Part shown: positions 1 to 64,000 of the stretch, piece after piece
Layout of the letters: each line of letters opens with the position of its first letter
How positions within the stretch are numbered: the first letter of the stretch is position 1
Assembly (NCBI GenBank): GCA_031381685.1
Contig: JANMYF010000055.1
Coordinates: 1,589-65,588 of the forward strand
Direction: 5' to 3'
Source: Acidimicrobiia bacterium
GTDB lineage: Bacteria > Actinomycetota > Acidimicrobiia > Acidimicrobiales > JANYDT01
Length of the DNA: 64,000 bases
Notes under the pieces: generated by a model
Told to the model about the DNA's origin: nothing
The model's input: only the letters and a program-made list of their open reading frames with translations
The model's database searches: none
Translations under genes and position numbers: made by a program

Positions 1-304
1 TACGTCGGTGGTGACATCAGCGGCGGCGCCCACGACGGTGTGCAGTTGGTGTTCCGTCCATTGGTGGGCCGACCGTACCGGACGCCGAATCCACGCCTGT
101 TCCTCTGCTCAGCGTCCACGCCACCGGGCGGGGGAGTGCACGGGATGTGCGGGTTCCACGCCGCACACGTAGCCCTGCGAGGTCCTCTCGCCTAGGCGCG
201 ACACAGGCCTGGTCCGTTCGACCCACTCGCTGCCTCGCGCCGACCGAAGCCGCTCGGCCAGGGATCGACGAGGCTCAAGGCGACGGTTCCATCGGCCGAT
301 CGTC

Positions 305-2944
305 ATGGCCATGGGATTGGGTGAGCATGGACGCTCCGTGGTCGACGCACCGTCGACTCTGCGCCCTGCCGCGTCTGCTCCGCCAAATCACGGCGCCAGA
401 CGCGTGGCGCTGCTGACGCTCGGCCTCTGGGTCGTTTCGGCGGTTGCGGTGCTGGCGCTCACGGGATCAGAGCACTGGCGTGAGCCGACCCGCTGGCCTT
501 GGTGGCTTGCCGTGCCAACCCTGGCGCTGATGTTCGCGGCCGCGGAGATCTTCGTCGTGCATCTCCATGTTCGAGGTGAAGCGCACACCTTCGCCCTCCG
601 TGAACTCCCCGTCGCTCTGGGGCTGTTCTTCGCCTCGCCCTTCGTGGTCATCGGCACACAGATCGTCGGCGGAACGCTGGCGCTGCGGCTTCACCGCAAG
701 CAAGGACCGCTCAAGCTTCTGTTCAACACGGCCGCGTTCGTGGCTGCGGACATCCTGTCGATCGGGTTGTTCCGATACCTTGCGCCTGATCGGGCGCCGA
801 TCGACGAGATGGTGCTGATCAGCGGCTCGGTAGCGCTTCTCGCCGGCTCGATCCTTTCGGTCTTCCTCGTGTTCCTCGCAATATCGCTCGCCACCGGCGC
901 CTGGCGGCTGTCCGAGCTCACCGCCGGCGTCCGCTTCGCGCTAGTGACGAACATCTTCACCGTGAGCCTCGGGGCCATCGCCGTGATCGTGGTGGACGCA
1001 CAGCCCTGGCTCTCGGGGTTGCTCGTGGTTCCGACCGGCGGCATCTACCTGGCGAACTGGGCCTACACCACGCAGCGCCGACGCCACGAGGGCCTCGAAT
1101 TCCTCTACAGCTCGACCAAACTGCTGCACGAGTCATCAGACCTGGAATCGGGGATGACCGAACTGCTCCGTCACGTCCGCGACACGTTCCAGGCCGAAGC
1201 GGCCGAGCTCATCTATCTGTCGGAGGCCACCGATTCGCCGGTCTGTGTTCGGGTCGGTCCGGGGGAACTGGTGCAGGCGTTCGGCACGCTCGACGACACC
1301 CATCATCTGCTCATCGGTCTCCTCGAATCCCGACACTCGTCGATTCTTGACGCCACCGTTGCGGGGGAGGCTGGTCAGGGCGGTGAGTTCCTCCGACAGC
1401 GTGGCTACAACGACGCAATGATCATCCCCCTCATCGGTGAGTCACGGCTCATCGGCGGCCTGGTCGTTGCCAATCATCTGAGCGCGGTCGTGGGATTCGA
1501 CGTGAACGATGTCCGTCTGGCCGAGACGCTGGCCAACCACACGGCGATCGCGCTCGAGAATGGCCGTCTCGAGCAGTCACTCGCTCAGCTGCGGGTGATG
1601 GAAGGCCGACTGACCTTCCAAGCGACCCATGATCCGCTGACCAACCTCGCCAACCGCTCCCTGTTCCGATCCGAGGTCCAGGAGGCAATCGACTCGTGTG
1701 CACCAGCGCGGGGCGCGGCGATGTTCATCGATCTCGATGATTTCAAGACCGTGAACGACAGCTTCGGCCATGCCACCGGCGATTCCCTGCTCATCGAGGT
1801 GGCGTCGCGGTTGAAGGGGTGCGTGAACCCGACCGAGACCGTCGCGCGCCTCGGCGGCGACGAGTTCGCCATCCTTCTTCCGAATGCCGAACACGGCGAA
1901 GCCGTCAACGCTGTGGCCCAACGAATCCTTGACGCGCTCGATGATCCGGTACGTATCGGCGACCTGCGCCTCCAGGTTCGCGCCAGCGTCGGCGTCGCCC
2001 TCATGGACCCGGGAACGGACGCCACGGCTCTCATGCGCAACGCCGACACGGCGATGTACATCGCTAAGGCAAAGGGCAAGGGCCGCTCCGTCACGTTCTC
2101 GTCGTCCATGCACGAATCGACCCTGCATCGCTACAACCTTCGAACGGAACTCGAAGAGGCGCTGACCCGCGGCGAACTCTCCGCCGTCTACCAGCCGATC
2201 GTGACGCTGGCCACCAACGAGTTGGTCGGTGCCGAAGCCCTGGTGCGCTGGAACCATCCTGCGCTCGGTTACCTCGAGCCTGATGTGTTCTTGGGTGTCG
2301 CGCAGGATTCGGGACTGATCGCCGCGCTCGACATGGCGGTGCTCGACCTCGCCTGCGCCTGGGTGGCGCGAACCGACACCACAGGCATGGGTGTTCCCTG
2401 GGTCTCGGTGAACATCTCCCCTCGGAGCTTCCGGGAACCCGGTCTCGTCGATCGGATCAGCTCGGCCCTCGGGCGAGCCGGGCTGGTGCCTTCACGTCTT
2501 GTCATCGAGATCACCGAAGACCTCGTCGCCGAAGATCTCGATCACGCGGTCGAGGTGCTCCGTCAGCTCAGCATGGTCGGTGTGGGCTTGGCCCTCGACG
2601 ATTTCGGGACGGGGTACTCGTCGCTCAGTCATCTGCGGATGATGCCGGTCGACACCATCAAGATCGCCAAGCCCTTTGTGGACGACCTGGAGACGTCGAT
2701 AGATGAGCAGGCGTTCGCGACCGCCATCGTCACCCTCGCCGACAACTTGGGGAAGTTCACGGTTGCCGAGGGCATCGAGCGGCCCGAACAGCTTGATGCA
2801 CTTGTCGCCATGGGTTGCGAAGCCGGACAGGGGTACCTGTTCGCCCGGCCGATGGATGAGACAACGTTTGCCGTGTGGATGCGCCAAACGACCACCCGCG
2901 TCGGTTCTGGGACTGTTGCCGCCGTGCATCGCTCGACGCTCTGA
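305..2944 (+). CDS. GGDEF/EAL-domain protein (diguanylate cyclase/phosphodiesterase) with N-terminal multi-TM sensor and GAF-like region
   Basis: 879-aa ORF. Hydrophobic N-terminal third suggests about 6-7 TM helices. Motifs 'RLGGDEFAILL' (GGDEF), 'GAEALVRWNHP' and 'DDFGTGYSSLSHL' (EAL). Confidence 0.9.
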   Translation: MAMGLGEHGRSVVDAPSTLRPAASAPPNHGARRVALLTLGLWVVSAVAVLALTGSEHWREPTRWPWWLAVPTLALMFAAAEIFVVHLHVRGEAHTFALRELPVALGLFFASPFVVIGTQIVGGTLALRLHRKQGPLKLLFNTAAFVAADILSIGLFRYLAPDRAPIDEMVLISGSVALLAGSILSVFLVFLAISLATGAWRLSELTAGVRFALVTNIFTVSLGAIAVIVVDAQPWLSGLLVVPTGGIYLANWAYTTQRRRHEGLEFLYSSTKLLHESSDLESGMTELLRHVRDTFQAEAAELIYLSEATDSPVCVRVGPGELVQAFGTLDDTHHLLIGLLESRHSSILDATVAGEAGQGGEFLRQRGYNDAMIIPLIGESRLIGGLVVANHLSAVVGFDVNDVRLAETLANHTAIALENGRLEQSLAQLRVMEGRLTFQATHDPLTNLANRSLFRSEVQEAIDSCAPARGAAMFIDLDDFKTVNDSFGHATGDSLLIEVASRLKGCVNPTETVARLGGDEFAILLPNAEHGEAVNAVAQRILDALDDPVRIGDLRLQVRASVGVALMDPGTDATALMRNADTAMYIAKAKGKGRSVTFSSSMHESTLHRYNLRTELEEALTRGELSAVYQPIVTLATNELVGAEALVRWNHPALGYLEPDVFLGVAQDSGLIAALDMAVLDLACAWVARTDTTGMGVPWVSVNISPRSFREPGLVDRISSALGRAGLVPSRLVIEITEDLVAEDLDHAVEVLRQLSMVGVGLALDDFGTGYSSLSHLRMMPVDTIKIAKPFVDDLETSIDEQAFATAIVTLADNLGKFTVAEGIERPEQLDALVAMGCEAGQGYLFARPMDETTFAVWMRQTTTRVGSGTVAAVHRSTL

Positions 2945-2993
2945 CGCTGCGACGCCGTCAACGTCTGTTGCTGTGCCGTAGTTCATGATCGGG

Positions 2994-3112
2994 TGACGGC
3001 GGATTCAGTCGTGAGAGGTGGTGCAGAGGCTCTCGACCCATTCACACGACCACGGAGAGTGACGAAGATGGGTGCGTGGTCATGGATGACCACCCGAAAC
3101 CTGGAGTACCAC
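2994..3112 (+). promoter_or_regulatory. Conserved 5' leader shared by the two S8 protease paralogs (copy 1)
   Basis: About 85-90% nucleotide identity by eye to 5509-5626. Blocks tcgtgagaGgtggtgcagagGctc and gaccacggagagtgAcgaAgAtgggtgcgtggtc. Complementary segments gtggt/accac and gaccacg/cgtggtc. GGAG lies 6 nt before TTG 3113. Confidence 0.4.
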
Positions 3113-4699
3113 TTGCGACACTTCCCCAAGCCTTCGAACGCCCCCTCCGGAGCCACCTGGCTCCGCCACATACTGCGTGGCCCCACGACAGGCCTCGTTC
3201 TCGGCACAATGCTCGCCGGAGCCAGCCTTGTCCCGGCCTTCGGCGCCCAGCCTGCGTCGGCCGCGGGGTACGACCCGGCCGCCGATCCGTACTCGATGGC
3301 CGCGGTCACCTCGATCACGGGAGCCACGGCGTGGTGGAACGCCGGCTTCACCGGCCGGGGCATTGACGTCGCAGTGATCGACACCGGGGTCTCGCCGGTC
3401 CCCGGCCTCGATGCTCCGGGAAAGATCATCCACGGCGCCGACCTCTCGCTCGAGTCGCAGGCCCCGAACCTCACCCGCATGGACACCAACGGCCACGGCA
3501 CGTTCATGGCCGGGCTCATCGCCGGGAAGGACGCAGCTCTCACGGCGCCGTATGCGAACGCTCCGGCCAGCGCGTATCGCGGGATGGCTCCCGACGCCCG
3601 CATCGTCAACGTCAAGGTAGGCACCGCTGACGGAGGCGTCGACGTGACCCAGGTCATCGCCGCGATCGACTGGGTCGTCCAGCACAAGAACGACAACGGG
3701 ATGAACATCCGCGTCCTCAACCTGTCCTACGGGACGAACTCGTTGCAGAATGCCGAGGCCGACCCGCTCTCGTTTGCCGTCGAGCAGGCCTGGAAGCGGG
3801 GCATCGTCGTCGTGGCCGCGGCCGGGAACAGCGGTTACCAGCGGGGCAAGGGTGCTCCTGGCCTGGCCAACCCCGCCTACAACCCGTTCGTGATCGGTGT
3901 CGGTGGCTACGACACGATGGGCACGGCCCTCCCCAACGACGATGTCATGGGCGTCTACTCGGCGAGCTCAACGGGATGCGGGGCCAAGTGCAAGAACCCC
4001 GACTTCGTTGCCGTCGGTTCGCACCTCCAGGGCCTTCGGGTCCCCAACGGGTACCGGGACGTGACGAGCCCCGAGGGCCGGATCGATGCCCGCTACTTCC
4101 GGGGTTCCGGTACCTCGCAGGCCGCCGCCATCGCCTCCGGCGCGATCGCCCTGATCCTGCAGAAGTACCCGAACCTGACCCCGGACCAGGTCAAGCGCTT
4201 CATCGCCAACAACGGCAAGAAGGTTCCGGGGGCCGATAGCCAGGCCCAGGGTAGCGGCGAGATCGACCTCGCCACCCTCGCCGGCAAGACCCCGGCGGCC
4301 TTCATTCAGACGTTCGCCCCGGCCAAGGGCGGCGGCACGATCGAAGACGCCCGCGGGTCCGATCACCTCACCGCCGACGGCGTCACCCTCACCGGCGAGA
4401 AGGACGTCTTCGGGCGGCCTATCGACACCAAAATACTGGCTCTGGCACAGGCCGCAGGATCATCGTGGTCCGGCGGCACGTGGAACGGCTCCACGTGGTC
4501 CGGGTCATCCTGGTCCGGCTCGTCATGGTCCGGGTCCAGCTGGTCGGGTTCCTCGTGGTCGGGCAGCTCGTGGTCAGGGTCGTCGTGGTCCGGTTCGAGC
4601 TGGTCGGGCTCCTCGTGGTCGGGAAGCTCGTGGTCGGGCTCCTCGTGGTCAGGCAGCTCATGGTCGGGAAGCTCCTGGTCCGGCGGCTCCTGGAACTGA
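3068..4699 (+). CDS. Secreted subtilisin-like serine protease (peptidase S8) with C-terminal Trp-pentad repeat tail
   Basis: Catalytic triad motifs 'VAVIDTGV' (Asp), 'HGTFMAGLIAG' (His) and 'GSGTSQAAAIASG' (Ser). Signal-like 'GLVLGTMLAGASLVPAFGAQPASA'. Start is ambiguous: ATG 3068 has GGAGAG upstream; TTG 3113 has GGAG 6 nt upstream and aligns with the ATG of the paralog. Confidence 0.9.
   Translation: MGAWSWMTTRNLEYHLRHFPKPSNAPSGATWLRHILRGPTTGLVLGTMLAGASLVPAFGAQPASAAGYDPAADPYSMAAVTSITGATAWWNAGFTGRGIDVAVIDTGVSPVPGLDAPGKIIHGADLSLESQAPNLTRMDTNGHGTFMAGLIAGKDAALTAPYANAPASAYRGMAPDARIVNVKVGTADGGVDVTQVIAAIDWVVQHKNDNGMNIRVLNLSYGTNSLQNAEADPLSFAVEQAWKRGIVVVAAAGNSGYQRGKGAPGLANPAYNPFVIGVGGYDTMGTALPNDDVMGVYSASSTGCGAKCKNPDFVAVGSHLQGLRVPNGYRDVTSPEGRIDARYFRGSGTSQAAAIASGAIALILQKYPNLTPDQVKRFIANNGKKVPGADSQAQGSGEIDLATLAGKTPAAFIQTFAPAKGGGTIEDARGSDHLTADGVTLTGEKDVFGRPIDTKILALAQAAGSSWSGGTWNGSTWSGSSWSGSSWSGSSWSGSSWSGSSWSGSSWSGSSWSGSSWSGSSWSGSSWSGSSWSGSSWSGGSWN
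4460..4696 (+). repeat. 15-nt-period coding tandem repeat, 16 x (S-S-W-S-G)-like pentads
   Basis: 79 C-terminal residues 'SSWSG GTWNG STWSG (SSWSG)n GSWN' with one Trp every 5 residues. Ser and Gly codons vary between units. Confidence 0.95.
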
Positions 4700-4730
4700 A
4701 CGAGACCGTCGACCCGTCTTCGACAAAATG

Positions 4731-4758
4731 AAGGAGCCGGCCGCAAGGCCGGCTCCTT
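4731..4758 (+). terminator. Stem-loop downstream of S8 protease 1 (putative terminator)
   Basis: Perfect 12-bp stem aaggagccggcc/ggccggctcctt with a GCAA loop, about 30 nt after the stop codon. There is no long T tract. Confidence 0.55.
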
Positions 4759-4851
4759 CGCCGTTCATGCGCTTTCGGGTGCCGAATCGCAAGATCGGTG
4801 CGAACGTGTTCATCGCCCGGCTTCAGCAGCGGAAGTGTACGGTCGCGGGCC

Positions 4852-5445
4852 ATGCACTCGTCAGAACGAATCGCCTGGATCGACACGATCACCGAAGACG
4901 CAGCCGAGGGTCTGCTCCAAGAGCTCTACGACGCGGAACGCGACAAGTCCGTTGGTGCTGTCGACAACATTCTGAAGGTGCATGCGCTCCACCCCGGGAC
5001 CATGCGTGCACATATCGATCTCTACCGGACCGTGATGTATGGGCGCTCCGGCGTGACCCGCATCGAGCGGGAGATGATCGGTGTGACGGTCTCCAAGATC
5101 AACAGCTGCCACTACTGACTTGCTCATCATGCGGCCGGTCTCGTCCGCCTTTGCAAGGACGTCGCTCTCGTACGCGCGCTTATTGATGACCTCGAGTCAG
5201 CAGAGATCACCGACCGTCAACGCGCCATCCTCGCCTACGCCGTTGGCTTGACGGTCGCCCCGGGCGCAATGATCGAAGACTCACTTGCTCCGCTGCGCGC
5301 GACAGGCCTGTCGGATCGTGACATCCTCGACGTCAACCAGGTCACTGCATACTTCGCCTACGTGAACCGGGTCGCCGATGGCCTCGGCGTGGTGACCGAT
5401 GCCTACGCCCAGGACGCGTACCGCGCCATCGTCGGAACCGACTGA
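4852..5445 (+). CDS. AhpD/carboxymuconolactone-decarboxylase-family peroxidase-related protein with in-frame TGA (candidate selenocysteine, CxxU) at 5116-5118
   Basis: ORFs 4798..5118 and 5248..5445 share one frame, and TGA 5116-5118 is the only stop between them. Readthrough gives '...VSKINSCHY[TGA]LAHHAAGL...', matching the family C-x-x-C/His motif. Start ATG 4852 ('MHSSERIAWID'). Confidence 0.6.
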
Positions 5446-5508
5446 ATGGGCACAGGGGCCAGCGCGCCCGCCCGAACGGCCAGGTAGCGCGGCCCGAGCC
5501 TCAACGAC

Positions 5509-5626
5509 TGACGGTTCGTTCGGTCGTGAGATGTGGTGCAGAGTCTCCCGACTTATTGAGGTGACCACGGAGAGTGGCGATAGTGGGTGCGTGGTCGCGG
5601 AAGATCACCGAAACTTCGGAGCACCT
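5509..5626 (+). promoter_or_regulatory. Conserved 5' leader shared by the two S8 protease paralogs (copy 2)
   Basis: Aligns with 2994-3112. It has a 1-nt length difference in a C run and an in-frame tga relative to copy 1, so the reading frame is not conserved. GGAG lies 6 nt before ATG 5627. Confidence 0.4.
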
Positions 5627-7192
5627 ATGCCTCACTTCCCTCGTGTCACCAATGCCCCATCCGGAACCACATGGCTCCGCAACGCGTTGTGTGGACGCTC
5701 GACGACACGCCACGTTCTCGGCGCCCTTCTCGCCGGAGCCAGCCTTCTGCCGGCCCTCGGCGCCCAGCCCGCATCAGCGGCCGCCTACGACCCGCTCACC
5801 GACCCGTACTCGATGGCCGCAGTCACCTCCACCACCGGTGCCACGACGTGGTGGAACGCCGGCTTCACCGGCCGAGGGGTCGACGTCGCCGTCATCGACA
5901 CCGGCGTGTCACCCGTCCCCGGCCTCGATGCGCCGGGCAAGATCATCCACGGGCCTGACCTCTCGATGGAATCCCAAGCCCCGAACCTGACCCGCCTCGA
6001 CACCAACGGCCACGGCACGTTCATGGCCGGCCTCATCGCCGGCAAAGACGCCACGCTCACCGCCCCCTATGCGAACGCCCCCGCCACCGCCTACCGCGGC
6101 ATGGCCCCCGATGCCCGGATCGTCAGCGTCTAAGTCGGCCCCGCCGACGGCGGCGTCGACGTCACCCAGGTCATCGCCGCCATCAACTGGGTCGTCGATC
6201 ACAAGAACGACCCCGGCATGAACATCCGGGTCCTCAACCTCTCCTACGGCACGAACTCCACCCTGCCCTACGAGCTGAGTCCGCTGGCGTTTGCGGCAGA
6301 ACGGGCCTGGAAAGCCGGCATCGTCGTCGTCGTCGCCGGCGGCAACTACGGCTTCCAGAACCTCCCAAGTAACGCGCCCGCACTCTCCAGCCCGGGCAAC
6401 GACCGGTGGGTGGTGGCGGTCGGTTCGGCCGACACGATGGGAACGCCGGCCCTCGCCGACGACACCGTTCCCTTGTTCTCCCCCTGGTCCGGGCGAGGCG
6501 CGAATCGGAACGTCGATCTCGTCGCCCCCGGCACCCACACCCAGGGCTTGCGGGTCGCGAACAGCCATACCGATGTGAACCACCCCGAGGGGCTGCTCGG
6601 CACCCGGTACTTCCGGGGCAGCGGAACGTCGCAGTCGACCGCCATCATGTCCGGCGCCGCAGCGCTCATCCTGCAGAAGTTCCCGATGGCCACCCCCGAC
6701 CAGGTCAAGATGCTGCTGATGACGAACGCCCAGCCGATCAACGGAAACTCGAAGGGCTTCGGGTCGGGCGAACTCCAGATGGCAAAGACCCTGAGCACCG
6801 GTCTGCCGAACTTCGTACAGAGCTGGCCGTGGTCGACCGGCACCGGCTCGATCGAACTGGCCCGCGGCACCGATCACATCGCCCGTGACGGTGTCGTCCT
6901 CGCCGGTGAGAAGGACATCTTCGGCAAGCCGTGGACGCCCAACCTGGCCGGGAGTTCCTGGTCCGGCGGGGTGTGGAACGGGTCGACCTGGTCCGGCTCG
7001 AGCTGGTCGGGCTCGTCATGGTCCGGATCGTCGTGGTCGGGGTCGTCGTGGTCGGGGTCGTCCTGGTCGGGATCGTCGTGGTCCGGTTCGAGTTGGTCCG
7101 GTTCGTCGTGGTCTGGCTCGTCGTGGTCGGGGTCGTCATGGTCTGGGTCGAGCTGGTCCGGCGGCACGTGGTCCGGTGGGACCTGGGACTGA
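5627..7192 (+). pseudogene. Subtilisin-like S8 protease paralog interrupted by in-frame TAA (6131-6133)
   Basis: ORFs 5399..6133 and 6218..7192 are in the same frame. '...ARIVSV[TAA]VGPADGGVDVTQVIAAINWVV' aligns with '...ARIVNVKVGTADGGVDVTQVIAAIDWVV' of paralog 1. Asp, His and Ser motifs are all present. Confidence 0.8.
6953..7189 (+). repeat. 15-nt-period coding tandem repeat, 16 x (S-S-W-S-G)-like pentads (paralog 2)
   Basis: 79 residues 'SSWSG GVWNG STWSG (SSWSG)n GTWSG GTWD'. Length and phase are the same as in paralog 1. Confidence 0.95.
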
Positions 7193-7313
7193 CCCGGCCT
7201 GATCTCAAGCGGCTGTTGAACGCGCGCGTATCACTCCAATACGAGCGCGTAGCAACGGTCAGGACGCAGCAACCATCGTCCGTCAACGACAGACCCCGGT
7301 CTCGTCGGTCCGA

Positions 7314-8717
7314 TCAGAGATCCGGGTGCCTGGTGGCGAAGCCGCTGGCTGCCTCAAACCCGGCCCCCGCCGAGAGAAGTGTCGCCTCGGACAGGGCCGG
7401 GCCGATCAGCTGGAATCCGAGGGGAGCACCATCTGCCGTGTGGCCCATGGGAAGGGTGAGCGACGGGACGCCGGCGAGGTTGAACGGAATCGTGTACCGC
7501 ATGAAGCCGGCCGAGTCGACGGGCGACGAACCCACCGACGCCTTCATCTGCGACGCCAGCAGGGGAGCGATGGGGAGGACCGGGGCGACCATCATGTCGA
7601 CCTCCGCGAACATCCGGTGCAGCGCTCCACGGAACTCGCGGCGCCAGATGGCGACGGTGGCGTAGTCGACCGCGGTGGCGGCGCGGCCGAGATCGAGGAG
7701 GTCGCGGTAAGGCTGGCCGTACCGGTCCAGCTCCGACGGGTAGCTCGCGGCGTGGGAGATCGCTGCTTCGGTCGCGGCCGCCGTGACCGCTAGGGGCAGG
7801 ATTGCGTCCACCTCCGGCACCCGAACGTCGACGATGACCGCGCCCTGCTCCTTCAACAGGGCGATGGCCGCGGTGAGGGCCGAGAACGTCGGCCCGTCGA
7901 GGTTCTCCAGCGCGTACGCCTGATCGACTCCGATCCGGACACCGCGCAACTGCGCTGTCCGTACTGCCGATGTGCAGTCACCCACCGGTTCGGTCAATGA
8001 CGTGACATCGAGTGGATCGGACCCGGCCATCGCTTCGTACAGCAACGCAACGTCGAGGACCGAGCGCGCCATCGGACCGACGTGATCGAACGTATCGGAA
8101 AGCGGGAACACGCCGTGGCTGCTCACGCGGCCCCACGTCGGCTTCAGACCGACCAGATGGTTCGCGGCCGAGGGAAAGCGGATCGACCCAGCGGTGTCGG
8201 TGCCGACCGCTCCGTAGGTGAGGCCGGCCGCAACCGACACACCTGAGCCACTCGAGGACGCACCCGACCAACGATTCTCGGCCCAGGGGTTGACCGGCAC
8301 GGCGACATCGGGATGATGCGTACCCCACGCGCCTTCCGTCAGCTGCGCCTTGCCGATGATGATGGCACCGGCGTGCTGCAGTTTCGTCACCACTGTGGCG
8401 GTGTCGGTGGACGAGAATCCGGTCGAGAAGAACCCGCCGGCACGCGTCGGCGTGCCGACCATCGCGCACAGATCCTTGACCGCGACCGGGACGCCGTGCA
8501 GAGGGCCGAGACTCTCGCCGCGGGCGGTGCGCGCATCAGCGTCTTCTGCGTCACGCATCGCCTCCTCGGCCCGCACCCACGCGAACGCGTGCAGGCGCGG
8601 ATCGAGCCGCGTTATGCGATCGAGCGCATGTTGCGTGACCTCGACGGCAGACAGCGCGCCCGAGCGGATCTCGGCCGCCACATCGGACAGGTGGCGGTAG
8701 TGAAGTGCCTCGGCCAT
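7314..8717 (-). CDS. Amidase (amidase-signature family)
   Basis: Motifs 'GVPVAVKDL' and 'SGASSSGSGVSVAAG'. Start trimmed to 'MAEALHYRHL'. Confidence 0.85.
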   Translation of the reverse strand: MAEALHYRHLSDVAAEIRSGALSAVEVTQHALDRITRLDPRLHAFAWVRAEEAMRDAEDADARTARGESLGPLHGVPVAVKDLCAMVGTPTRAGGFFSTGFSSTDTATVVTKLQHAGAIIIGKAQLTEGAWGTHHPDVAVPVNPWAENRWSGASSSGSGVSVAAGLTYGAVGTDTAGSIRFPSAANHLVGLKPTWGRVSSHGVFPLSDTFDHVGPMARSVLDVALLYEAMAGSDPLDVTSLTEPVGDCTSAVRTAQLRGVRIGVDQAYALENLDGPTFSALTAAIALLKEQGAVIVDVRVPEVDAILPLAVTAAATEAAISHAASYPSELDRYGQPYRDLLDLGRAATAVDYATVAIWRREFRGALHRMFAEVDMMVAPVLPIAPLLASQMKASVGSSPVDSAGFMRYTIPFNLAGVPSLTLPMGHTADGAPLGFQLIGPALSEATLLSAGAGFEAASGFATRHPDL

Positions 8718-8872
8718 TCGTTTCGCCTTTCGTACGCGACGCCTGGGAGTGGCGCGGCGTGTTGGCGCCAGCTTGTTGAGTTGGCGAGACGTCGACAACG
8801 AGGCGTCAACCCGACACACATCGCTCCGGTCCGCGCGGCGCCGGCCGAGCGGGAGCGGAGCAGGTGGTGCGG

Positions 8873-9616
8873 TTAGTGCACCTCACCGCCGAGGTAGCTC
8901 GCCTCGAGAAGGTCGCGGCGCGCCAGAAGCTCGGCGGCGGTACCGGAGAGCACCAACTCGCCGTGGTTCAACACATACCCACGGTCGGCAATCGACAACG
9001 CCATGTGCACGTGCTGCTCGACGATGAGGACGGCCGTGCCGGTCTCGTCGGCGATGCGTCGCACGATCGGGATCATCCGCTCGACGATGATCGGGGCCAG
9101 GCCCATGCTCATCTCGTCGACGAGAAGGGCCTTCGGCTCCGAGACCAGCGCACGAGCCATGGCGAGCATCTGCTGCTCGCCACCCGACAGCAGACCCGAG
9201 AGACGACTGCGCAACGGCGCGAGCGCCGGGAAGAGTTCCATGGCGCGCTCCATCGCAACCTTCTGCTGCGCCCGAGGACCGGTGAGACCGAGGCGCAGGT
9301 TTTCGGCGACGGTGAGGTCGAAGAAGAGCGAACGATCCTCGGCGACGTGGGCGAGGCCGCTGCGGGCGACCAGGTGAGGCTTGCCAAGCGGGACCTCCTT
9401 GCCGAACACCTCGACCGATCCGGCGACCGGGCGGAGGATTCCGGAAATGGTCAGCAGGGTGGTCGTCTTGCCGGCGCCGTTCGGGCCGAGCAGGGCGATC
9501 ACTTCTCCCTTGCCGACATGGAGGTCGAGGTTGCGCACGACAGGGATTCCGCCGTAGCCAGCGGCCAGGCCGGAGATCTTGATGACGGTCTCGGGCGGGG
9601 CGATAACCGTGCTCAT
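8873..9616 (-). CDS. livF: Branched-chain amino-acid ABC transporter ATP-binding protein (LivF-like)
   Basis: Walker A '[10 protein letters not shown]', signature 'LSGGEQQML', '[16 protein letters not shown]'. The start codon overlaps the livG stop by 1 nt (9616). Confidence 0.85.
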
Positions 9617-10425
9617 CAGTGGTTCCTTCCGGCTGCCGCGGCTGCAGCAGCACCTTCTTGGGCTTGAAGCTCGCCGGCCTCGGCGCCGAGGTAGGCCCCG
9701 ATCACGGCCGGATCGGTGCGGATCTGATCCGGTGTGCCCTGGGCAATGATCCGGCCGAAGTCGAGCACGTAGATGTAGTCGCACACGTTGAGCACGAGGC
9801 CCATGTCGTGGTCGATGAGGAACACGGTGATGTCCTGGGTCAGGAAGTCACGCAGATGTGAACCGAGGGTTTGCGACTCAGCGGTGTCGAGGCCGGCGGC
9901 CGGCTCGTCGAGGAGCACCACCTTCGGTCGGCTGGCCAACGCCCGAGCCACGCTGACCAGCTTGCGCTGACCGTGCGAGAGGTCGAGGGTGAGCCGATCG
10001 CGCAGATCGCCAAGGCCCATGATGTTGAGTGCCCACTCGGCCTGTTCCGACGCCGCGAGCCGTCGGTTCGGCCGTACGAGATCGGTAAGGAATGAGGTGA
10101 ACGACGGCCGTTCGGCGTGCACGAGGAGGTTGTCCCACACCGTGAGGTCGTCGAAGAGCTCGAGCGACTGGAACGTGCGAGTGAGGCCGGCATCGGCGCG
10201 CTGCGCTGGGGACAGCGACGTGATGTCGTGTCCATTGAAATGCACCGTTCCCCGGGTCGGCGGGGTGAATCCGGTGATGGCGTCGATGAACGTCGTCTTG
10301 CCGGCGCCGTTCGGACCGATGAGCCCGCACACCATGCCGGACTGGACGACGAGGTCGACATCGTCGTTGGCGTTGAGTCCGCCGTAGGAGACGGTGAGTC
10401 CTTTGGCTTCGAGGATCGCAGTCAT
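9616..10425 (-). CDS. livG: Branched-chain amino-acid ABC transporter ATP-binding protein (LivG-like)
   Basis: '[10 protein letters not shown]', '[20 protein letters not shown]', 'LSHGQRKLV', 'LLDEPAAGL'. Confidence 0.85.
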
Positions 10426-10431
10426 GACGGA

Positions 10432-12765
10432 TCAGGCTCCCTGCTCGGTGACGGTCGCGGCGGGCACCGGTGCCGGCGCTCCGTGGCCGGGAGCAGCGTG
10501 GGCTCCGGCCTCGCCCTTGGTGATGACCCGCTTGAGGAAACCGAAGAGGTCCTTCGAGATGCCGCGGAAAAAGATGCCACTCAGCGGCACGAGAAGCAGG
10601 AACCAATTGCGCCACTCCTCGGCTTTGTTCCACAACAACAACGCCACCGGGATTGCCGCGACTGCCGCTCCGGGACCGACGGCGCGGATAGCTTTCAGCC
10701 ACTCTTTGCCCCGGGCCCGCAGCAGCCAGTTCCCGAGATACTGGAAGCCGGGCTGGAGACGTGGTGCGATACCGCCCGGGTTGTGGATGGCCGTGAAGAC
10801 GAGGGCGGCGCCTCCGATGATGCTGGTGAGGTCCACGCTGATCGCGTTGTGGAAGTGGTGGTTCGCCCATGCGGTGATCAGGCCGTTGGCGAAGATGATG
10901 CCGCCGATCATCGCCCCGTTGATCGAGGTGATCCCGCCGAGGTAGGCGAAGGCCAGCACGGAGAGGCTGAGGAAGAACACCCAGTTTGCTGAGCTGATCT
11001 GGCGGGCCTGGTAACCGAACATCACGCCGGAGATGCCAGCGATGGCCGACGCGATGGCGAAGGCGAGGAGCTTGGTGCGCATCACGTTCACGCCTGCCGC
11101 GGCGGCGGCCCGCTCGTTGGCGCGAACAGCGAGGAAGCGCCGACCAGTGCCGCTTCGGCGGATATTGGCGACGAGCACCGCCAAGCCGACGAGCACGACC
11201 ACGGTGAAGATGGCGAACTTCAGACTGCTGTTGAGCCCGTTCTTGCCGACGACGCCGAGGTCGATGCCGAAGAACGTCGGGTTCTTGAGATACGCCGGGG
11301 AACCGGCGGTCTGGTCGGTGAGGAGCTCGTTTTCGAAATAGATGCTCTGCAGACTGACTGCGGCCGCCATGGTGACCACGGCGAGCTGGACACCGCGCAC
11401 CCGAAGCGCCGGAAGGCCGAGAACCACGCCCACCACGACCGAGAAGACGATCCCGATCCCAGCGGCCAGCGGCCACGGAAGACCCGGCCCGCTGACGGGG
11501 AAGGCGGAAACCTCATTGGGCGTGCCGTTGGCGAGCATGCGCGCCGTCATGAACGCAGCACAGCCGGCGATCGACATCTGGGCCAAGGAGATCTGCCCGA
11601 CATAGCCTGTGAGCACGACGTAACTGAGCATGACCATGGCCGTGATCAACGTCGTCGTCACCGAGAAGCCGAACTTGCCACCATCGGCCCAGGCCGCCAA
11701 GGCAATGGCCGCGGCGCCCCAGATGAGGCTGTGCTGCCAGACCCGTTTCGGGTACGGAGCGAGCGGTAGGCGTTTCTCTTCCACCGTGCCTCGGATCGGT
11801 AGCGAGCGACCACGGACGAACAGGACGAACACAATGACGACCAACGGAAGCGCATTCGCGGCCGTTGCCTGCCAGGCCAAGGGGAACCAGCTGTTCGTCG
11901 GCAGCCACACTCCCGCCAGTGTCTGCAGAAGGCCGATGCCGATGCCGCCGGCGGTGGCAAACGGGATCGAGGAAAGCTTGCCGATCAGCGCCGCTCCGAG
12001 CGCCGGCACGACAAGCCCGGTGAACTTGACCGGGTTCAGAGCGCCGGTGATGGAACCGACGAGCACGCCCGCAAGTCCCGCGGCGACCGAGGCCACGACC
12101 CAGTTTGCAAGAGCGAGACGCTCCGGCGAGTACCCGAGGAGAACCGCACCCTTCTCGTTGCCGGCAGCGGCTCGCGTCGCCAGGCCGAAGCGGGTGTAGC
12201 GGAAGAATGCCCAGAGCGCCGCGCCGAAGACGACGGCGAAAACGGCGAGGAAAAACGACTCCTTGGCCAGCGGCTTGCCGAGGCCGAGGAAGTTGTTGAA
12301 CAGACCTTTCGGCAGGACCACCGACGGCTGCGGATTCTCGGTGCCGAAGTTCTTGAGCGCTACTCCTTGGAGGTAGAGCATCAAGCCGAGCGACCCGATC
12401 ACCTTGCCGAGCGGCGCCGCGTTGCGCAGCGGGCGGAACACCAGGTAGTGGGCGACCACACCGAGAAACGCCGACATGGCGAGGGCGATGACGAAGCTCG
12501 GGAACACACCGAGCCCACCACTGTCGATGGTGATACGAACAGGGACGTTCAGCGCATCGGTCGGGAGGAAGTCGATCCAGGGAAGCTGCAGTACGCCCTT
12601 CTTGCGCATCGAATCGAACTCGAAGGCAATGAACATGGCGATCGCACCCTGGGCGAAGTTGATCACGCCCGATCCGCGGAAGGCGATCACGATGCCGATG
12701 GCGATCAGGGCGAAGAAACCGCCTTGACCGAGGCCACCCAACATGATGGCAATGGGGTCTTTCAT
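10432..12765 (-). CDS. Fused LivH/LivM-type branched-chain amino-acid ABC permease
   Basis: A single 777-aa polytopic ORF. The N-terminal half looks LivH-like ('MKDPIAIMLGGLGQGGFFALIAIG...'). The C-terminal half looks LivM-like and has an extra hydrophobic tail. Confidence 0.8.
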   Translation of the reverse strand: MKDPIAIMLGGLGQGGFFALIAIGIVIAFRGSGVINFAQGAIAMFIAFEFDSMRKKGVLQLPWIDFLPTDALNVPVRITIDSGGLGVFPSFVIALAMSAFLGVVAHYLVFRPLRNAAPLGKVIGSLGLMLYLQGVALKNFGTENPQPSVVLPKGLFNNFLGLGKPLAKESFFLAVFAVVFGAALWAFFRYTRFGLATRAAAGNEKGAVLLGYSPERLALANWVVASVAAGLAGVLVGSITGALNPVKFTGLVVPALGAALIGKLSSIPFATAGGIGIGLLQTLAGVWLPTNSWFPLAWQATAANALPLVVIVFVLFVRGRSLPIRGTVEEKRLPLAPYPKRVWQHSLIWGAAAIALAAWADGGKFGFSVTTTLITAMVMLSYVVLTGYVGQISLAQMSIAGCAAFMTARMLANGTPNEVSAFPVSGPGLPWPLAAGIGIVFSVVVGVVLGLPALRVRGVQLAVVTMAAAVSLQSIYFENELLTDQTAGSPAYLKNPTFFGIDLGVVGKNGLNSSLKFAIFTVVVLVGLAVLVANIRRSGTGRRFLAVRANERAAAAAGVNVMRTKLLAFAIASAIAGISGVMFGYQARQISSANWVFFLSLSVLAFAYLGGITSINGAMIGGIIFANGLITAWANHHFHNAISVDLTSIIGGAALVFTAIHNPGGIAPRLQPGFQYLGNWLLRARGKEWLKAIRAVGPGAAVAAIPVALLLWNKAEEWRNWFLLLVPLSGIFFRGISKDLFGFLKRVITKGEAGAHAAPGHGAPAPVPAATVTEQGA

Positions 12766-12843
12766 GGATGCTCCAGGCGAAGAACGCCACAAGTCGATAG
12801 GTGATGGGACGCGGCGCGGGTCGACCCAGCCGGGATACAACAC

Positions 12844-12911
12844 GGGGTGGCCGATCCGACCACCCCTTGCGCTGCAGGCGCTCGGGTCCGGCGTCGTAAA
12901 GACGCCGGACC
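12844..12911 (-). promoter_or_regulatory. Two intercistronic stem-loops between the SBP gene and the permease gene
   Basis: 12844-12866: ggggtgg/ccacccc, 7 bp. 12885-12911: ggtccggcgtc/gacgccggacc, 11 bp with loop gtaaa. The second starts about 19 nt after the SBP stop. No U tract. Confidence 0.5.
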
Positions 12912-12929
12912 GGAGCGATCAAGCGATGC

Positions 12930-14462
12930 TCAGCGACCGAAGTCGAGTGCCGTGCCCTTGATCAGGTAGAGCCCGGAGAAGTCGGAACGCTTCACGTCGT
13001 ACCCAGCGCCGTTCCACTGCGAGGACGTGACACGGGCGTTGCAGACGGAGAGGTACGGTGCCGCTGCTGAGGTGCACTCCAACGGAGTGCTGCCCCAAGA
13101 GTGGCTGCGCACGGTCTTGGCGAACGCGTCCTCGAGACTCTGCGCATTCAGCGACGACGGATTGCCCTTGGCGGCGATGTTCCCCTGAATCCAGACGTTC
13201 ATCATCCCGAGGAAGCCCGCGGTGGCGAAACCCTTCAGCTTCTGATCCTTGGCGCCGTACTTGTCGCTCTTGGACAGGTAGAGCTTCGACTGCTCCTGGA
13301 GGAGTCCCTTCAGGTTGCCGGTCTGGGTGATCGGGGAAGAGCCGATGAAGTAGATGCCCTTGGCGAGATCACCTGCTGCCGTAGCCGCCTTGTCGTCGAT
13401 GCATGCACCGGAAAGAACGAGCGGGATCTTCGACGGGGTCCAGCCGAGCTTGCCGAGGGCGTTCACGAAGGTCCAGCAGTCAGCGCCCTGGGCCGAGAAG
13501 ACGATCACATCCGGCTTGAAGTCGAGCACCTGCTGGGCCTGGGGGGTGACGTCGGCCTGACCCGGAAGGATCGGCACGCCGATGTGGGTCAGCTTCGGCT
13601 TGGTGAGAGCGGCCGAGTTGTCCTTGGCCTGAGTCGTGCCGTTGAGGACGTTGAGCGGCTTCTTCTCGAGGTCGTGGTAGCAGAATACGCCTGGCGGGGT
13701 GTTGGCCCACGGCACGGCAACCTTCTGGCCGCCGAGATCATTTGTCGCGAACTCGATCAGACCGGTGTGCACGCCAAGGCATCCGCCACCGCCGCCGATG
13801 GCGTAGGTGCCGGGACTGGTGAAGTCGGCGGGGGAGATCGGCGTACCGACGATGACCGGGATCTTCGCCGCGTTGTACGTGGCGAAGTGGTTGCCGAAGA
13901 AGTTGAGCGACGAGAACACCATGAAAGGCTTCTTGGCGGCGAGCTCGTTGGCGCACTTCGTCGAGTCGGTCGGATTGATCGCCATCGAGCACACCTCGAG
14001 CTTGATCGGACGCCCGGGCTTGCCGGCGGCAATATCGCCACCGATCCCACCTAGTTCGTTGTTGATATAGCCAACAGCGGCTTCGGCGCCGAACCGGTAC
14101 TCCGGGAACGATCCGGCGGGATCACCCTCGGGGTTCTGGAAACCGATGACGATCGGGTCCCCAGCCGCCTTGAGCGGCTTAGCCTCGGCGCAATTCTCGT
14201 TGAAGGCGACCTGGCCGGCACCGTCCCCGTACGTCTTGTCGAGCGACGTGTCGACCTTCGCAGCACACGGGCCCGCGGCGCCGGCAGCCGGGGCCGCCGT
14301 GGCCGCCGGGGCGGCGGTGGTCGCGACGGGCTTCCTGGTCGTCTTTTTGGCGACCTTTTTGGCGGTCTTCTTCGTGGCAGCCACGCTCGAGGTTGCCGGA
14401 GCAACGAGCGCTGCGGCAATGGCGATGGCGATCAGTCCGGCGACGGACCTTTTTCTTGACAT
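12930..14462 (-). CDS. Branched-chain amino-acid ABC transporter substrate-binding protein (LivJ/K-like), membrane-anchored with a basic Ala/Lys/Thr linker
   Basis: 510-aa ORF. N-terminal hydrophobic anchor 'VAGLIAIAIAAALVA', then 'ATKKTAKKVAKKTTRKPVATTAAPAATAAP', then a periplasmic-binding-protein type I-like body. Confidence 0.8.
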   Translation of the reverse strand: MSRKRSVAGLIAIAIAAALVAPATSSVAATKKTAKKVAKKTTRKPVATTAAPAATAAPAAGAAGPCAAKVDTSLDKTYGDGAGQVAFNENCAEAKPLKAAGDPIVIGFQNPEGDPAGSFPEYRFGAEAAVGYINNELGGIGGDIAAGKPGRPIKLEVCSMAINPTDSTKCANELAAKKPFMVFSSLNFFGNHFATYNAAKIPVIVGTPISPADFTSPGTYAIGGGGGCLGVHTGLIEFATNDLGGQKVAVPWANTPPGVFCYHDLEKKPLNVLNGTTQAKDNSAALTKPKLTHIGVPILPGQADVTPQAQQVLDFKPDVIVFSAQGADCWTFVNALGKLGWTPSKIPLVLSGACIDDKAATAAGDLAKGIYFIGSSPITQTGNLKGLLQEQSKLYLSKSDKYGAKDQKLKGFATAGFLGMMNVWIQGNIAAKGNPSSLNAQSLEDAFAKTVRSHSWGSTPLECTSAAAPYLSVCNARVTSSQWNGAGYDVKRSDFSGLYLIKGTALDFGR

Positions 14463-14609
14463 GCTTCCCCCTAAGTGGAGCCTGATGTGACGGCAGGTGC
14501 CTGGATTGGACGGTGGCGCTGGGGAAGTGGGCGGCGACCCGGAACGGGCCTTCCGTCACACGTGACCGGCGACACAGACAGTCAAGCAGGCCAACACCCC
14601 AGAAAACAA

Positions 14610-14629
14610 AATTCACCGTTCAGTGAATT
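14610..14629. promoter_or_regulatory. Palindrome in an AT-rich stretch upstream of the liv operon (candidate operator)
   Basis: aattcac-cgttca-gtgaatt, 7-bp perfect arms, about 150 nt upstream of the SBP start. Local AT richness (agaaaacaaaattcacc). Confidence 0.35.
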
Positions 14630-14675
14630 AGGCCGTCGCGGTCTGCTAAAAGCCACCTTCGACGACCGGACCGCG

Positions 14676-15455
14676 TCAGCCCAACCGCGACTCGGCCATG
14701 GTGGCCGGACTGTTGTAGATCGCGGTTTCGAAGCTACGCAGAAGCGACGCCAACTGCGATGCGTCGCAGACCCGGTGGTCGTAGCTGACGCTGACGCCGA
14801 GGATATTTGCCACTGCGGGAGCGCCGTCGCGCACCACCACAGCGGACGCCACGGCGCCGACAGAGCAGACGAGCGCGCACCGGGTGAAGGGAACAAAAGG
14901 AACGTCGACGGCGGGAAGACCGAACCGGGCAACCGACGAGATGAGGGCCGCGCCGAAGGGCGCTCCCGGGATCCCCATGGCGCCGACTCCCAATCCCGCG
15001 GATAGCGCCGACCAGCACCGAAGCGCAGGACGGCTCACCACGACCGGAAATGCCTCGGCAAAACGCGTGGCCCGGGCCAATGGACCCGTGCGACTGCGTG
15101 CGTCACGGGTGGCCGAACGAAGCGCGCGCTGGAACTCGGTCGGGCTGAGCTCGTCGGCACGGTCAACCACCGCGATACGAAGGTCATTCGACGCATCAAC
15201 CGCAAAAGAAACGCGGACGGTTCGATGCGGTCGAACCGTCCAGCGGCCGGCGCGTCGATTTGCGACGGGATTGGCGGCGAGGGCTCGGCCGAGGGCAAAG
15301 CCAACGATCGCAACGGGGGCGATGTTGGGATGGGTGCGGGCGATGCGATCCCAGTCGAGTTGGAGCCGCGTGCCAATCCTGGCGTCGACACTTCCGGTCC
15401 ACGTCGCCATGGCGATCCGGTCGCGGCGCTTCAGTCGACCCGATGATGCCGTCAT
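14676..15455 (-). CDS. Stand-alone 2-oxoacid dehydrogenase E2-type acyltransferase catalytic-domain protein
   Basis: C-terminal 'SVSYDHRVCDASQLASLL' resembles the DHRxxDG catalytic motif. No lipoyl or E3-binding domain is present. Confidence 0.6.
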   Translation of the reverse strand: MTASSGRLKRRDRIAMATWTGSVDARIGTRLQLDWDRIARTHPNIAPVAIVGFALGRALAANPVANRRAGRWTVRPHRTVRVSFAVDASNDLRIAVVDRADELSPTEFQRALRSATRDARSRTGPLARATRFAEAFPVVVSRPALRCWSALSAGLGVGAMGIPGAPFGAALISSVARFGLPAVDVPFVPFTRCALVCSVGAVASAVVVRDGAPAVANILGVSVSYDHRVCDASQLASLLRSFETAIYNSPATMAESRLG

Positions 15456-15634
15456 GCGAAACAAGGTTCGGCACTCGGGTCCCAAGTCATGAGGTCACGC
15501 TACAGACGGAACTCACGGCACCGATCTGCGCACGGCCGGTGGGATGTCCGCGAAGGCACTTCTCGGTGACCTCTCGACGTGGGGTTCGACCGCCGTGGCC
15601 GAGAAGGGAAACGAAGCCGCGAGGCAGTGGTCGG

Positions 15635-16468
15635 TCAGACGCCACAGTTCTCGTTGGCGACGGATTTCCAGCGGCTCGCCGCGTTGGTGCCGGCTTTGTA
15701 GATATCGGTGCGGCCTGCCTCCCAGGCCGTGAGCTCGGTGATGACCTCCATGTTGCCGTCGCCGTCGAGATCGCCGATCGCCAGCACCCAGTGCTGGGAG
15801 CCGTCGGAGGCGACGCCGGCCGATGCCCCGAACCGTTCGAAGTACAGGACTCGCTCCACCGCCTTGCCGCCGCGAAGCGAGCGAACCATCACCAGGTCAT
15901 AGTCGCCGACGGTTGTGGCGATCTGGAAGTCGCCGCTCGTCTGGAAGTTCGACGCCGTGATGACGACGTCATCGCGACCGTCACCATCGAGGTCGACCTG
16001 ATACTGGCCGGTGATGCGGACGATCGGGTTCGGAATCCCGTTCTTGCCGAGGAACCCACCCACGATTGCCCGGTACGCGCGGCCCTTCGGGTCGAGCCGT
16101 TTCACCGGCCGGGGGACGAGGGGCCAGGTTGCGCCGACGACACGGAGAGGATCGTCGCCACCGCCGAGGTCGCCGTACTGCCAGTTCCAGCTGCAGATGT
16201 CGGGGGGCTGGGTGGCGGCGAGCTTCTTGGTGCCGAGCGACCTCTCCCCGGAGAGGCTCAGGGAACGAACCGGGGCGGAGTCGGGGAGTCTTTCCTGGAG
16301 CGTGTCGGCGCTGACCCATCGGTCGTTGGACACTCCGCCGATCAGGTAGTCCGACGTGGCGTTCATCACCGCGACCGTCGGCTTGGGAGTGCGGGCTCCG
16401 GAGGGTTCGGCCAGGACCACCGCAGCAACGACGGCACTTGCGAGCAGCGGGATGAGGCGTCGAGTCAT
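15635..16468 (-). CDS. Secreted hypothetical protein with FG-GAP/VCBS-like Asp-rich loops
   Basis: Signal peptide 'MTRRLIPLLASAVVAAVVLAEPSGA'. Motifs 'DLDGDGRDDVV' and 'GDLDGDGNMEV'. Confidence 0.6.
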   Translation of the reverse strand: MTRRLIPLLASAVVAAVVLAEPSGARTPKPTVAVMNATSDYLIGGVSNDRWVSADTLQERLPDSAPVRSLSLSGERSLGTKKLAATQPPDICSWNWQYGDLGGGDDPLRVVGATWPLVPRPVKRLDPKGRAYRAIVGGFLGKNGIPNPIVRITGQYQVDLDGDGRDDVVITASNFQTSGDFQIATTVGDYDLVMVRSLRGGKAVERVLYFERFGASAGVASDGSQHWVLAIGDLDGDGNMEVITELTAWEAGRTDIYKAGTNAASRWKSVANENCGV

Positions 16469-16508
16469 GCTGGTAGGACGACCCGGGAGCACGAGTCGGT
16501 TCCCCGGT

Positions 16509-17702
16509 TCAGTCCCACGCAACCGGAAGGACCTTGCGACCCCACAGGAACGGGGCGTCGAGTCGCTTCGTCTCGCCGACCAGACGCATCGTCGGAAACC
16601 TCGACACCAGGGTCTCCACCGCGATCCGACCGCTGAGGCGGGCCAGACCGGCGCCGAGGCAGTAGTGGATGCCCCAGGAGAACGCGAGATGCTTCTTCAG
16701 GTCGGTGAGCGGACGATCGAGCCGGAACTCGTCGGCGTTCGTGAACAGCGCGGGATCTCGGTTCGCCGACGCATAGAGGACCATCACCTTCGAATCCTCG
16801 GGGATCGCCACGCCACCGACCTCGGTCGCGACATTGTTGGTGCGACACAGCCCGAGCACCGGCGGATCGAACCGGAGGCTCTCCTCGACCGCCACCTCGA
16901 TGAGCGAGGGATCGGCGACGAGTTGCGCCCACAGCGACGGGGTCTCCAGCACCCGCCACATGAGGTTGGTGATCAGCGACGTCGTCGTCTCGTGCCCGGC
17001 GACGAGGAACTGCGACACCGTGTTCACGGCTTCGTCGATCGGCAACACCCCGCCGTCGTCATCGTACGGAGCGGTCGCGACGTAGGACAGGAAGCCGTCC
17101 GGAAGGTCCTCTCCCTTCGCATGGAGGGCTCGACGCAGTTCGATCTGCTCGCGGGCGAAGCGGCCGATCCCGAGCCGTCCGTCGCGACCGCGGTCCTGAT
17201 AGGCCATACCCGCCACCATGTCGTCGGCCCAGCGGCTGAACTGTTCACGGTCGGCGATGTCGATTCCGAGCAGCGCACAGAAGCTCGCCACCGGCAGCGC
17301 AAGGGCGTAGTCGTGGTTCAACTCACAGCCGCCGCGACCCGAAGCGCGCAGACCGTCGGCGAGTGACTCCGCGAGCTCGCGGATCGCGGGAGCGGTCCGA
17401 TTCACCGCACTCGGCAGGAACGGGTCACGGAGGAAGCGGCGGCGATGGGTGTGGACCGGCGGATCGTCGTGCTGCACGTCGCCCACGCTCGACGACTTCT
17501 TCACGCCGGGTCCCTTGGCGTTGGACCAGATCGCCGGGTCCTGGAGGATGGCGACAACGTCTCCGGGTGACGCGACGGTGAACAGCGAGTAGTCGGCGGT
17601 CGCCTCGAAGTGGACCGGGCACTTCGCCCGCAACTCGCGATGGGCTGCGGCCGGATCGTCGAGGACGTGCGGAGCGGTGAGCGAGTAGTCGGTGTCCGTC
17701 AT
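16509..17702 (-). CDS. Cytochrome P450
   Basis: Heme-binding loop 'FSWGIHYCLGAGLA'; 'AGHETT' I-helix; 'EESLRF' (ExxR). Confidence 0.9.
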   Translation of the reverse strand: MTDTDYSLTAPHVLDDPAAAHRELRAKCPVHFEATADYSLFTVASPGDVVAILQDPAIWSNAKGPGVKKSSSVGDVQHDDPPVHTHRRRFLRDPFLPSAVNRTAPAIRELAESLADGLRASGRGGCELNHDYALALPVASFCALLGIDIADREQFSRWADDMVAGMAYQDRGRDGRLGIGRFAREQIELRRALHAKGEDLPDGFLSYVATAPYDDDGGVLPIDEAVNTVSQFLVAGHETTTSLITNLMWRVLETPSLWAQLVADPSLIEVAVEESLRFDPPVLGLCRTNNVATEVGGVAIPEDSKVMVLYASANRDPALFTNADEFRLDRPLTDLKKHLAFSWGIHYCLGAGLARLSGRIAVETLVSRFPTMRLVGETKRLDAPFLWGRKVLPVAWD

Positions 17703-17739
17703 GCGCGGAATCTACCGGTCGCAGGCCGCGAGAGGCGAG

Positions 17740-18971
17740 TCACCGTTCGACGGGCTCGGAGCTTGCGTCGTAGTTCCAGCAGCGAACGGTCCGATCGGCC
17801 CTCGCTGCGCACAGCGAGGAATAGCTGGCGTCGATCGCCACAGCGTCGTTGACGCCCGGCATGGCGAATGGGGCCGTCTCGCCCGCGTCCGCAGGTTCGC
17901 CGAATGCGGCCGCACGAGTGCCGAGACAGCGAACGGCAACGTTCGTCAGCGCACAGACATGCTCCAGACCGACGGCGATGCCGGTCGCCGGGCCGAGGTC
18001 GCCGACTGCTCCCGCCACCGGACTCCCGGCGTCGATCGTCTCTGCGCCGAACTGCCCCTTGTCGTTCTGCCCCCAACACCAGACCTCGCCGGAGCCGGTT
18101 CGGGCACACGACGCGTACATCCCGACGCGGATCTCCGCGGCGTCCTCGATCCCCTCAACGGGGCGACGCCACCCTCGGCGGCGCCTCCCGCCTGACCGGC
18201 AAGGTCGTCGCCCCAGCACGAGACACTCCGATCGACGGTGATGGCGCAGGTGTGCCCGAAGCCGCCATCGACGGCGACCGCTCCTTCAACACCGTCAACC
18301 AGTCGCGGCGCGACGACGGGATCGTCCGAAGGTTGTCCACCGACCTGTCCGGCGATGTTCATCCCCCAACAGAACAACGAACGGTCGCGAGCGGACACCG
18401 CACAGCTGTGGAAGTCCCCCGCGGCCAATGCAACGGCATCGGTGATTCCATCAACGCGCGTCGGACGAGAAGCGTCGGTAGTGTCGCCCGTGCCGAGCTG
18501 GCCGTAGTCGTTGAGACCCCAGCACCACACCTCGCCGGGGGACTGGACGACCGCGCACGTGTGCTGGTCGCCGGCGGCGAGCAGCGTGACCCCCGAGAAA
18601 TCCTGCACGTCGACGGGCCCATCGGCCGGGAGGTCGTCGCCCCGCCCGAGTTGGCCGTGGTCGTTCGCACCCCAGCACTCGACGAGACCATCGACCGCCT
18701 TACATGCGTCGAAGACGCCGACCGCGACCAGCGTCCCGGCGGGCAGCGAACCCGTTGCCGTTCGGACGGTTGCCGCCGACGCTGCGGTCGTGGCGTTGGT
18801 CGGCTCGGGTGCCATCGACGTCGGGGCCGCGCCGGAACCACAGGAGCTGAGGGCGACCATCATCGTCAGCGCCCACGAGACCGCCGGCCTCGTTCGACGA
18901 GGTGATGGGGTGGAGCGATTCGTTTCCGTCCGTAGCAGAGTACCGAACGACCTCCGGGCTCGAGGGCCCAT
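17740..18971 (-). pseudogene. RCC1-repeat (seven-blade propeller-like) putative lipoprotein with an apparent frameshift near 18160-18172
   Basis: Blades 'ECWGANDHGQLG', 'WCWGLNDYGQLG', 'FCWGMNIAGQVG' and 'SCWGDDLAGQAG' lie in the frame of ORF 17946..19142. The next blade, 'VEGIEDAAEIRVGMYASCARTGSGEVWCWGQNDKGQFG', continues in the frame of ORF 17740..18219. Lipobox-like 'MMVALSSC'. Start uncertain. Confidence 0.7.
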
Positions 18972-19023
18972 CGTCGGGGCCGATCGACTCTTGTCGCTCC
19001 GGAAGGGGCCCGGGTAGCTTCGA

Positions 19024-21714
19024 ATGGTGTTCGTCGGCCGAAGTACTGAGCGGGACAGACTCCGTGTCATCGTTGCCGACTCCTGCGACGGCGGCTCGGT
19101 GATCGTGCGCGGACCGGCGGGCATCGGCAAGACCACCCTCATCGACGAAGTGCTGGCGACCTTCGGTCACGAAATCGAGATCGTGTGCGCTCGCGGTATT
19201 CCTTCCGAAGTGCGGGTGCCGTTCGCCGGTCTCTCGGAGTTGTTGTCGCCGCTGCTCGATCGGTGCAGGGCGCTCCCGTCACCCCAGCGCGATGCACTCG
19301 AGAACGCCCTCGCCATCGGAGGGGGCAGCGGAGGAGGGCCGCTCGCCGTGGCAATGGCGACCGTCTCCTTGCTCTCTTCGCGTGACGACTCCCGGCGACC
19401 CATCGTGGCCGTGGTCGACGATGCCCAATGGCTCGACGCCGAATCGCGCGAGTGCATCACGTTTGCCGTACGACGGGCCGCCGGCCGGTTCACGATGGTG
19501 CTTGCCGTTCGCAGTGACGAGGACACGTGGATCCCGCCGGATGTGGAAACGCTCGACCTTGGGCCGCTTTCGACATCCGACGCCGACGCCCTCGCCCGCG
19601 AAACCGCTCACGGCTTCCCACCGCACGTCCGGACTGCAATCGTGAAGGCGGCCGGCGGCAACCCCCTCGCGCTGGTCCAGATCCCCAAGGTGCTAGGCCC
19701 GCACGGAGGCCTGGCGACGATCGACGACCTGCTCGCGTCGGCCAATGCCGTCATGCCATCGCGGCTGTTCGACTCCCGACTCGATGCGCTCGACCCCGAG
19801 GTTCGACACGCGCTCCTCGTCGCCGCGGCTTCGGGCGCCGAATCGGCTGCCCCGGTCGTGGCGATCTGTGGCGGCGGTGGGCGGTCCCCATCCCTCGAGG
19901 AAGCCGAGGCGGCGGGTCTCGTTGCGCTCACCGGCGATGCCGTCCGCTTCACCCATCCGCTCCTACGCGCCGCCGTTTACAACCGCGCCACGCCGACGCA
20001 GCGACGCCAGGCACACCGGCGATTGGCCGAGGTCGTCACCGGCGACGATCGGGCATGGCATCTCGCTGCGGCCAGTGTCGGACCGAACGCCGAAGCCGCC
20101 GATGCCCTCGAAGCGGCAGCACGCACTTCGCTGGAGCGTCGCGCGACGTGGCTGGCCACCGACACGTTCATCCGGGCCGCGGCACTCACGCCGCCCGACG
20201 GCCCGCGGGCAGCCCGGCTCGCGTCAGGTGCCGAAACGGCACAACTCGCCGGCCGCACCGGCATCGCCGCCGAGCTGGCGGCCGAGATCCTGGCCGTGTG
20301 CGAGGACCCCGCAGCGCGCCTCGACGCGCTCATGGTCGCTGCCATCGGGCTGTCGCTGTCGGGACAGGGAATGGAGGCCGATGCCGTCGAGGGCGAGATC
20401 CGTCGACTGTCTGCCGTGAACCCCGCGAAAGCGACATTCGCTCTGGCCTTGATGGGCTCGCTTCGCTTCTATCGCTTCGATCTCGCCGCTGCTCGGATCG
20501 ACTTCGAACTCGCCGAATCATTCTCCGGCCTGCGCTTGCCAGAGTGCCGGGCGATTCTGCAGGCGGCGCGTGGCGATCGACATGGTGCGCGGGCGGAGCT
20601 GAGTGCCGAGCTCGCCGGGGATACCCCGGTACTCGACGTGGGATGGAAGTGGCGGGCGCTGCTCATGGAGGACCACACGGAATTGGTCAGCCGAATTCGT
20701 GACGAGGACACCCAGGCCCAGATCGAATCGGGCGAGTACAAGTCCGTCCCGCTGAACCGATTCCTCGAGGGCTGGGTGGCCGTACACGAAGGGCGATTCG
20801 CCGATGCGCGGTCGCTGCTCGACCAGTCCAAGGAGTTCTCCGATCTGACGGGGCACACCGTCAACGGCATGCTCGCCGTGGCAACGCGGGCGCGGCTGCT
20901 CGCGGCGACCGGCGACATCGATCGTGCCCGAAGCGAGCTCGAACCCCTTCGGGACCCGAGAGGCAACAGCGTGCCCTGGTTCGTGGTGATCGCCGCACAG
21001 TCCGCGCTGGGCTTCGTCGAGCTGAGCGCCGGTGATCCTCGGGCCGCGGTCGTTGCGCTGCGGCTGGCGCGGGCGTACTCGGAGGAGCACGAAACCGAGG
21101 ACCCGACACTCACCCCGTGGTCGTTCGATCTCGTCGAGGCGTTGGTACGGGTCGGTGAGCTCGAGGAGGCCCGTGAGGTGACGAAGGCGTTCGACACGCG
21201 GGCCGAGTTCTCTGGCTCGACCTCGGCCAAGAGCCTGTCGGTGTGCTGCGCTGCGGTCGTGGCGTCGGCGTGCGACGATGCGGCGTTCGAGCTGGCGTTG
21301 GAAATCGACGCCAAGTCTCCCCGGCCGTTCGAGGCGGCGCGGATCCGTCTGCTGTGGGGTGCTCGTCTGCACCGCGACAGACGCCGAGCGGAAGCGAGAG
21401 TCCAACTCCGGGCCGCTCTCGAAGCGTTCGAATCGAGGGGGGCAACGCCATGGGCGAACCGCGCCCGCATCGATCTCGACGCCGCCGGTGGAGGCGGACC
21501 CCGAAGAACGAAATCGTCCAACACGCTTACCGCCCAGGAGAGCGACATCGCCCAACGTGCCTCGACCGGCGCCACCGTGAAGACGATTGCCTCGCAGCTC
21601 TACCTGAGTCCGAAGACTGTCGAAGGCCACCTCGCTTCGGTGTACCGCAAACTCGGTGTGCAGACTCGCGTCGCGCTCGCCGAGCGACTTCGGTCCATGT
21701 CCGAAGGTGAGTGA
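19024..21714 (+). CDS. LAL-type (large ATP-binding) LuxR-family transcriptional regulator
   Basis: N-terminal Walker A 'GPAGIGKTTL', a long helical/TPR-like middle region, and a C-terminal LuxR HTH 'TVKTIASQLYLSPKTVEGHLASVYRKLGV'. Confidence 0.9.
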   Translation: MVFVGRSTERDRLRVIVADSCDGGSVIVRGPAGIGKTTLIDEVLATFGHEIEIVCARGIPSEVRVPFAGLSELLSPLLDRCRALPSPQRDALENALAIGGGSGGGPLAVAMATVSLLSSRDDSRRPIVAVVDDAQWLDAESRECITFAVRRAAGRFTMVLAVRSDEDTWIPPDVETLDLGPLSTSDADALARETAHGFPPHVRTAIVKAAGGNPLALVQIPKVLGPHGGLATIDDLLASANAVMPSRLFDSRLDALDPEVRHALLVAAASGAESAAPVVAICGGGGRSPSLEEAEAAGLVALTGDAVRFTHPLLRAAVYNRATPTQRRQAHRRLAEVVTGDDRAWHLAAASVGPNAEAADALEAAARTSLERRATWLATDTFIRAAALTPPDGPRAARLASGAETAQLAGRTGIAAELAAEILAVCEDPAARLDALMVAAIGLSLSGQGMEADAVEGEIRRLSAVNPAKATFALALMGSLRFYRFDLAAARIDFELAESFSGLRLPECRAILQAARGDRHGARAELSAELAGDTPVLDVGWKWRALLMEDHTELVSRIRDEDTQAQIESGEYKSVPLNRFLEGWVAVHEGRFADARSLLDQSKEFSDLTGHTVNGMLAVATRARLLAATGDIDRARSELEPLRDPRGNSVPWFVVIAAQSALGFVELSAGDPRAAVVALRLARAYSEEHETEDPTLTPWSFDLVEALVRVGELEEAREVTKAFDTRAEFSGSTSAKSLSVCCAAVVASACDDAAFELALEIDAKSPRPFEAARIRLLWGARLHRDRRRAEARVQLRAALEAFESRGATPWANRARIDLDAAGGGGPRRTKSSNTLTAQESDIAQRASTGATVKTIASQLYLSPKTVEGHLASVYRKLGVQTRVALAERLRSMSEGE

Positions 21715-21739
21715 CGCAGACCGCCGTGATGCGCCGTCC

Positions 21740-23527
21740 TCAGAGTTGGGCGACGGACCGAGCGAGCAACAGCACGCCGGCGCTGGCGATCGCGAATCCC
21801 GACACCAGCGGAAGGGCATTGGTGACGGCATGGAGACGGGCTCCGGCGGGAGTGCTCAGCCGCGACGACCACCCGCGGACACCGCGTTCGAAACGAACGA
21901 TGAGCAGTCCCGCTCCGACGAGCGTTGCCGCAAGTCCGATCCCGTAGGCCACGACGAGGGCCACGCCGAACGGTACTCGACCAACGGCGATCGCCCCGAG
22001 GAGGACGACCAAGGCGGACGGACTGGGCACGAGGCCACCGGCGAGTCCCATCATCACCAGCTCGCGACGACGCACAACGGAACCGGGCGCAGGGAGGACA
22101 TGGTCGTGCGACCATCCGCCGTGAGCGTGGCTGGTGACGATGAAACGAGGGTCGTCGGGGTGGACTCGCGTCCCGGCTTCGGCGGTGAGGGCCGAGGTCT
22201 GGCCCGTCGTGTCGCCAAGCTCGTGCGCATGGGGGTGCGGGTGATGGTCGTGGTGATGCGACGCATCGTCGTGGTGCGCGACTGCGTGCTCATGGTCATG
22301 TCGGTGCGGATGGTCGCGTCCGTGGTCATGGTTATGTTCATGGTCGTGGTCATGCGGGTGCGGATGGTCGTGGCCCTGGTCATGCACATGCGTGTGGGGT
22401 TGGGGGTCTGACGCACCGACGAAGCCCGACGCGCCATGGCGACCGGGACGACGGAACACGCGCAGCCGAGTCCGCAACAACGTGAAGCCGACGCCGATCA
22501 CGAGCACGCCCGACACCACGCTCGCCCACCGCAGCGAACGATCCGGCGAGACCACGGTGGTGGCCGAGACGAGCACACCGAGCAACATGATCCCGACGGT
22601 GTGGGTCACCGCCACGGTGCCGCCGATGGCCATGATGTCGGCGGTTCGTCCGCGGCGCCCGAGGGCGTAGGCGGCAATGATGGTCTTGCCGTGCCCGGGC
22701 GCCAACGCGTGGAGACCTCCGAGCAGGACGGCGAGCAGCATCGCGCCGGCGGCGAAGGGCACCGTGACCTTGCGGTGGTCGAGCAGTGACTGGAACCGCT
22801 GCGTGAGTCCGTCGTTGCCGCGATCCGTCGTTGTCGACTGCGAGGTCGCCGAGTCCGACGACGACACGTCGACCGCGGCACCGGGCGACACGTCGAATGC
22901 AGCGGCGATTTGGCGCAACGGAGCGCTCACCGCTTCCTTCGGATACCGAAGCAGGAGATCGGTGGGAGAAACCGCGGGGAGGTTTCCGTCGACGCGGACT
23001 CCGTCACCCGATGCCGAGATCTCGCGCCATCCGAGGCGGTCGGGGAAATTCCGGTCCACGACATCAATGGACCCTGCGGATGAAGAGCCCGACGTCGCCT
23101 GCAAACGGCATTCGAGCCGAAGTGTCGTCAGGCCCGCCTGACCGGCCGGGAACACGAGTCGAGCGCCTCCAATCGGCGCAAGTGCGGCACGGACGCCGTC
23201 CCGAGTGATGTCGAGTGATCGGGCGATCGATCCGCAACGCTCGTCACGCCAGCGGTCAGCGGCGGCGCGCGGAACCGGGCCACTCGACGCGCCGAGCTCC
23301 TGTCGTACCTTGAGAGCCGGGATCTCGGCCAGGTCGACCACATACGCGACGTCGACCTGTCGCGGCGAAATTGCGATGTGGGTCGCGGTGTTCGTCGTGA
23401 AGTTGCCGAGCGGATGCGCGTTGGCCGCCTCAGGACGAATGCTAAGTGCGCCAATGATGCCGAGGAGCAGAGCGATGCGCCTGGCCATTTGACCGCGTCG
23501 GCCGGGTGCGAACGTGATGCTGGTCAT
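21740..23527 (-). CDS. Exported N-terminal domain fused to a NicO/RcnA-like Ni/Co transporter with a His-rich loop
   Basis: Signal peptide ending 'EAANA|HPLGNFTTN'. 'LHALAPGHGKT' NicO-like motif. Loop of about 60 aa 'HTHVHDQGHDHPHPHDHDHEHNHDHGRDHPHRHDHEH...HHHDHHPHPHAHE'. The ATG overlaps the stop of the TPR gene (ATGA at 23524-23527). Confidence 0.75.
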   Translation of the reverse strand: MTSITFAPGRRGQMARRIALLLGIIGALSIRPEAANAHPLGNFTTNTATHIAISPRQVDVAYVVDLAEIPALKVRQELGASSGPVPRAAADRWRDERCGSIARSLDITRDGVRAALAPIGGARLVFPAGQAGLTTLRLECRLQATSGSSSAGSIDVVDRNFPDRLGWREISASGDGVRVDGNLPAVSPTDLLLRYPKEAVSAPLRQIAAAFDVSPGAAVDVSSSDSATSQSTTTDRGNDGLTQRFQSLLDHRKVTVPFAAGAMLLAVLLGGLHALAPGHGKTIIAAYALGRRGRTADIMAIGGTVAVTHTVGIMLLGVLVSATTVVSPDRSLRWASVVSGVLVIGVGFTLLRTRLRVFRRPGRHGASGFVGASDPQPHTHVHDQGHDHPHPHDHDHEHNHDHGRDHPHRHDHEHAVAHHDDASHHHDHHPHPHAHELGDTTGQTSALTAEAGTRVHPDDPRFIVTSHAHGGWSHDHVLPAPGSVVRRRELVMMGLAGGLVPSPSALVVLLGAIAVGRVPFGVALVVAYGIGLAATLVGAGLLIVRFERGVRGWSSRLSTPAGARLHAVTNALPLVSGFAIASAGVLLLARSVAQL

Positions 23528-25131
23528 TGCATGCTCCTGAGGGGCGGGTTGGTGGCCTGCTGGGCACGGATGGGGGAGGGAGAAGCGACGACGGGAACGT
23601 TGACGCCGAGCCGGCCGGCAAGAGCCCGAACTGCCTTCGTCTGAAGGGGGGAGGACCACGGATTGCGCAGCGCAGCCGTGAGCTCGCGTCGCGCACCGGC
23701 CAGATCACCGGTCGCCGCGAGGACCTCCGCAGCATGCCAGCGAACTGACGAGACGCCCGGCTGTGTTGCCACCGCGGCACGGGCGTAGGGCACGGCCTCG
23801 ACCGCACGGCCCGACACGAACAGCGACCATGCCATGGCGTCGTTGGTGAAGATCGTGCGACGTTCCGCATAGGCGCGCTGTGCGGCCCGGAGCGCCGCCG
23901 GCGCGGAGTCGGAGCCACGGTCGGCGAGGAGGATCGCCAGTTCGGCGTCGACGACCGCACCGTTCGCCTCGAACAGGGCGACGCTCGCATCGACGAGCTG
24001 ATCGGTCGCCGTTGCCGTCTTTCGATCACCGCTGGCTCGAGCCAGGTCGGCCCGGAGTCCGAGCGCGCCCGGAAGGGGGATCCGCTCGACGAGTTGATCG
24101 AGGATCGCCGCCGCTTGACGCGCGTCGTCGCGGGCCATGGCGATCCGAGCAGATCCGAGCATCGCCGTTCCGTTCGTCGGTTCGAGGCGAAGAGCCTGTT
24201 CGTAGGTGCGGCCAGCCGCGGTGACGTGGCCCGATTCGAGAAGGACGTCGCCGAGATAGGCGAGGGCGATCGCACGGTCGATCGATCCGTCTGGCGCGGC
24301 TGACGCGGCCTGGCGCATGGCGATCTCTGCGCCGAGAAGATCACCGCTGAGCTGGCGGCGATAGGACAGCCGCGACAGCGTGGCGACGTTCGGTCGTTCG
24401 TCGACGAGCGACTCGATCTGCTCGAAGGCCCTCGCGTAGTTCCCGAGTTCTACTTCGGCGTCGAAGAGCGCAATGCGGCCGTCCAACGCGCCCGGGCGTT
24501 GCCGGAGCACTTCGGTGGCGAGCTTGCGGGCATCGGAGAATCGGTGGCGAGCGAGCGCGAGGGCTGCCTTGGTCCCAAGCAGATCGGGTGTGGCGCCGAG
24601 ACGCTTCTCCGCTTGGCTCAGCGCCGACTCGGCGAGGGGATAGAAGGCCGGGTCGGCGGTCTCGAAGGCACGCCGCACGTAGGCGGCGCCCAGCTGACGC
24701 CATTGATCGCCGGCATTCGGGTCGGTCTTGGTCGCTGCTTCGAGCCGGACGATGCGGTCTGCAGTGGAAAGGTTCCGCATCGAAGGTTTGGCGACACCCG
24801 CGGCGACCGTCCGTGCGGGAACCGACGACACGGCGGCCGCCGTAGCCGCTCCGCCAGGGAAAGCGATCACGGTGATAATAAGTGCACTGACGAATGCCCC
24901 GAGGCTAGCGGCGACCCTGGAGCCCTGTCGGTCCACTGCGTCTGGCAGGCAAAGCCCTTCGCCGCACAAGGTGCTGCGGCGAAGGACTCGTGCCAGTGTT
25001 GAATGGGCCGCCAACTCCCCAGCGGGCGACACGTTCAGACAAGCAGGACGGGCAACGCCGAAGCGCGTCGGTCGTTCATCGCGCACTCGCGACACGCGAA
25101 CGCGAGCACTCCAGTCGTTGTCCGTCTTCAT
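23524..25131 (-). CDS. Membrane-anchored tetratricopeptide-repeat (TPR) protein
   Basis: Hydrophobic anchor 'LGAFVSALIITVIAF', followed by multiple TPR-like Ala/Leu/Arg-rich helical repeats. Starts 2 nt after the DUF4331 gene stop. Confidence 0.7.
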   Translation of the reverse strand: MKTDNDWSARVRVSRVRDERPTRFGVARPACLNVSPAGELAAHSTLARVLRRSTLCGEGLCLPDAVDRQGSRVAASLGAFVSALIITVIAFPGGAATAAAVSSVPARTVAAGVAKPSMRNLSTADRIVRLEAATKTDPNAGDQWRQLGAAYVRRAFETADPAFYPLAESALSQAEKRLGATPDLLGTKAALALARHRFSDARKLATEVLRQRPGALDGRIALFDAEVELGNYARAFEQIESLVDERPNVATLSRLSYRRQLSGDLLGAEIAMRQAASAAPDGSIDRAIALAYLGDVLLESGHVTAAGRTYEQALRLEPTNGTAMLGSARIAMARDDARQAAAILDQLVERIPLPGALGLRADLARASGDRKTATATDQLVDASVALFEANGAVVDAELAILLADRGSDSAPAALRAAQRAYAERRTIFTNDAMAWSLFVSGRAVEAVPYARAAVATQPGVSSVRWHAAEVLAATGDLAGARRELTAALRNPWSSPLQTKAVRALAGRLGVNVPVVASPSPIRAQQATNPPLRSMQ

Positions 25132-25133
25132 GG

Positions 25134-26522
25134 TCAGCCCTTGATCGGCTCGTAGGCGCGGTCGGCGCCGTAGCCGTCACGGGGCAGGCCGACGTACGGG
25201 AACACGTTCATGAGTTCCCGATCGTTGGCATCGACACCATCACCGAGCGCGTTGTTCGGGAATCCGGTGAAGGTCTTGTCCGTCACCAACGGGTTGGCAC
25301 CGGCGACCACCTGGAGGGCGGTGTCGACGACGTCATCGGTGAGGTTGCGGCCGTTGGGGAACGACGACTTTCCGATGGCGGTGTTCAGACGGAGCATCTC
25401 GGACGGAGCCGAGAACGTCTTGGACTTGTTCAGACCCGGGATGCCCGTGAGGAAGATCACGGCGAGGTCCTGGCGGCCGGCGAAGGCTGCGGGAAGTCCG
25501 GCGTCGACGGTGGTCGGCACCTTGATGCCGGCCGGGCCGTAGAGGAACGGGATCAGCTTGCCGAGCTCGGGATCGAGAACGGACTTGGCGAACTGGCCGT
25601 CCTTGTCCGGAGTCGATGCGTTGAACGTGTCCTTCATCCCTACGGGGATGACGACCTCGTTGACGAGCGGGTTCCCGAGACGGGCGACCTGCTTCCAGTT
25701 GCCGTTTCCGTTGCCTTCACCGACACGACGTGACGTCGTCGCCCATACACCGACGACGGGATCTCCGGCGTTGGCGATGCGAGCGCTCGGGACCTGCAGG
25801 ACGATCGAGCTGACGTTCTGCCCGGCGAGGTAGTCGACGCCAGCAGCGGTCGGCTGCTTGATGACGTGGAACGAATTGAGCGGACGAAGACCGCCGAGGT
25901 CGAAGATCGCCCCGAGGTCGGCGAAGAACGGGTCGTCACGCGGGCCGGCGAAGACCCGGATGGCGCCCTGCTCCAGCTGGTGACTCGCGCCCGCAGCCGT
26001 TGCCCGGTAGTTCGGCGTCGAACGGGTGGCTCCCACGTAGGCCGGTGCGGTCAACAGGTTCTGACCGATCGGCTTGCTGTCCTTGCCGCGAACTTCCGTC
26101 AGCGTGTACGTCTGTTTGCGGTTGAGATCCGGGTCATCGACCGAGGTCACCTGGTTCGTGTTGTACAGGAACGTGTTCGGGTTCGAATACGTCGTCTTGA
26201 AACGGAACTGGTACTTGATGTCGGCAACGGCATCACCGTTGTTGTCGATGTTGAGCTCATAGAGCACGTCGTCGCCGAACTTGGAGAAGTTCGGTCCGCC
26301 ACCAGGGTTCTGGAACGGATCGGTGTTGATGACGAACGTCGTCGAGTCCGGGCGATCCGGGCTCACGAAGGCGTAAAGGTCGGTGATGTCGGCGACCGGG
26401 TCTTCGGTGATCGCCGGAGCTTCCCGATGGCTCGACGCCGTGGTCGGTGCGGCAAGGCTCAACCCGAGCGCAGCGGCTAGGCCGATGGCGGGAATGCCTT
26501 GTCGAAGGAGTGAACGTTTCAT
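25134..26522 (-). CDS. DUF4331-family secreted protein
   Basis: Signal peptide followed by the family hallmark as I recall it, 'SSHREAPAITEDPVADITDLYAFVSPD'. Confidence 0.75.
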   Translation of the reverse strand: MKRSLLRQGIPAIGLAAALGLSLAAPTTASSHREAPAITEDPVADITDLYAFVSPDRPDSTTFVINTDPFQNPGGGPNFSKFGDDVLYELNIDNNGDAVADIKYQFRFKTTYSNPNTFLYNTNQVTSVDDPDLNRKQTYTLTEVRGKDSKPIGQNLLTAPAYVGATRSTPNYRATAAGASHQLEQGAIRVFAGPRDDPFFADLGAIFDLGGLRPLNSFHVIKQPTAAGVDYLAGQNVSSIVLQVPSARIANAGDPVVGVWATTSRRVGEGNGNGNWKQVARLGNPLVNEVVIPVGMKDTFNASTPDKDGQFAKSVLDPELGKLIPFLYGPAGIKVPTTVDAGLPAAFAGRQDLAVIFLTGIPGLNKSKTFSAPSEMLRLNTAIGKSSFPNGRNLTDDVVDTALQVVAGANPLVTDKTFTGFPNNALGDGVDANDRELMNVFPYVGLPRDGYGADRAYEPIKG

Positions 26523-26591
26523 GACTCTCATTTCTGTTGCGGGTGGGGGGTTGTGGTGCTGGGGATCAGGGGGTGGGGCAGCGCGCTGGAC

Positions 26592-27641
26592 TCAGGGCGC
26601 GCTCGACACCGGAGCGAGGCCGACGACGACCCAGCGGTCGCCGATGGGAGCGGCGATCACGTGCATCTCGTGCGGGGCGGACAGGGTGACGATGCGCGCC
26701 CACTGGTAGGCGCCGCTGCCGTACGCATCGAGCAGCGCCTGGGGATCGTCCAACGTGTAGATGTCGCCGACCGACGCGACGGACGCAGCGCCGCGAGTCG
26801 TGCAGAGCGCGTCGGCGAGCCCCACTGCACCGAGCAAGCCGCCGCCGTACTCGCCGACCGGGCTCGTCCGGGGCGTGTTGCCTGACGAAGCACAGCTGCC
26901 CTGTCGCGCGGCAGCCCACGCGACGACATCGTCGGACACCCGGCCTTCCGGAGCGGCGTAGCGCTGGGTGATCGTCCGCCGTTCCCACGAGACCTTCCAG
27001 CCGGACTCGTCCTTGCGGGCGGGGAGGTTCACTATCGCGGTTGGACCAACGACACCTCGGATCTCGTCGATCGTCGGGGCCTGATCGACGCGGAGGGCGG
27101 GCACGTCCGGGCCTTCGCTGGCTTTGGCATCGACGGCGGCCGACAGCCACGCCGGTTCCCGGCGCAGGATGTCGGCGAAACGGGTGGCCGAGCCGATGCG
27201 CTCCTGCTCGATGTCCGGAAGAAGCGAAAAGGCGTCGACGATCCGACCGGTGACGACCGCGTCACCGAACTCCTCCGCCGCCGCGGTAGGGCTGGCCGCG
27301 CCGACGGATGAGGTGCGGTTCGGGCCGCCTGAGGACGGGCCGGCAGGGGGTTGTTTCGCGGTCGCCGCGGTGACCTCCGACGGGACGGTAAACGAGAGGC
27401 CGGGTTCAGGTGACCCGAGTACGAGTCGTGACTGTCGGGCGGATGACCTGGGTTGTCCGGCATCGCCACGTGGGCCGGCATCGGCGACCGGAACGCCCGT
27501 GGCACCGAGGTCGCGGGTTGGAGCCGTTTGGCCGCTGCATCCCGAGAACACCAGCGCAAGAACGGCGGCGGAGAGTCCGAGAGAACTCCGCACGCCGAGC
27601 CGCCGGACGATTGTCTGGGTGAACGGATCAGGTTGCGACAT
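26592..27641 (-). CDS. Hypothetical lipoprotein
   Basis: Lipobox 'LALVFSGCSG'. No recognisable domain. Confidence 0.6.
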   Translation of the reverse strand: MSQPDPFTQTIVRRLGVRSSLGLSAAVLALVFSGCSGQTAPTRDLGATGVPVADAGPRGDAGQPRSSARQSRLVLGSPEPGLSFTVPSEVTAATAKQPPAGPSSGGPNRTSSVGAASPTAAAEEFGDAVVTGRIVDAFSLLPDIEQERIGSATRFADILRREPAWLSAAVDAKASEGPDVPALRVDQAPTIDEIRGVVGPTAIVNLPARKDESGWKVSWERRTITQRYAAPEGRVSDDVVAWAAARQGSCASSGNTPRTSPVGEYGGGLLGAVGLADALCTTRGAASVASVGDIYTLDDPQALLDAYGSGAYQWARIVTLSAPHEMHVIAAPIGDRWVVVGLAPVSSAP

Positions 27642-27905
27642 GCTGAAGGTTCGTCACAGGGGACGACTTGGATGCGTCGGGCGGAAGAAAACCTGAGAGT
27701 TCCGCATCCGACCGTCACCACGGAGGAAGTCAGGGCGGACAACCGATGTCGATCCCGGGGTGCCCCGACGAGTGCCGCAACGACGCTCGGACCGACGACA
27801 TCAAGGTCATTCGCCCAGTGGCCGATGATCGGGCTGCCGCCCCGAGCGCGGGTAACCTGTCCCTACTCGACCATCCGGCCCGTCGGCCGACACCAGGAGA
27901 TCACC

Positions 27906-28238
27906 ATGCTTCGTCAAGCACTTCGCACCGCCGCCGTTTCGGTTCTCGTCGGTGGAGCAGCATTCCTCGCCGTGCCCGCCTCCGCCCAGGACGCGCCGAC
28001 CACGGTTCCGCCGGCAGCCGAGGCACCAGTTGCCGAGGCACCGGTTGCTGAGGCCCCGGTTGCCGACACCGCAGCACCGGTCGATCCTGCCGCCACGGCG
28101 GTTCCCGCCGGTGGCGTCGCCGCAGGCGGCGGGTTCATCAGCAACGACAACGGCTCGACCGTACTGCCGCTCGCGCTGGCCGCCGGCGCCGCCGGTATCG
28201 GTGCGGGCATCTTCGTCTCACGCCGCCGCAAGGCCTGA
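27906..28238 (+). CDS. Small secreted Pro/Ala-rich protein with a sorting-signal-like C-terminus (candidate sortase substrate)
   Basis: AGGAGA RBS. Signal peptide 'AAFLAVPASAQD'. 3 x 'EAPVA'. C-terminal hydrophobic 'VLPLALAAGAAGIGAGIFV' plus 'SRRRKA'. No LPXTG or LAXTG. Confidence 0.65.
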   Translation: MLRQALRTAAVSVLVGGAAFLAVPASAQDAPTTVPPAAEAPVAEAPVAEAPVADTAAPVDPAATAVPAGGVAAGGGFISNDNGSTVLPLALAAGAAGIGAGIFVSRRRKA

Positions 28239-28272
28239 CCCCCTCCACTCCTCGCCCGTCCGGTGAGGACCG

Positions 28273-29370
28273 ATGAGCTCTGACCGACAGCCACCGTCCA
28301 GCGCAGCACCGGGGCGGTGGCTGTATGTCGTTCCGGCACTTCTCCTCGTTGCCGCCGGGTGGACGGCGCTCGCCCAACGGGCCGGCTCCACCGTGCGACC
28401 GGCCAACGCCGAGGAGGCCGCGGGCCTCGAACCGGCGACCGATCAGAACGATCCGAAGCGTTTCCGGATCGTCAGCCCGAACGTCATCGAGGACACCGCC
28501 ACTGGCATCCGCCGCACCGTAGACCTGCGGCCGGGCCAGGACATCCCGGAACGCTTCACCGAAAACCTGCCCGTCAACGACAACCTCCTCGACGACCGGC
28601 GGTACGGCATCGGGCCACGTCCCGTGCGTGTACTGATGAGTTCGATCGGTCTTGACGCGGAGACGATGCCAATCGGCCTGGACACCAACGGTGCACTGGC
28701 CGTGCCCCGTCGGGCCGACATCACCGGCTGGTGGTCGGGCGGCTTCGTCCCCGGGGAGAGCGGTCCCACCGTCATCGTCGGGCACTACGACTCCAAGGTC
28801 GCTCCCGGCGTCTTCTCTCGGCTCCCGAAGGCCAAGGTCGGGCAGTTGATCTTCGTCGAACAGTCAGACGGTTCGAGGTATCTGTACAAGGTCAGCGAGG
28901 TGGAGAAGCCGAAGAAGTCGGTCTTCCCGACCGACAAGGTCTACGGACCGACAGTGGGTTCGACCATCCGCCTGGTCACGTGCGGTGGCAAGTTCGACCG
29001 CAGCACCGGGCACTACGTCGACAACCTGATCGTGTACGCGGATCTCGTTCCCCAGCCAACCAGCCGGGGCATCATCCTCGGGTTCGACCAGCCCGAACTC
29101 TTCTCGACGACCACAACGACAACGACCCTGGTCACCGACACCACGATGGCCGAAACCAGTGTTCCCCCGTCGACCACCGCGGAACCTCCGACGACCGTGG
29201 CGCCCTCGGCCCCGTCGAGTGCCCCGCCCAATACGGTCCCGGCCACGACCGCGGCACCGATCCCGTCAACGGTCGCCACCGTGGAGGCCACGTCGACCAC
29301 GACGATCCCGCCGCCGGAGGGGCCCGTGACCGGCGCCGCTGGCGAACCGGTCACCACGTCGCCGACCTAG
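28273..29370 (+). CDS. Sortase (class F-like) with a C-terminal Thr/Pro-rich extension
   Basis: N-terminal TM helix. 'TVIVGHYDS' (catalytic His), 'IRLVTCGG' (TLxTC-type Cys), 'GHYVDNLIVYA' (Arg/Asn region). A tail of about 90 aa, 'TTTTTTLVTDTT...PPTTVAPSAPSSAPP'. Confidence 0.8.
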   Translation: MSSDRQPPSSAAPGRWLYVVPALLLVAAGWTALAQRAGSTVRPANAEEAAGLEPATDQNDPKRFRIVSPNVIEDTATGIRRTVDLRPGQDIPERFTENLPVNDNLLDDRRYGIGPRPVRVLMSSIGLDAETMPIGLDTNGALAVPRRADITGWWSGGFVPGESGPTVIVGHYDSKVAPGVFSRLPKAKVGQLIFVEQSDGSRYLYKVSEVEKPKKSVFPTDKVYGPTVGSTIRLVTCGGKFDRSTGHYVDNLIVYADLVPQPTSRGIILGFDQPELFSTTTTTTTLVTDTTMAETSVPPSTTAEPPTTVAPSAPSSAPPNTVPATTAAPIPSTVATVEATSTTTIPPPEGPVTGAAGEPVTTSPT

Positions 29371-29546
29371 CGCAAGGGAGGCGACAACGGTCGTGGGGCC
29401 ATCCCACATCACAGGTACGGGTATCCCGGATGCACCGTGTCGGGCGCGGAAACCGCCTGTTCCGGCCGGAGCGGGATGCCGTCGCCGGCGATCTGGGTTG
29501 TCCGGCGCTCGTCGGCGAACGGCGGCCGGAACGAGCGGAGAAGTGC

Positions 29547-30137
29547 CTAGCGGCCCTTGGCCTTCGCCTTGGCGGCCTTCTCGGCGTCCTTACGAGCCTT
29601 GCGGGCGGCGAGCTTGGCGTCGCGATCCGGGTCGACGGTTTTCGGAACCGTGATCGACACCAGTTCCGCCGGTGGAAGGGCGACGACCGGATCTGACTTG
29701 AGAAGGTCCTTGAGGATCGGGGACGCCAACGCTTCGCCAACGATGGCAGATGCCATCATCATGCGGGTCGCACCGACCGAGTGACGCTCGACCAGACCGG
29801 GAAGGGCGTCTAGCAGCTCGGCCTCCGTGGGATTGTCCGATGACTCGCCGAGCGCCTCGACGCAATCGGCGAGGCAGCGATCGGCGAGCAGCGCAGCGAT
29901 TCCCTCCAGGGTGCCGTTCATCCGACCTTTGGTCAGCGCGGCGCGAACCGAGGCGGTGTCGGTGCCGTGGCAGCGCTGCTCGAGGAGTTTCGACTGCTCC
30001 TCCGTGAGCCCGCTGACCATTCCCGCGATCTCGTCGTCGGTCGCGGCCCGGACCGCCCGCTCGAGCAGGCTGATGGCGATCAGGCGGCTCTGGACGGCGT
30101 TGACGGGGCGTTGGGTCTTCTGCTGCGGGGAACTCAC
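29547..30137 (-). CDS. Hypothetical protein with a Lys/Ala-rich C-terminal tail
   Basis: 196-aa ORF with good GC3 coding character. No recognised motif. Confidence 0.5.
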   Translation of the reverse strand: MSSPQQKTQRPVNAVQSRLIAISLLERAVRAATDDEIAGMVSGLTEEQSKLLEQRCHGTDTASVRAALTKGRMNGTLEGIAALLADRCLADCVEALGESSDNPTEAELLDALPGLVERHSVGATRMMMASAIVGEALASPILKDLLKSDPVVALPPAELVSITVPKTVDPDRDAKLAARKARKDAEKAAKAKAKGR

Positions 30138-30239
30138 GGCCGAAGAGGCTACTGGTGCATCGTGGCGCCCCTGTCGCTTCGGAGCGAAAAGCTCTGTCCT
30201 ACGAGCAGCTGGAGCTGCGCATCACCCCGACGAGCAGCT

Positions 30240-31031
30240 CTACGCGCCCGCTCCCATCGCCCGATCGATGGCACCGGGGATGTCGGGGTAGCGCTTGGTC
30301 GACGCGCCTCCGTCGATCAGATGGAACGACCCGCTGACAAAGCGCGCCTCGTCCGACGCGAGCCACGCGACCAGGCCCGCGACCTCGTCGGGCGACCCGT
30401 GGCGTCCGATCGTTGTGTTCTCGACGAACTCCTCGACCAGACCGGGGAGGGAGAAGAACGTGCCCGTCGCTGGCGTCTCGATCAATCCTGGGCCGACGGC
30501 GTTGACACGGATGCCTCGGACGCCGAACTCCATCGCCGCAACCCTCGTCAGCATGATCACCCCCGCCTTCGCCGCGCAGTATGCCGACATGCCGGCTGAC
30601 GGCTGCACCCCGTTGAGGGATGCGATGGCAACGATCGCGCCACCGTCGGACATCACCGTCCCGGCGTGCTTGATGGTGAGGAACACCCCGGTGAGGCACA
30701 CGTCGACGATCGCCCGGAACTCGTCCGCCGAGTGTTCGGTGATCATGCCGAACGTCCCCCGTCCTGCGTTTGCGACGGCCACGTCCAACCGGCCGAAACG
30801 GGCGATGGCAAGCGCGCTCAGCGATTCGACGTCTGCCTCTGCCGTGACGTCACATCGCTGCGCGGCGACGCGCCCGGCGAACTCGTTTTCGAGCGCGGCA
30901 CACGCTACGTCGTTGAGGTCACCCACGACAACGTTGGCACCGTCGTCGAGGAACCGTTGCACACATGCCCGGCCGATGCCGGACACACCGCCGGTGACGA
31001 GGGCGACACGTCCATCGAATCGAGTTGTCAT
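30240..31031 (-). CDS. SDR-family oxidoreductase
   Basis: 'VTGGVSGIGRA' (TGxxxGxG) and 'YCAAKAG' (YxxxK). Confidence 0.9.
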   Translation of the reverse strand: MTTRFDGRVALVTGGVSGIGRACVQRFLDDGANVVVGDLNDVACAALENEFAGRVAAQRCDVTAEADVESLSALAIARFGRLDVAVANAGRGTFGMITEHSADEFRAIVDVCLTGVFLTIKHAGTVMSDGGAIVAIASLNGVQPSAGMSAYCAAKAGVIMLTRVAAMEFGVRGIRVNAVGPGLIETPATGTFFSLPGLVEEFVENTTIGRHGSPDEVAGLVAWLASDEARFVSGSFHLIDGGASTKRYPDIPGAIDRAMGAGA

Positions 31032-31128
31032 GGCGGGAGAGTGTTCCACGCCGAGCACACCTCGACGCAGCGGCCTTACTGGCGTGGACGACTACGTTCA
31101 CGCAGGAAAACTCGGGAAGAGTAGGGAC

Positions 31129-32592
31129 ATGGCACTGCGCTCGGTTCCGAACCTTCTCAATTCAGCGGCGGATCGCGACCCACATGCTCCGGCGGTGACC
31201 TGCGGTGAGGACTCCGTCACCCGCCAAGAACTACGTGAGCGTACGAATCGTCTTGCTCGGGCATTTGCCGAGCGCGGCGTGCGCGAGGGGTCGCTGGTGA
31301 CGATCGCGCTGCCGAACTCGATCGGGTTTCTCGAAGCGGCGATCGCGGCATGGAAGCTCGGCGCGGTCCCTCAACCGGTGTCGCACCGCCTCCCGGATCG
31401 TGAACGCCACGCCATCGTTGAGCTCGCCGACAGCTCGTTGGTACTCGGAGTAAACCCCGCGGCCCACACCACCCGAACCGTCCTCCCAATCGGGTGGGAG
31501 CCCGATTCTGCGCTGTCGACCGACGACCTGCCCGACGCCGTCTCACCAACCTGGAAGGCGCCGACCAGCGGAGGGTCGACCGGGCGGCCGAAGCTCATCC
31601 TCTCCGGGGCGCGCGCGGAATTCGATGATGCCGGCGGCAATTTCGGCATGGGTATCGATGGATGTGTGGCCGTGCCCGGACCGCTGTATCACAACGCCCC
31701 GTTTCAGTTCAGCTCGCTCGGCCTGTTCCACGGCAACCACGTCGTGATCCTGCCGAAGTTCGACGCTCGATCGGCGGTCGAGTCGGTGCACCGCCACCGA
31801 CCGAGCCTGATGCTGTTGGTGCCGACGATGATGAGCCGGATGGTCCGACTCCCTGCCGAGGATCGTGAACAGTTCGATATGTCGTCGCTGACACACGTGT
31901 GGCACATGGCTGCACCGTGCCCACAGTGGTGCAAACAGGCATGGATCGATTGGGTCGGAGCGGAACAGGTCTACGAGCTCTACGCAGGAACAGAAGCGCA
32001 GGCGGTCACCATCATCCGCGGGGATGAGTGGGTTGCCCATCGCGGATCGGTCGGTCGGGTCACCATGGGTGAGATGCGCGTTCTCGACCCCGAGACCCAT
32101 GAGGACTTGCCGGTCGGGGAAATGGGCGAGGTGTTCATGCGGTCGACGGGCCGTTCCGCCACGTACACCTACGTCGGCGCCGAGGCGCACCGCATCGCCG
32201 ACGGGTGGGAGAGCCTTGGCGACATGGGGTGGTTCGACGCTGACGGGTATCTCTACCTCGGGGACCGCAAGGGCGACATGATTCTGTCGGGCGGGGCCAA
32301 CATCTATCCGGCCGAGATCGAAAGCGCGCTTGCCGAACATCCTGCGGTGCTGTCGAGCGCGGTGATCGGCCTGCCCGATGAAGATCTCGGCAAGGTCGTG
32401 CACGCGGTTGTCCAGATCGATCCCGCCGTCGGCGTCGCTGGCATTGATGAGGACGAACTCCGACGTTTCCTCTCCGAGCGCCTCGTCCGCTACAAAGTGC
32501 CGAGGACGTTCGAATTCACGCTCGAGGTCGTGCGCGACGACGCCGGAAAGGTGCGTCGCAGCGCTCTCGCCGCCGAGCGCACCGTGCCCTAG
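31129..32592 (+). CDS. AMP-dependent synthetase/ligase (acyl-CoA synthetase family)
   Basis: 'TSGGSTGRPK' and 'GDMGWFDADGYLYLGDRKGDMILSGGANIYPAEIE'. The upstream part of ORF 30295.. is antisense to the SDR gene. Confidence 0.9.
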   Translation: MALRSVPNLLNSAADRDPHAPAVTCGEDSVTRQELRERTNRLARAFAERGVREGSLVTIALPNSIGFLEAAIAAWKLGAVPQPVSHRLPDRERHAIVELADSSLVLGVNPAAHTTRTVLPIGWEPDSALSTDDLPDAVSPTWKAPTSGGSTGRPKLILSGARAEFDDAGGNFGMGIDGCVAVPGPLYHNAPFQFSSLGLFHGNHVVILPKFDARSAVESVHRHRPSLMLLVPTMMSRMVRLPAEDREQFDMSSLTHVWHMAAPCPQWCKQAWIDWVGAEQVYELYAGTEAQAVTIIRGDEWVAHRGSVGRVTMGEMRVLDPETHEDLPVGEMGEVFMRSTGRSATYTYVGAEAHRIADGWESLGDMGWFDADGYLYLGDRKGDMILSGGANIYPAEIESALAEHPAVLSSAVIGLPDEDLGKVVHAVVQIDPAVGVAGIDEDELRRFLSERLVRYKVPRTFEFTLEVVRDDAGKVRRSALAAERTVP

Positions 32593-32704
32593 CGAACGGC
32601 CTGGGTCCGCTGAGCGAGTTGGGTCGGCTCCCGTGCGCCAGTGCACATTTCCCGACCCAACGACGTGAGCTGACCCAACGACGGGAGCCGACCCAGAAGA
32701 CGGG

Positions 32705-34957
32705 CTACGTCGGCTTGCAGTCGTAGAGCGTGAAGGAGGCGCTGGTGGGTCCGCCGGCGAACGAAGTTTCGCCGGCGGCGTCGGCGCCGGACTGCCACGC
32801 GCTCGCAGGGACCTCGGCGCATTCCGTCGAGACGAATGACGACGCCGAACCACCGGCACCGCCGGGGCCGAACCCGCCGCGGCCGAAGCCACCGGCGCTG
32901 ACGAGGAAGTACCGGACCTGTCCTCCGGTGATCTTGGCCCGCAGCTGATCCTCGGTGAGGATCGGGTCGGATCCGATGAAGCCACCCATCGTCATCACCG
33001 GCGCGCCGCTCGCGATGATGATCGACTCGGCCTGTCCCGCGCTCTGTACCGCGACCAACCATTTCTCCGTCGTGCGCTGCGAACGCAGGTACTCGACGAG
33101 GCGCTTCTGGTCGCCGGTCGGGAAGGTGAAGCCGCCATTGGGCTGCAGACCCGATCGTCCACCGCTCAGCCCCGTCGCCTGGGCGTACGGGAGTTGCGGC
33201 GTGACGCCGTTGGCCAGGGACGACTGCGTCCACAGAAGGGGCGAGAGCACGAGGAGGGCGACCGCGGCGACACCGGCTCCGGTTGCCGTCCTCGACCGAC
33301 GCAGTGTGCCGGCGATGAGGGCGACCACGCCGACCACCGCTCCGAGCACGGCGATCCATGCCAGAGCGGGTCGCCAGTCGATCGAATCGGGGCGTCGGAG
33401 AACGGTCCACTGCGTCACGGTGGTCGCCGCGAGACCGACCGCGGGGATCGCCAGCCACGGCCACCGTCGCTCGCGCAGCGCCGCCACCACCTCGGCCAGC
33501 CCGAGTCCCGCGAGCGCTGCCGCAGGAGGCGCAACGCTCGACAGGTAGTAGGGGTGGACGATCCCCTTCGTGATGCTGAACGCGCCGCCGGCGATCAACA
33601 GCCAGCCCCCGAAAATCACCGTCGCGGCCATCGCAGGCGACGGGCGGAACCGGCGCCGGGCGAGCACGAGCAGACCACCGGCCAGCGAAAGGGGGAGGAA
33701 CCAGGCGATCTGTGATCCGAGCTCAGTGTTCGCGAGTCGCAGCGGTCCCGGCTCACCACCGGAGAAGCCGAGTCGCGGAATTCCGAACCCACCGCCCGGG
33801 CCGCCCCGGGGCGCGCCACCGAATCCACCGGGGCCAGGACCTCCGGCTGCGGGAACGCCGTTGGCAGTACCGGGCAGGTTCACACCGGGAAGAAGGCCGC
33901 CGATGCCCGTCGACGGCGCCCCGTTGGCCGCTCCCGGCAGGTTCACACCGGGAAGAAGGCCGCCGAGGGCACCGTTTCCACCGTCGGCTGCGCCGCCTCC
34001 CGCTCCCGGTAGAAATCCCGGCCCGTCGCCACGGGGAAAGCCACCCGGACCGCCCCGGCCACCCGGTCCACCACCACCCCCGACCCCACCCTGGGTGCCC
34101 TCCACCTGATTGGCCCCATTGCGCTCGAAGGCGAGCTGGAACGCCGAGTTCGTGGCGCTCGACCCAACATAAGGGCGGGACGACTTCGGGGTCAGGTCGA
34201 CGTAGGCGAACCAAGCCAGCCCGATCGCAGCCATCAGGGCGACACTCGTCGCCGCGCCCGCGGCACGGCGACGCCAACCCAGGGGAGCGCACCACGCGAA
34301 GGCCAACGCGATCCCCGGCATGACGGGCACGCCGGCGAGCATCTTGGCGGTCATCGCCAGCCCGGCGACGACGCTGGCGATCGCCAACCAGCGGAGGCGG
34401 CCGCTGACGACGGCGCGAACGGCGGCGTAGGCCGCTCCCGACATCACGCATACGAGGACGGCGTCGAGGTTGTTGGAGTGGCTGACCATGACGTGGATCG
34501 GCGTCACGGCGAGGAACAGCGCGGCGACGAGACCTGCGTTCCGCGACGACACGAGCGTCACGGCGCGGTACACGAACCACACCGACAGCACTCCCGCGAT
34601 GGCTTGGGGAACCAGCAGGGACATCTGGTTGAAGCCGAAGAGCTTCGCCGAGATCGTCTGCACCCATAGCGAAAAGGGCGGCTTGTCGACCGAGACGAAG
34701 CCACCGGGCTCGAAGCTGGCGAACACGAAGTTGTGCCAGCTCTGCATCATCGACCGGACCGCAGCCGAGTAGTACGCGTTTCCCCACCCGACGTTCGCGA
34801 GCGCCCACCCGTTCAGCAGTCCCGACAGGCTCAGCACCGCCAGGATCGGACCGTGGGGCGCCATCCGACGGCGAAACCTCGCGAGGGATGCGGGCACCGT
34901 CGAGGCCGGGGTGCCGGCCGCAGGAAGATCAGATCCGAGGGAGCTCACATCAACCAT
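32705..34957 (-). CDS. Glycosyltransferase family 39 (ArnT/PMT-like) membrane protein with an internal Gly/Pro-rich insertion
   Basis: 'NAYYSAAVRSMMQSWHNFVFASFEPGGFVSVDKPPFSLWVQ' is typical of the GT39 N-terminus. Many TM segments. Low-complexity insert of about 130 aa. Start is 34957 or 34999. Confidence 0.8.
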   Translation of the reverse strand: MVDVSSLGSDLPAAGTPASTVPASLARFRRRMAPHGPILAVLSLSGLLNGWALANVGWGNAYYSAAVRSMMQSWHNFVFASFEPGGFVSVDKPPFSLWVQTISAKLFGFNQMSLLVPQAIAGVLSVWFVYRAVTLVSSRNAGLVAALFLAVTPIHVMVSHSNNLDAVLVCVMSGAAYAAVRAVVSGRLRWLAIASVVAGLAMTAKMLAGVPVMPGIALAFAWCAPLGWRRRAAGAATSVALMAAIGLAWFAYVDLTPKSSRPYVGSSATNSAFQLAFERNGANQVEGTQGGVGGGGGPGGRGGPGGFPRGDGPGFLPGAGGGAADGGNGALGGLLPGVNLPGAANGAPSTGIGGLLPGVNLPGTANGVPAAGGPGPGGFGGAPRGGPGGGFGIPRLGFSGGEPGPLRLANTELGSQIAWFLPLSLAGGLLVLARRRFRPSPAMAATVIFGGWLLIAGGAFSITKGIVHPYYLSSVAPPAAALAGLGLAEVVAALRERRWPWLAIPAVGLAATTVTQWTVLRRPDSIDWRPALAWIAVLGAVVGVVALIAGTLRRSRTATGAGVAAVALLVLSPLLWTQSSLANGVTPQLPYAQATGLSGGRSGLQPNGGFTFPTGDQKRLVEYLRSQRTTEKWLVAVQSAGQAESIIIASGAPVMTMGGFIGSDPILTEDQLRAKITGGQVRYFLVSAGGFGRGGFGPGGAGGSASSFVSTECAEVPASAWQSGADAAGETSFAGGPTSASFTLYDCKPT
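33858..33966 (-). repeat. 63-nt direct coding repeat inside the GT39 insertion
   Basis: ccgttggc..ggcaggttcacaccgggaagaaggccgccga occurs at 33858 and 33921. It encodes 'GGLLPGVNLPG(A/T)ANG(A/V)P' twice. Confidence 0.85.
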
Positions 34958-35024
34958 TGCGTTGAGTGTCCCGGACAAAGGTGAAGAGCCGGTGAGCATC
35001 CCGAAGCCTGAGCATCCCACCGCG

Positions 35025-35588
35025 TCACGCGGAGAGTTGGTCTTCGCGCCACGTGCCCGGCGCCAATCCGTCCAAGGTGAGCCCGGCCATCGCCACACGA
35101 ACGAGGCGAAGCGTGGGGTGGCCGACCGCCGCGGTCATCCGGCGGACCTGGCGGTTGCGGCCCTCGGTGAGAGTGAGCTCGATCCACGACGTGGGCACCG
35201 ACAGGCGATGTCGTACCGGTGGCACCCGCGGCCACAACCACTGCGGTTCCTCGACCCGGGCGGCCGAAGCCGGACGGCAGGCGACCCCCTCGAGCACGAC
35301 CGAACCGTCGGAGAGCGCAGCGAAGGCCCGGTCGTCGGGCTCTCCTTCGACCTGGGCGAGATAGGTGCGCTCGTGTCCGTGGCGGGGATCGGTGAGGCGG
35401 TGTTGCAGACGGCCATCGGACGTGAGGACCACGAGGCCCTCGGAGTCACGATCGAGGAGCCCGGCCGGATACAGCCCGGATTGTTGGACGAACTCGGCCA
35501 GGGTGCGGGTGCCGGGCGCGGCGTTCGCCGGGAGGGTGAACCGGGTGACCACGTCGAAGGGCTTGTTGAGTACCACGACTCGGACCAC
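35025..35588 (-). CDS. Pseudouridine synthase (RsuA/RluE family, no S4 domain)
   Basis: 'VVLNKP' and 'GLLDRDSEGLVVLTSDG' (catalytic Asp motif). GTG start at 35588 chosen to avoid overlapping the divergent ACAD gene. Confidence 0.75.
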   Translation of the reverse strand: MVRVVVLNKPFDVVTRFTLPANAAPGTRTLAEFVQQSGLYPAGLLDRDSEGLVVLTSDGRLQHRLTDPRHGHERTYLAQVEGEPDDRAFAALSDGSVVLEGVACRPASAARVEEPQWLWPRVPPVRHRLSVPTSWIELTLTEGRNRQVRRMTAAVGHPTLRLVRVAMAGLTLDGLAPGTWREDQLSA

Positions 35589-35712
35589 CGCTCCAGTTGA
35601 GCAGACCACCGATCGGGCGCCGGCGGGAACGGCCCAATTCGCTGTAACAGGAAGGCCGTTCGTAGCCTGGTCGCCGACCGACCGGTCTGACACCTGCCTC
35701 CGGAGGCCCACC

Positions 35713-36915
35713 ATGAGTTCCACCACCGACACGATCGCCGGATCGGACATCCAACTCGTCGCCAAGCTCTGCGACGAACTCCTCGCGGAGTTCCCGCCGG
35801 CAACGACTCCGGCGGTCACGTTCCTCGGCGCCCAGTTCGACAAGGGCCTCGCGTGGGTGCAGTTCGCTCCCGGCTTCGGAGGCCTCGGCATGGCCCCGAA
35901 GGTGCAGAGCGCCGTCGACGGCCGCCTGCGCGAAGCCGGTGCACCCGTCGCCTATTACCGCAACCCCATCGGGTACGGCATGGGGGCGCCGACGGTCTAC
36001 ACGTGGGGGTCCGAGGACCAGAAGAAGCGCTACCTGCGACCGCTGTTCACCGGCGAGGAGGTGTGGTGTCAGCTGTTCTCCGAGCCCGGCGCCGGCTCCG
36101 ACGTGGCCGGACTCGCCACCCGGGCCGTCAAGGACGGCGAGGAGTGGATCGTCAACGGACAGAAGGTGTGGACGACGCTCGCCCACCTCGCCCGTTGGGG
36201 GATGCTCGTAGCCCGATCGGACGCCAATGCGGAGAAGCACAAGGGCCTGACCTATTTCGTCGTCGACATGCACGCTCCGGGTGTGGAGGTCCGGCCATTG
36301 CGGCAGATGACCGGTGACGCGGAGTTCAACGAGGTGTACTTCACCGACGCCCGGATCCCCGACGCCGAACGTCTCGGTGAGGTTGGCGACGGATGGCGGG
36401 TGTCGATCACCACGCTGATGAACGAGCGCGTCTCGATCGGTGGCTCCATCGCGCCACGGGGGAGTGGTCCGATCGGCCTCGCCGTGAAGGCGTTCCGGGA
36501 GTACGGCCACACCAACGCGTCCACTCGTGACGAGCTCATGAAGCTGTGGATCCGCGCGGAGGCGGCCCGTCTCACGAACATCCGCGCCGCCGGCACCCGC
36601 AAGGCCGGCACGCCAGGGCCGGAGGGCTCGACCGGCAAGCTCGCCTCCGCCGAGCTCAACAAGGACATCTACGACTTCTGCATGTCGCTGATGGGCGCCC
36701 ACGCCATGCTCTACGGGGAGTACACGATGCATCGACCGGAGACCGCAATGGCCGGAACCACGTTGCAGCAGCAGTTCCTCCGCAGTCGGGCGAATTCGAT
36801 CGAGGGTGGCACGTCCGAAGTCATGCGCAACATCCTCGGAGAGCGCGTCCTCGGCCTTCCCGGTGACGTGCGCGTCGACAAGGGCAAGAGCTGGCTCGAG
36901 GTGCCCCGCAACTGA
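35713..36915 (+). CDS. Acyl-CoA dehydrogenase
   Basis: 'CQLFSEPGAGSD', 'WIVNGQKVWTT' and C-terminal 'IEGGTSEVMRNILGERVLGLP'. Confidence 0.9.
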   Translation: MSSTTDTIAGSDIQLVAKLCDELLAEFPPATTPAVTFLGAQFDKGLAWVQFAPGFGGLGMAPKVQSAVDGRLREAGAPVAYYRNPIGYGMGAPTVYTWGSEDQKKRYLRPLFTGEEVWCQLFSEPGAGSDVAGLATRAVKDGEEWIVNGQKVWTTLAHLARWGMLVARSDANAEKHKGLTYFVVDMHAPGVEVRPLRQMTGDAEFNEVYFTDARIPDAERLGEVGDGWRVSITTLMNERVSIGGSIAPRGSGPIGLAVKAFREYGHTNASTRDELMKLWIRAEAARLTNIRAAGTRKAGTPGPEGSTGKLASAELNKDIYDFCMSLMGAHAMLYGEYTMHRPETAMAGTTLQQQFLRSRANSIEGGTSEVMRNILGERVLGLPGDVRVDKGKSWLEVPRN

Positions 36916-36961
36916 CCACCGCCCAGCGTCGGCGCGGCGTGTGTTCGCCGCGCCGACGGGG

Positions 36962-37540
36962 TCAGCAGGGAATGAGGGAACCGTCGGCGCAGATCGCCAG
37001 ACCCGACGCGTCGCTCATACGCAGCAACGGTTCGGCCGAGGACGGCCCGAGGGTGAGCACGTGGCGGGCCAGGACGGTCGACATGGCGGCGCGTCCGCAG
37101 GACACCGTCGCGGCGATGAGCGAATCGGGGCGCTTCGGCGCGGCGATAGCGGTGGCCATGCCGACGATGTGGGCACCACGGGCGACGACCATGACTGACG
37201 GGAGAACAGCACAGCTGTCCTGGGGATCGACGAGCACGATCCCGCCGGCATCGGATGACATCGGATCGATGCGCCGGCCGATCGACACGACAAGGAACGG
37301 GATCTCGTCGCTCGCTACTCCGGGGAGGAGATCGTCGAGCACTCGCCCGGCGGTCAGAAGCGCGTCATCGTGGAGGACGAGCATCGCCGGCAGCGCATGC
37401 GCGAGACGGGCGAGGGTATAGCGGGCCAGCTTCGACGCCCCGGGCCCCTCGATGAGGACATCGACTGGCACGGAGCCGGCGGCTCCTGAGCACAGGTGCC
37501 GGACATCGGCGGCGGAACGGGCGAGGCTGATGATCGTCAT
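36962..37540 (-). CDS. Hypothetical protein
   Basis: 192-aa ORF from 'MTIISLARS'. Coding-like composition, no recognised motif. Start uncertain (37582 is an alternative). Confidence 0.4.
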   Translation of the reverse strand: MTIISLARSAADVRHLCSGAAGSVPVDVLIEGPGASKLARYTLARLAHALPAMLVLHDDALLTAGRVLDDLLPGVASDEIPFLVVSIGRRIDPMSSDAGGIVLVDPQDSCAVLPSVMVVARGAHIVGMATAIAAPKRPDSLIAATVSCGRAAMSTVLARHVLTLGPSSAEPLLRMSDASGLAICADGSLIPC

Positions 37541-37661
37541 GTCCCCATACTGATCGGTCGACCACGTAGAGTGGTGGATCATCGCAAGTGATGAAAAGCC
37601 CCGAACGGACGGTCGGCCGTGAATGGTCATTCGTTGCCGAAGCCCGCGACGGGACGTTCGG

Positions 37662-38378
37662 CTACGCCGTTTCGACGACCTGGAACGCCTCAGCGGTCGT
37701 ACCCGGGGGAAGCCCGCCGGACAAGGCGACGGTTTCGTTCCACATCCGGATGCGCGCCTGCATCCCCTCTGGATCCGGGAGTTGGCTGGCATGGCAGAGC
37801 AGGGCGGCGATCTTGCGGTCGAACTGGGCGGTGGTGTCGACCCACTTGTTCGGTGTCGGTCCGCCCATCAGCCAGATCTGCCATGCGGAATGCGGCTCGA
37901 AGCCTTCCTCCATGAGCTCGACGAACGTGAACGGATTGCGGGCGTCGGGGTACACGGCCCCCATCGTCGCCTCTGCAGTCGCGAGGTGGTCGGGGTGTGA
38001 TCCGTAGATCCGGTTGAAGTCCCGCACTGGCGACTGGCACATGACGACGTCGGGTTTGAATCGGCGGATCTCGCGGGAAATGTCCTTGCGCAGTGCGAGG
38101 GACGGCTCCACCGCGCCGTCGGGGTAGCCGAGGAAGCGAAGCTCACTCACTCCCACCTCCTTCGCTGCCGCGGTCTGCTCCTCTCGGCGGATACGCGGTA
38201 TTTCCGACCGAGGAACAGCCGGATCGAAGCCACCGGCATCGCCGTCGGTCACGATGCAGTACCCGACCTCGACCCCGGCGTCGGTGAGCGTGGCAATGGT
38301 TCCGGCGGCGCCGAAATCGACGTCATCCGGATGGGCCGTGACGACGAGGAGACGATGGATCGGACGGTCGTTGCTCAT
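37662..38378 (-). CDS. PIG-L/LmbE-family deacetylase (MshB/Mca-like)
   Basis: 'LLVVTAHPDDVDFGAAG' (AHPDD motif), 'HPDH'. Confidence 0.85.
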   Translation of the reverse strand: MSNDRPIHRLLVVTAHPDDVDFGAAGTIATLTDAGVEVGYCIVTDGDAGGFDPAVPRSEIPRIRREEQTAAAKEVGVSELRFLGYPDGAVEPSLALRKDISREIRRFKPDVVMCQSPVRDFNRIYGSHPDHLATAEATMGAVYPDARNPFTFVELMEEGFEPHSAWQIWLMGGPTPNKWVDTTAQFDRKIAALLCHASQLPDPEGMQARIRMWNETVALSGGLPPGTTAEAFQVVETA

Positions 38379-38505
38379 GGCACTCCAGCCAACCACGAGT
38401 CGAGCGGTTTCGCCGTGCACACGTGGGCCAGCACGCTCGCTTCGGCCAGGTTTCGAGCGAAAAATCGAAGCCGGCCGGCCCAAGCGAGCCAGCCGGCCGA
38501 CTGAG

Positions 38506-39780
38506 CTACGTCGCAGTCGCCGCAGTGGTCTCGACGTCCTCGAAACGATCGACGTCTCGCAGGGCGGTGAATCGCAACGCGTAGAACGCCACGACGACAA
38601 GGGTGAGCACGCCGCCGCTGACCACGGCCGCGACGGTGCCGAACAATGCGGCGGCCATGCCGCTTTCGAACGCACCGAGCTCGTTGGAGGCACCGATGAA
38701 CACGTTCTCGGTGGCGAGCACCCTTCCGCGCTGCTCGGGCGGGGTAACGAGCGGCACGAGGGTCGTGCGGACGAACACGCTCACCGAGTCACCTGCGTTC
38801 AGAAGAACAAACGCCAGGAGCGCGACCCACACGTTACGTGTCACCCCGAGCAGCACTGTCGCGGCACCGAACAAACCGACAGAGACGAGCAGCACCTGAC
38901 CCACGTGTCGGCGAACGGGCCGCACGGCCAGCCCGAGGGTGACGAGCGCGGCCCCCGCGCCGCCGGCGGCGCGCAGATAGCCCACCCACACGTCGTCGAC
39001 CTTCAAGATCTTCTCGACGATGGCAGGAAGCAGTGCCACGGCTCCGCCGAAGAGGACGGCGAAAAGATCGAGCGAGATCGCGCCAAGCAACACGGGGGTT
39101 CGGCGGATGAAGCGGAATCCCTCCAGCGCCGCCGTGAGGGTCGGACGCTCCTGCTTGGTTCCCTCCGGGGCAAGCAGATGGGCGCGTCCGATCGATCGCG
39201 GAATGAGCGAGACCAGCACGACCGAGCCAGCGAAGCACACGGCGGCGATCTCGTAGGGAAGCTGACGGCTCGCCCGATTCGCAAGCGCGCCTACTACCGG
39301 TCCGACGATCGCACTTCCCTGCCAGGCCAGCGACAAGGTGGCGACGAGACGGGCGAGCTGGCCGGGAGGCGCCGCCGCAGGAATGAGAGCCCGCATGGCC
39401 GGGGCGCCGAAGCTCCTCGTCGTGCCGTACAACGCGGCAAACACGAAGAACGGCATCACGCTCGTCGGACGATCCCGAACGAAAACCGCGAGACCGAGGA
39501 ACACCAGGATCTCGAACGAGTACACCACGGCGACGACTCTTCGGCGGTCGAAGCGGTCGGCAACGACGCCCGTGATGAGTACGAACGCGATGCTCGGCAG
39601 GAACTCGGCGAGCCCGAGCAGACCCAGATGGAACTCCCGCTTCTCGACCTTGAAGACCTGGATGCCCAGTGCGGTGACGGCGGCCATGCCGCCGAATGAG
39701 GCGAGCGCCATCGCGATGACGCCGAGAACAGCCGGTCGCCACGAATGGGTATGGACAGGTTCGGGAGAAGTCGCGGTCAT
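38506..39780 (-). CDS. MFS transporter
   Basis: About 12 hydrophobic segments. 'GVVADRFDRRR' loop typical of MFS (EntS-like). Confidence 0.8.
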   Translation of the reverse strand: MTATSPEPVHTHSWRPAVLGVIAMALASFGGMAAVTALGIQVFKVEKREFHLGLLGLAEFLPSIAFVLITGVVADRFDRRRVVAVVYSFEILVFLGLAVFVRDRPTSVMPFFVFAALYGTTRSFGAPAMRALIPAAAPPGQLARLVATLSLAWQGSAIVGPVVGALANRASRQLPYEIAAVCFAGSVVLVSLIPRSIGRAHLLAPEGTKQERPTLTAALEGFRFIRRTPVLLGAISLDLFAVLFGGAVALLPAIVEKILKVDDVWVGYLRAAGGAGAALVTLGLAVRPVRRHVGQVLLVSVGLFGAATVLLGVTRNVWVALLAFVLLNAGDSVSVFVRTTLVPLVTPPEQRGRVLATENVFIGASNELGAFESGMAAALFGTVAAVVSGGVLTLVVVAFYALRFTALRDVDRFEDVETTAATAT

Positions 39781-39829
39781 CAAATCTTTCGGCACAACGA
39801 GGGACCGTTGACCGTAGCCCGCGGAGCAC

Positions 39830-40738
39830 TCACCACCGGGGTTGAATGGTCAGCCGCGGGCCGTACTTCGGCGGGCTCACTCCAGCGGCGCTGATGAGGC
39901 GAAGGACGCGGCCCCGGTGCGGACGAAAGGGCTCGAGCAACTCCACCATCCGCTCGTCGGTGCCCCGCGGTTCGCCGGCGAGCGCCCAGCTGGCCGAGTT
40001 CTTCAGGTGGTAGTCACCGACGGACACCGCGTCACCGTCACCAAGGGCGGTCTGCGCCACCTCCGCGACCGTCCATTCACCGATCCCCGGAAGTGCCTGC
40101 AGACGCGCCCGGCCGTCGGCCAGCGGCATCTCGGCGGCTTCCTGCAGACGACGGGCATAGGCCGCCGCGCGCCGGATGGTGTCCGATCGTTTACGTTCGA
40201 CGCCGCAGGCGTGGAACACGTGGCTCGGTGTCTGGGCAACCACCTCCGGGTCGAGAGGAAGGACGAGGCGATGCTGGGCGAAGGGTCCGGGTGCGGGTTC
40301 GGCCAGGCGAGCCAGCAGCGATCCGAAGGACTGCCGTGATTCGAGCCCAGTCACCTTCTGTTCGAGGATCACCGGGACCAGCATCTCGAAGACCGCCTGG
40401 GTGCATGGCACCCGCATGCCGGGAAAGCGACGATGCCAGTCGTTCACCTGGGCATTGACGTTCGGGAAGGTGCTGTGATCGTCGCCTCCGCCGATCAGGA
40501 CGGGTGCCCGTTCACAGAGCCATTCCGCGCCCGGCCCCCACGCCTGCACCTCGACCCGCCCGGCGAGCAGGCGCAGCAGCTGCGTGCCCGGACCGAGCGG
40601 CGTACGCGTGGCCCGGAGCACCTCCGTGCGCAGCACCCGCATCGTGCGATCCCGCCGCCCCCGCCAGAGCACGCCCAGCGTGTGGCGCAGGTCGGTGGGG
40701 TGGACCGGCGTGAACGTTCGCGTGCAGGCCGGGAGCAA
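39830..40738 (-). CDS. DNA-3-methyladenine glycosylase II / HhH-GPD family (AlkA-like)
   Basis: 'LQALPGIGEWTVAEVAQ' HhH motif followed by 'VGDYHL'. Confidence 0.75.
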   Translation of the reverse strand: MLPACTRTFTPVHPTDLRHTLGVLWRGRRDRTMRVLRTEVLRATRTPLGPGTQLLRLLAGRVEVQAWGPGAEWLCERAPVLIGGGDDHSTFPNVNAQVNDWHRRFPGMRVPCTQAVFEMLVPVILEQKVTGLESRQSFGSLLARLAEPAPGPFAQHRLVLPLDPEVVAQTPSHVFHACGVERKRSDTIRRAAAYARRLQEAAEMPLADGRARLQALPGIGEWTVAEVAQTALGDGDAVSVGDYHLKNSASWALAGEPRGTDERMVELLEPFRPHRGRVLRLISAAGVSPPKYGPRLTIQPRW

Positions 40739-40750
40739 CGGGGCGATTCC

Positions 40751-41368
40751 TCAGACGAACCGGTTGGGAGGCAGCAGGTCGCGCCCGTGGAGGTGGGTCA
40801 ACTCGTTCATCGAGCGCAGGGTGCGATGCCCTCTCGACGAGGCCATCACGCGATGGATCGACGTGTACTCAGGGTGGAAGAACCCGCCCGGGCGGGGGAG
40901 CTCGAGGATGTGGGCGAGGTACGCGCCGATGACCCCGCCATGGCACACCACAGCGACGCGCTCACCGGGATGGGCATCGATGATGCGATTCATCGCCGCG
41001 ACGACGTTCTTCTGGAACGTGACCGGGTCGCTCGCGCCGACCCACTCGCCGGCCATCATCGCCTGCCACATCGGGTGGTTGCTGGCCTTGAGCTCCTCCA
41101 CCGGGATGTAGCTGTTGGAATCGCGGTCCCATTCCGCCAGGTCGTGATCGACGGAGACCTCCAGACCGGTACGGTCGAGAAGCGGCTGGGCGGTCTCTCG
41201 GGCACGGGCCATCGGTGACGACCACACGGCGTCGATCCCCTCGGCCACCAGGTAGTCGGCGAGGGCAGCGGCCTGGCGGTGGCCGAGCTCGTCGAGCCTC
41301 GGATCGGCAGCGCCCTCCTCGACGATCACCTTGAGTGGGAGGGCATGTCGGACGATCAGGAGTTCCAT
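40751..41368 (-). CDS. Histidine phosphatase family protein (phosphoglycerate-mutase-like)
   Basis: 'LLIVRHA', 'LDELGHRQA', 'SSPMARARETA', 'VVCHGGVI'. Overlaps the rsgA stop by 13 nt. Confidence 0.8.
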   Translation of the reverse strand: MELLIVRHALPLKVIVEEGAADPRLDELGHRQAAALADYLVAEGIDAVWSSPMARARETAQPLLDRTGLEVSVDHDLAEWDRDSNSYIPVEELKASNHPMWQAMMAGEWVGASDPVTFQKNVVAAMNRIIDAHPGERVAVVCHGGVIGAYLAHILELPRPGGFFHPEYTSIHRVMASSRGHRTLRSMNELTHLHGRDLLPPNRFV

Positions 41369-42444
41369 GGTGGGGTACGAGGGTACCGGCGCTTGCCCGT
41401 GGACACCGAAACCTCCGGTGTCGGGGTGGTCTTGCGACGCTGGGTCTGCACCGCGAGTTCGGCCTGCAGCTTGGCGAATCCGAGGTAGCGCTCCTCGGTC
41501 AGTTCGCCGGACGAGAGCGCCTCGCGGATCGCGCAGCCGGGCTCGGTGCCGTGGGAGCAGTTGGTGAAACGGCACTGGTCGGCGAGTTCGGCGACGTCGT
41601 CGAACACCTCGCCGAGCATGTCACCGTCGGCCTCGTCGTCGGAGCTCCAGGGAGCAACTTCGCGAATCCCGGGCGTGTCGATCAGCAGCGCTCCCGAGGG
41701 GAGGACGACGAGTTCGCGCCACGTGGTGGTGTGGCGTCCCCGGCCGTCGGAGTCGCGCACTTCGCCCGTCTTCAGCCGGGCATAGCCGAGGAAGCTGTTG
41801 GCGAGCGTGGACTTCCCGGCCCCAGACGGGCCGATGACGACGAGGGTCGCGCCGCGGACGTTCCACTTGTCGAGCTGATCGACGCCCTCGCCGGTGCGGG
41901 CGTTGACGGCGATGACGGGAACGCTGCGGGCGATCGACTCGACCCAGGACATGTCGGTCTCGAGATCGGACTTGGTCAGCACGAGGACCGGCGACGCCCC
42001 GCTGGCGGCGACAACGGTGAGTTCGCGTTCGGTGCGTCGAGGGTTGGCTTTGGCATCGCCGGGGACGCACACGAACACGGTGTCGACGTTGGCGGCGATG
42101 ACCTGCGCCCGGGACGGGTCGCCGCTCGCGCCACGGACGAGCACACTGCGGCGCTCGAGTACACCTTCGACCGACCCGCTGCCCTCCTCGAATCTCGGAG
42201 TCACGTAGACCCATTCACCGACCGCCAGACCGTGTTCGTTGCGCAGTGTCGTACGCAATCGTCCGCGTAGCCCGCACAGCAGATCACCGGTCTCCGTGCG
42301 TACCGTCCAGCCCCCACGGTCGTGGCGGATGATCCGACCCGGAACCGTGCCGTCGGGAAGTTCCGACGCGCTGTCCCGCTCCCGCGTCCAACCCAGGCCG
42401 ACGAGAGCAGGGAAGCGCCACGCCGGCGACGACGGCTCAGGCAT
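41356..42444 (-). CDS. rsgA: Ribosome small-subunit-dependent GTPase A
   Basis: 'VLVLTKSDL', 'GPSGAGKSTLAN' and zinc knuckle 'CRFTNCSHGTEPGCA'. Confidence 0.9.
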   Translation of the reverse strand: MPEPSSPAWRFPALVGLGWTRERDSASELPDGTVPGRIIRHDRGGWTVRTETGDLLCGLRGRLRTTLRNEHGLAVGEWVYVTPRFEEGSGSVEGVLERRSVLVRGASGDPSRAQVIAANVDTVFVCVPGDAKANPRRTERELTVVAASGASPVLVLTKSDLETDMSWVESIARSVPVIAVNARTGEGVDQLDKWNVRGATLVVIGPSGAGKSTLANSFLGYARLKTGEVRDSDGRGRHTTTWRELVVLPSGALLIDTPGIREVAPWSSDDEADGDMLGEVFDDVAELADQCRFTNCSHGTEPGCAIREALSSGELTEERYLGFAKLQAELAVQTQRRKTTPTPEVSVSTGKRRYPRTPPWNS

Positions 42445-42488
42445 GCGCTGCGTCGATCATCTCGACACGGGGTGACGAGTCGGGGTGC

Positions 42489-43694
42489 TCACGATGCGAC
42501 ACCGGCGTGTTCGAGCGCTACCGCCCAGGTCGCGCTGTCGGCAAGCAATGGGCGGTAACCCATCAGCGCTTTGATCCGGTTCAGGCCGAGCGCCCCGATG
42601 AGCCGCTCACCCTTGCGGTACAGGGCGACGCCGACGCCCGCTGCGGGATCACCGTCGACGACGCGCACCTCGTCGAAACCGGTGGAGCGGCCGAGGAACT
42701 GGATCTTGGTGCCGTACTGGTCGCTCCAGAAGTAGGGGACCGGGGTGAAGGGTTCGGTACCACCGAGCAGGGTCTGGGCGGCGTGGTCGGCCATCTCGAC
42801 CGCGTTGGTCCAATGCTCGATCCGCATCACCTCGCCGTATCGCTCGTTCGGCCACCGTGCGATGTCGCCACAGGCGACGACACCATCGACCACCCGGTTC
42901 TCGAGGTCCACGACTCGACATGTCGCATCGCAGAGGACCCCGTCGGCCAAGGCGAGACCGGATCCCTCCAGCCATGCGGTGTTCGGCGCAACGCCGATCC
43001 CGACGACGATCACGTCGGCCTCGATGGTCGTGCCATCGGCGAGGTGCACTCCGTCGGCTTCGATGGTCGCGACCCCGATCCCGACGATCAGCCTCGTCGC
43101 GTTGCGCTCATGCAGCGCGGCGCACGCCGTTCCCATGGCCTCGCCGAGCTGCCGCTCCAGCGGCACGGGGGCGGCTTCGACGACGGTGACCTCACAGCCC
43201 TTGGTCCGTGCCGTGGAGGCGACCTCGGCTCCGATGAATCCGGCACCCACCACCACCACGCGCGCTCCCTCGATCAGTCGTGGTGCCAAAGCCTCGGCAT
43301 CGTCAAGCGTGCGCAGGGTGAACACCGGCGCACCCTCATCGTGGGGGAGACGACGGACGGACGTCCCGGTTGCGATGACCAGCGAGTCGAACGGGAATGC
43401 ACCGGCGGCGGAGTGGACGGTTCGGGTGCTGAGGTCGAGCGACGTGGCGGTCACGCCGGCGTGGTGGGTGATGTCCTGGTCGGCGAGCGCGGTGTCCGCA
43501 CGCATGAGCCAGAGCCGATCGCGATCGGCAACACCGGCGAGAAACTGCTTGGACAACGGGGGCCGGTCGTACGGTCGATGCGACTCGGAGCCGAGCAGCA
43601 TGATCGGACCGTCGTGCCCATGACGGCGCACCGCTTCGGCGCAGCGGACCCCGGCGAGCGAGGCCCCGACGATGACAACGCGCGACGTCATCAC
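42489..43694 (-). CDS. FAD-dependent ferredoxin reductase (NAD(P)H)
   Basis: 'VVIVGASLAG' and 'VVVVGAGFIGAE' dinucleotide folds, 'RPPLSK'. Confidence 0.85.
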   Translation of the reverse strand: MMTSRVVIVGASLAGVRCAEAVRRHGHDGPIMLLGSESHRPYDRPPLSKQFLAGVADRDRLWLMRADTALADQDITHHAGVTATSLDLSTRTVHSAAGAFPFDSLVIATGTSVRRLPHDEGAPVFTLRTLDDAEALAPRLIEGARVVVVGAGFIGAEVASTARTKGCEVTVVEAAPVPLERQLGEAMGTACAALHERNATRLIVGIGVATIEADGVHLADGTTIEADVIVVGIGVAPNTAWLEGSGLALADGVLCDATCRVVDLENRVVDGVVACGDIARWPNERYGEVMRIEHWTNAVEMADHAAQTLLGGTEPFTPVPYFWSDQYGTKIQFLGRSTGFDEVRVVDGDPAAGVGVALYRKGERLIGALGLNRIKALMGYRPLLADSATWAVALEHAGVAS

Positions 43695-43707
43695 GAATGC
43701 ACGGCGC

Positions 43708-43899
43708 TCATCCTTCGACGGTGATCGCTTGGGTCGGACAGAGCATGGCAGCCTCTGTCACTTTGGCGCGGTGCTCCTCGCCCGGTTCCTCGATCAGGAT
43801 GTACAAGAAGCCATCGTCGCGGACTTCGAACACTTCGGGCGCCGCGCTCATGCACAGCGCGTTGGACTGACAACGATCAAAGTCGACGGTGATCTTCAT
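43708..43899 (-). CDS. Small 3Fe-4S/4Fe-4S-type ferredoxin
   Basis: 63 aa with 'DRCQSNALCMSAAPEVF...MLCP'. Lies 13 nt upstream of the reductase gene. Confidence 0.85.
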   Translation of the reverse strand: MKITVDFDRCQSNALCMSAAPEVFEVRDDGFLYILIEEPGEEHRAKVTEAAMLCPTQAITVEG

Positions 43900-44007
43900 G
43901 GCCGAATCCTACGTAGTCGGGGCCGACGGCCGAAACCCCGACTGTCCGCGCCCAGGGCAGACCGCTGGAGGTCACGGCTCGGGCCGGCGGGATGCCAGGA
44001 TCGAGTC

Positions 44008-44454
44008 ATGACCGACCGTCCTGTCACGCTGACCACGGGCCTTCCCGAGACGATCGTGGATCTCGAACCGCCCGACGCCCTGAAGGCACTGTCCGATGCT
44101 CTCGCCGTTGTCGACCCGGCAGCCCGGCGAGAGGCCGTCTCCCTCGTCGCTGCCCGCTACCCGCGCATGCTCGATGCCTGGGCGCAAGTGGGCCGCCTCG
44201 GTCGAGATCCCATCGAGCGCTACGCCGCTCACCGGGTCGGATATCACCGCGGTCTCGACCGTCTCCGGGCATCAGGCTGGCGCGGGAGCGGGTACGTGCG
44301 GTGGCGGCACGAATCGAACCGGGGTTTCCTCCGGGCGCTGGACGGCCTGCGCATGGCCGCCACGGAGATCGGTGAGCTCGACGAGGCCGAGCGCTGCACG
44401 ACATTCCTTCACCAACTCGACCCCGACTGGGACCGGAGGCCCGATGCCGACTGA
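44008..44454 (+). CDS. DUF3151-like conserved actinobacterial protein
   Basis: 148 aa, 'YPRMLDAWAQVG...HRVGYHRGLDRLRASGWRGSGYVRW'. Family assignment is from memory only. Confidence 0.55.
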   Translation: MTDRPVTLTTGLPETIVDLEPPDALKALSDALAVVDPAARREAVSLVAARYPRMLDAWAQVGRLGRDPIERYAAHRVGYHRGLDRLRASGWRGSGYVRWRHESNRGFLRALDGLRMAATEIGELDEAERCTTFLHQLDPDWDRRPDAD

Positions 44455-45466
44455 CGTCGCCACGGAGCCGCCCGCGTCGATCGACCGGCTGGCCGGTCTC
44501 GAGGTGTCGCCCGGCGAGATCAGGGCGGCGCTCGCACTCGTCGCCGGCACCGTCCACCGCACGCCGCTCCTTCGATGCTCGACGCTCGACGGCAGAGTCG
44601 GGGCGAACGTCTTCTCGAAGGCCGAGAATCTCCAGCGCACCGGTTCGTTCAAGATCCGTGGTGCGCTCCACCGGTTGCTCCGGCTCAGTGCCGAAGAACG
44701 GGCTGCGGGAGTCGTCGCGTTCTCCTCCGGCAACCATGCCCAGGGAGTCGCGCTGGCGGCTCAGCTCGTCGGCGTCAAGGCGACGATCGTCATGCCGACC
44801 GACGCGCCGCAGGTGAAGCGCGAGGCCACGGCCGGTTACGGCGCCGAGATCGTCGACTACGACCGCAAGACCGAGGATCGCGAAGCGTTGGCTGCCCGGA
44901 TCGTCGCCGAACGGGGTGGCACGGTCGTCCCGCCGTTCAACGATCCGCTCATCATCGCTGGGCAGGGGACCGTCGGCCTCGAGATCGCCCAGCAACTCTC
45001 GGCCCAGGACATCGTGCCCGACGTCGCCGTCCTGCCGATCGGTGGTGGGGGATTGGCCAGCGGGATCGCCATCGCCCTCGTCGACGCCTTCCCGGCCATT
45101 CGGATCATCGGGGTCGAACCGGCCTCGGCCGACGATGCCCGGCGTTCGCTCCTGGCCGGTTCGATCGTCACGATCGATCAGCCGGTGACCATTGCCGACG
45201 GTGTCGCCACCCGAGCCGTAGGCACGCATACGTTCCCGATTCTTCGCGCTTTGCTCGATGAGATCGTGACCGTGACGGATGAGGAGTTACTAAGCGCGCT
45301 GCGTTTCGTGCTCGAACGGATGAAACAGGTGGTCGAGCCGACCGGAGCGTTGACCACGTCGGCGTTGCTCGAAGGACGCGTGGACGTGAAAGGGAAGACC
45401 GTGGTCTCGGTACTCTGCGGCGGCAACCTCGATCTCGGGCTACTCGGACGACTGAGCGCCGCATGA
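44444..45466 (+). CDS. Threonine/serine ammonia-lyase (PLP-dependent, short form)
   Basis: 'TGSFKIRGA' (PLP Lys), 'SSGNHAQGVA', 'GGGGLASG'. Confidence 0.85.
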   Translation: MPTDVATEPPASIDRLAGLEVSPGEIRAALALVAGTVHRTPLLRCSTLDGRVGANVFSKAENLQRTGSFKIRGALHRLLRLSAEERAAGVVAFSSGNHAQGVALAAQLVGVKATIVMPTDAPQVKREATAGYGAEIVDYDRKTEDREALAARIVAERGGTVVPPFNDPLIIAGQGTVGLEIAQQLSAQDIVPDVAVLPIGGGGLASGIAIALVDAFPAIRIIGVEPASADDARRSLLAGSIVTIDQPVTIADGVATRAVGTHTFPILRALLDEIVTVTDEELLSALRFVLERMKQVVEPTGALTTSALLEGRVDVKGKTVVSVLCGGNLDLGLLGRLSAA

Positions 45467-46233
45467 GCACCCTCGCCGACGATCTGGCCTTTGCGCTGCG
45501 GCTGGCCGATGCGGCCGACGAAATCACCGTGGAGCACTTCCGCAACCTCAGCCTCGTCGTCGAGCGCAAGGCCGACCGCACGGAGGTGACCGTTGCCGAT
45601 CGCGGGGCAGAGAACGCCATCCGGTCGCTCATTGCCACCGAACGGCCCGACGACGGCATCCTGGGCGAGGAGCACGGCACGCTCGAAGGGGCGTCGGGAT
45701 GCCGGTGGATCATCGATCCGATCGATGGCACCAGCAACTACGTACGCGGCGTGCCGCTCTGGGCGACGCTCATCGCGTTGGAGCGTAATGGTGAGCTCGT
45801 CGTCGGTGTGGCCTCGTGCCCGCCGCTCGCTCGTCGGTGGTGGGGTGCGATCGGGCTCGGAGCCTGCCTCAACGGTGAGGCGATCCGGGTTTCCGCAATC
45901 GACGCCGTTGGCGATGCCTTCCTCAGTTACTGCGAGAGCCCGGAGTGGGAGTCCAAAGGCCGTCGCGCCGGAGTTGACCGGTTGCGCAGCATGGTGACCC
46001 GCGAGCGCGCGTTCGGCGACTTCTGGCAGCACATGCTCGTCGCCGAAGGCGCGATCGATATCGCCGTCGAGGCGGTCGTCTCGTTGTGGGATCTTGCTGC
46101 CGTCCAGGTGATCGTCGAAGCAGCAGGTGGTCGGTTCACCGATCTGGACGGAAATGCCAGGGCCGATGGCGGGAGCGCCGTGTCGACGAATGCGCTGCTC
46201 CACGATGCCGTGCTCCGCACACTGAACGCGTGA
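45463..46233 (+). CDS. hisN: Inositol-monophosphatase-family histidinol-phosphatase
   Basis: 'GEEHG' and 'WIIDPIDGTSNYVRG'. The N-terminus resembles actinobacterial HisN. ATGA overlap with the upstream stop. Confidence 0.7.
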   Translation: MSTLADDLAFALRLADAADEITVEHFRNLSLVVERKADRTEVTVADRGAENAIRSLIATERPDDGILGEEHGTLEGASGCRWIIDPIDGTSNYVRGVPLWATLIALERNGELVVGVASCPPLARRWWGAIGLGACLNGEAIRVSAIDAVGDAFLSYCESPEWESKGRRAGVDRLRSMVTRERAFGDFWQHMLVAEGAIDIAVEAVVSLWDLAAVQVIVEAAGGRFTDLDGNARADGGSAVSTNALLHDAVLRTLNA

Positions 46234-46255
46234 ACACGGCACCGATCAGCGCGCA

Positions 46256-47113
46256 TTGTTGTTTGGGTCGCAGGGGCGCTTACGGAGAGTTGAGTCCGGT
46301 GTGCGCATAGCAACGGTCAACCTGCTCCACGGACGCTCCCTCACCGACGGTCTTGTCGACACCGAACGCATGATCCGAGCTGTCGGCGAACTCGGAGCGT
46401 CGGTGGTCGGGCTGCAGGAGGTCGATCGGAATCAGAAGCGCTCGGGAAACGTGGACCAGACAGCCGTTCTCGCGAGATCGATGGCAACCGGCTCCGGACA
46501 CGTGAGTTACCGATTCGTTCCCGCGATCGTCGGAGAGCCCGGCGCCCGGTGGTCGGCCGCGGCGCACGCCGATCCCCTGAGCGGACATGATCTGGAGACC
46601 GGCGACGCACTTCCGGCGGCGTACGGGATCGGTCTCATCTCGCTCCTGCCCGTCGAGTCGTGGCATGTGATCCGGCTGCCCGCCGCTCCGGTCCGATCAC
46701 CGATCCTGCTGCCGGGGACCCGGCGGCCGATGATGCTTCCGGACGAGCCGCGGGCGGCTCTCATCGCGGTCCTGCCCGACGGAGTGGCTCCGTTCCGCAC
46801 CGTCGCAACGACGCACCTGTCGTTCGTGCCGGGTTGGAACGTCGGCCAACTCCGTCGGGTGCTCCGCGCCCTGGCGGAGCTCCCCGGGCCGCGGGTCCTG
46901 CTCGGTGACCTCAACCTGCCGCGCGCCGTCGTCTCCCGGAGTTCGCGCCGATGGACATCTCTGGCCGCCGTCCCCACGTACCCGCGAACAGATCCCAGAA
47001 TCCAGTTCGACCACGTGATGACCGACGCAACGTCGGTCATGGTCGGATCGTCCAGCCGAGCCGTTGCCATGACCATCTCGGACCACTTGGCGTTGGTCAC
47101 CGACTTCCGCTGA
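46256..47113 (+). CDS. Endonuclease/exonuclease/phosphatase (EEP) family protein
   Basis: 'IATVNLLHG', 'VVGLQEVD', 'ISDHLALV'. The true start may be GTG at 46301. Confidence 0.75.
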   Translation: MLFGSQGRLRRVESGVRIATVNLLHGRSLTDGLVDTERMIRAVGELGASVVGLQEVDRNQKRSGNVDQTAVLARSMATGSGHVSYRFVPAIVGEPGARWSAAAHADPLSGHDLETGDALPAAYGIGLISLLPVESWHVIRLPAAPVRSPILLPGTRRPMMLPDEPRAALIAVLPDGVAPFRTVATTHLSFVPGWNVGQLRRVLRALAELPGPRVLLGDLNLPRAVVSRSSRRWTSLAAVPTYPRTDPRIQFDHVMTDATSVMVGSSSRAVAMTISDHLALVTDFR

Positions 47114-47194
47114 TCACGCCGATTGTCGTGATGCGAGCAACGATGGCCGGACGCGCCGTCATGGCCCCGCCGCGCCGCGGGCGAGACTGGGGGA

Positions 47195-47842
47195 GTGGAC
47201 GCAATCGTGCTTGCCGGTGGAGCGAGCCGCCGGATGGGGACGGACAAGACCCGGATCGTTCTGGGTGGCCGTACGCTCCTCGAACGCAGCATCGATGCCC
47301 TTCGTCAGGCCGGCGCCGAACGGATCGTGGTCGTCAGCCGCGATGGTGACGCCACGGGACTGCCTGACGGTGTGCTCGCCGTTGCCGACTCGAGCCCCGG
47401 CAGCGGTCCACTCGGCGGCATCGTCGACGGCCTGCGCCATCTGGCCGGCGTCGACCGAGGAGCGGCCGACGCCCCCGCGCGGCCCGGCGACGATGTGGTC
47501 GTCGTCGTTGCGTCCGATCATCCTGATCACGATCCGGACGAACTTGCCTTCGTGGCCTCGCTGCTGGCTACTGCGAAGCCGCGGACAGCGGCGGCCATCC
47601 CCGTCGTCGACGGGCGCGACCAGACGCTCCACGCAGCGTACCGCCGATGGTTGGCCGAACCGCTCGCCGCACAATTCGATGCGGGGGAGCGGTCGCTTCA
47701 TCGGGCGCTCGATGCGCACCCGACCCTGCGCGTCGAGCGCACCGGGCCCGTCCGGCGTTCCTATCGCGACCTCGACGATCCGACCGACCTCGCGGCCTAC
47801 CGGGCCGAGTCGGCGAGTGTCCGGGAGGGAACCAGCGGGTAG
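47195..47842 (+). CDS. mobA: Molybdenum cofactor guanylyltransferase
   Basis: 'AIVLAGGASRRMGTDK', about 215 aa. Confidence 0.8.
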   Translation: MDAIVLAGGASRRMGTDKTRIVLGGRTLLERSIDALRQAGAERIVVVSRDGDATGLPDGVLAVADSSPGSGPLGGIVDGLRHLAGVDRGAADAPARPGDDVVVVVASDHPDHDPDELAFVASLLATAKPRTAAAIPVVDGRDQTLHAAYRRWLAEPLAAQFDAGERSLHRALDAHPTLRVERTGPVRRSYRDLDDPTDLAAYRAESASVREGTSG

Positions 47843-47853
47843 TCTGGGCCACG

Positions 47854-48213
47854 ATGAACGACCCCGTACCAGGGATCGGGGTCGCCGAACTCGGAACTGC
47901 GTTGCGCGTCGGTGGCATCCTGATCGATGTTCGTGAGCCCGACGAATACGTCCAAGCCCACGTCGGTGGCGCCCGGCTCGTCCCGCTGCAGAACGTCCCC
48001 GAAGTGGTCCCCGAACTCCCGACCGATCAACCGGTCTACGTCATCTGTCTCAGCGGCGGCCGCAGTCATCGCGCTGCATCGTTCCTGCGTAGCCAAGGCA
48101 TTGACGCAATCAACGTGCTCGGTGGCACCACTGCATGGCTACAGGCCGGACTGCCCTACCAGAGCGGTTCGGAGCCCGGCGCGCTCGCACCGTCGGAAGT
48201 GAACGAGCGATGA
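47854..48213 (+). CDS. Rhodanese-domain sulfurtransferase
   Basis: 'LIDVREPDEY' and active-site loop 'VICLSGGRS'. Confidence 0.85.
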   Translation: MNDPVPGIGVAELGTALRVGGILIDVREPDEYVQAHVGGARLVPLQNVPEVVPELPTDQPVYVICLSGGRSHRAASFLRSQGIDAINVLGGTTAWLQAGLPYQSGSEPGALAPSEVNER

Positions 48214-49499
48214 TCCGCCAGTCGTCAGGTCCGAGCTCTGCCCACGCGGAGGTTTCCGGTCTGATCCGAATCGACACCGACGAGGCGTTGGGCTCGCTCA
48301 TCGATGAACTCCTCGGCCACGAGGCGTATGCCATCGACACGGAGTTTCTCCGCGAGCGCACCTACTACCCGCAGCTCGCCCTGGTGCAGATCGCGTGGGA
48401 GGACCGCGTCGCCATCATCGATCCGTTGGTTGTCGACGTCCGTCCACTCCGGCGGCTCCTCGAAAGCGAAGTCGTCGCGGTGTTCCACGCAGCCGACCAG
48501 GATCTCGAAGTGCTCGACCTGGAGTGCGGCGCGATCCCGCGCGAGATGTTCGACACCCAGCTCGCCGCCGGGTTCGTGGGTTTCTCGACGCCGTCGCTCG
48601 CGACACTGGTGGAACGGCTCGTCGGCGTGAAGCTCTCCAAGGGCGACCGCCTCACCGATTGGACGAAACGACCGCTGACCGAGGCCCAGATCCGCTACGC
48701 GGCGTCCGATGTCGTACACCTCCTCGAGATCCGCCGACTGCTCACGGCAGAACTGGAGGCCACTGGTCGCATGGGTTGGGTCGACGAGGAGGGCGAGATC
48801 CTCCGTCTGCGCCCACGTGGCAACAACGACCCGGACATCGCCTGGTGGCGGCTCAAGGACGGCCGGGTTCTCCGCGGCCGCGACCGCCTCCTCGCCCAGG
48901 AGATCTGCGCATGGCGGGAGCGGCGGGCCCAGCAGGACGACCGGCCCGTCCGGTTCGTTCTCCCGGACCTCGCCGTGGTCGCCATCGCCCAGGGGCATCC
49001 GAAGACGACGGCGGAACTCGTCAGCTTGCGCGGTATGGACGGCCGCTACACGAAGTCGCAGAGCGGACAGGAGCTGATCGACTGCGTCCTGCGCGCCGAA
49101 CAGCAGTCGATGGATACCCTCCGGCTACCCGACCCGGACGACTTCGACCGGCGACTCCGTCCGGCACTGACCCTCATCTCGGCGTGGGTGGGTCAATTGA
49201 GCCACGACGTCAAGGTGGAGGCATCACTTCTCGCCACCCGGTCCGACCTCGTCGCCTTCCTCCGAGGCGACGCCGGGGCCAGGCTGGCTTCGGGCTGGCG
49301 CAACGAGATCCTCGGTGACCGGGTCCGACGAGTCATCTCCGGGGAGGCAGCCATCGCGTTCGACCGGGTCCACGGACTCATCCTCGAGCACCGATCGGGG
49401 AGCGAACTCTCCGTCCCGATCGCCCTTCCGAGCGCACCATGGGAGACGGACGCGCCCGATCATCGACGAGAAGGCTACGACGAGGCTTCCGGCCACTGA
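48210..49499 (+). CDS. rnd: Ribonuclease D
   Basis: DEDD motifs 'AIDTEF', 'FHAADQDLEVL' and 'YAASDVVHLL'. HRDC-like C-terminus. ATGA overlap with the rhodanese stop. Confidence 0.85.
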   Translation: MIRQSSGPSSAHAEVSGLIRIDTDEALGSLIDELLGHEAYAIDTEFLRERTYYPQLALVQIAWEDRVAIIDPLVVDVRPLRRLLESEVVAVFHAADQDLEVLDLECGAIPREMFDTQLAAGFVGFSTPSLATLVERLVGVKLSKGDRLTDWTKRPLTEAQIRYAASDVVHLLEIRRLLTAELEATGRMGWVDEEGEILRLRPRGNNDPDIAWWRLKDGRVLRGRDRLLAQEICAWRERRAQQDDRPVRFVLPDLAVVAIAQGHPKTTAELVSLRGMDGRYTKSQSGQELIDCVLRAEQQSMDTLRLPDPDDFDRRLRPALTLISAWVGQLSHDVKVEASLLATRSDLVAFLRGDAGARLASGWRNEILGDRVRRVISGEAAIAFDRVHGLILEHRSGSELSVPIALPSAPWETDAPDHRREGYDEASGH

Positions 49500-49683
49500 G
49501 CCGAGAGATCGGCGAAACCGCTGGTCGAGATGGGTTTCCGGGCGATGCCCGATCGGACGGACCGCCTCGCCTACGCTCGTTCCACGCAAGACGATTGCTT
49601 CCCGCTCACTGGTTCCTCATGCGGGCACCGGAGACTCGTACCCGGCCACCTGGGACTTCCCCAATCGAAGGAGACCGCCACCA

Positions 49684-50451
49684 ATGCTCACCACCCGTTT
49701 TCGCCGTTCCCGCCTCGTTGCCGCGCTCGCGCTCGGCGCGGCGTCACTCGTCGCTGCTCCGTCTATCGTGCAGGCCCAGCCGGCGCCGTCGATCGTGCCT
49801 CCGGGCCAGACGAATGCCTGCCTCGGCTATCCGCAGCTCACGACCGTCGCCTACCTCAACGAAGGCAAGTTCGGGTCGGTGATCCGGGTCTACGCGAAGC
49901 CCGATGAGTCCTCACAGCTGATGGCCACGCTCGCCGTCGGCCAGGAGATCAAGGGCCGTCCGACCTTCACCGTGATCGGTACCGATGGTGATTGGGTGCA
50001 CGTCAACGCGCCGATTCGTCCCAACGGCGCCAGCGGGTACGTTCGCAAGAAGGACGTGAAGACCTACCAGCACCCGTGGGCGATCGTCATCGAACTCGGC
50101 CGCAAACAGCTCACCGTCTGCAACTCCGGTCGTACGGTGCAGCGCGAAAAGGTCGGCGTCGGTGTGGCCGCCCGACCGACCCCGACGGGGGCCTGTTTCA
50201 CCGTTGAGCTGATCAAGACGCGCAAGCCGAAGGGCGCCTACGGCCCGTATGCGTATGGGCTCTCGTGCTTCTCCGACGTCATCTTCAGCTTTGGCGCAGG
50301 CGGCGACGGACGACTCGGTATCCATGGGACGAATGAGCCGAAGAAGCTTGGCACGGCGGTGTCGAGCGGGTGCATCCGCGTGAGCAACGCTGGCATCACC
50401 AAGATGGCCAAGACCCTTCCTGTCGGAGTGCCCACCTTCATCGTCGCCTAG
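49684..50451 (+). CDS. L,D-transpeptidase (YkuD domain) with an SH3-like N-terminal domain
   Basis: Signal peptide, then 'GIHGTNEPKKLGTAVSSGCIRVSN'. Confidence 0.85.
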   Translation: MLTTRFRRSRLVAALALGAASLVAAPSIVQAQPAPSIVPPGQTNACLGYPQLTTVAYLNEGKFGSVIRVYAKPDESSQLMATLAVGQEIKGRPTFTVIGTDGDWVHVNAPIRPNGASGYVRKKDVKTYQHPWAIVIELGRKQLTVCNSGRTVQREKVGVGVAARPTPTGACFTVELIKTRKPKGAYGPYAYGLSCFSDVIFSFGAGGDGRLGIHGTNEPKKLGTAVSSGCIRVSNAGITKMAKTLPVGVPTFIVA

Positions 50452-50575
50452 CGCCGACGAGCGCTTCTCGGACCACGCACTGGGCGTGAACGGCCTGTGC
50501 CGTTCACGCCCAGTTTGCGTAGTCGGGGGCTACGATCGCGTTGGTCCACTCACGAACGTCACGACGGAGACCGCG

Positions 50576-51313
50576 ATGCGCATCGAAACCCGCCACACCC
50601 CCTCGTTCGGCATTGCCCGGTGCACGCTTGGCGGTGGTGAGTCCGTCAAGGTCGAGGCCGGGGCGATGATGGCAATGAGCACCGGGATGAACCTGCAGTC
50701 GAAAGCGGAAGGTGGGGTCTTCAAGTCGCTCAAACGCGCCGCTCTCGGCGGTGAGTCGTTCTTCCTCACGACGTACCACGCGCCGGATCAAGGCGGCTGG
50801 GTCGATGTCGCTCCCCGCCTTCCCGGCGATCTCGTCACGTTCGAGTTGACCGCGCAGCGTTCCTACGTCATCCAGAAGGGTTCGTGGCTGGCCTCGACGA
50901 CCGACATCACGCTCGATACGAAGTGGGGTGGGTTCAAGAACCTCTTCGGCAGCGAAGGCGGTTTCGTCGTGCGGGCGAGCGGCAACGGGCCGCTGCTGCT
51001 CAGCTGCTTCGGCGCGCTGGACAAGTGGGATCTGGCCGCAGGGGAATCGATCACGGTCGACACCGGCCACATGGTGGCCTATGAGGACACCGTGGCGATG
51101 GGACTGCGGAAGGTCACGGGCGGGCTCGTGCAGTCGTTCAAGAGCGGCGAGGGCATCGTCTTCGACTTCACGGGCCCGGGAACCGTCTACACCCAGACGC
51201 GAAATCCGAACGAGCTGCTCAGCTGGATCGGATCGTCGATCGGCACGGGGAATTCGTCCGGCGGCGCAGTGCTTGGCGGCGGACTGCTCGGCGGCCTGAT
51301 GAGCCGCGACTGA
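50576..51313 (+). CDS. AIM24/TIGR00266-family protein
   Basis: 'GESVKVEAGAMMAM', 'GGESFFLTTY' and a Gly-rich C-terminal tail. Confidence 0.75.
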   Translation: MRIETRHTPSFGIARCTLGGGESVKVEAGAMMAMSTGMNLQSKAEGGVFKSLKRAALGGESFFLTTYHAPDQGGWVDVAPRLPGDLVTFELTAQRSYVIQKGSWLASTTDITLDTKWGGFKNLFGSEGGFVVRASGNGPLLLSCFGALDKWDLAAGESITVDTGHMVAYEDTVAMGLRKVTGGLVQSFKSGEGIVFDFTGPGTVYTQTRNPNELLSWIGSSIGTGNSSGGAVLGGGLLGGLMSRD

Positions 51314-51480
51314 CTCGACTGACTCGACGGGTCGGCTTCACGCCCGGTCGACGCGGGTGCCGAAGGAAAGAAATTGATCGCGCGGTTACTTCGGGACGTT
51401 GGTCCCTGGTAGCGGGGTGGGCCTCGTCAGTAGCTTCTCCTCAGGATCCGGCGTCGGCCGGGCCCAAGAGGGGGACAGAC

Positions 51481-51729
51481 ATGCGACGACGTCGTCACGC
51501 GCTCAGCGGAGCGCTCTACGAGGTGGAGGCCGACGGCAACGTCCGGGTCGAGTCTCGTGAGGGCGTGACCGGTCTGTTCAGACCTGATGGGGAGTGGATC
51601 TCCGGTGATCTCCGTCAGTGTGACGCACATCTGTGCGGCTGGCTTGCCGGTCCGCAGCTCCCGCCTCGACTCGCCGTGCTGCCGCGGTTCCGGGAAACTG
51701 CCTCAGCCGGAGCGGAGGCGACGTCATGA
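51481..51729 (+). CDS. Small hypothetical protein translationally coupled to the Rieske oxygenase
   Basis: 82 aa with a GGGGGA RBS-like sequence upstream. Its stop overlaps the downstream ATG (ATGA at 51726-51729). Confidence 0.5.
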   Translation: MRRRRHALSGALYEVEADGNVRVESREGVTGLFRPDGEWISGDLRQCDAHLCGWLAGPQLPPRLAVLPRFRETASAGAEATS

Positions 51730-53072
51730 CCATGGTCGACGAGACCAAGCCGCCGCTGCTGACCTATCAGCAGCTGCTCGACACCGACTCCCACGAGGTA
51801 CCGGATGTGCTCCGGTGGTTCTCGCCGATGCCGCCGAGCGAGGCCGACGTGCCGGTGCTCCGCTACACCTCCGCCGAGTTCCACCAACTGGAGGTCGAGA
51901 AGGTCTGGAAGAAGGTGTGGCAGATGGCGTGCCGCGAAGAGGACATCCCCGTCGTCGGTGACCACATCACCTATGACATCGCCGGGATGTCGATCCTGGT
52001 GGTGCGTTCCACGGCAACGGAGATCAAGGCGTTCATGAATGTCTGTCCGCACCGTGGCCGACTGCTCAAGGAGATCCCGGGTCGCTCGACGGAGATCCGC
52101 TGCGCGTTCCACGGATTTGCGTGGGAGTTGAACGGGCACCTCAAGCAGGTGCCGTGTCAGTGGGACTTCCCGCGCCTGGTGGAGGGGGAGTGGTCGCTTC
52201 CCGAGGTGAAGGTAGGTTTCTGGGGCGGCTTCGTGTTCATCAACATGGATCCCGACTGCGAGTCGCTCGAGTCGTTTCTTGGCGACCTTCCGGCCCACTT
52301 CGCCCGCTGGCCGTTGGAGGACCGCTACAAGGAGGCACATGTCGCCAAGGTGCTCAACTGCAACTGGAAGGTCGCCCAGGAAGCGTTCATGGAGGCGTTC
52401 CACGTGGTCGCCACCCATCCGCAGCTTCTGCCCAGCCTCGGGGACGCCAACACCCAGTACGACGTGTTCGGGAACTTCAGCCGGGCGATCACGCCCAACG
52501 GCACCCCGAGTCCACACATCGGGTGGGTGCCGAGCGAACAGGAGATCTTCGACGCCATGACCGACCGCAACCTCGACGAGGAACCGCGCGGTGTCGTGCC
52601 TGTAGGGGAGACGGCGCGGCACATGGCGGCCGAGGCAGCGAGAAGGGCGCTGCGTCCTGCCATCGGTGACCGGGCCGACGAGCTCTGCGACGGTGAGCTG
52701 ACCGAGAGCATCTACTACACGCTGTTTCCGAACTTCCATCCGTGGGGTGCCTACAACCGGATCACGTACCGGTTCCGCCCGTACGGCAACGACCATCGTC
52801 GCTCGATCATGGAGTGCATGTTCCTGTCGCCGTTCCCCGGCGACGAGCGTCCGGCGGCGGCCGAGGTCCACTGGCTCAAAGACGACGACGACTGGACGGT
52901 CGCGTCGGAGTTGGGGATGCTCGGTCGGGTGTTCAATCAGGACGTCTACAACCTGCCGAAGGTGCAGGCCGGCCTCGAGAGCATGACCAAACCGGGAGTC
53001 ACGTTCGCCGACTACCAGGAGACGAAACCCCGCCATATGCACGCGCTGCTCGGCGAGTGGATCGCCCGCTGA
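51726..53072 (+). CDS. Rieske non-heme iron oxygenase alpha subunit
   Basis: 'CPHRG...CAFHGF' Rieske motif. 'EAFHVVATHPQ' mononuclear iron motif. Confidence 0.9.
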   Translation: MTMVDETKPPLLTYQQLLDTDSHEVPDVLRWFSPMPPSEADVPVLRYTSAEFHQLEVEKVWKKVWQMACREEDIPVVGDHITYDIAGMSILVVRSTATEIKAFMNVCPHRGRLLKEIPGRSTEIRCAFHGFAWELNGHLKQVPCQWDFPRLVEGEWSLPEVKVGFWGGFVFINMDPDCESLESFLGDLPAHFARWPLEDRYKEAHVAKVLNCNWKVAQEAFMEAFHVVATHPQLLPSLGDANTQYDVFGNFSRAITPNGTPSPHIGWVPSEQEIFDAMTDRNLDEEPRGVVPVGETARHMAAEAARRALRPAIGDRADELCDGELTESIYYTLFPNFHPWGAYNRITYRFRPYGNDHRRSIMECMFLSPFPGDERPAAAEVHWLKDDDDWTVASELGMLGRVFNQDVYNLPKVQAGLESMTKPGVTFADYQETKPRHMHALLGEWIAR

Positions 53073-53178
53073 CGGTTTCCTGCCCGAAGAGGTGGCTCGA
53101 CCTGGACCAGGTTGCCCTGGTCCGCGTCGATCTCGATCACATCGCGCCTGACCAGGTGCCCGGAGGTAACGTGCCGAC

Positions 53179-53544
53179 ATGACTCTTCCGGCCGCTGTTG
53201 CTCCCGCCTGGCAGACGTTCGCCGATCAGGTCAACGTTGCCGAACTCGGCGAGGACGACTACCGGCGGTTTGCCGACGTCGCGCTCGCCGCCCACACCGG
53301 GGGAGTGGGCCTCGATGCGCTCGGCGATGTCATCATCGACCTGGCATCCACCGATGGAGCTCCGGACTTCCTTGCCGGCGAACTGACAACAGGACTTGAC
53401 ATCGCCCTACGAGCGCTCGCTGGCTACGCGCGTCACGTGTCGGCCGTCGCCGAGGAGGAGGCGAAGCGCACCGCAGCGGAGCAGGCCCGCGACGCGGCGC
53501 TGATCAAGCTCACTCCGGAGGAGCGCAAGGCCCTCGGTCTCTAG
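53179..53544 (+). CDS. Hypothetical protein
   Basis: 121-aa ORF. No motif recognised. Its stop overlaps the convergent gene's stop (CTAG). Confidence 0.45.
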   Translation: MTLPAAVAPAWQTFADQVNVAELGEDDYRRFADVALAAHTGGVGLDALGDVIIDLASTDGAPDFLAGELTTGLDIALRALAGYARHVSAVAEEEAKRTAAEQARDAALIKLTPEERKALGL

Positions 53545-55025
53545 CTGTCGCGGCGCCCGATGAACGCGGCAAAGCGATCCATCGGCGTCGCGTCGGCGGC
53601 GACCTCAACCGCAGGATCGAACATCCCGGGAACGCGGTGCTGATCGGCGTAGTCGTCACCGAACGCCCGGAGCCGAGCTACCAACGCATGATCGAAATCG
53701 GTAGGCAGGCCGAGGCTTCGGGCCACATCCCACGCGTGGACGAGATGATCCGCGGCGAACATCTGGGCCAGGGCGGCGCCGGTCAGGGTTCCCCACGGAA
53801 GGGGGAGCGGTCGACCCAGCACGCTCGGATCCGATCGATAGAGCGACAAGACCTCGTCGATCGCATCCCGTTACGAAGCGACCGGGTCGTCTCCCAGATG
53901 ATTCCGGTAGAACTCCGGGCCGATGCTCTGTCCTCGCACGCCGTAACTGACCATACGCGCGCTTCCGACCATGTGATTGACGAGCGCGCGTCGATTCCAC
54001 TCCGAGCACGGCGTGGACTGGCGCCACGAGTCTGCCGGGATGCCCGCCACGAACGAATGGGCGAGCTCCAACGACTCGGCGAAGTCGGCGAGACATCTCG
54101 CGTCCTCGGGAGACACCGGCGGCAGGCCGCGCGCGTTCGCCTCGGCCGGGCTGAAGTACACCACGCCCGCTCCCCAGAAATGGGCCACCGTGGCGTCGGG
54201 TAACCCGTCGACCGGTCCGGGCCCACAGACGTCCGTCAACTCCCTCTCGGTGAGCACGCCCCAACGCTCGAACGCTTCAGTGATCGTGGGATCCGGGCGA
54301 GGGTCGGCAGTGACTCCCGGGCAGGCCCCCTCGAGCGCGTCCACGTAGGCCTCGTAGGGCATCCAGCCCGGAACGGTGACCTCCCCGCCGGGGCCTCGGA
54401 ACACCAGGGTTGGGAACGCATAGCGGTCGTGGCCATCGGTCTGCTTCATCGACCCGATGCCGACGTCGTCGCCGACGAGGTGACGCACGTGATCGTTCGG
54501 TCGACGCGTCTCCTCCCAGTCCGACCGATACGCGGCCGCCGCTTCCTCGCTCGTGAGGTCGACCAGCCAGCGATCGACATCCAGTCCAACGATGCCTCTC
54601 GCCGACGCCACGAACTCCTCTGGGGAGGAGGGGGTCACCCCGAACACGAACGTCGACTCACGAAAGCGGCGCAGTACGGCGGCGCCCACGACCGGGCCCT
54701 GCCGCTGCGCCGCCTTCACCGCCAGCCCTGCCGGGTCGGTCGATCGCGCCATTCGGTGCATAGGCATCGGGTACGGCTGTCCCGTGTGGGCCGAACTGCG
54801 CCGCCAGTACTTCTGCATGGGCTCGGCCGCCTGGACCGGATCCCAGTCGTCACGTCCCCGGGACGCATCGTGCACGAGGCCGCCGAGTACGACCCGCCAC
54901 CGGACTCGAGCGCCGTAGCGCCACTGGAGGAGCCGGAGCTTCGGTTCGGTGCCCCACGCCCATGAGCAGATGGGGTCGGTGTACTCGATGACATCGGCGA
55001 TCAGGTGGTTGTGGTCGATGGCCAT
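53541..55025 (-). pseudogene. DsbA-like thioredoxin-fold domain fused to a TIGR03086/DinB-like (mycothiol-dependent) domain, interrupted by in-frame TAA (53871-53873)
   Basis: ORFs 53871..55082 and 53541..53849 are in the same frame. '...HLGDDPVAS[TAA]RDAIDEVLSLYRSDP...' is continuous. N-terminal 'YTDPICSWAWG' is DsbA-like. 'STPCSEWNRRALVNHMVG' and 'DHLVHAWDVA' are TIGR03086-like. Confidence 0.7.
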
Positions 55026-55172
55026 GGAGTCCTCGGAACAAGAGATGGAGGAGTCCATGGTGAGCAGGTTTGGCGTCGACACGCCAGCCCGTGGACGGCG
55101 AGCCCGAGCTCCGATGCAGCGTCGGGACCGCGGAGACCCAGCTTCCTCTCCCGTTTGCGTTACTTTACATAA

Positions 55173-55553
55173 CTATGATTCTCGGCGTTGCCCGGGAGAG
55201 TGGTCCGAAAGGACGGACACGTCCCGGGCTGCGGCCAGCAGCGATGTGATGATCAGCCGGAGGTCGGCGACGGATTCCGCCTCCCGCAGATCTGCCTCGG
55301 CATCGTCCGCTGCGCACGACAGCACGAAGATCTCGTCGTGCAGTCGGTCGACATCGCGGCGCGCCACGATCAGTTCGTGCTCGTCCACGCCGTGGCGGGC
55401 GGCGCGCTGGCGCGCCTCGTAGTCGCGCTGGCGGCAGCTTCGCTTGCAGAAGCGTCGAGGTCGGCCCCGGCCTTCGGTCGGCGTCACCGGCCGCCGACAC
55501 CATTCGCAGGGCACGATCTCCCGCTCCCCTTGGCTCACCCGCATTTTTGTCAC
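55173..55553 (-). CDS. Small zinc-ribbon (FCS/TRASH-like) putative DNA-binding protein
   Basis: 'CEWCRRPV...RRFCKRSCRQRDYEARQRA'. GTG 55553 or ATG 55544. taatat lies just upstream. Confidence 0.55.
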   Translation of the reverse strand: MTKMRVSQGEREIVPCEWCRRPVTPTEGRGRPRRFCKRSCRQRDYEARQRAARHGVDEHELIVARRDVDRLHDEIFVLSCAADDAEADLREAESVADLRLIITSLLAAARDVSVLSDHSPGQRRES

Positions 55554-55691
55554 AGTGACGATATTAACGGTTGGCCGGTGCGACGGCGCCGTTCATCACA
55601 CCGTTACCCGGCTCGCGTCAGTCACGCGGTTCTGGTAATTGCGTCGGGGCACTCCGATTGAGGCTCGAGTCGGTCTGTGGTCCGCGTTCCG

Positions 55692-56031
55692 TCATCGGTT
55701 CGGTTGGTGGCGTGTCTCTTTCGATGTCGCGGCCCGGTTGGCGCGGTCGATGGCTGCGACGAGTTCGGGTTTGGTCATGCGTGTGCGGCCCGTTGATGTC
55801 GAGGCGCTTGGCGATGTCGAACAGGTGGGCTTTGGTGGCGTTCGCGTTGACGCCACCGGCCGTCGGCGTGGTGCTGACGCGTGCCTCGATGCCTCGTTTG
55901 GCGTCTTGGGCGTCGCTTGGGCCGGGCTCGTCTTTGGGTTCCCAGTGGTCGCCAATCTTTTCAAATGAGTGTTTGAGTGAAGCGAACGCGCCGACAGATC
56001 TCGTCGTTTCCCGGCCGCGGTCACCACGCAT
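55692..56031 (-). pseudogene. ChaB-like / Rho-N-domain small protein remnant with a frameshift near 55787-55791
   Basis: Frame a reads 'RETTRSVGAFASLKHSFEKIGDHWEPK' (ChaB-like) up to '...HLFDIAKRLDING'. It continues in frame b as 'RTRMTKPELVAAIDRA' (Rho_N-like). The N-terminal ChaB part is missing. Confidence 0.45.
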
Positions 56032-56040
56032 CGTTCCGCC

Positions 56041-58476
56041 GTGAAGCCGTCCGTCCGAACCTTCAGGTTCGACCCGACGCGGCCGAAGATTCCATCCGTG
56101 CGGACTCCGCCAACGAAACCGAGATGGTGGCTCCGAGCAAGCAGCGTCGCAGCCACCGGTGCTGCCCTTTCCGTCGCCGCCGCGGCCACTCCCATGGTGC
56201 TGCGAGAACGGGCCGCAAACGACAAGGCGGCGATGGTCGTGGCGAAGCTGTCCGACGACATCGCGACGACGGTCGCCCGCGAAGTCGCCACGATGACTCA
56301 GGTGGCGCGCGCTGTTCCAGAACTCTCGCCCGACCCCGCTGTCATCGACACTCGCCTCGACACCATCGAAGCGTCCAGCAAACAGTCGTTCTTCGACGAT
56401 CTCCTCATCGTCGCCAGCCTCGGACCGAACTCCGTGACCGGTCTCGACCTCGCCGTCCGGGTCGCCCACGACCAGGACGGGTCGGGACTTCGATTCACCG
56501 GGTTGTCGGCCGGCGATCGCGTCTCGGCGCTCCTCGAGGCGGCTGGATTGACCGCACTCCCCCAGCCGACCGCTCGGCCGCGTCTGCTCTGGATGCGCGG
56601 CGAGGCGCTCACCCCCGAAGTGGTCGGAGCAATCGAGACCGGCCAGGCCCATGTCGTGATCGCTGACACGTTCCCCGTTGTCGCTGTCCCCGTCCCCCGT
56701 CGCGGGTGGGTGCTCGGAATCGTCAAGCCCAGCGGCATCGACACCGCGGTGGCGCGCCTTCCTCACGGCGCCACGATTGCTGCGTGGCTTCATTCGGGCG
56801 TCGGTGAGGCCGGTCCGCTGCTCGCCGAGCGGCGGGCGATACAGCCTCCGCCGTCCGCCGATGTCCGGCGACACGCCCGTTCCATACCAATCCTTGATCA
56901 GCAGTTGACGGTGGTTGTCGGCGTTGATCGGTTCCTCGGGACGGCGCCGGGTTTTCCTCCGGGGGTGGCGCTCGTGCTCGGACTGTTCGCCACGTTGCTT
57001 GCCTCAGCGGCGGCGTCGGCGCGCACGCAGCGCATCGCTCGACAGACAATGCAGCGCGAGCTCGATCACGAGAAATTCTTGGCGAGGACCGATCCGCTGA
57101 CAGGGCTCGGCAATCGACTTGCGTTCAACGAGGCAATGGATGCCGCGCTCTCGGACCAAAGGCATTCTCCTCTCCCCGTAGCTGTGCTGCTGTGCGATCT
57201 CGATCGATTCAAAGTCGTCAACGACGCACGAGGCCACGAGGTCGGCGACCAGCTACTCCGCGATGTGGCCACTCGGATGAACAACGCCGCGATCGATTTG
57301 CGCAACGACGTTGGTGTCCGGTCATCTGAAGCTGCGGGTACTGACGACACTGGTTGCGGCCGGGTCGATGTCTACCGATTCGGTGGTGACGAGTTCGTAA
57401 TCGCGCTTACCGGTTCGTCGGCAAGTGCGGCTGTCGACTTCGCCTACGGTCTCGTCTCCTCGATCCGCAAGCCGTTCCGAGTCGGTGTGGATCAGGTCGT
57501 GATCGGCGTCAGCGTCGGCCTGGCCGCTTCCGGAGGATCGAACGATGTCTCGAACCGTTCGAGTTTGCTGCGTGACGCCGACATGGCGATGTACGTTGCC
57601 AAACGAGGCGGCGGGAATCGAGTGGCCGTGGCCGACGATGAGGTCCGCGTCGCCGGAGCCACGCAGCTCGACGTGGAGATCGAACTCCGTCGAGCGCTCG
57701 GAAGCGGTCAACTCCGGGCCTGGTACCAACCCCTCGTCGATCGCCGCCGAAACGTCGTCGCGCTCGAGGCATTGATCCGTTGGGAGCATCCAACTCGGGG
57801 CTTGCTCAGTCCTGGACTCTTCCTTCCCGCAGCCAAAACGGCGGGGCTCCTCGCCGAGTTGAGCACCGCGGTCCTGTCTGAGGCTGCGCGAGACGTGTCT
57901 GACTGGAACCGTCTACGAAGCGAGGCTGGTCTCGCCCCGCTCGTCGTGCACGTGAACTGCGTCGAGGAGCAACTCATGGACACCGGGTTCGCTGATGTCG
58001 TCGGGTCCTATCTGGTCGATACGGGCTTGGATCCGCACTCGCTTCTCCTGGAAATCTCGGAGGAGACTGCCCTCGATCGATTGCCCGCCAGCCTCCCGAC
58101 GCTCGACCTCCTTCGACGCAGCGGTGTCCGATTCAGCATCGATGATTTCGGCTTCGGAAACAGCTCCCTCACGATGGTGCGACGAGTCGGGGAAGTGGCC
58201 GAGCTCAAGATCGACAAGTCGATCGTCGACGGGCTGGCCCTGGCGTCGCCGCTTGCGACAGACCTCGCGGTTGTGCGGTCGATCGTCGATTTCGGGCGCA
58301 CCCAGAAGATCACCATCGTTGCTGAGGGCATCGAAGAGGAGCATCAGTTCAGCCAACTGGTCGGGCTCGGTGTGGACCTGTTCCAGGGCTATCTCTTCCA
58401 TCGTCCGCAACCCGCACACCAGTTGCACGCTCTTCTCGCCCCGATCGGCGCGTCATCGATTCCCGCGCACAGGTAG
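56041..58476 (+). CDS. GGDEF/EAL-domain protein with an N-terminal periplasmic-type sensor region
   Basis: 'RFGGDEFVIAL', 'LEALIRWEHP', 'DDFGFGNSSL'. Two TM segments flank an extracytoplasmic region of about 250 aa. The real start may be GTG 56098. Confidence 0.85.
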   Translation: MKPSVRTFRFDPTRPKIPSVRTPPTKPRWWLRASSVAATGAALSVAAAATPMVLRERAANDKAAMVVAKLSDDIATTVAREVATMTQVARAVPELSPDPAVIDTRLDTIEASSKQSFFDDLLIVASLGPNSVTGLDLAVRVAHDQDGSGLRFTGLSAGDRVSALLEAAGLTALPQPTARPRLLWMRGEALTPEVVGAIETGQAHVVIADTFPVVAVPVPRRGWVLGIVKPSGIDTAVARLPHGATIAAWLHSGVGEAGPLLAERRAIQPPPSADVRRHARSIPILDQQLTVVVGVDRFLGTAPGFPPGVALVLGLFATLLASAAASARTQRIARQTMQRELDHEKFLARTDPLTGLGNRLAFNEAMDAALSDQRHSPLPVAVLLCDLDRFKVVNDARGHEVGDQLLRDVATRMNNAAIDLRNDVGVRSSEAAGTDDTGCGRVDVYRFGGDEFVIALTGSSASAAVDFAYGLVSSIRKPFRVGVDQVVIGVSVGLAASGGSNDVSNRSSLLRDADMAMYVAKRGGGNRVAVADDEVRVAGATQLDVEIELRRALGSGQLRAWYQPLVDRRRNVVALEALIRWEHPTRGLLSPGLFLPAAKTAGLLAELSTAVLSEAARDVSDWNRLRSEAGLAPLVVHVNCVEEQLMDTGFADVVGSYLVDTGLDPHSLLLEISEETALDRLPASLPTLDLLRRSGVRFSIDDFGFGNSSLTMVRRVGEVAELKIDKSIVDGLALASPLATDLAVVRSIVDFGRTQKITIVAEGIEEEHQFSQLVGLGVDLFQGYLFHRPQPAHQLHALLAPIGASSIPAHR

Positions 58477-58493
58477 CGCGTGCCAAGCTCGTC

Positions 58494-59231
58494 TCAGGTT
58501 GTCTTTCCTTCGATGACGTCCCAGACGTCGGAAGCTTTCACGCCCTCGAGAATGTGGCCCTGCCCATCGAGGACATCGAGTGACACCTTCGCCTGGATAC
58601 TTGACAGTCCAGCGAGGGTGTCGAAGACGCGTTGGCTCGACGAGCGCCACGAGAGGTCGTTGCCGCCGACCCACAAGCCGACGCGCATTCTGGCCAACGT
58701 CGTGAGCTGAGCCGCGTCGGTGCCTGCCGGCGGTACCCCGGGCAGGGTGACCAGCGCGCTGTAGCGAGCGGGGTGGTCCAACGCGGCGCGAAACGCCGAG
58801 AGGCCACCGTTCGAGATCCCTCCGAGGGCGACGTCGTCCGCGAGAAAGCCCGATTTGGCGATGGCGGCGTCGAGAAACGGCGAGATGAGCTTCGACGAGC
58901 CGCTCATGAAGAGACCGGTTCTCGGCGCCGCCGGACTGATGACGATCCATCCTCTCTTCGTCCCTTCGGCGGCCCAGTACCGCCTGAGCCCGACATCGAC
59001 CAGGTCTTTGGTCTGCCCACCCGGCGGGAACGCGAGCAGCACGTTTCGCTTCTGCCCCTTCTGCGATCCCGGGGGAACGGCGATCGCGTACGAGATCGTC
59101 ACCCCGCGCACTTTGGTGGACCTCCACTCCCATAGCGGTGCGGAGTTCCGGGCGGCAGCATGGCCTGCTCGGGTGGAGGCCAGTGCCGCGAGGAGGGCTA
59201 CTCCGGCGATGACCGCGCGTGTCGGTCGCAT
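58494..59231 (-). CDS. Secreted alpha/beta hydrolase (esterase/dienelactone-hydrolase-like)
   Basis: Signal peptide 'AGVALLAALASTRAGHA'. Nucleophile elbow 'GGISNGG'. Confidence 0.7.
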   Translation of the reverse strand: MRPTRAVIAGVALLAALASTRAGHAAARNSAPLWEWRSTKVRGVTISYAIAVPPGSQKGQKRNVLLAFPPGGQTKDLVDVGLRRYWAAEGTKRGWIVISPAAPRTGLFMSGSSKLISPFLDAAIAKSGFLADDVALGGISNGGLSAFRAALDHPARYSALVTLPGVPPAGTDAAQLTTLARMRVGLWVGGNDLSWRSSSQRVFDTLAGLSSIQAKVSLDVLDGQGHILEGVKASDVWDVIEGKTT

Positions 59232-59364
59232 CGTGGCATCTTCGCAGATCGGACCGGACACTGGTCCGGCGAGAAGTTCGGGCGGCGTCCACGGACGATG
59301 AGCCACGAGATGATCGGGAGGTGGCGTGCCACCGGTTTGCCTGACCGCACCCGTGGGCGCGCCG

Positions 59365-60123
59365 TCAGCGGATGAGTTGCGCTTGGGAACCAGCGATACG
59401 ACGGTGCACGGAGTCTCGGATCGCCGAGCCGATGAGCCCCTCCAAGGCCTGGGCATAGAGACGGTGGCCGGCTGCGGACATCCGGCCTCCCTCGCCGAAG
59501 AATTCCTCCACCGGTCCGTTCAGCACCTCTTCGCCGAGAACCACCGGAACACGCAGCTTCGTCGAGATTTCCTCATAGAGCTTCGACTGGCCCATCGATT
59601 CCCTCTGGCCGGCACGATCGCTTACCGCCATCGGACCGCGGAGCATCACCGATACGGCGCCTTCCTGCAAACGCGTGACCGCCGCCTCCAAAAGCGCTCG
59701 GTACGCGTCGATGGAGAGTTGGGGCAGCTTCTTTCGCAGCGGATGGTTCACCCGAAGGAGCTGCCCGAATCGACGGCGGAGGAGGGGATCGTTGGCGACC
59801 CGGCGATCGATCGCCTGAACGAACGACACCATCTGTCGGAATCCCTCGTTGCCCCACAGTGGGTTGAGGGCGACAGTCCCTCGCAAGGCGTTGGTGAACG
59901 TTCCGATCACCACGACGTCAATACCGTCCGCCAGGACGCGGTCGACTGCGGCGGCGAGAAGGGTCGGGTGCGGGACGGCCCGGTGCACAAACGTGACGTT
60001 CACTCCCTGGTTCCGGCGCCGGATGGACTCCTCGACGAGCTCGGCGTACGACGCTCCGGCGTCGAGCCCGGACCCTCGCTCGATGCAGTTGCCCAGGAAC
60101 GCAACTTGGATATCAGGTGTCAC
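59365..60123 (-). CDS. SGNH/GDSL-like hydrolase-fold hypothetical protein
   Basis: 252 aa. 'VAFLGNC' sits at the position of block I, with no Ser. Weak assignment. Confidence 0.4.
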   Translation of the reverse strand: MTPDIQVAFLGNCIERGSGLDAGASYAELVEESIRRRNQGVNVTFVHRAVPHPTLLAAAVDRVLADGIDVVVIGTFTNALRGTVALNPLWGNEGFRQMVSFVQAIDRRVANDPLLRRRFGQLLRVNHPLRKKLPQLSIDAYRALLEAAVTRLQEGAVSVMLRGPMAVSDRAGQRESMGQSKLYEEISTKLRVPVVLGEEVLNGPVEEFFGEGGRMSAAGHRLYAQALEGLIGSAIRDSVHRRIAGSQAQLIR

Positions 60124-60301
60124 CGTGCCGAGACTACTGGCGGTCCCCGTTCATCGAAGGCTCTCGCCGTCGGTATCCGCGCCGACGGGAATAGCCCGAT
60201 CAGCCGTGGGCAGCCGCCTTCACGCGGGCAATCCGTTCACCCCTGACGGGCTCGGCGCTGCGAGCACACCATCCCAGTCGATCTGTTCTGGCCGCGACGG
60301 A

Positions 60302-60805
60302 TCAGATCGAGGCGACGGCTCCAACACCCGCCGTTGCGACTGCGATGACCGCGACGAACGCGGTGCTGGTCGCGGCGATCTTTCGATCGAAGCTCCCGTG
60401 GATCAGCCACGCCGTGGCGGTGGCGATCCCACCGGACGTTGCTGCCAAGAACACCGGAACGAGGAGCGGGCGAACGACGAGGGCGACAAGGGCGAACATC
60501 ATTCCCACGCCCAACTCGAGGGCGGGATACCGCATCGGAATCGCCTTTTGGCAGCTTCGACAGCGTCCCCGTAGGGCTGCCCAGGAGACGACCGGGATGT
60601 TGTCGTACCACCGGATGCGACCGCCGCACCCAGTGCAGGCCGACGGCGGCGAGAGGATCGAACCGCCGAGGGGCACCCTGGACGTGACCACCGTCAGAAA
60701 TGACCCGACACATAGACCGAGCGCCGCGATCCATCCGATGACGAACGTCCGCACGGGGGGAGACGCTAGCGGTGCCCCTGAACCCACACGCGTGAGGCCA
60801 GTCAC
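60302..60805 (-). CDS. Truncated prepilin-peptidase-like protein (N-terminal Zn-binding module only)
   Basis: 'CTGCGGRIRWYDNIPVVSWAALRGRCRSCQKAIPMRYPALEL'. The ORF ends about 70 aa later without a GxGD(V/A)K motif. None is found in any frame of 60124-60301. Confidence 0.6.
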   Translation of the reverse strand: MTGLTRVGSGAPLASPPVRTFVIGWIAALGLCVGSFLTVVTSRVPLGGSILSPPSACTGCGGRIRWYDNIPVVSWAALRGRCRSCQKAIPMRYPALELGVGMMFALVALVVRPLLVPVFLAATSGGIATATAWLIHGSFDRKIAATSTAFVAVIAVATAGVGAVASI

Positions 60806-60814
60806 CTCCCAGCG

Positions 60815-60866
60815 GCGTTGGGAGGTGTTCTGCCCCCATATTTGGGGGCAACCTCTCTCCCAACGC
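60815..60866. promoter_or_regulatory. 52-nt imperfect palindrome between the divergent pilD-like and pilT genes
   Basis: Outer 10 bp gcgttgggag/ctcccaacgc. Inner 8 bp tgccccca/tgggggca with loop tatt. The two stems are separated by a 6x6 internal loop. Confidence 0.6.
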
Positions 60867-60881
60867 GTACACGGCTCAGGT

Positions 60882-61994
60882 ATGGCGGGGGGGTGCCGAT
60901 CGGGACTGGCGATGATCACTGTCCAAGGCGCGCTCACGAGATGGATCGGGATGCTGTGGGAGAACGTCGGGACCGACCTGCACCTGGTTGCCGGCGCTCC
61001 CCCGCTCATTCGGTCCGGCGGCCGTCTCGAACGTCTCACCGGTGAGCCCTACGTCAGCGGTTCGGAGATCGCCACGGCCCTTCACGGATACCTGGATGCC
61101 GAGCAGTGGAAGACGCTCGACCATGACCGAGAGATCGATTTCTCTCTTGCCTGGGAGGGCAAAGCCCGGCTGCGCGGCAATGCCTTCTACCAGCGCGGCG
61201 CACTCTCCCTCGCCCTGCGCATCATCCCCGAGGCCATCCCGGACTTCGACACGCTCGGCGTGCCGGAATCCGTCCGGGCGTTGGCGTCCCTTCCCCAAGG
61301 GCTCGTGCTCTTCACCGGTCCGACCGGTTCCGGAAAGTCCACCTCGCTGGCCGCCCTGATCGATTGGATCAACGTCAACCGGGCGTGTCACATCCTGACC
61401 ATCGAAGACCCGATCGAATACGTCCACCATCACAAGAAGTCCATCGTCAGCCAACGCGAGGTCGGATCGGACACGCTCTCGTGGGAGCGGTCCCTCCGTT
61501 CGGCACTCCGGGAGGATCCCGACGTGATCTTGCTCGGTGAGATGCGCGACCCCGAGTCGATCGCCGCGGCACTGACCCTCGCCGAAACAGGCCACCTGGT
61601 CTTCTCGACCCTGCACACCAACGACACGGCGCAGGCGCTCGATCGCATCGTCGATGTGTTCCCCTCCGAACGGCAGGCGCAGATCCGCATGCAGCTCGCT
61701 GGTGCGCTGACCGGTGTTGTTGCCCAACGTCTTCTGCCGACGGCCACCGGTGGACTGGTCGCGGCCTACGAGGTCCTGCTCGCCACCCACGCCGTCCGCA
61801 ACCTGGTCCGGGAAGGCAAGACGCGACAGATCCGCAACGTCATCACCACCAGCCAGAGCGAGGGCATGATGACGCTGGAGATGAGCCTGAACCGGCTCGT
61901 CACGCAGGGATTGGTGAGCCACGAGGACGCCGTAGCGAGGGCCCTTCACCCGCTGGAGATCGAGCGTCCGCTCGCCGGCTCCGCCACGCGCTGA
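60882..61994 (+). CDS. pilT: Type IV pilus retraction ATPase PilT
   Basis: 'GTDLHLVAGAPPLIR', Walker A 'GPTGSGKST', 'DVILLGEMRD', 'TGHLVFSTLHT', 'AHAVRNLVREGK'. An alternative start is 60912. Confidence 0.9.
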   Translation: MAGGCRSGLAMITVQGALTRWIGMLWENVGTDLHLVAGAPPLIRSGGRLERLTGEPYVSGSEIATALHGYLDAEQWKTLDHDREIDFSLAWEGKARLRGNAFYQRGALSLALRIIPEAIPDFDTLGVPESVRALASLPQGLVLFTGPTGSGKSTSLAALIDWINVNRACHILTIEDPIEYVHHHKKSIVSQREVGSDTLSWERSLRSALREDPDVILLGEMRDPESIAAALTLAETGHLVFSTLHTNDTAQALDRIVDVFPSERQAQIRMQLAGALTGVVAQRLLPTATGGLVAAYEVLLATHAVRNLVREGKTRQIRNVITTSQSEGMMTLEMSLNRLVTQGLVSHEDAVARALHPLEIERPLAGSATR

Positions 61995-62064
61995 CCCACG
62001 CTTCTCGGGCTGACCGACCGCGGGACACCGGCTCCATGCGGGGCACCGGCGCCTCCGCTCGGGG

Positions 62065-62841
62065 TCAGGCGTCGAGGACCTCGATGCGGAGTCGCTTGTT
62101 GCCCTTGCCCTTGGACTCCGTCTTCACGACGCGAAAGCCGCCGATCTCGCGGGTCGAGGCGACGTGGGTGCCACCGTCGGCCTGCTTGTCGAGACCCACG
62201 ATGTCGACCAGACGGATCTCGGTGATGTGCCCGGGAATCATGTTCACCTTGGTCCGGATGAGGTCCGGGTCGGCGTTCGCCGCCGCAATCGGAAGCACGC
62301 TGACTTCGATGGGACGGTCGGCGGTGATCTCCTCCGCAACAAGTCGGTCGATCTCATCGGCGAACCCCTCCGGGAGCGGGTCGAACTCGAAGTCCATACG
62401 TGCACTTAACGGTTCCATGTTGCCGCCGGTGACGGCCACGCCCCAGCGCTTCCAGATCACGCCGCAGAGCACGTGCATCGCCGTATGGGTTCGCATCAGC
62501 CGATGTCGGCGGTCCCAATCGAGCTCAGCATGCACCACATCGCCGACCGACGGTAGCGTCCCCTCCCCCACGGTGTGCCAGACAACGGAGCCCTCCTTGC
62601 GGACGTCGGTGACGGCGAGTCCGGCGAGCGCTCCCGTGTCATGGGGTTGGCCGCCACCGGTTGGATAGAAGTAGGTGCGGTCGAGCGCGATCCGACGAGT
62701 CGACGGCGGATCCGTCGCCGGATCGCCCAACGGAGCCTCCACCGCGACCGCGGTGGCTTCGAAGGAACGGACGTAAGCATCACGGAGGTAGTCGAGGCTG
62801 GTCTCGGGGAGATCTGGGCCGTCTGGGGATCGCAAGTTCAT
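62065..62841 (-). CDS. Alanyl-tRNA editing protein (AlaX-type, tRNA_SAD domain)
   Basis: 'HTAMHVLCG' (HxxxH), 'GGTHVAST'. Confidence 0.8.
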   Translation of the reverse strand: MNLRSPDGPDLPETSLDYLRDAYVRSFEATAVAVEAPLGDPATDPPSTRRIALDRTYFYPTGGGQPHDTGALAGLAVTDVRKEGSVVWHTVGEGTLPSVGDVVHAELDWDRRHRLMRTHTAMHVLCGVIWKRWGVAVTGGNMEPLSARMDFEFDPLPEGFADEIDRLVAEEITADRPIEVSVLPIAAANADPDLIRTKVNMIPGHITEIRLVDIVGLDKQADGGTHVASTREIGGFRVVKTESKGKGNKRLRIEVLDA

Positions 62842-62929
62842 CGCCTGGATCATGCCCGTTTGCGGCATGCTCCGCAGCAACGTGCGCGGCGACTGACCGG
62901 GAGCGGCGCCGACCTGTACGTTGGGCGTA

Positions 62930-64000
62930 ATGGGTGCCGCCGCCGACGAGTTCGTGAAGTCCTACCTTGCCGAGATGACCGGGCAGGCCATGGACCTGGG
63001 TCGTCTCGTCACCGACCCGAGCGGGTTGGACGCCCCGGAGATGATGGCGGCGTTTGCCCATCCCGACCTGGGTCGGCTCGGGATCACTCTCATGGCCGAC
63101 TTCATGGCGCCCGAGGGATCGATCTACTACGACGCAATCTTCGGCGCGTACCGAGGACAGCACGCCATACGGGGGTGGCTGGTGCCGGCGATGGCCGACA
63201 TCGAGTTCATCGACTTCGCTCCGACATCGGAATCCGTCACCTTTGATGACGGTGCGGGCGGCACGTCACTCGACGAATGGCAGATGATCATGAACGTCGG
63301 CGACACCAAGATCCCGCTGTCGCGTGGGGTCAGCGTCCGCCGCTACCGCGACGGCTGGATCACGTGGGCGTGCGACGTGTACGACACCGCCGCGTTTCGC
63401 CAGCCTCCCCCGCCCGAGATGGCCGACCTGCCCGGCATGCCGGCCGAACCTCCCCCGCCGCTACCGCCGTGGCCCTGCGTCGAATGGACCACCGACACGT
63501 CGGTCGTCCCCGCTCCACTGTCTGAGGCAGCGTCGGCGTGGATTGCGCAACGACGGGCTGCACGGACATTGGACCAACCGATGGTCGTCGAAGCGGCGAG
63601 CGGCTTGAGCCTTTCCGACATCCACGACCTCACCCATGACCCGATCGCCGGTTACGACTTCGATCTGATGAGCGACCTCTTCCACCCAACCGACTCGGTC
63701 TACATCGACCCGCTCTTCGGCGAGTTCCATGGCCAGGCGGCGATCCGATCCTGGCTCACCGACATCATGCCCCGAGCCGGCGCGCTCGCCTTCGAACCGC
63801 TGGGGAAGCCTCTCTTCGACGGGACGACGTCCGTCCTCGAGTGGAAGCAGATGGCTGTCGCCCCGGACGGGACCCGAACGATGATGCTGCGCGGAACGAG
63901 CGTGCGCCGTTACGCCGATGGCTGGGTCGTGTACGCCGCCGACTATTTCGACACCGCACCGCTCGCCGACCCCGACATTCAGGCGGCCGCAATGGCTGCC
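62930..64000 (+). CDS. Tandem NTF2/SnoaL-like domain protein (3' end beyond the window)
   Basis: Frame-2 ORF open from ATG 62930 to the window end. It is absent from the supplied ORF track. Two homologous halves: 'YYDAIFGAYRGQHAIRGWL...GVSVRRYRDGWITWACDVYDTAAF' and 'YIDPLFGEFHGQAAIRSWL...GTSVRRYADGWVVYAADYFDTAPL'. They are joined by a Pro-rich linker. Confidence 0.7.
   Translation, partial: MGAAADEFVKSYLAEMTGQAMDLGRLVTDPSGLDAPEMMAAFAHPDLGRLGITLMADFMAPEGSIYYDAIFGAYRGQHAIRGWLVPAMADIEFIDFAPTSESVTFDDGAGGTSLDEWQMIMNVGDTKIPLSRGVSVRRYRDGWITWACDVYDTAAFRQPPPPEMADLPGMPAEPPPPLPPWPCVEWTTDTSVVPAPLSEAASAWIAQRRAARTLDQPMVVEAASGLSLSDIHDLTHDPIAGYDFDLMSDLFHPTDSVYIDPLFGEFHGQAAIRSWLTDIMPRAGALAFEPLGKPLFDGTTSVLEWKQMAVAPDGTRTMMLRGTSVRRYADGWVVYAADYFDTAPLADPDIQAAAMAA

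Follow-up and report, generated by a model that had tools for sequence, protein, structure and literature searches.

A conserved in-frame TGA lies within the gene at 4852-5445 of the window, by which we mean the whole analysed stretch of 64,000 nucleotides from an Acidimicrobiia bacterium. This gene very probably encodes one AhpD-fold thiol/selenol oxidoreductase of the AhpD-like selenoprotein family (TIGR01926) with the redox motif C-x-x-U, and the TGA at codon 89 is, with high probability, a codon for selenocysteine (Sec) (Table 1). The full frame carries a TGA conserved among related loci, selection on both of its halves, the pairing of the TGA with Cys in homologous proteins and a conserved hairpin that resembles a bacterial selenocysteine insertion sequence (SECIS).

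Table 1. Features of the predicted selenoprotein gene, in positions of the window.
Feature	Position	Strand	Description
AhpD-like selenoprotein CDS (predicted)	4852-5445	+	197 codons, then terminal TGA 5443-5445; start ATG 4852
Redox motif C86-H-Y-U89 (predicted)	5107-5118	+	with E74 (5071-5073) and H93 (5128-5130); spacing E-x11-C-x-x-C-x-x-x-H
UGA of codon 89, predicted to encode Sec	5116-5118	+	TGA column conserved; pairs with second Cys of C-x-x-C
Two-tier SECIS element (putative)	5119-5157	+	lower stem CUUGC (5119-5123)/GCAAG (5153-5157) plus upper hairpin; MFE -11.6 kcal/mol
SECIS upper stem-loop (putative)	5131-5148	+	arms GCGGCCG / CGUCCGC with one C.U mismatch; loop GUCU 5138-5141

Reading Frame, Family Membership and Redox Motif

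The initial annotation had described two open reading frames (4798-5118 and 5248-5445) that share a frame, are separated by the TGA at 5116-5118 as their sole stop and would yield a product of 197 amino acids when read through, and all of these statements were borne out on re-reading the window. The context at the TGA is ...VSKINSCHY[TGA]LAHHAAGLVRL..., and the column of the start Met at ATG 4852 is the same in the orthologs of four Acidimicrobiia metagenome-assembled genomes (MAGs; L001-L004). With Cys placed at the TGA, the translated protein matches the NCBIfam family TIGR01926 ("peroxidase-related enzyme") with 152.8 bits against a cutoff of 81.8, and the Pfam family CMD (PF02627) with 42.2 bits against 23. 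The closest solved relatives are 3c1l (Mlr4105; E = 2e-34), 6k40 (annotated as AhpD), 2pfx, 2oyo and 2prr, with E-values ranging from 2e-34 to 1e-17, and the alignment with 3c1l, 6k40 and 2pfx runs as a single domain across the TGA from residue 24 to 184. While the window gene is a TGA form, these solved "peroxidase-related" proteins are all Cys forms; they carry Cys at the TGA column within the motif N-x-C-x-Y-C-x-x-x-H, the family hallmark given in the initial annotation, in which the TGA takes the place of the second redox Cys. The C86-H-Y-UGA stretch aligns with CEYC, CAYC, CHYC, CDYC, CYYC and CVYC in L005, P0004, P0005, P0011, 3c1l and 6k40, and Cys occupies the Sec column also in the related locus L033.

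At the level of named subfamilies the AhpD equivalog is not reached, TIGR00777 scoring 20.4 bits against a cutoff of 191.95, and the scores for NF041238 (AhpD_rel_CFYUT; 45.4 against 175) and NF053654 (YciW-related; 30.8 against 310) are likewise below their cutoffs. The ungapped match of residues 58-99 to positions 102-143 of the TIGR00777 profile places E74, C86, U89 and H93 on positions 118, 130, 133 and 137, which are the catalytic and proton-relay residues of Mycobacterium tuberculosis AhpD (PMC3141380). In the mycobacterial enzyme it is the exposed Cys133 that attacks its partner, with Cys130 in a partly buried position (PMC6626918). As the four residues fall on the AhpD relay positions and Cys133 is the attacker, Sec89 would therefore replace the attacking residue. 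It is usually the attacking residue whose place is taken by Sec in redox selenoproteins. The window protein shares with M. tuberculosis AhpD (Glu118, Cys130, His132, Cys133, His137) the fold family and the spacing E-x11-C-x-x-[C/U]-x-x-x-H; in contrast, it has Tyr in the middle of the motif where AhpD has His132, its motif sits in the N-terminal half of a protein of ~190 amino acids, and its gene is flanked by peptidases and not by a peroxiredoxin.

Conservation of the TGA Codon

Related loci were obtained by a one-genome-per-species scan, which gave the four MAGs, by protein-database matches (L006-L009) and by a metagenome scan (L010-L038). The codon-89 column is TGA in 36 of the 38 related loci and TGC in two, at 45-88% protein identity. 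As the peptide patterns used to find these loci were derived from the Sec clade, this is not an unbiased Sec:Cys ratio, but the conservation clearly reaches deep. The genes of all four MAGs, 87-88% identical to the window gene, have TGA at the same codon without any other defect, and TGA is found also in 31 of 33 more distant loci. The initial annotation had considered that closely related genomes might carry TGC or TGT at this codon while the window copy decays further; instead, TGA is present in four of four MAGs and both halves of the gene are conserved. The two TGC codons lie at L033:2746 and L005:6255, and L033, which encodes the peptide HHRAGLAR and in which 4 bp of pairing are left where the SECIS would be, might represent a recent Sec-to-Cys conversion.

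A Conserved SECIS-Like Hairpin Next to the TGA

The hairpin at 5131-5148 (GCGGCC / GGUCUC / GUCCGC) begins 12 nt past the TGA, and an extra G-C pair can narrow its loop to GUCU. The upper hairpin by itself has a folding energy of -6.9 kcal/mol. The lower stem of the two-tier element is kept in L001-L004, with U-A changed to U.G in L003, and is not clearly conserved in clades farther away, and it would therefore be an optional part of the SECIS. The published model of bacterial SECIS elements (bSECISearch) comprises a loop of 3-9 nt, an upper stem of 4-16 bp and a distance of 16-37 nt from UGA to loop, together with a G at loop position 1 or 2, usually followed by G or U, and a minimum free energy (MFE) of -7.5 kcal/mol or lower (PMC13188914). 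The window element, with its 4-nt loop GUCU, a 6-bp stem containing one 1x1 mismatch, a distance of 19 nt and -11.6 kcal/mol, lies within each of these ranges, of which the MFE is a weak one for 5119-5157 as shuffled sequences fold as well.

The hairpin was compared between orthologs. A hairpin with a G-containing loop is found at the Sec column in 29 of 30 non-redundant orthologs (97%), which ranks this column first of 171, while at the other 170 codon columns the same detector finds such a hairpin in 11% of the sequences on average and in no more than 57%. Across the 30 non-redundant TGA sequences the stems measure 4-10 bp and the loops 3-8 nt, of which the first or second is a G, and the apical loop begins 16-19 nt past the UGA, the window lying at 19 nt. 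The loops are of the types GGUCU (18 sequences), GUCU (5), GGG (4), GGGC, CGGGA and CGGUCUGA, and they are carried by 20 different arm sequences, e.g., GCGGCC/GGUCCGC, UCGGCUG/CAGCCGA, CGGCGC/GCGCCG, CGGGCC/GGCCCG, ACGGAGC/GCUCCGU and CGGCGAA/UUCGCCG.

Constraint on the nucleotide sequence was seen within clade A, i.e., 14 sequences that share the peptide HHAAGLVR at 63-88% overall identity. Here, out of 54 windows of six codons, the one formed by the hairpin codons varies least at synonymous positions, with a third-position identity of 0.95 compared to 0.49 elsewhere (Mann-Whitney p = 1.3e-4), and the two His codons immediately 5' of the stem vary freely. The Gly codon of the loop is GGT in 27 of 35 sequences, compared to 21% of the Gly codons elsewhere in the same genes. 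In an ungapped codon-anchored alignment, pairing in a fixed register amounts to 72.8%, compared to 60.4 +/- 2.1 in shuffles (0 of 500) and to 30-52% with slid partners, and at five of the six pairs both partners have changed. From clade to clade the register of the hairpin moves by 1-2 nt, so that the orthologs do not all fit one consensus structure; a fixed register therefore yields only 64-73% pairing, which is an underestimate.

Folding energy was dropped as evidence for a SECIS, the shuffled controls folding equally well: the energy is no better than that of dinucleotide shuffles for stretches of 65 and 121 nt (z = +0.6), and when each sequence is ranked among 500 synonymous-codon shuffles of its own, the median is 0.45, with only 2 of 29 sequences at or below 0.05. 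Shuffled sequences match the native ones because GC-rich Ala, Gly and Arg codons pair regardless. The significance of this putative element stems solely from comparative evidence. No Rfam family matched the window at gathering thresholds, and a search of 5080-5220 at E < 10 returned a lone chance match to a riboswitch on the opposite strand; bacterial SECIS elements are poorly represented in Rfam.

At the protein level, the residues encoded by the SECIS arms, +5/+6 and +9/+10 after Sec (5131-5136 and 5143-5148 in the window), co-vary between clades among L001-L038 as AA..VR, SA..SR, GA..RR, RR..RR, GE..RR and RA..AR around a constant Gly-Leu of the loop. RNA pairing appears to constrain the protein sequence beside the active site.

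The closest parallel is the SECIS of Escherichia coli fdhF. In the K-12 genome GGUCU occupies nt 22-26 of fdhF, counted from the U of UGA, and GGUCU lies at identical positions in the window, with G23 and U24 at the same places in both elements; in both genes the hairpin follows directly 3' of the UGA and Ala-Gly-Leu is encoded at the loop. The stem sequences, in contrast, are unrelated, the window loop is closed by C-G or G-C whereas that of fdhF is closed by A-U, and the window element has a single-nucleotide mismatch on the 3' arm (nt 29) while fdhF has a bulge, U17, on the 5' arm. The earlier statements on the hairpin were upheld: it exists with the described five pairs and one C.U mismatch, and the likeness of the GGUC loop to fdhF is exact. 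The initial annotation had named the lack of a stable SECIS-like fold at the required distance as a point that would refute it; such a fold is present, is conserved in 29 of 30 orthologs and fits the published bacterial model.

TGA as a Stop Codon and the Sec Machinery

Of the 35 complete orthologs 24 end in TGA, as do 30 of the 43 other ORFs called in the window; as the usual stop in both sets, TGA is therefore not a general sense codon. Candidates for further recoding were considered and rejected: the internal stop of a neighbouring S8 peptidase is TAA, hence a plain nonsense codon, and the adjacent same-frame ORF pairs 305-2944/2993-4699 and 10432-12843/9616-10425, considered as other genes with an in-frame TGA, are separate genes of different families. 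An NCBIfam scan of the 30 large ORFs of the window gave no selA, selB or selD, and the window contains no tRNA; in the 38 related loci neither tRNA-Sec nor selA, selB or selD was found. Such negatives say little, as the window spans just 64 kb and the genome several Mb. Complete Sec machinery was reported in Actinomarinales, another order of the Acidimicrobiia (bioRxiv 10.64898/2026.04.03.716425), and Sec decoding is known from several Actinobacteria (PMC5029168).

The best surviving alternative, though very unlikely, is a recoding independent of SelB, either by a near-cognate or suppressor tRNA that would place Trp, Cys or Gly at the UGA or by a genetic code that assigns UGA to an amino acid. 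This would agree with the W that some database entries show at the codon (P0001-P0003, P0033) and with the absence of Sec machinery from the 64-kb window; however, the W of P0001, the one entry checked at the DNA level, is a TGA misread by the depositor's gene caller, and the general use of TGA as a stop speaks against a sense codon. Moreover, Cys in homologs at the same column is the classical Sec/Cys signature, and both the geometry and the loop of the hairpin are as in SelB-binding SECIS elements.

Purifying Selection Across the TGA

Among the window gene and the four MAG genes, with pairwise dS of 0.2-0.58, dN/dS ranges from 0.05 to 0.19 in the N-terminal half and from 0.13 to 0.37 in the C-terminal half, and the downstream half is therefore translated in the frame that spans the TGA. 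The C-terminal half shows no frameshift and no further stop in the close relatives. In the window and its close relatives there is no in-frame ATG, GTG or TTG between the TGA and codon 133, and codons 90-132 are nonetheless conserved (pN/pS 0.40), which argues against a separately initiated C-terminal fragment.

Such a fragment would be needed if the locus were a split gene, in which translation would end at the TGA and start anew for the C-terminal half, so that the protein would consist of two chains and have no second redox residue. Although the codon following the TGA is GTG in 11 of 37 TGA loci, where gene callers start a second ORF, it is CTT in the window and in its close relatives. The solved homologs are single chains through the helix at the TGA position, and splitting would delete the attacking catalytic residue (PMC6626918) and leave the conserved hairpin unexplained, so that we regard this arrangement as extremely unlikely. 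The lowest probability of all, close to nil, is left for a nonsense pseudogene, in which TGC or TGT mutated to TGA, inactivated a Cys-type AhpD-like gene and left its downstream part to decay: a single substitution would suffice for TGC to TGA, Sec machinery is not seen in the 64-kb window and the neighbouring S8 peptidase has a true nonsense codon (TAA 6131-6133), but the same TGA recurs throughout the related loci, which by their dS are not assembly copies of one sequence, the C-terminal half is under purifying selection and synonymous constraint in the gene is strongest at the hairpin codons.

Proposed Mechanism of Sec Insertion and Catalysis

From the reading as a single selenoprotein we infer the actual insertion of Sec, the binding of SelB, the substrate and the reductant. 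In bacteria, SelB carrying Sec-tRNA(Sec) recognizes the SECIS loop, and Sec is inserted at UGA (PMC13188914). By analogy with E. coli fdhF, the hairpin at 5131-5148 would display its G-U-containing loop ~19 nt past the UGA at 5116-5118, SelB with Sec-tRNA(Sec) would bind this loop and deliver Sec to the UGA, and the ribosome would go on to the true stop at 5443-5445. In the predicted protein, Sec89 would take the place of the exposed attacking Cys133 of M. tuberculosis AhpD and Cys86 that of the buried resolving Cys, with Glu74 and His93 in the proton-relay positions. The enzyme may then cycle between the selenol/thiol form and a Cys86-Sec89 selenenylsulfide, reducing a peroxide or an oxidised partner protein.

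Gene Neighbourhood

In the window the selenoprotein gene is flanked by S8 peptidases, and an AhpC peroxiredoxin neither adjoins it nor occurs among the annotated ORFs of the window. The neighbours in relatives are a peptidase and an amidase, a luciferase-like monooxygenase, AurF or a molybdopterin oxidoreductase; they differ between clades, and a conserved partner gene was not found. The molybdopterin oxidoreductase adjoins the selenoprotein gene in distant clades (L018:264-2501 and L009:2236-4275), and the stop of the luciferase-like monooxygenase (L006:2853-3854; also in L007) overlaps the start of the selenoprotein gene. Both enzymes, which are absent from the window, are possible functional partners.

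The second S8 (mycosin-like) peptidase at 5399-7192 (+) is a paralog of the one at 2993-4699 and is interrupted by the in-frame TAA already mentioned, at a codon for Lys in the paralog; the stop context reads RIVSV*VGPADGG, compared to RIVNVKVGTADGG in the paralog. At the syntenic locus of L001 the second S8 peptidase is missing and the amidase directly follows the AhpD-like gene. The interrupted copy looks like a decaying lineage-specific duplicate, or else the result of a sequencing error. Two tandem arrays on the plus strand (4460-4693 and 6979-7176), each of ~12 copies with a 15-nt period, encode (S-S-W-S-G)n, the Trp-rich C-terminal repeat in which both S8 peptidases end. A perfect 13-bp inverted repeat (4730-4759; GAAGGAGCCGGCC/GGCCGGCTCCTTC) separates the selenoprotein gene from the peptidase gene upstream of it; the repeat was scored as terminator-like on the minus strand and suggests that the selenoprotein gene forms its own transcription unit. 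Farther downstream, the ORF at 10432-12843 (-) encodes 803 amino acids, with a first half of the LivH-type permease and a second half of the LivM/UrtC-type, and is followed by an ATPase gene; it is apparently a fusion of both permease subunits of an ABC transporter for branched-chain amino acids or urea.

Annotation in Sequence Databases

The expectation that standard gene callers split this gene proved correct, as database entries hold either two halves, of 87-88 and 108-124 amino acids, or a W at the TGA. The best-scoring database homologs, from clusters that number 28 and 69 members, read "CHYW" (P0001, corresponding to L040:170-718, P0002, P0003 and P0033). In the DNA sequence behind P0001 the W is a TGA; this entry is a low-G+C ortholog of the Sec type, for which the gene caller had used a code with TGA as Trp. 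Some of the ORFs that begin after the TGA (P0038, P0040, P0051, P0052 and P0063) run into an extra C-terminal domain, i.e., PF07081, glyoxalase, a second CMD domain with its own C-R-Y-C, or a SnoaL-like domain, in which case the AhpD-like selenoprotein would be naturally fused to further domains. Proper annotation of the gene is as one selenoprotein, neither as two fragments nor as a pseudogene, and many public copies are mis-called.

Relation to the Known Family and Significance

In 2005, 27 Sargasso Sea sequences of AhpD-like proteins with CxxU were reported to form a new family of selenoproteins (PMC1088965). In the GOS data the family ("AhpD-like 1") ranked fourth in abundance among selenoprotein families, counting 299 sequences (PMC2398784); a review of 2026 places it under TIGR01926 (PMC13188914), and BSepDB has a page of its own for it (PMC13326102). 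The remark of the initial annotation that AhpD-like selenoproteins are already described was thus right (PMC1088965, PMC2398784, PMC13188914). The family (COG2128/YciW, TIGR01926) has in common with the window gene the CxxU motif, in the window with a predicted Sec at the second Cys, and a SECIS of the bacterial type immediately downstream, putative in the window, whose apical loop contains G; Cys homologs are widespread (PMC1088965, PMC2398784, PMC13188914). The published sets consist mostly of marine metagenome reads, whereas the window belongs to a genome of 67% G+C whose closest relatives are MAGs of uncultured Acidimicrobiia; in the literature on the family, no paper was found that names an Acidimicrobiia-like host lineage.

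Family, motif and mechanism are already established, and the knowledge of selenoproteins is unchanged by the window gene. Modestly new are the host lineage, the scale of the mis-annotation in databases and the coupling between SECIS arms and amino acids. We propose tentatively, and with somewhat less than even confidence, that a large high-G+C and mostly non-marine clade related to the Acidimicrobiia uses Sec in this enzyme, whereas reports of Sec use in the class are so far confined to the marine Actinomarinales, and that the SECIS in the active-site helix dictates the residues +5/+6 and +9/+10 while the loop is fixed as Gly-Leu (GGU-CUN) at the fdhF positions. If this is true, the gene would provide a natural example of an RNA structure that drives amino-acid co-variation beside a catalytic site, and the geometry of the SelB-SECIS interaction would be conserved across phyla. 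The gene would further imply that its Acidimicrobiia-like host has a full Sec-insertion system and a need for selenium, and this predicted need may be of use in cultivating or modelling uncultured Acidimicrobiia-like lineages.
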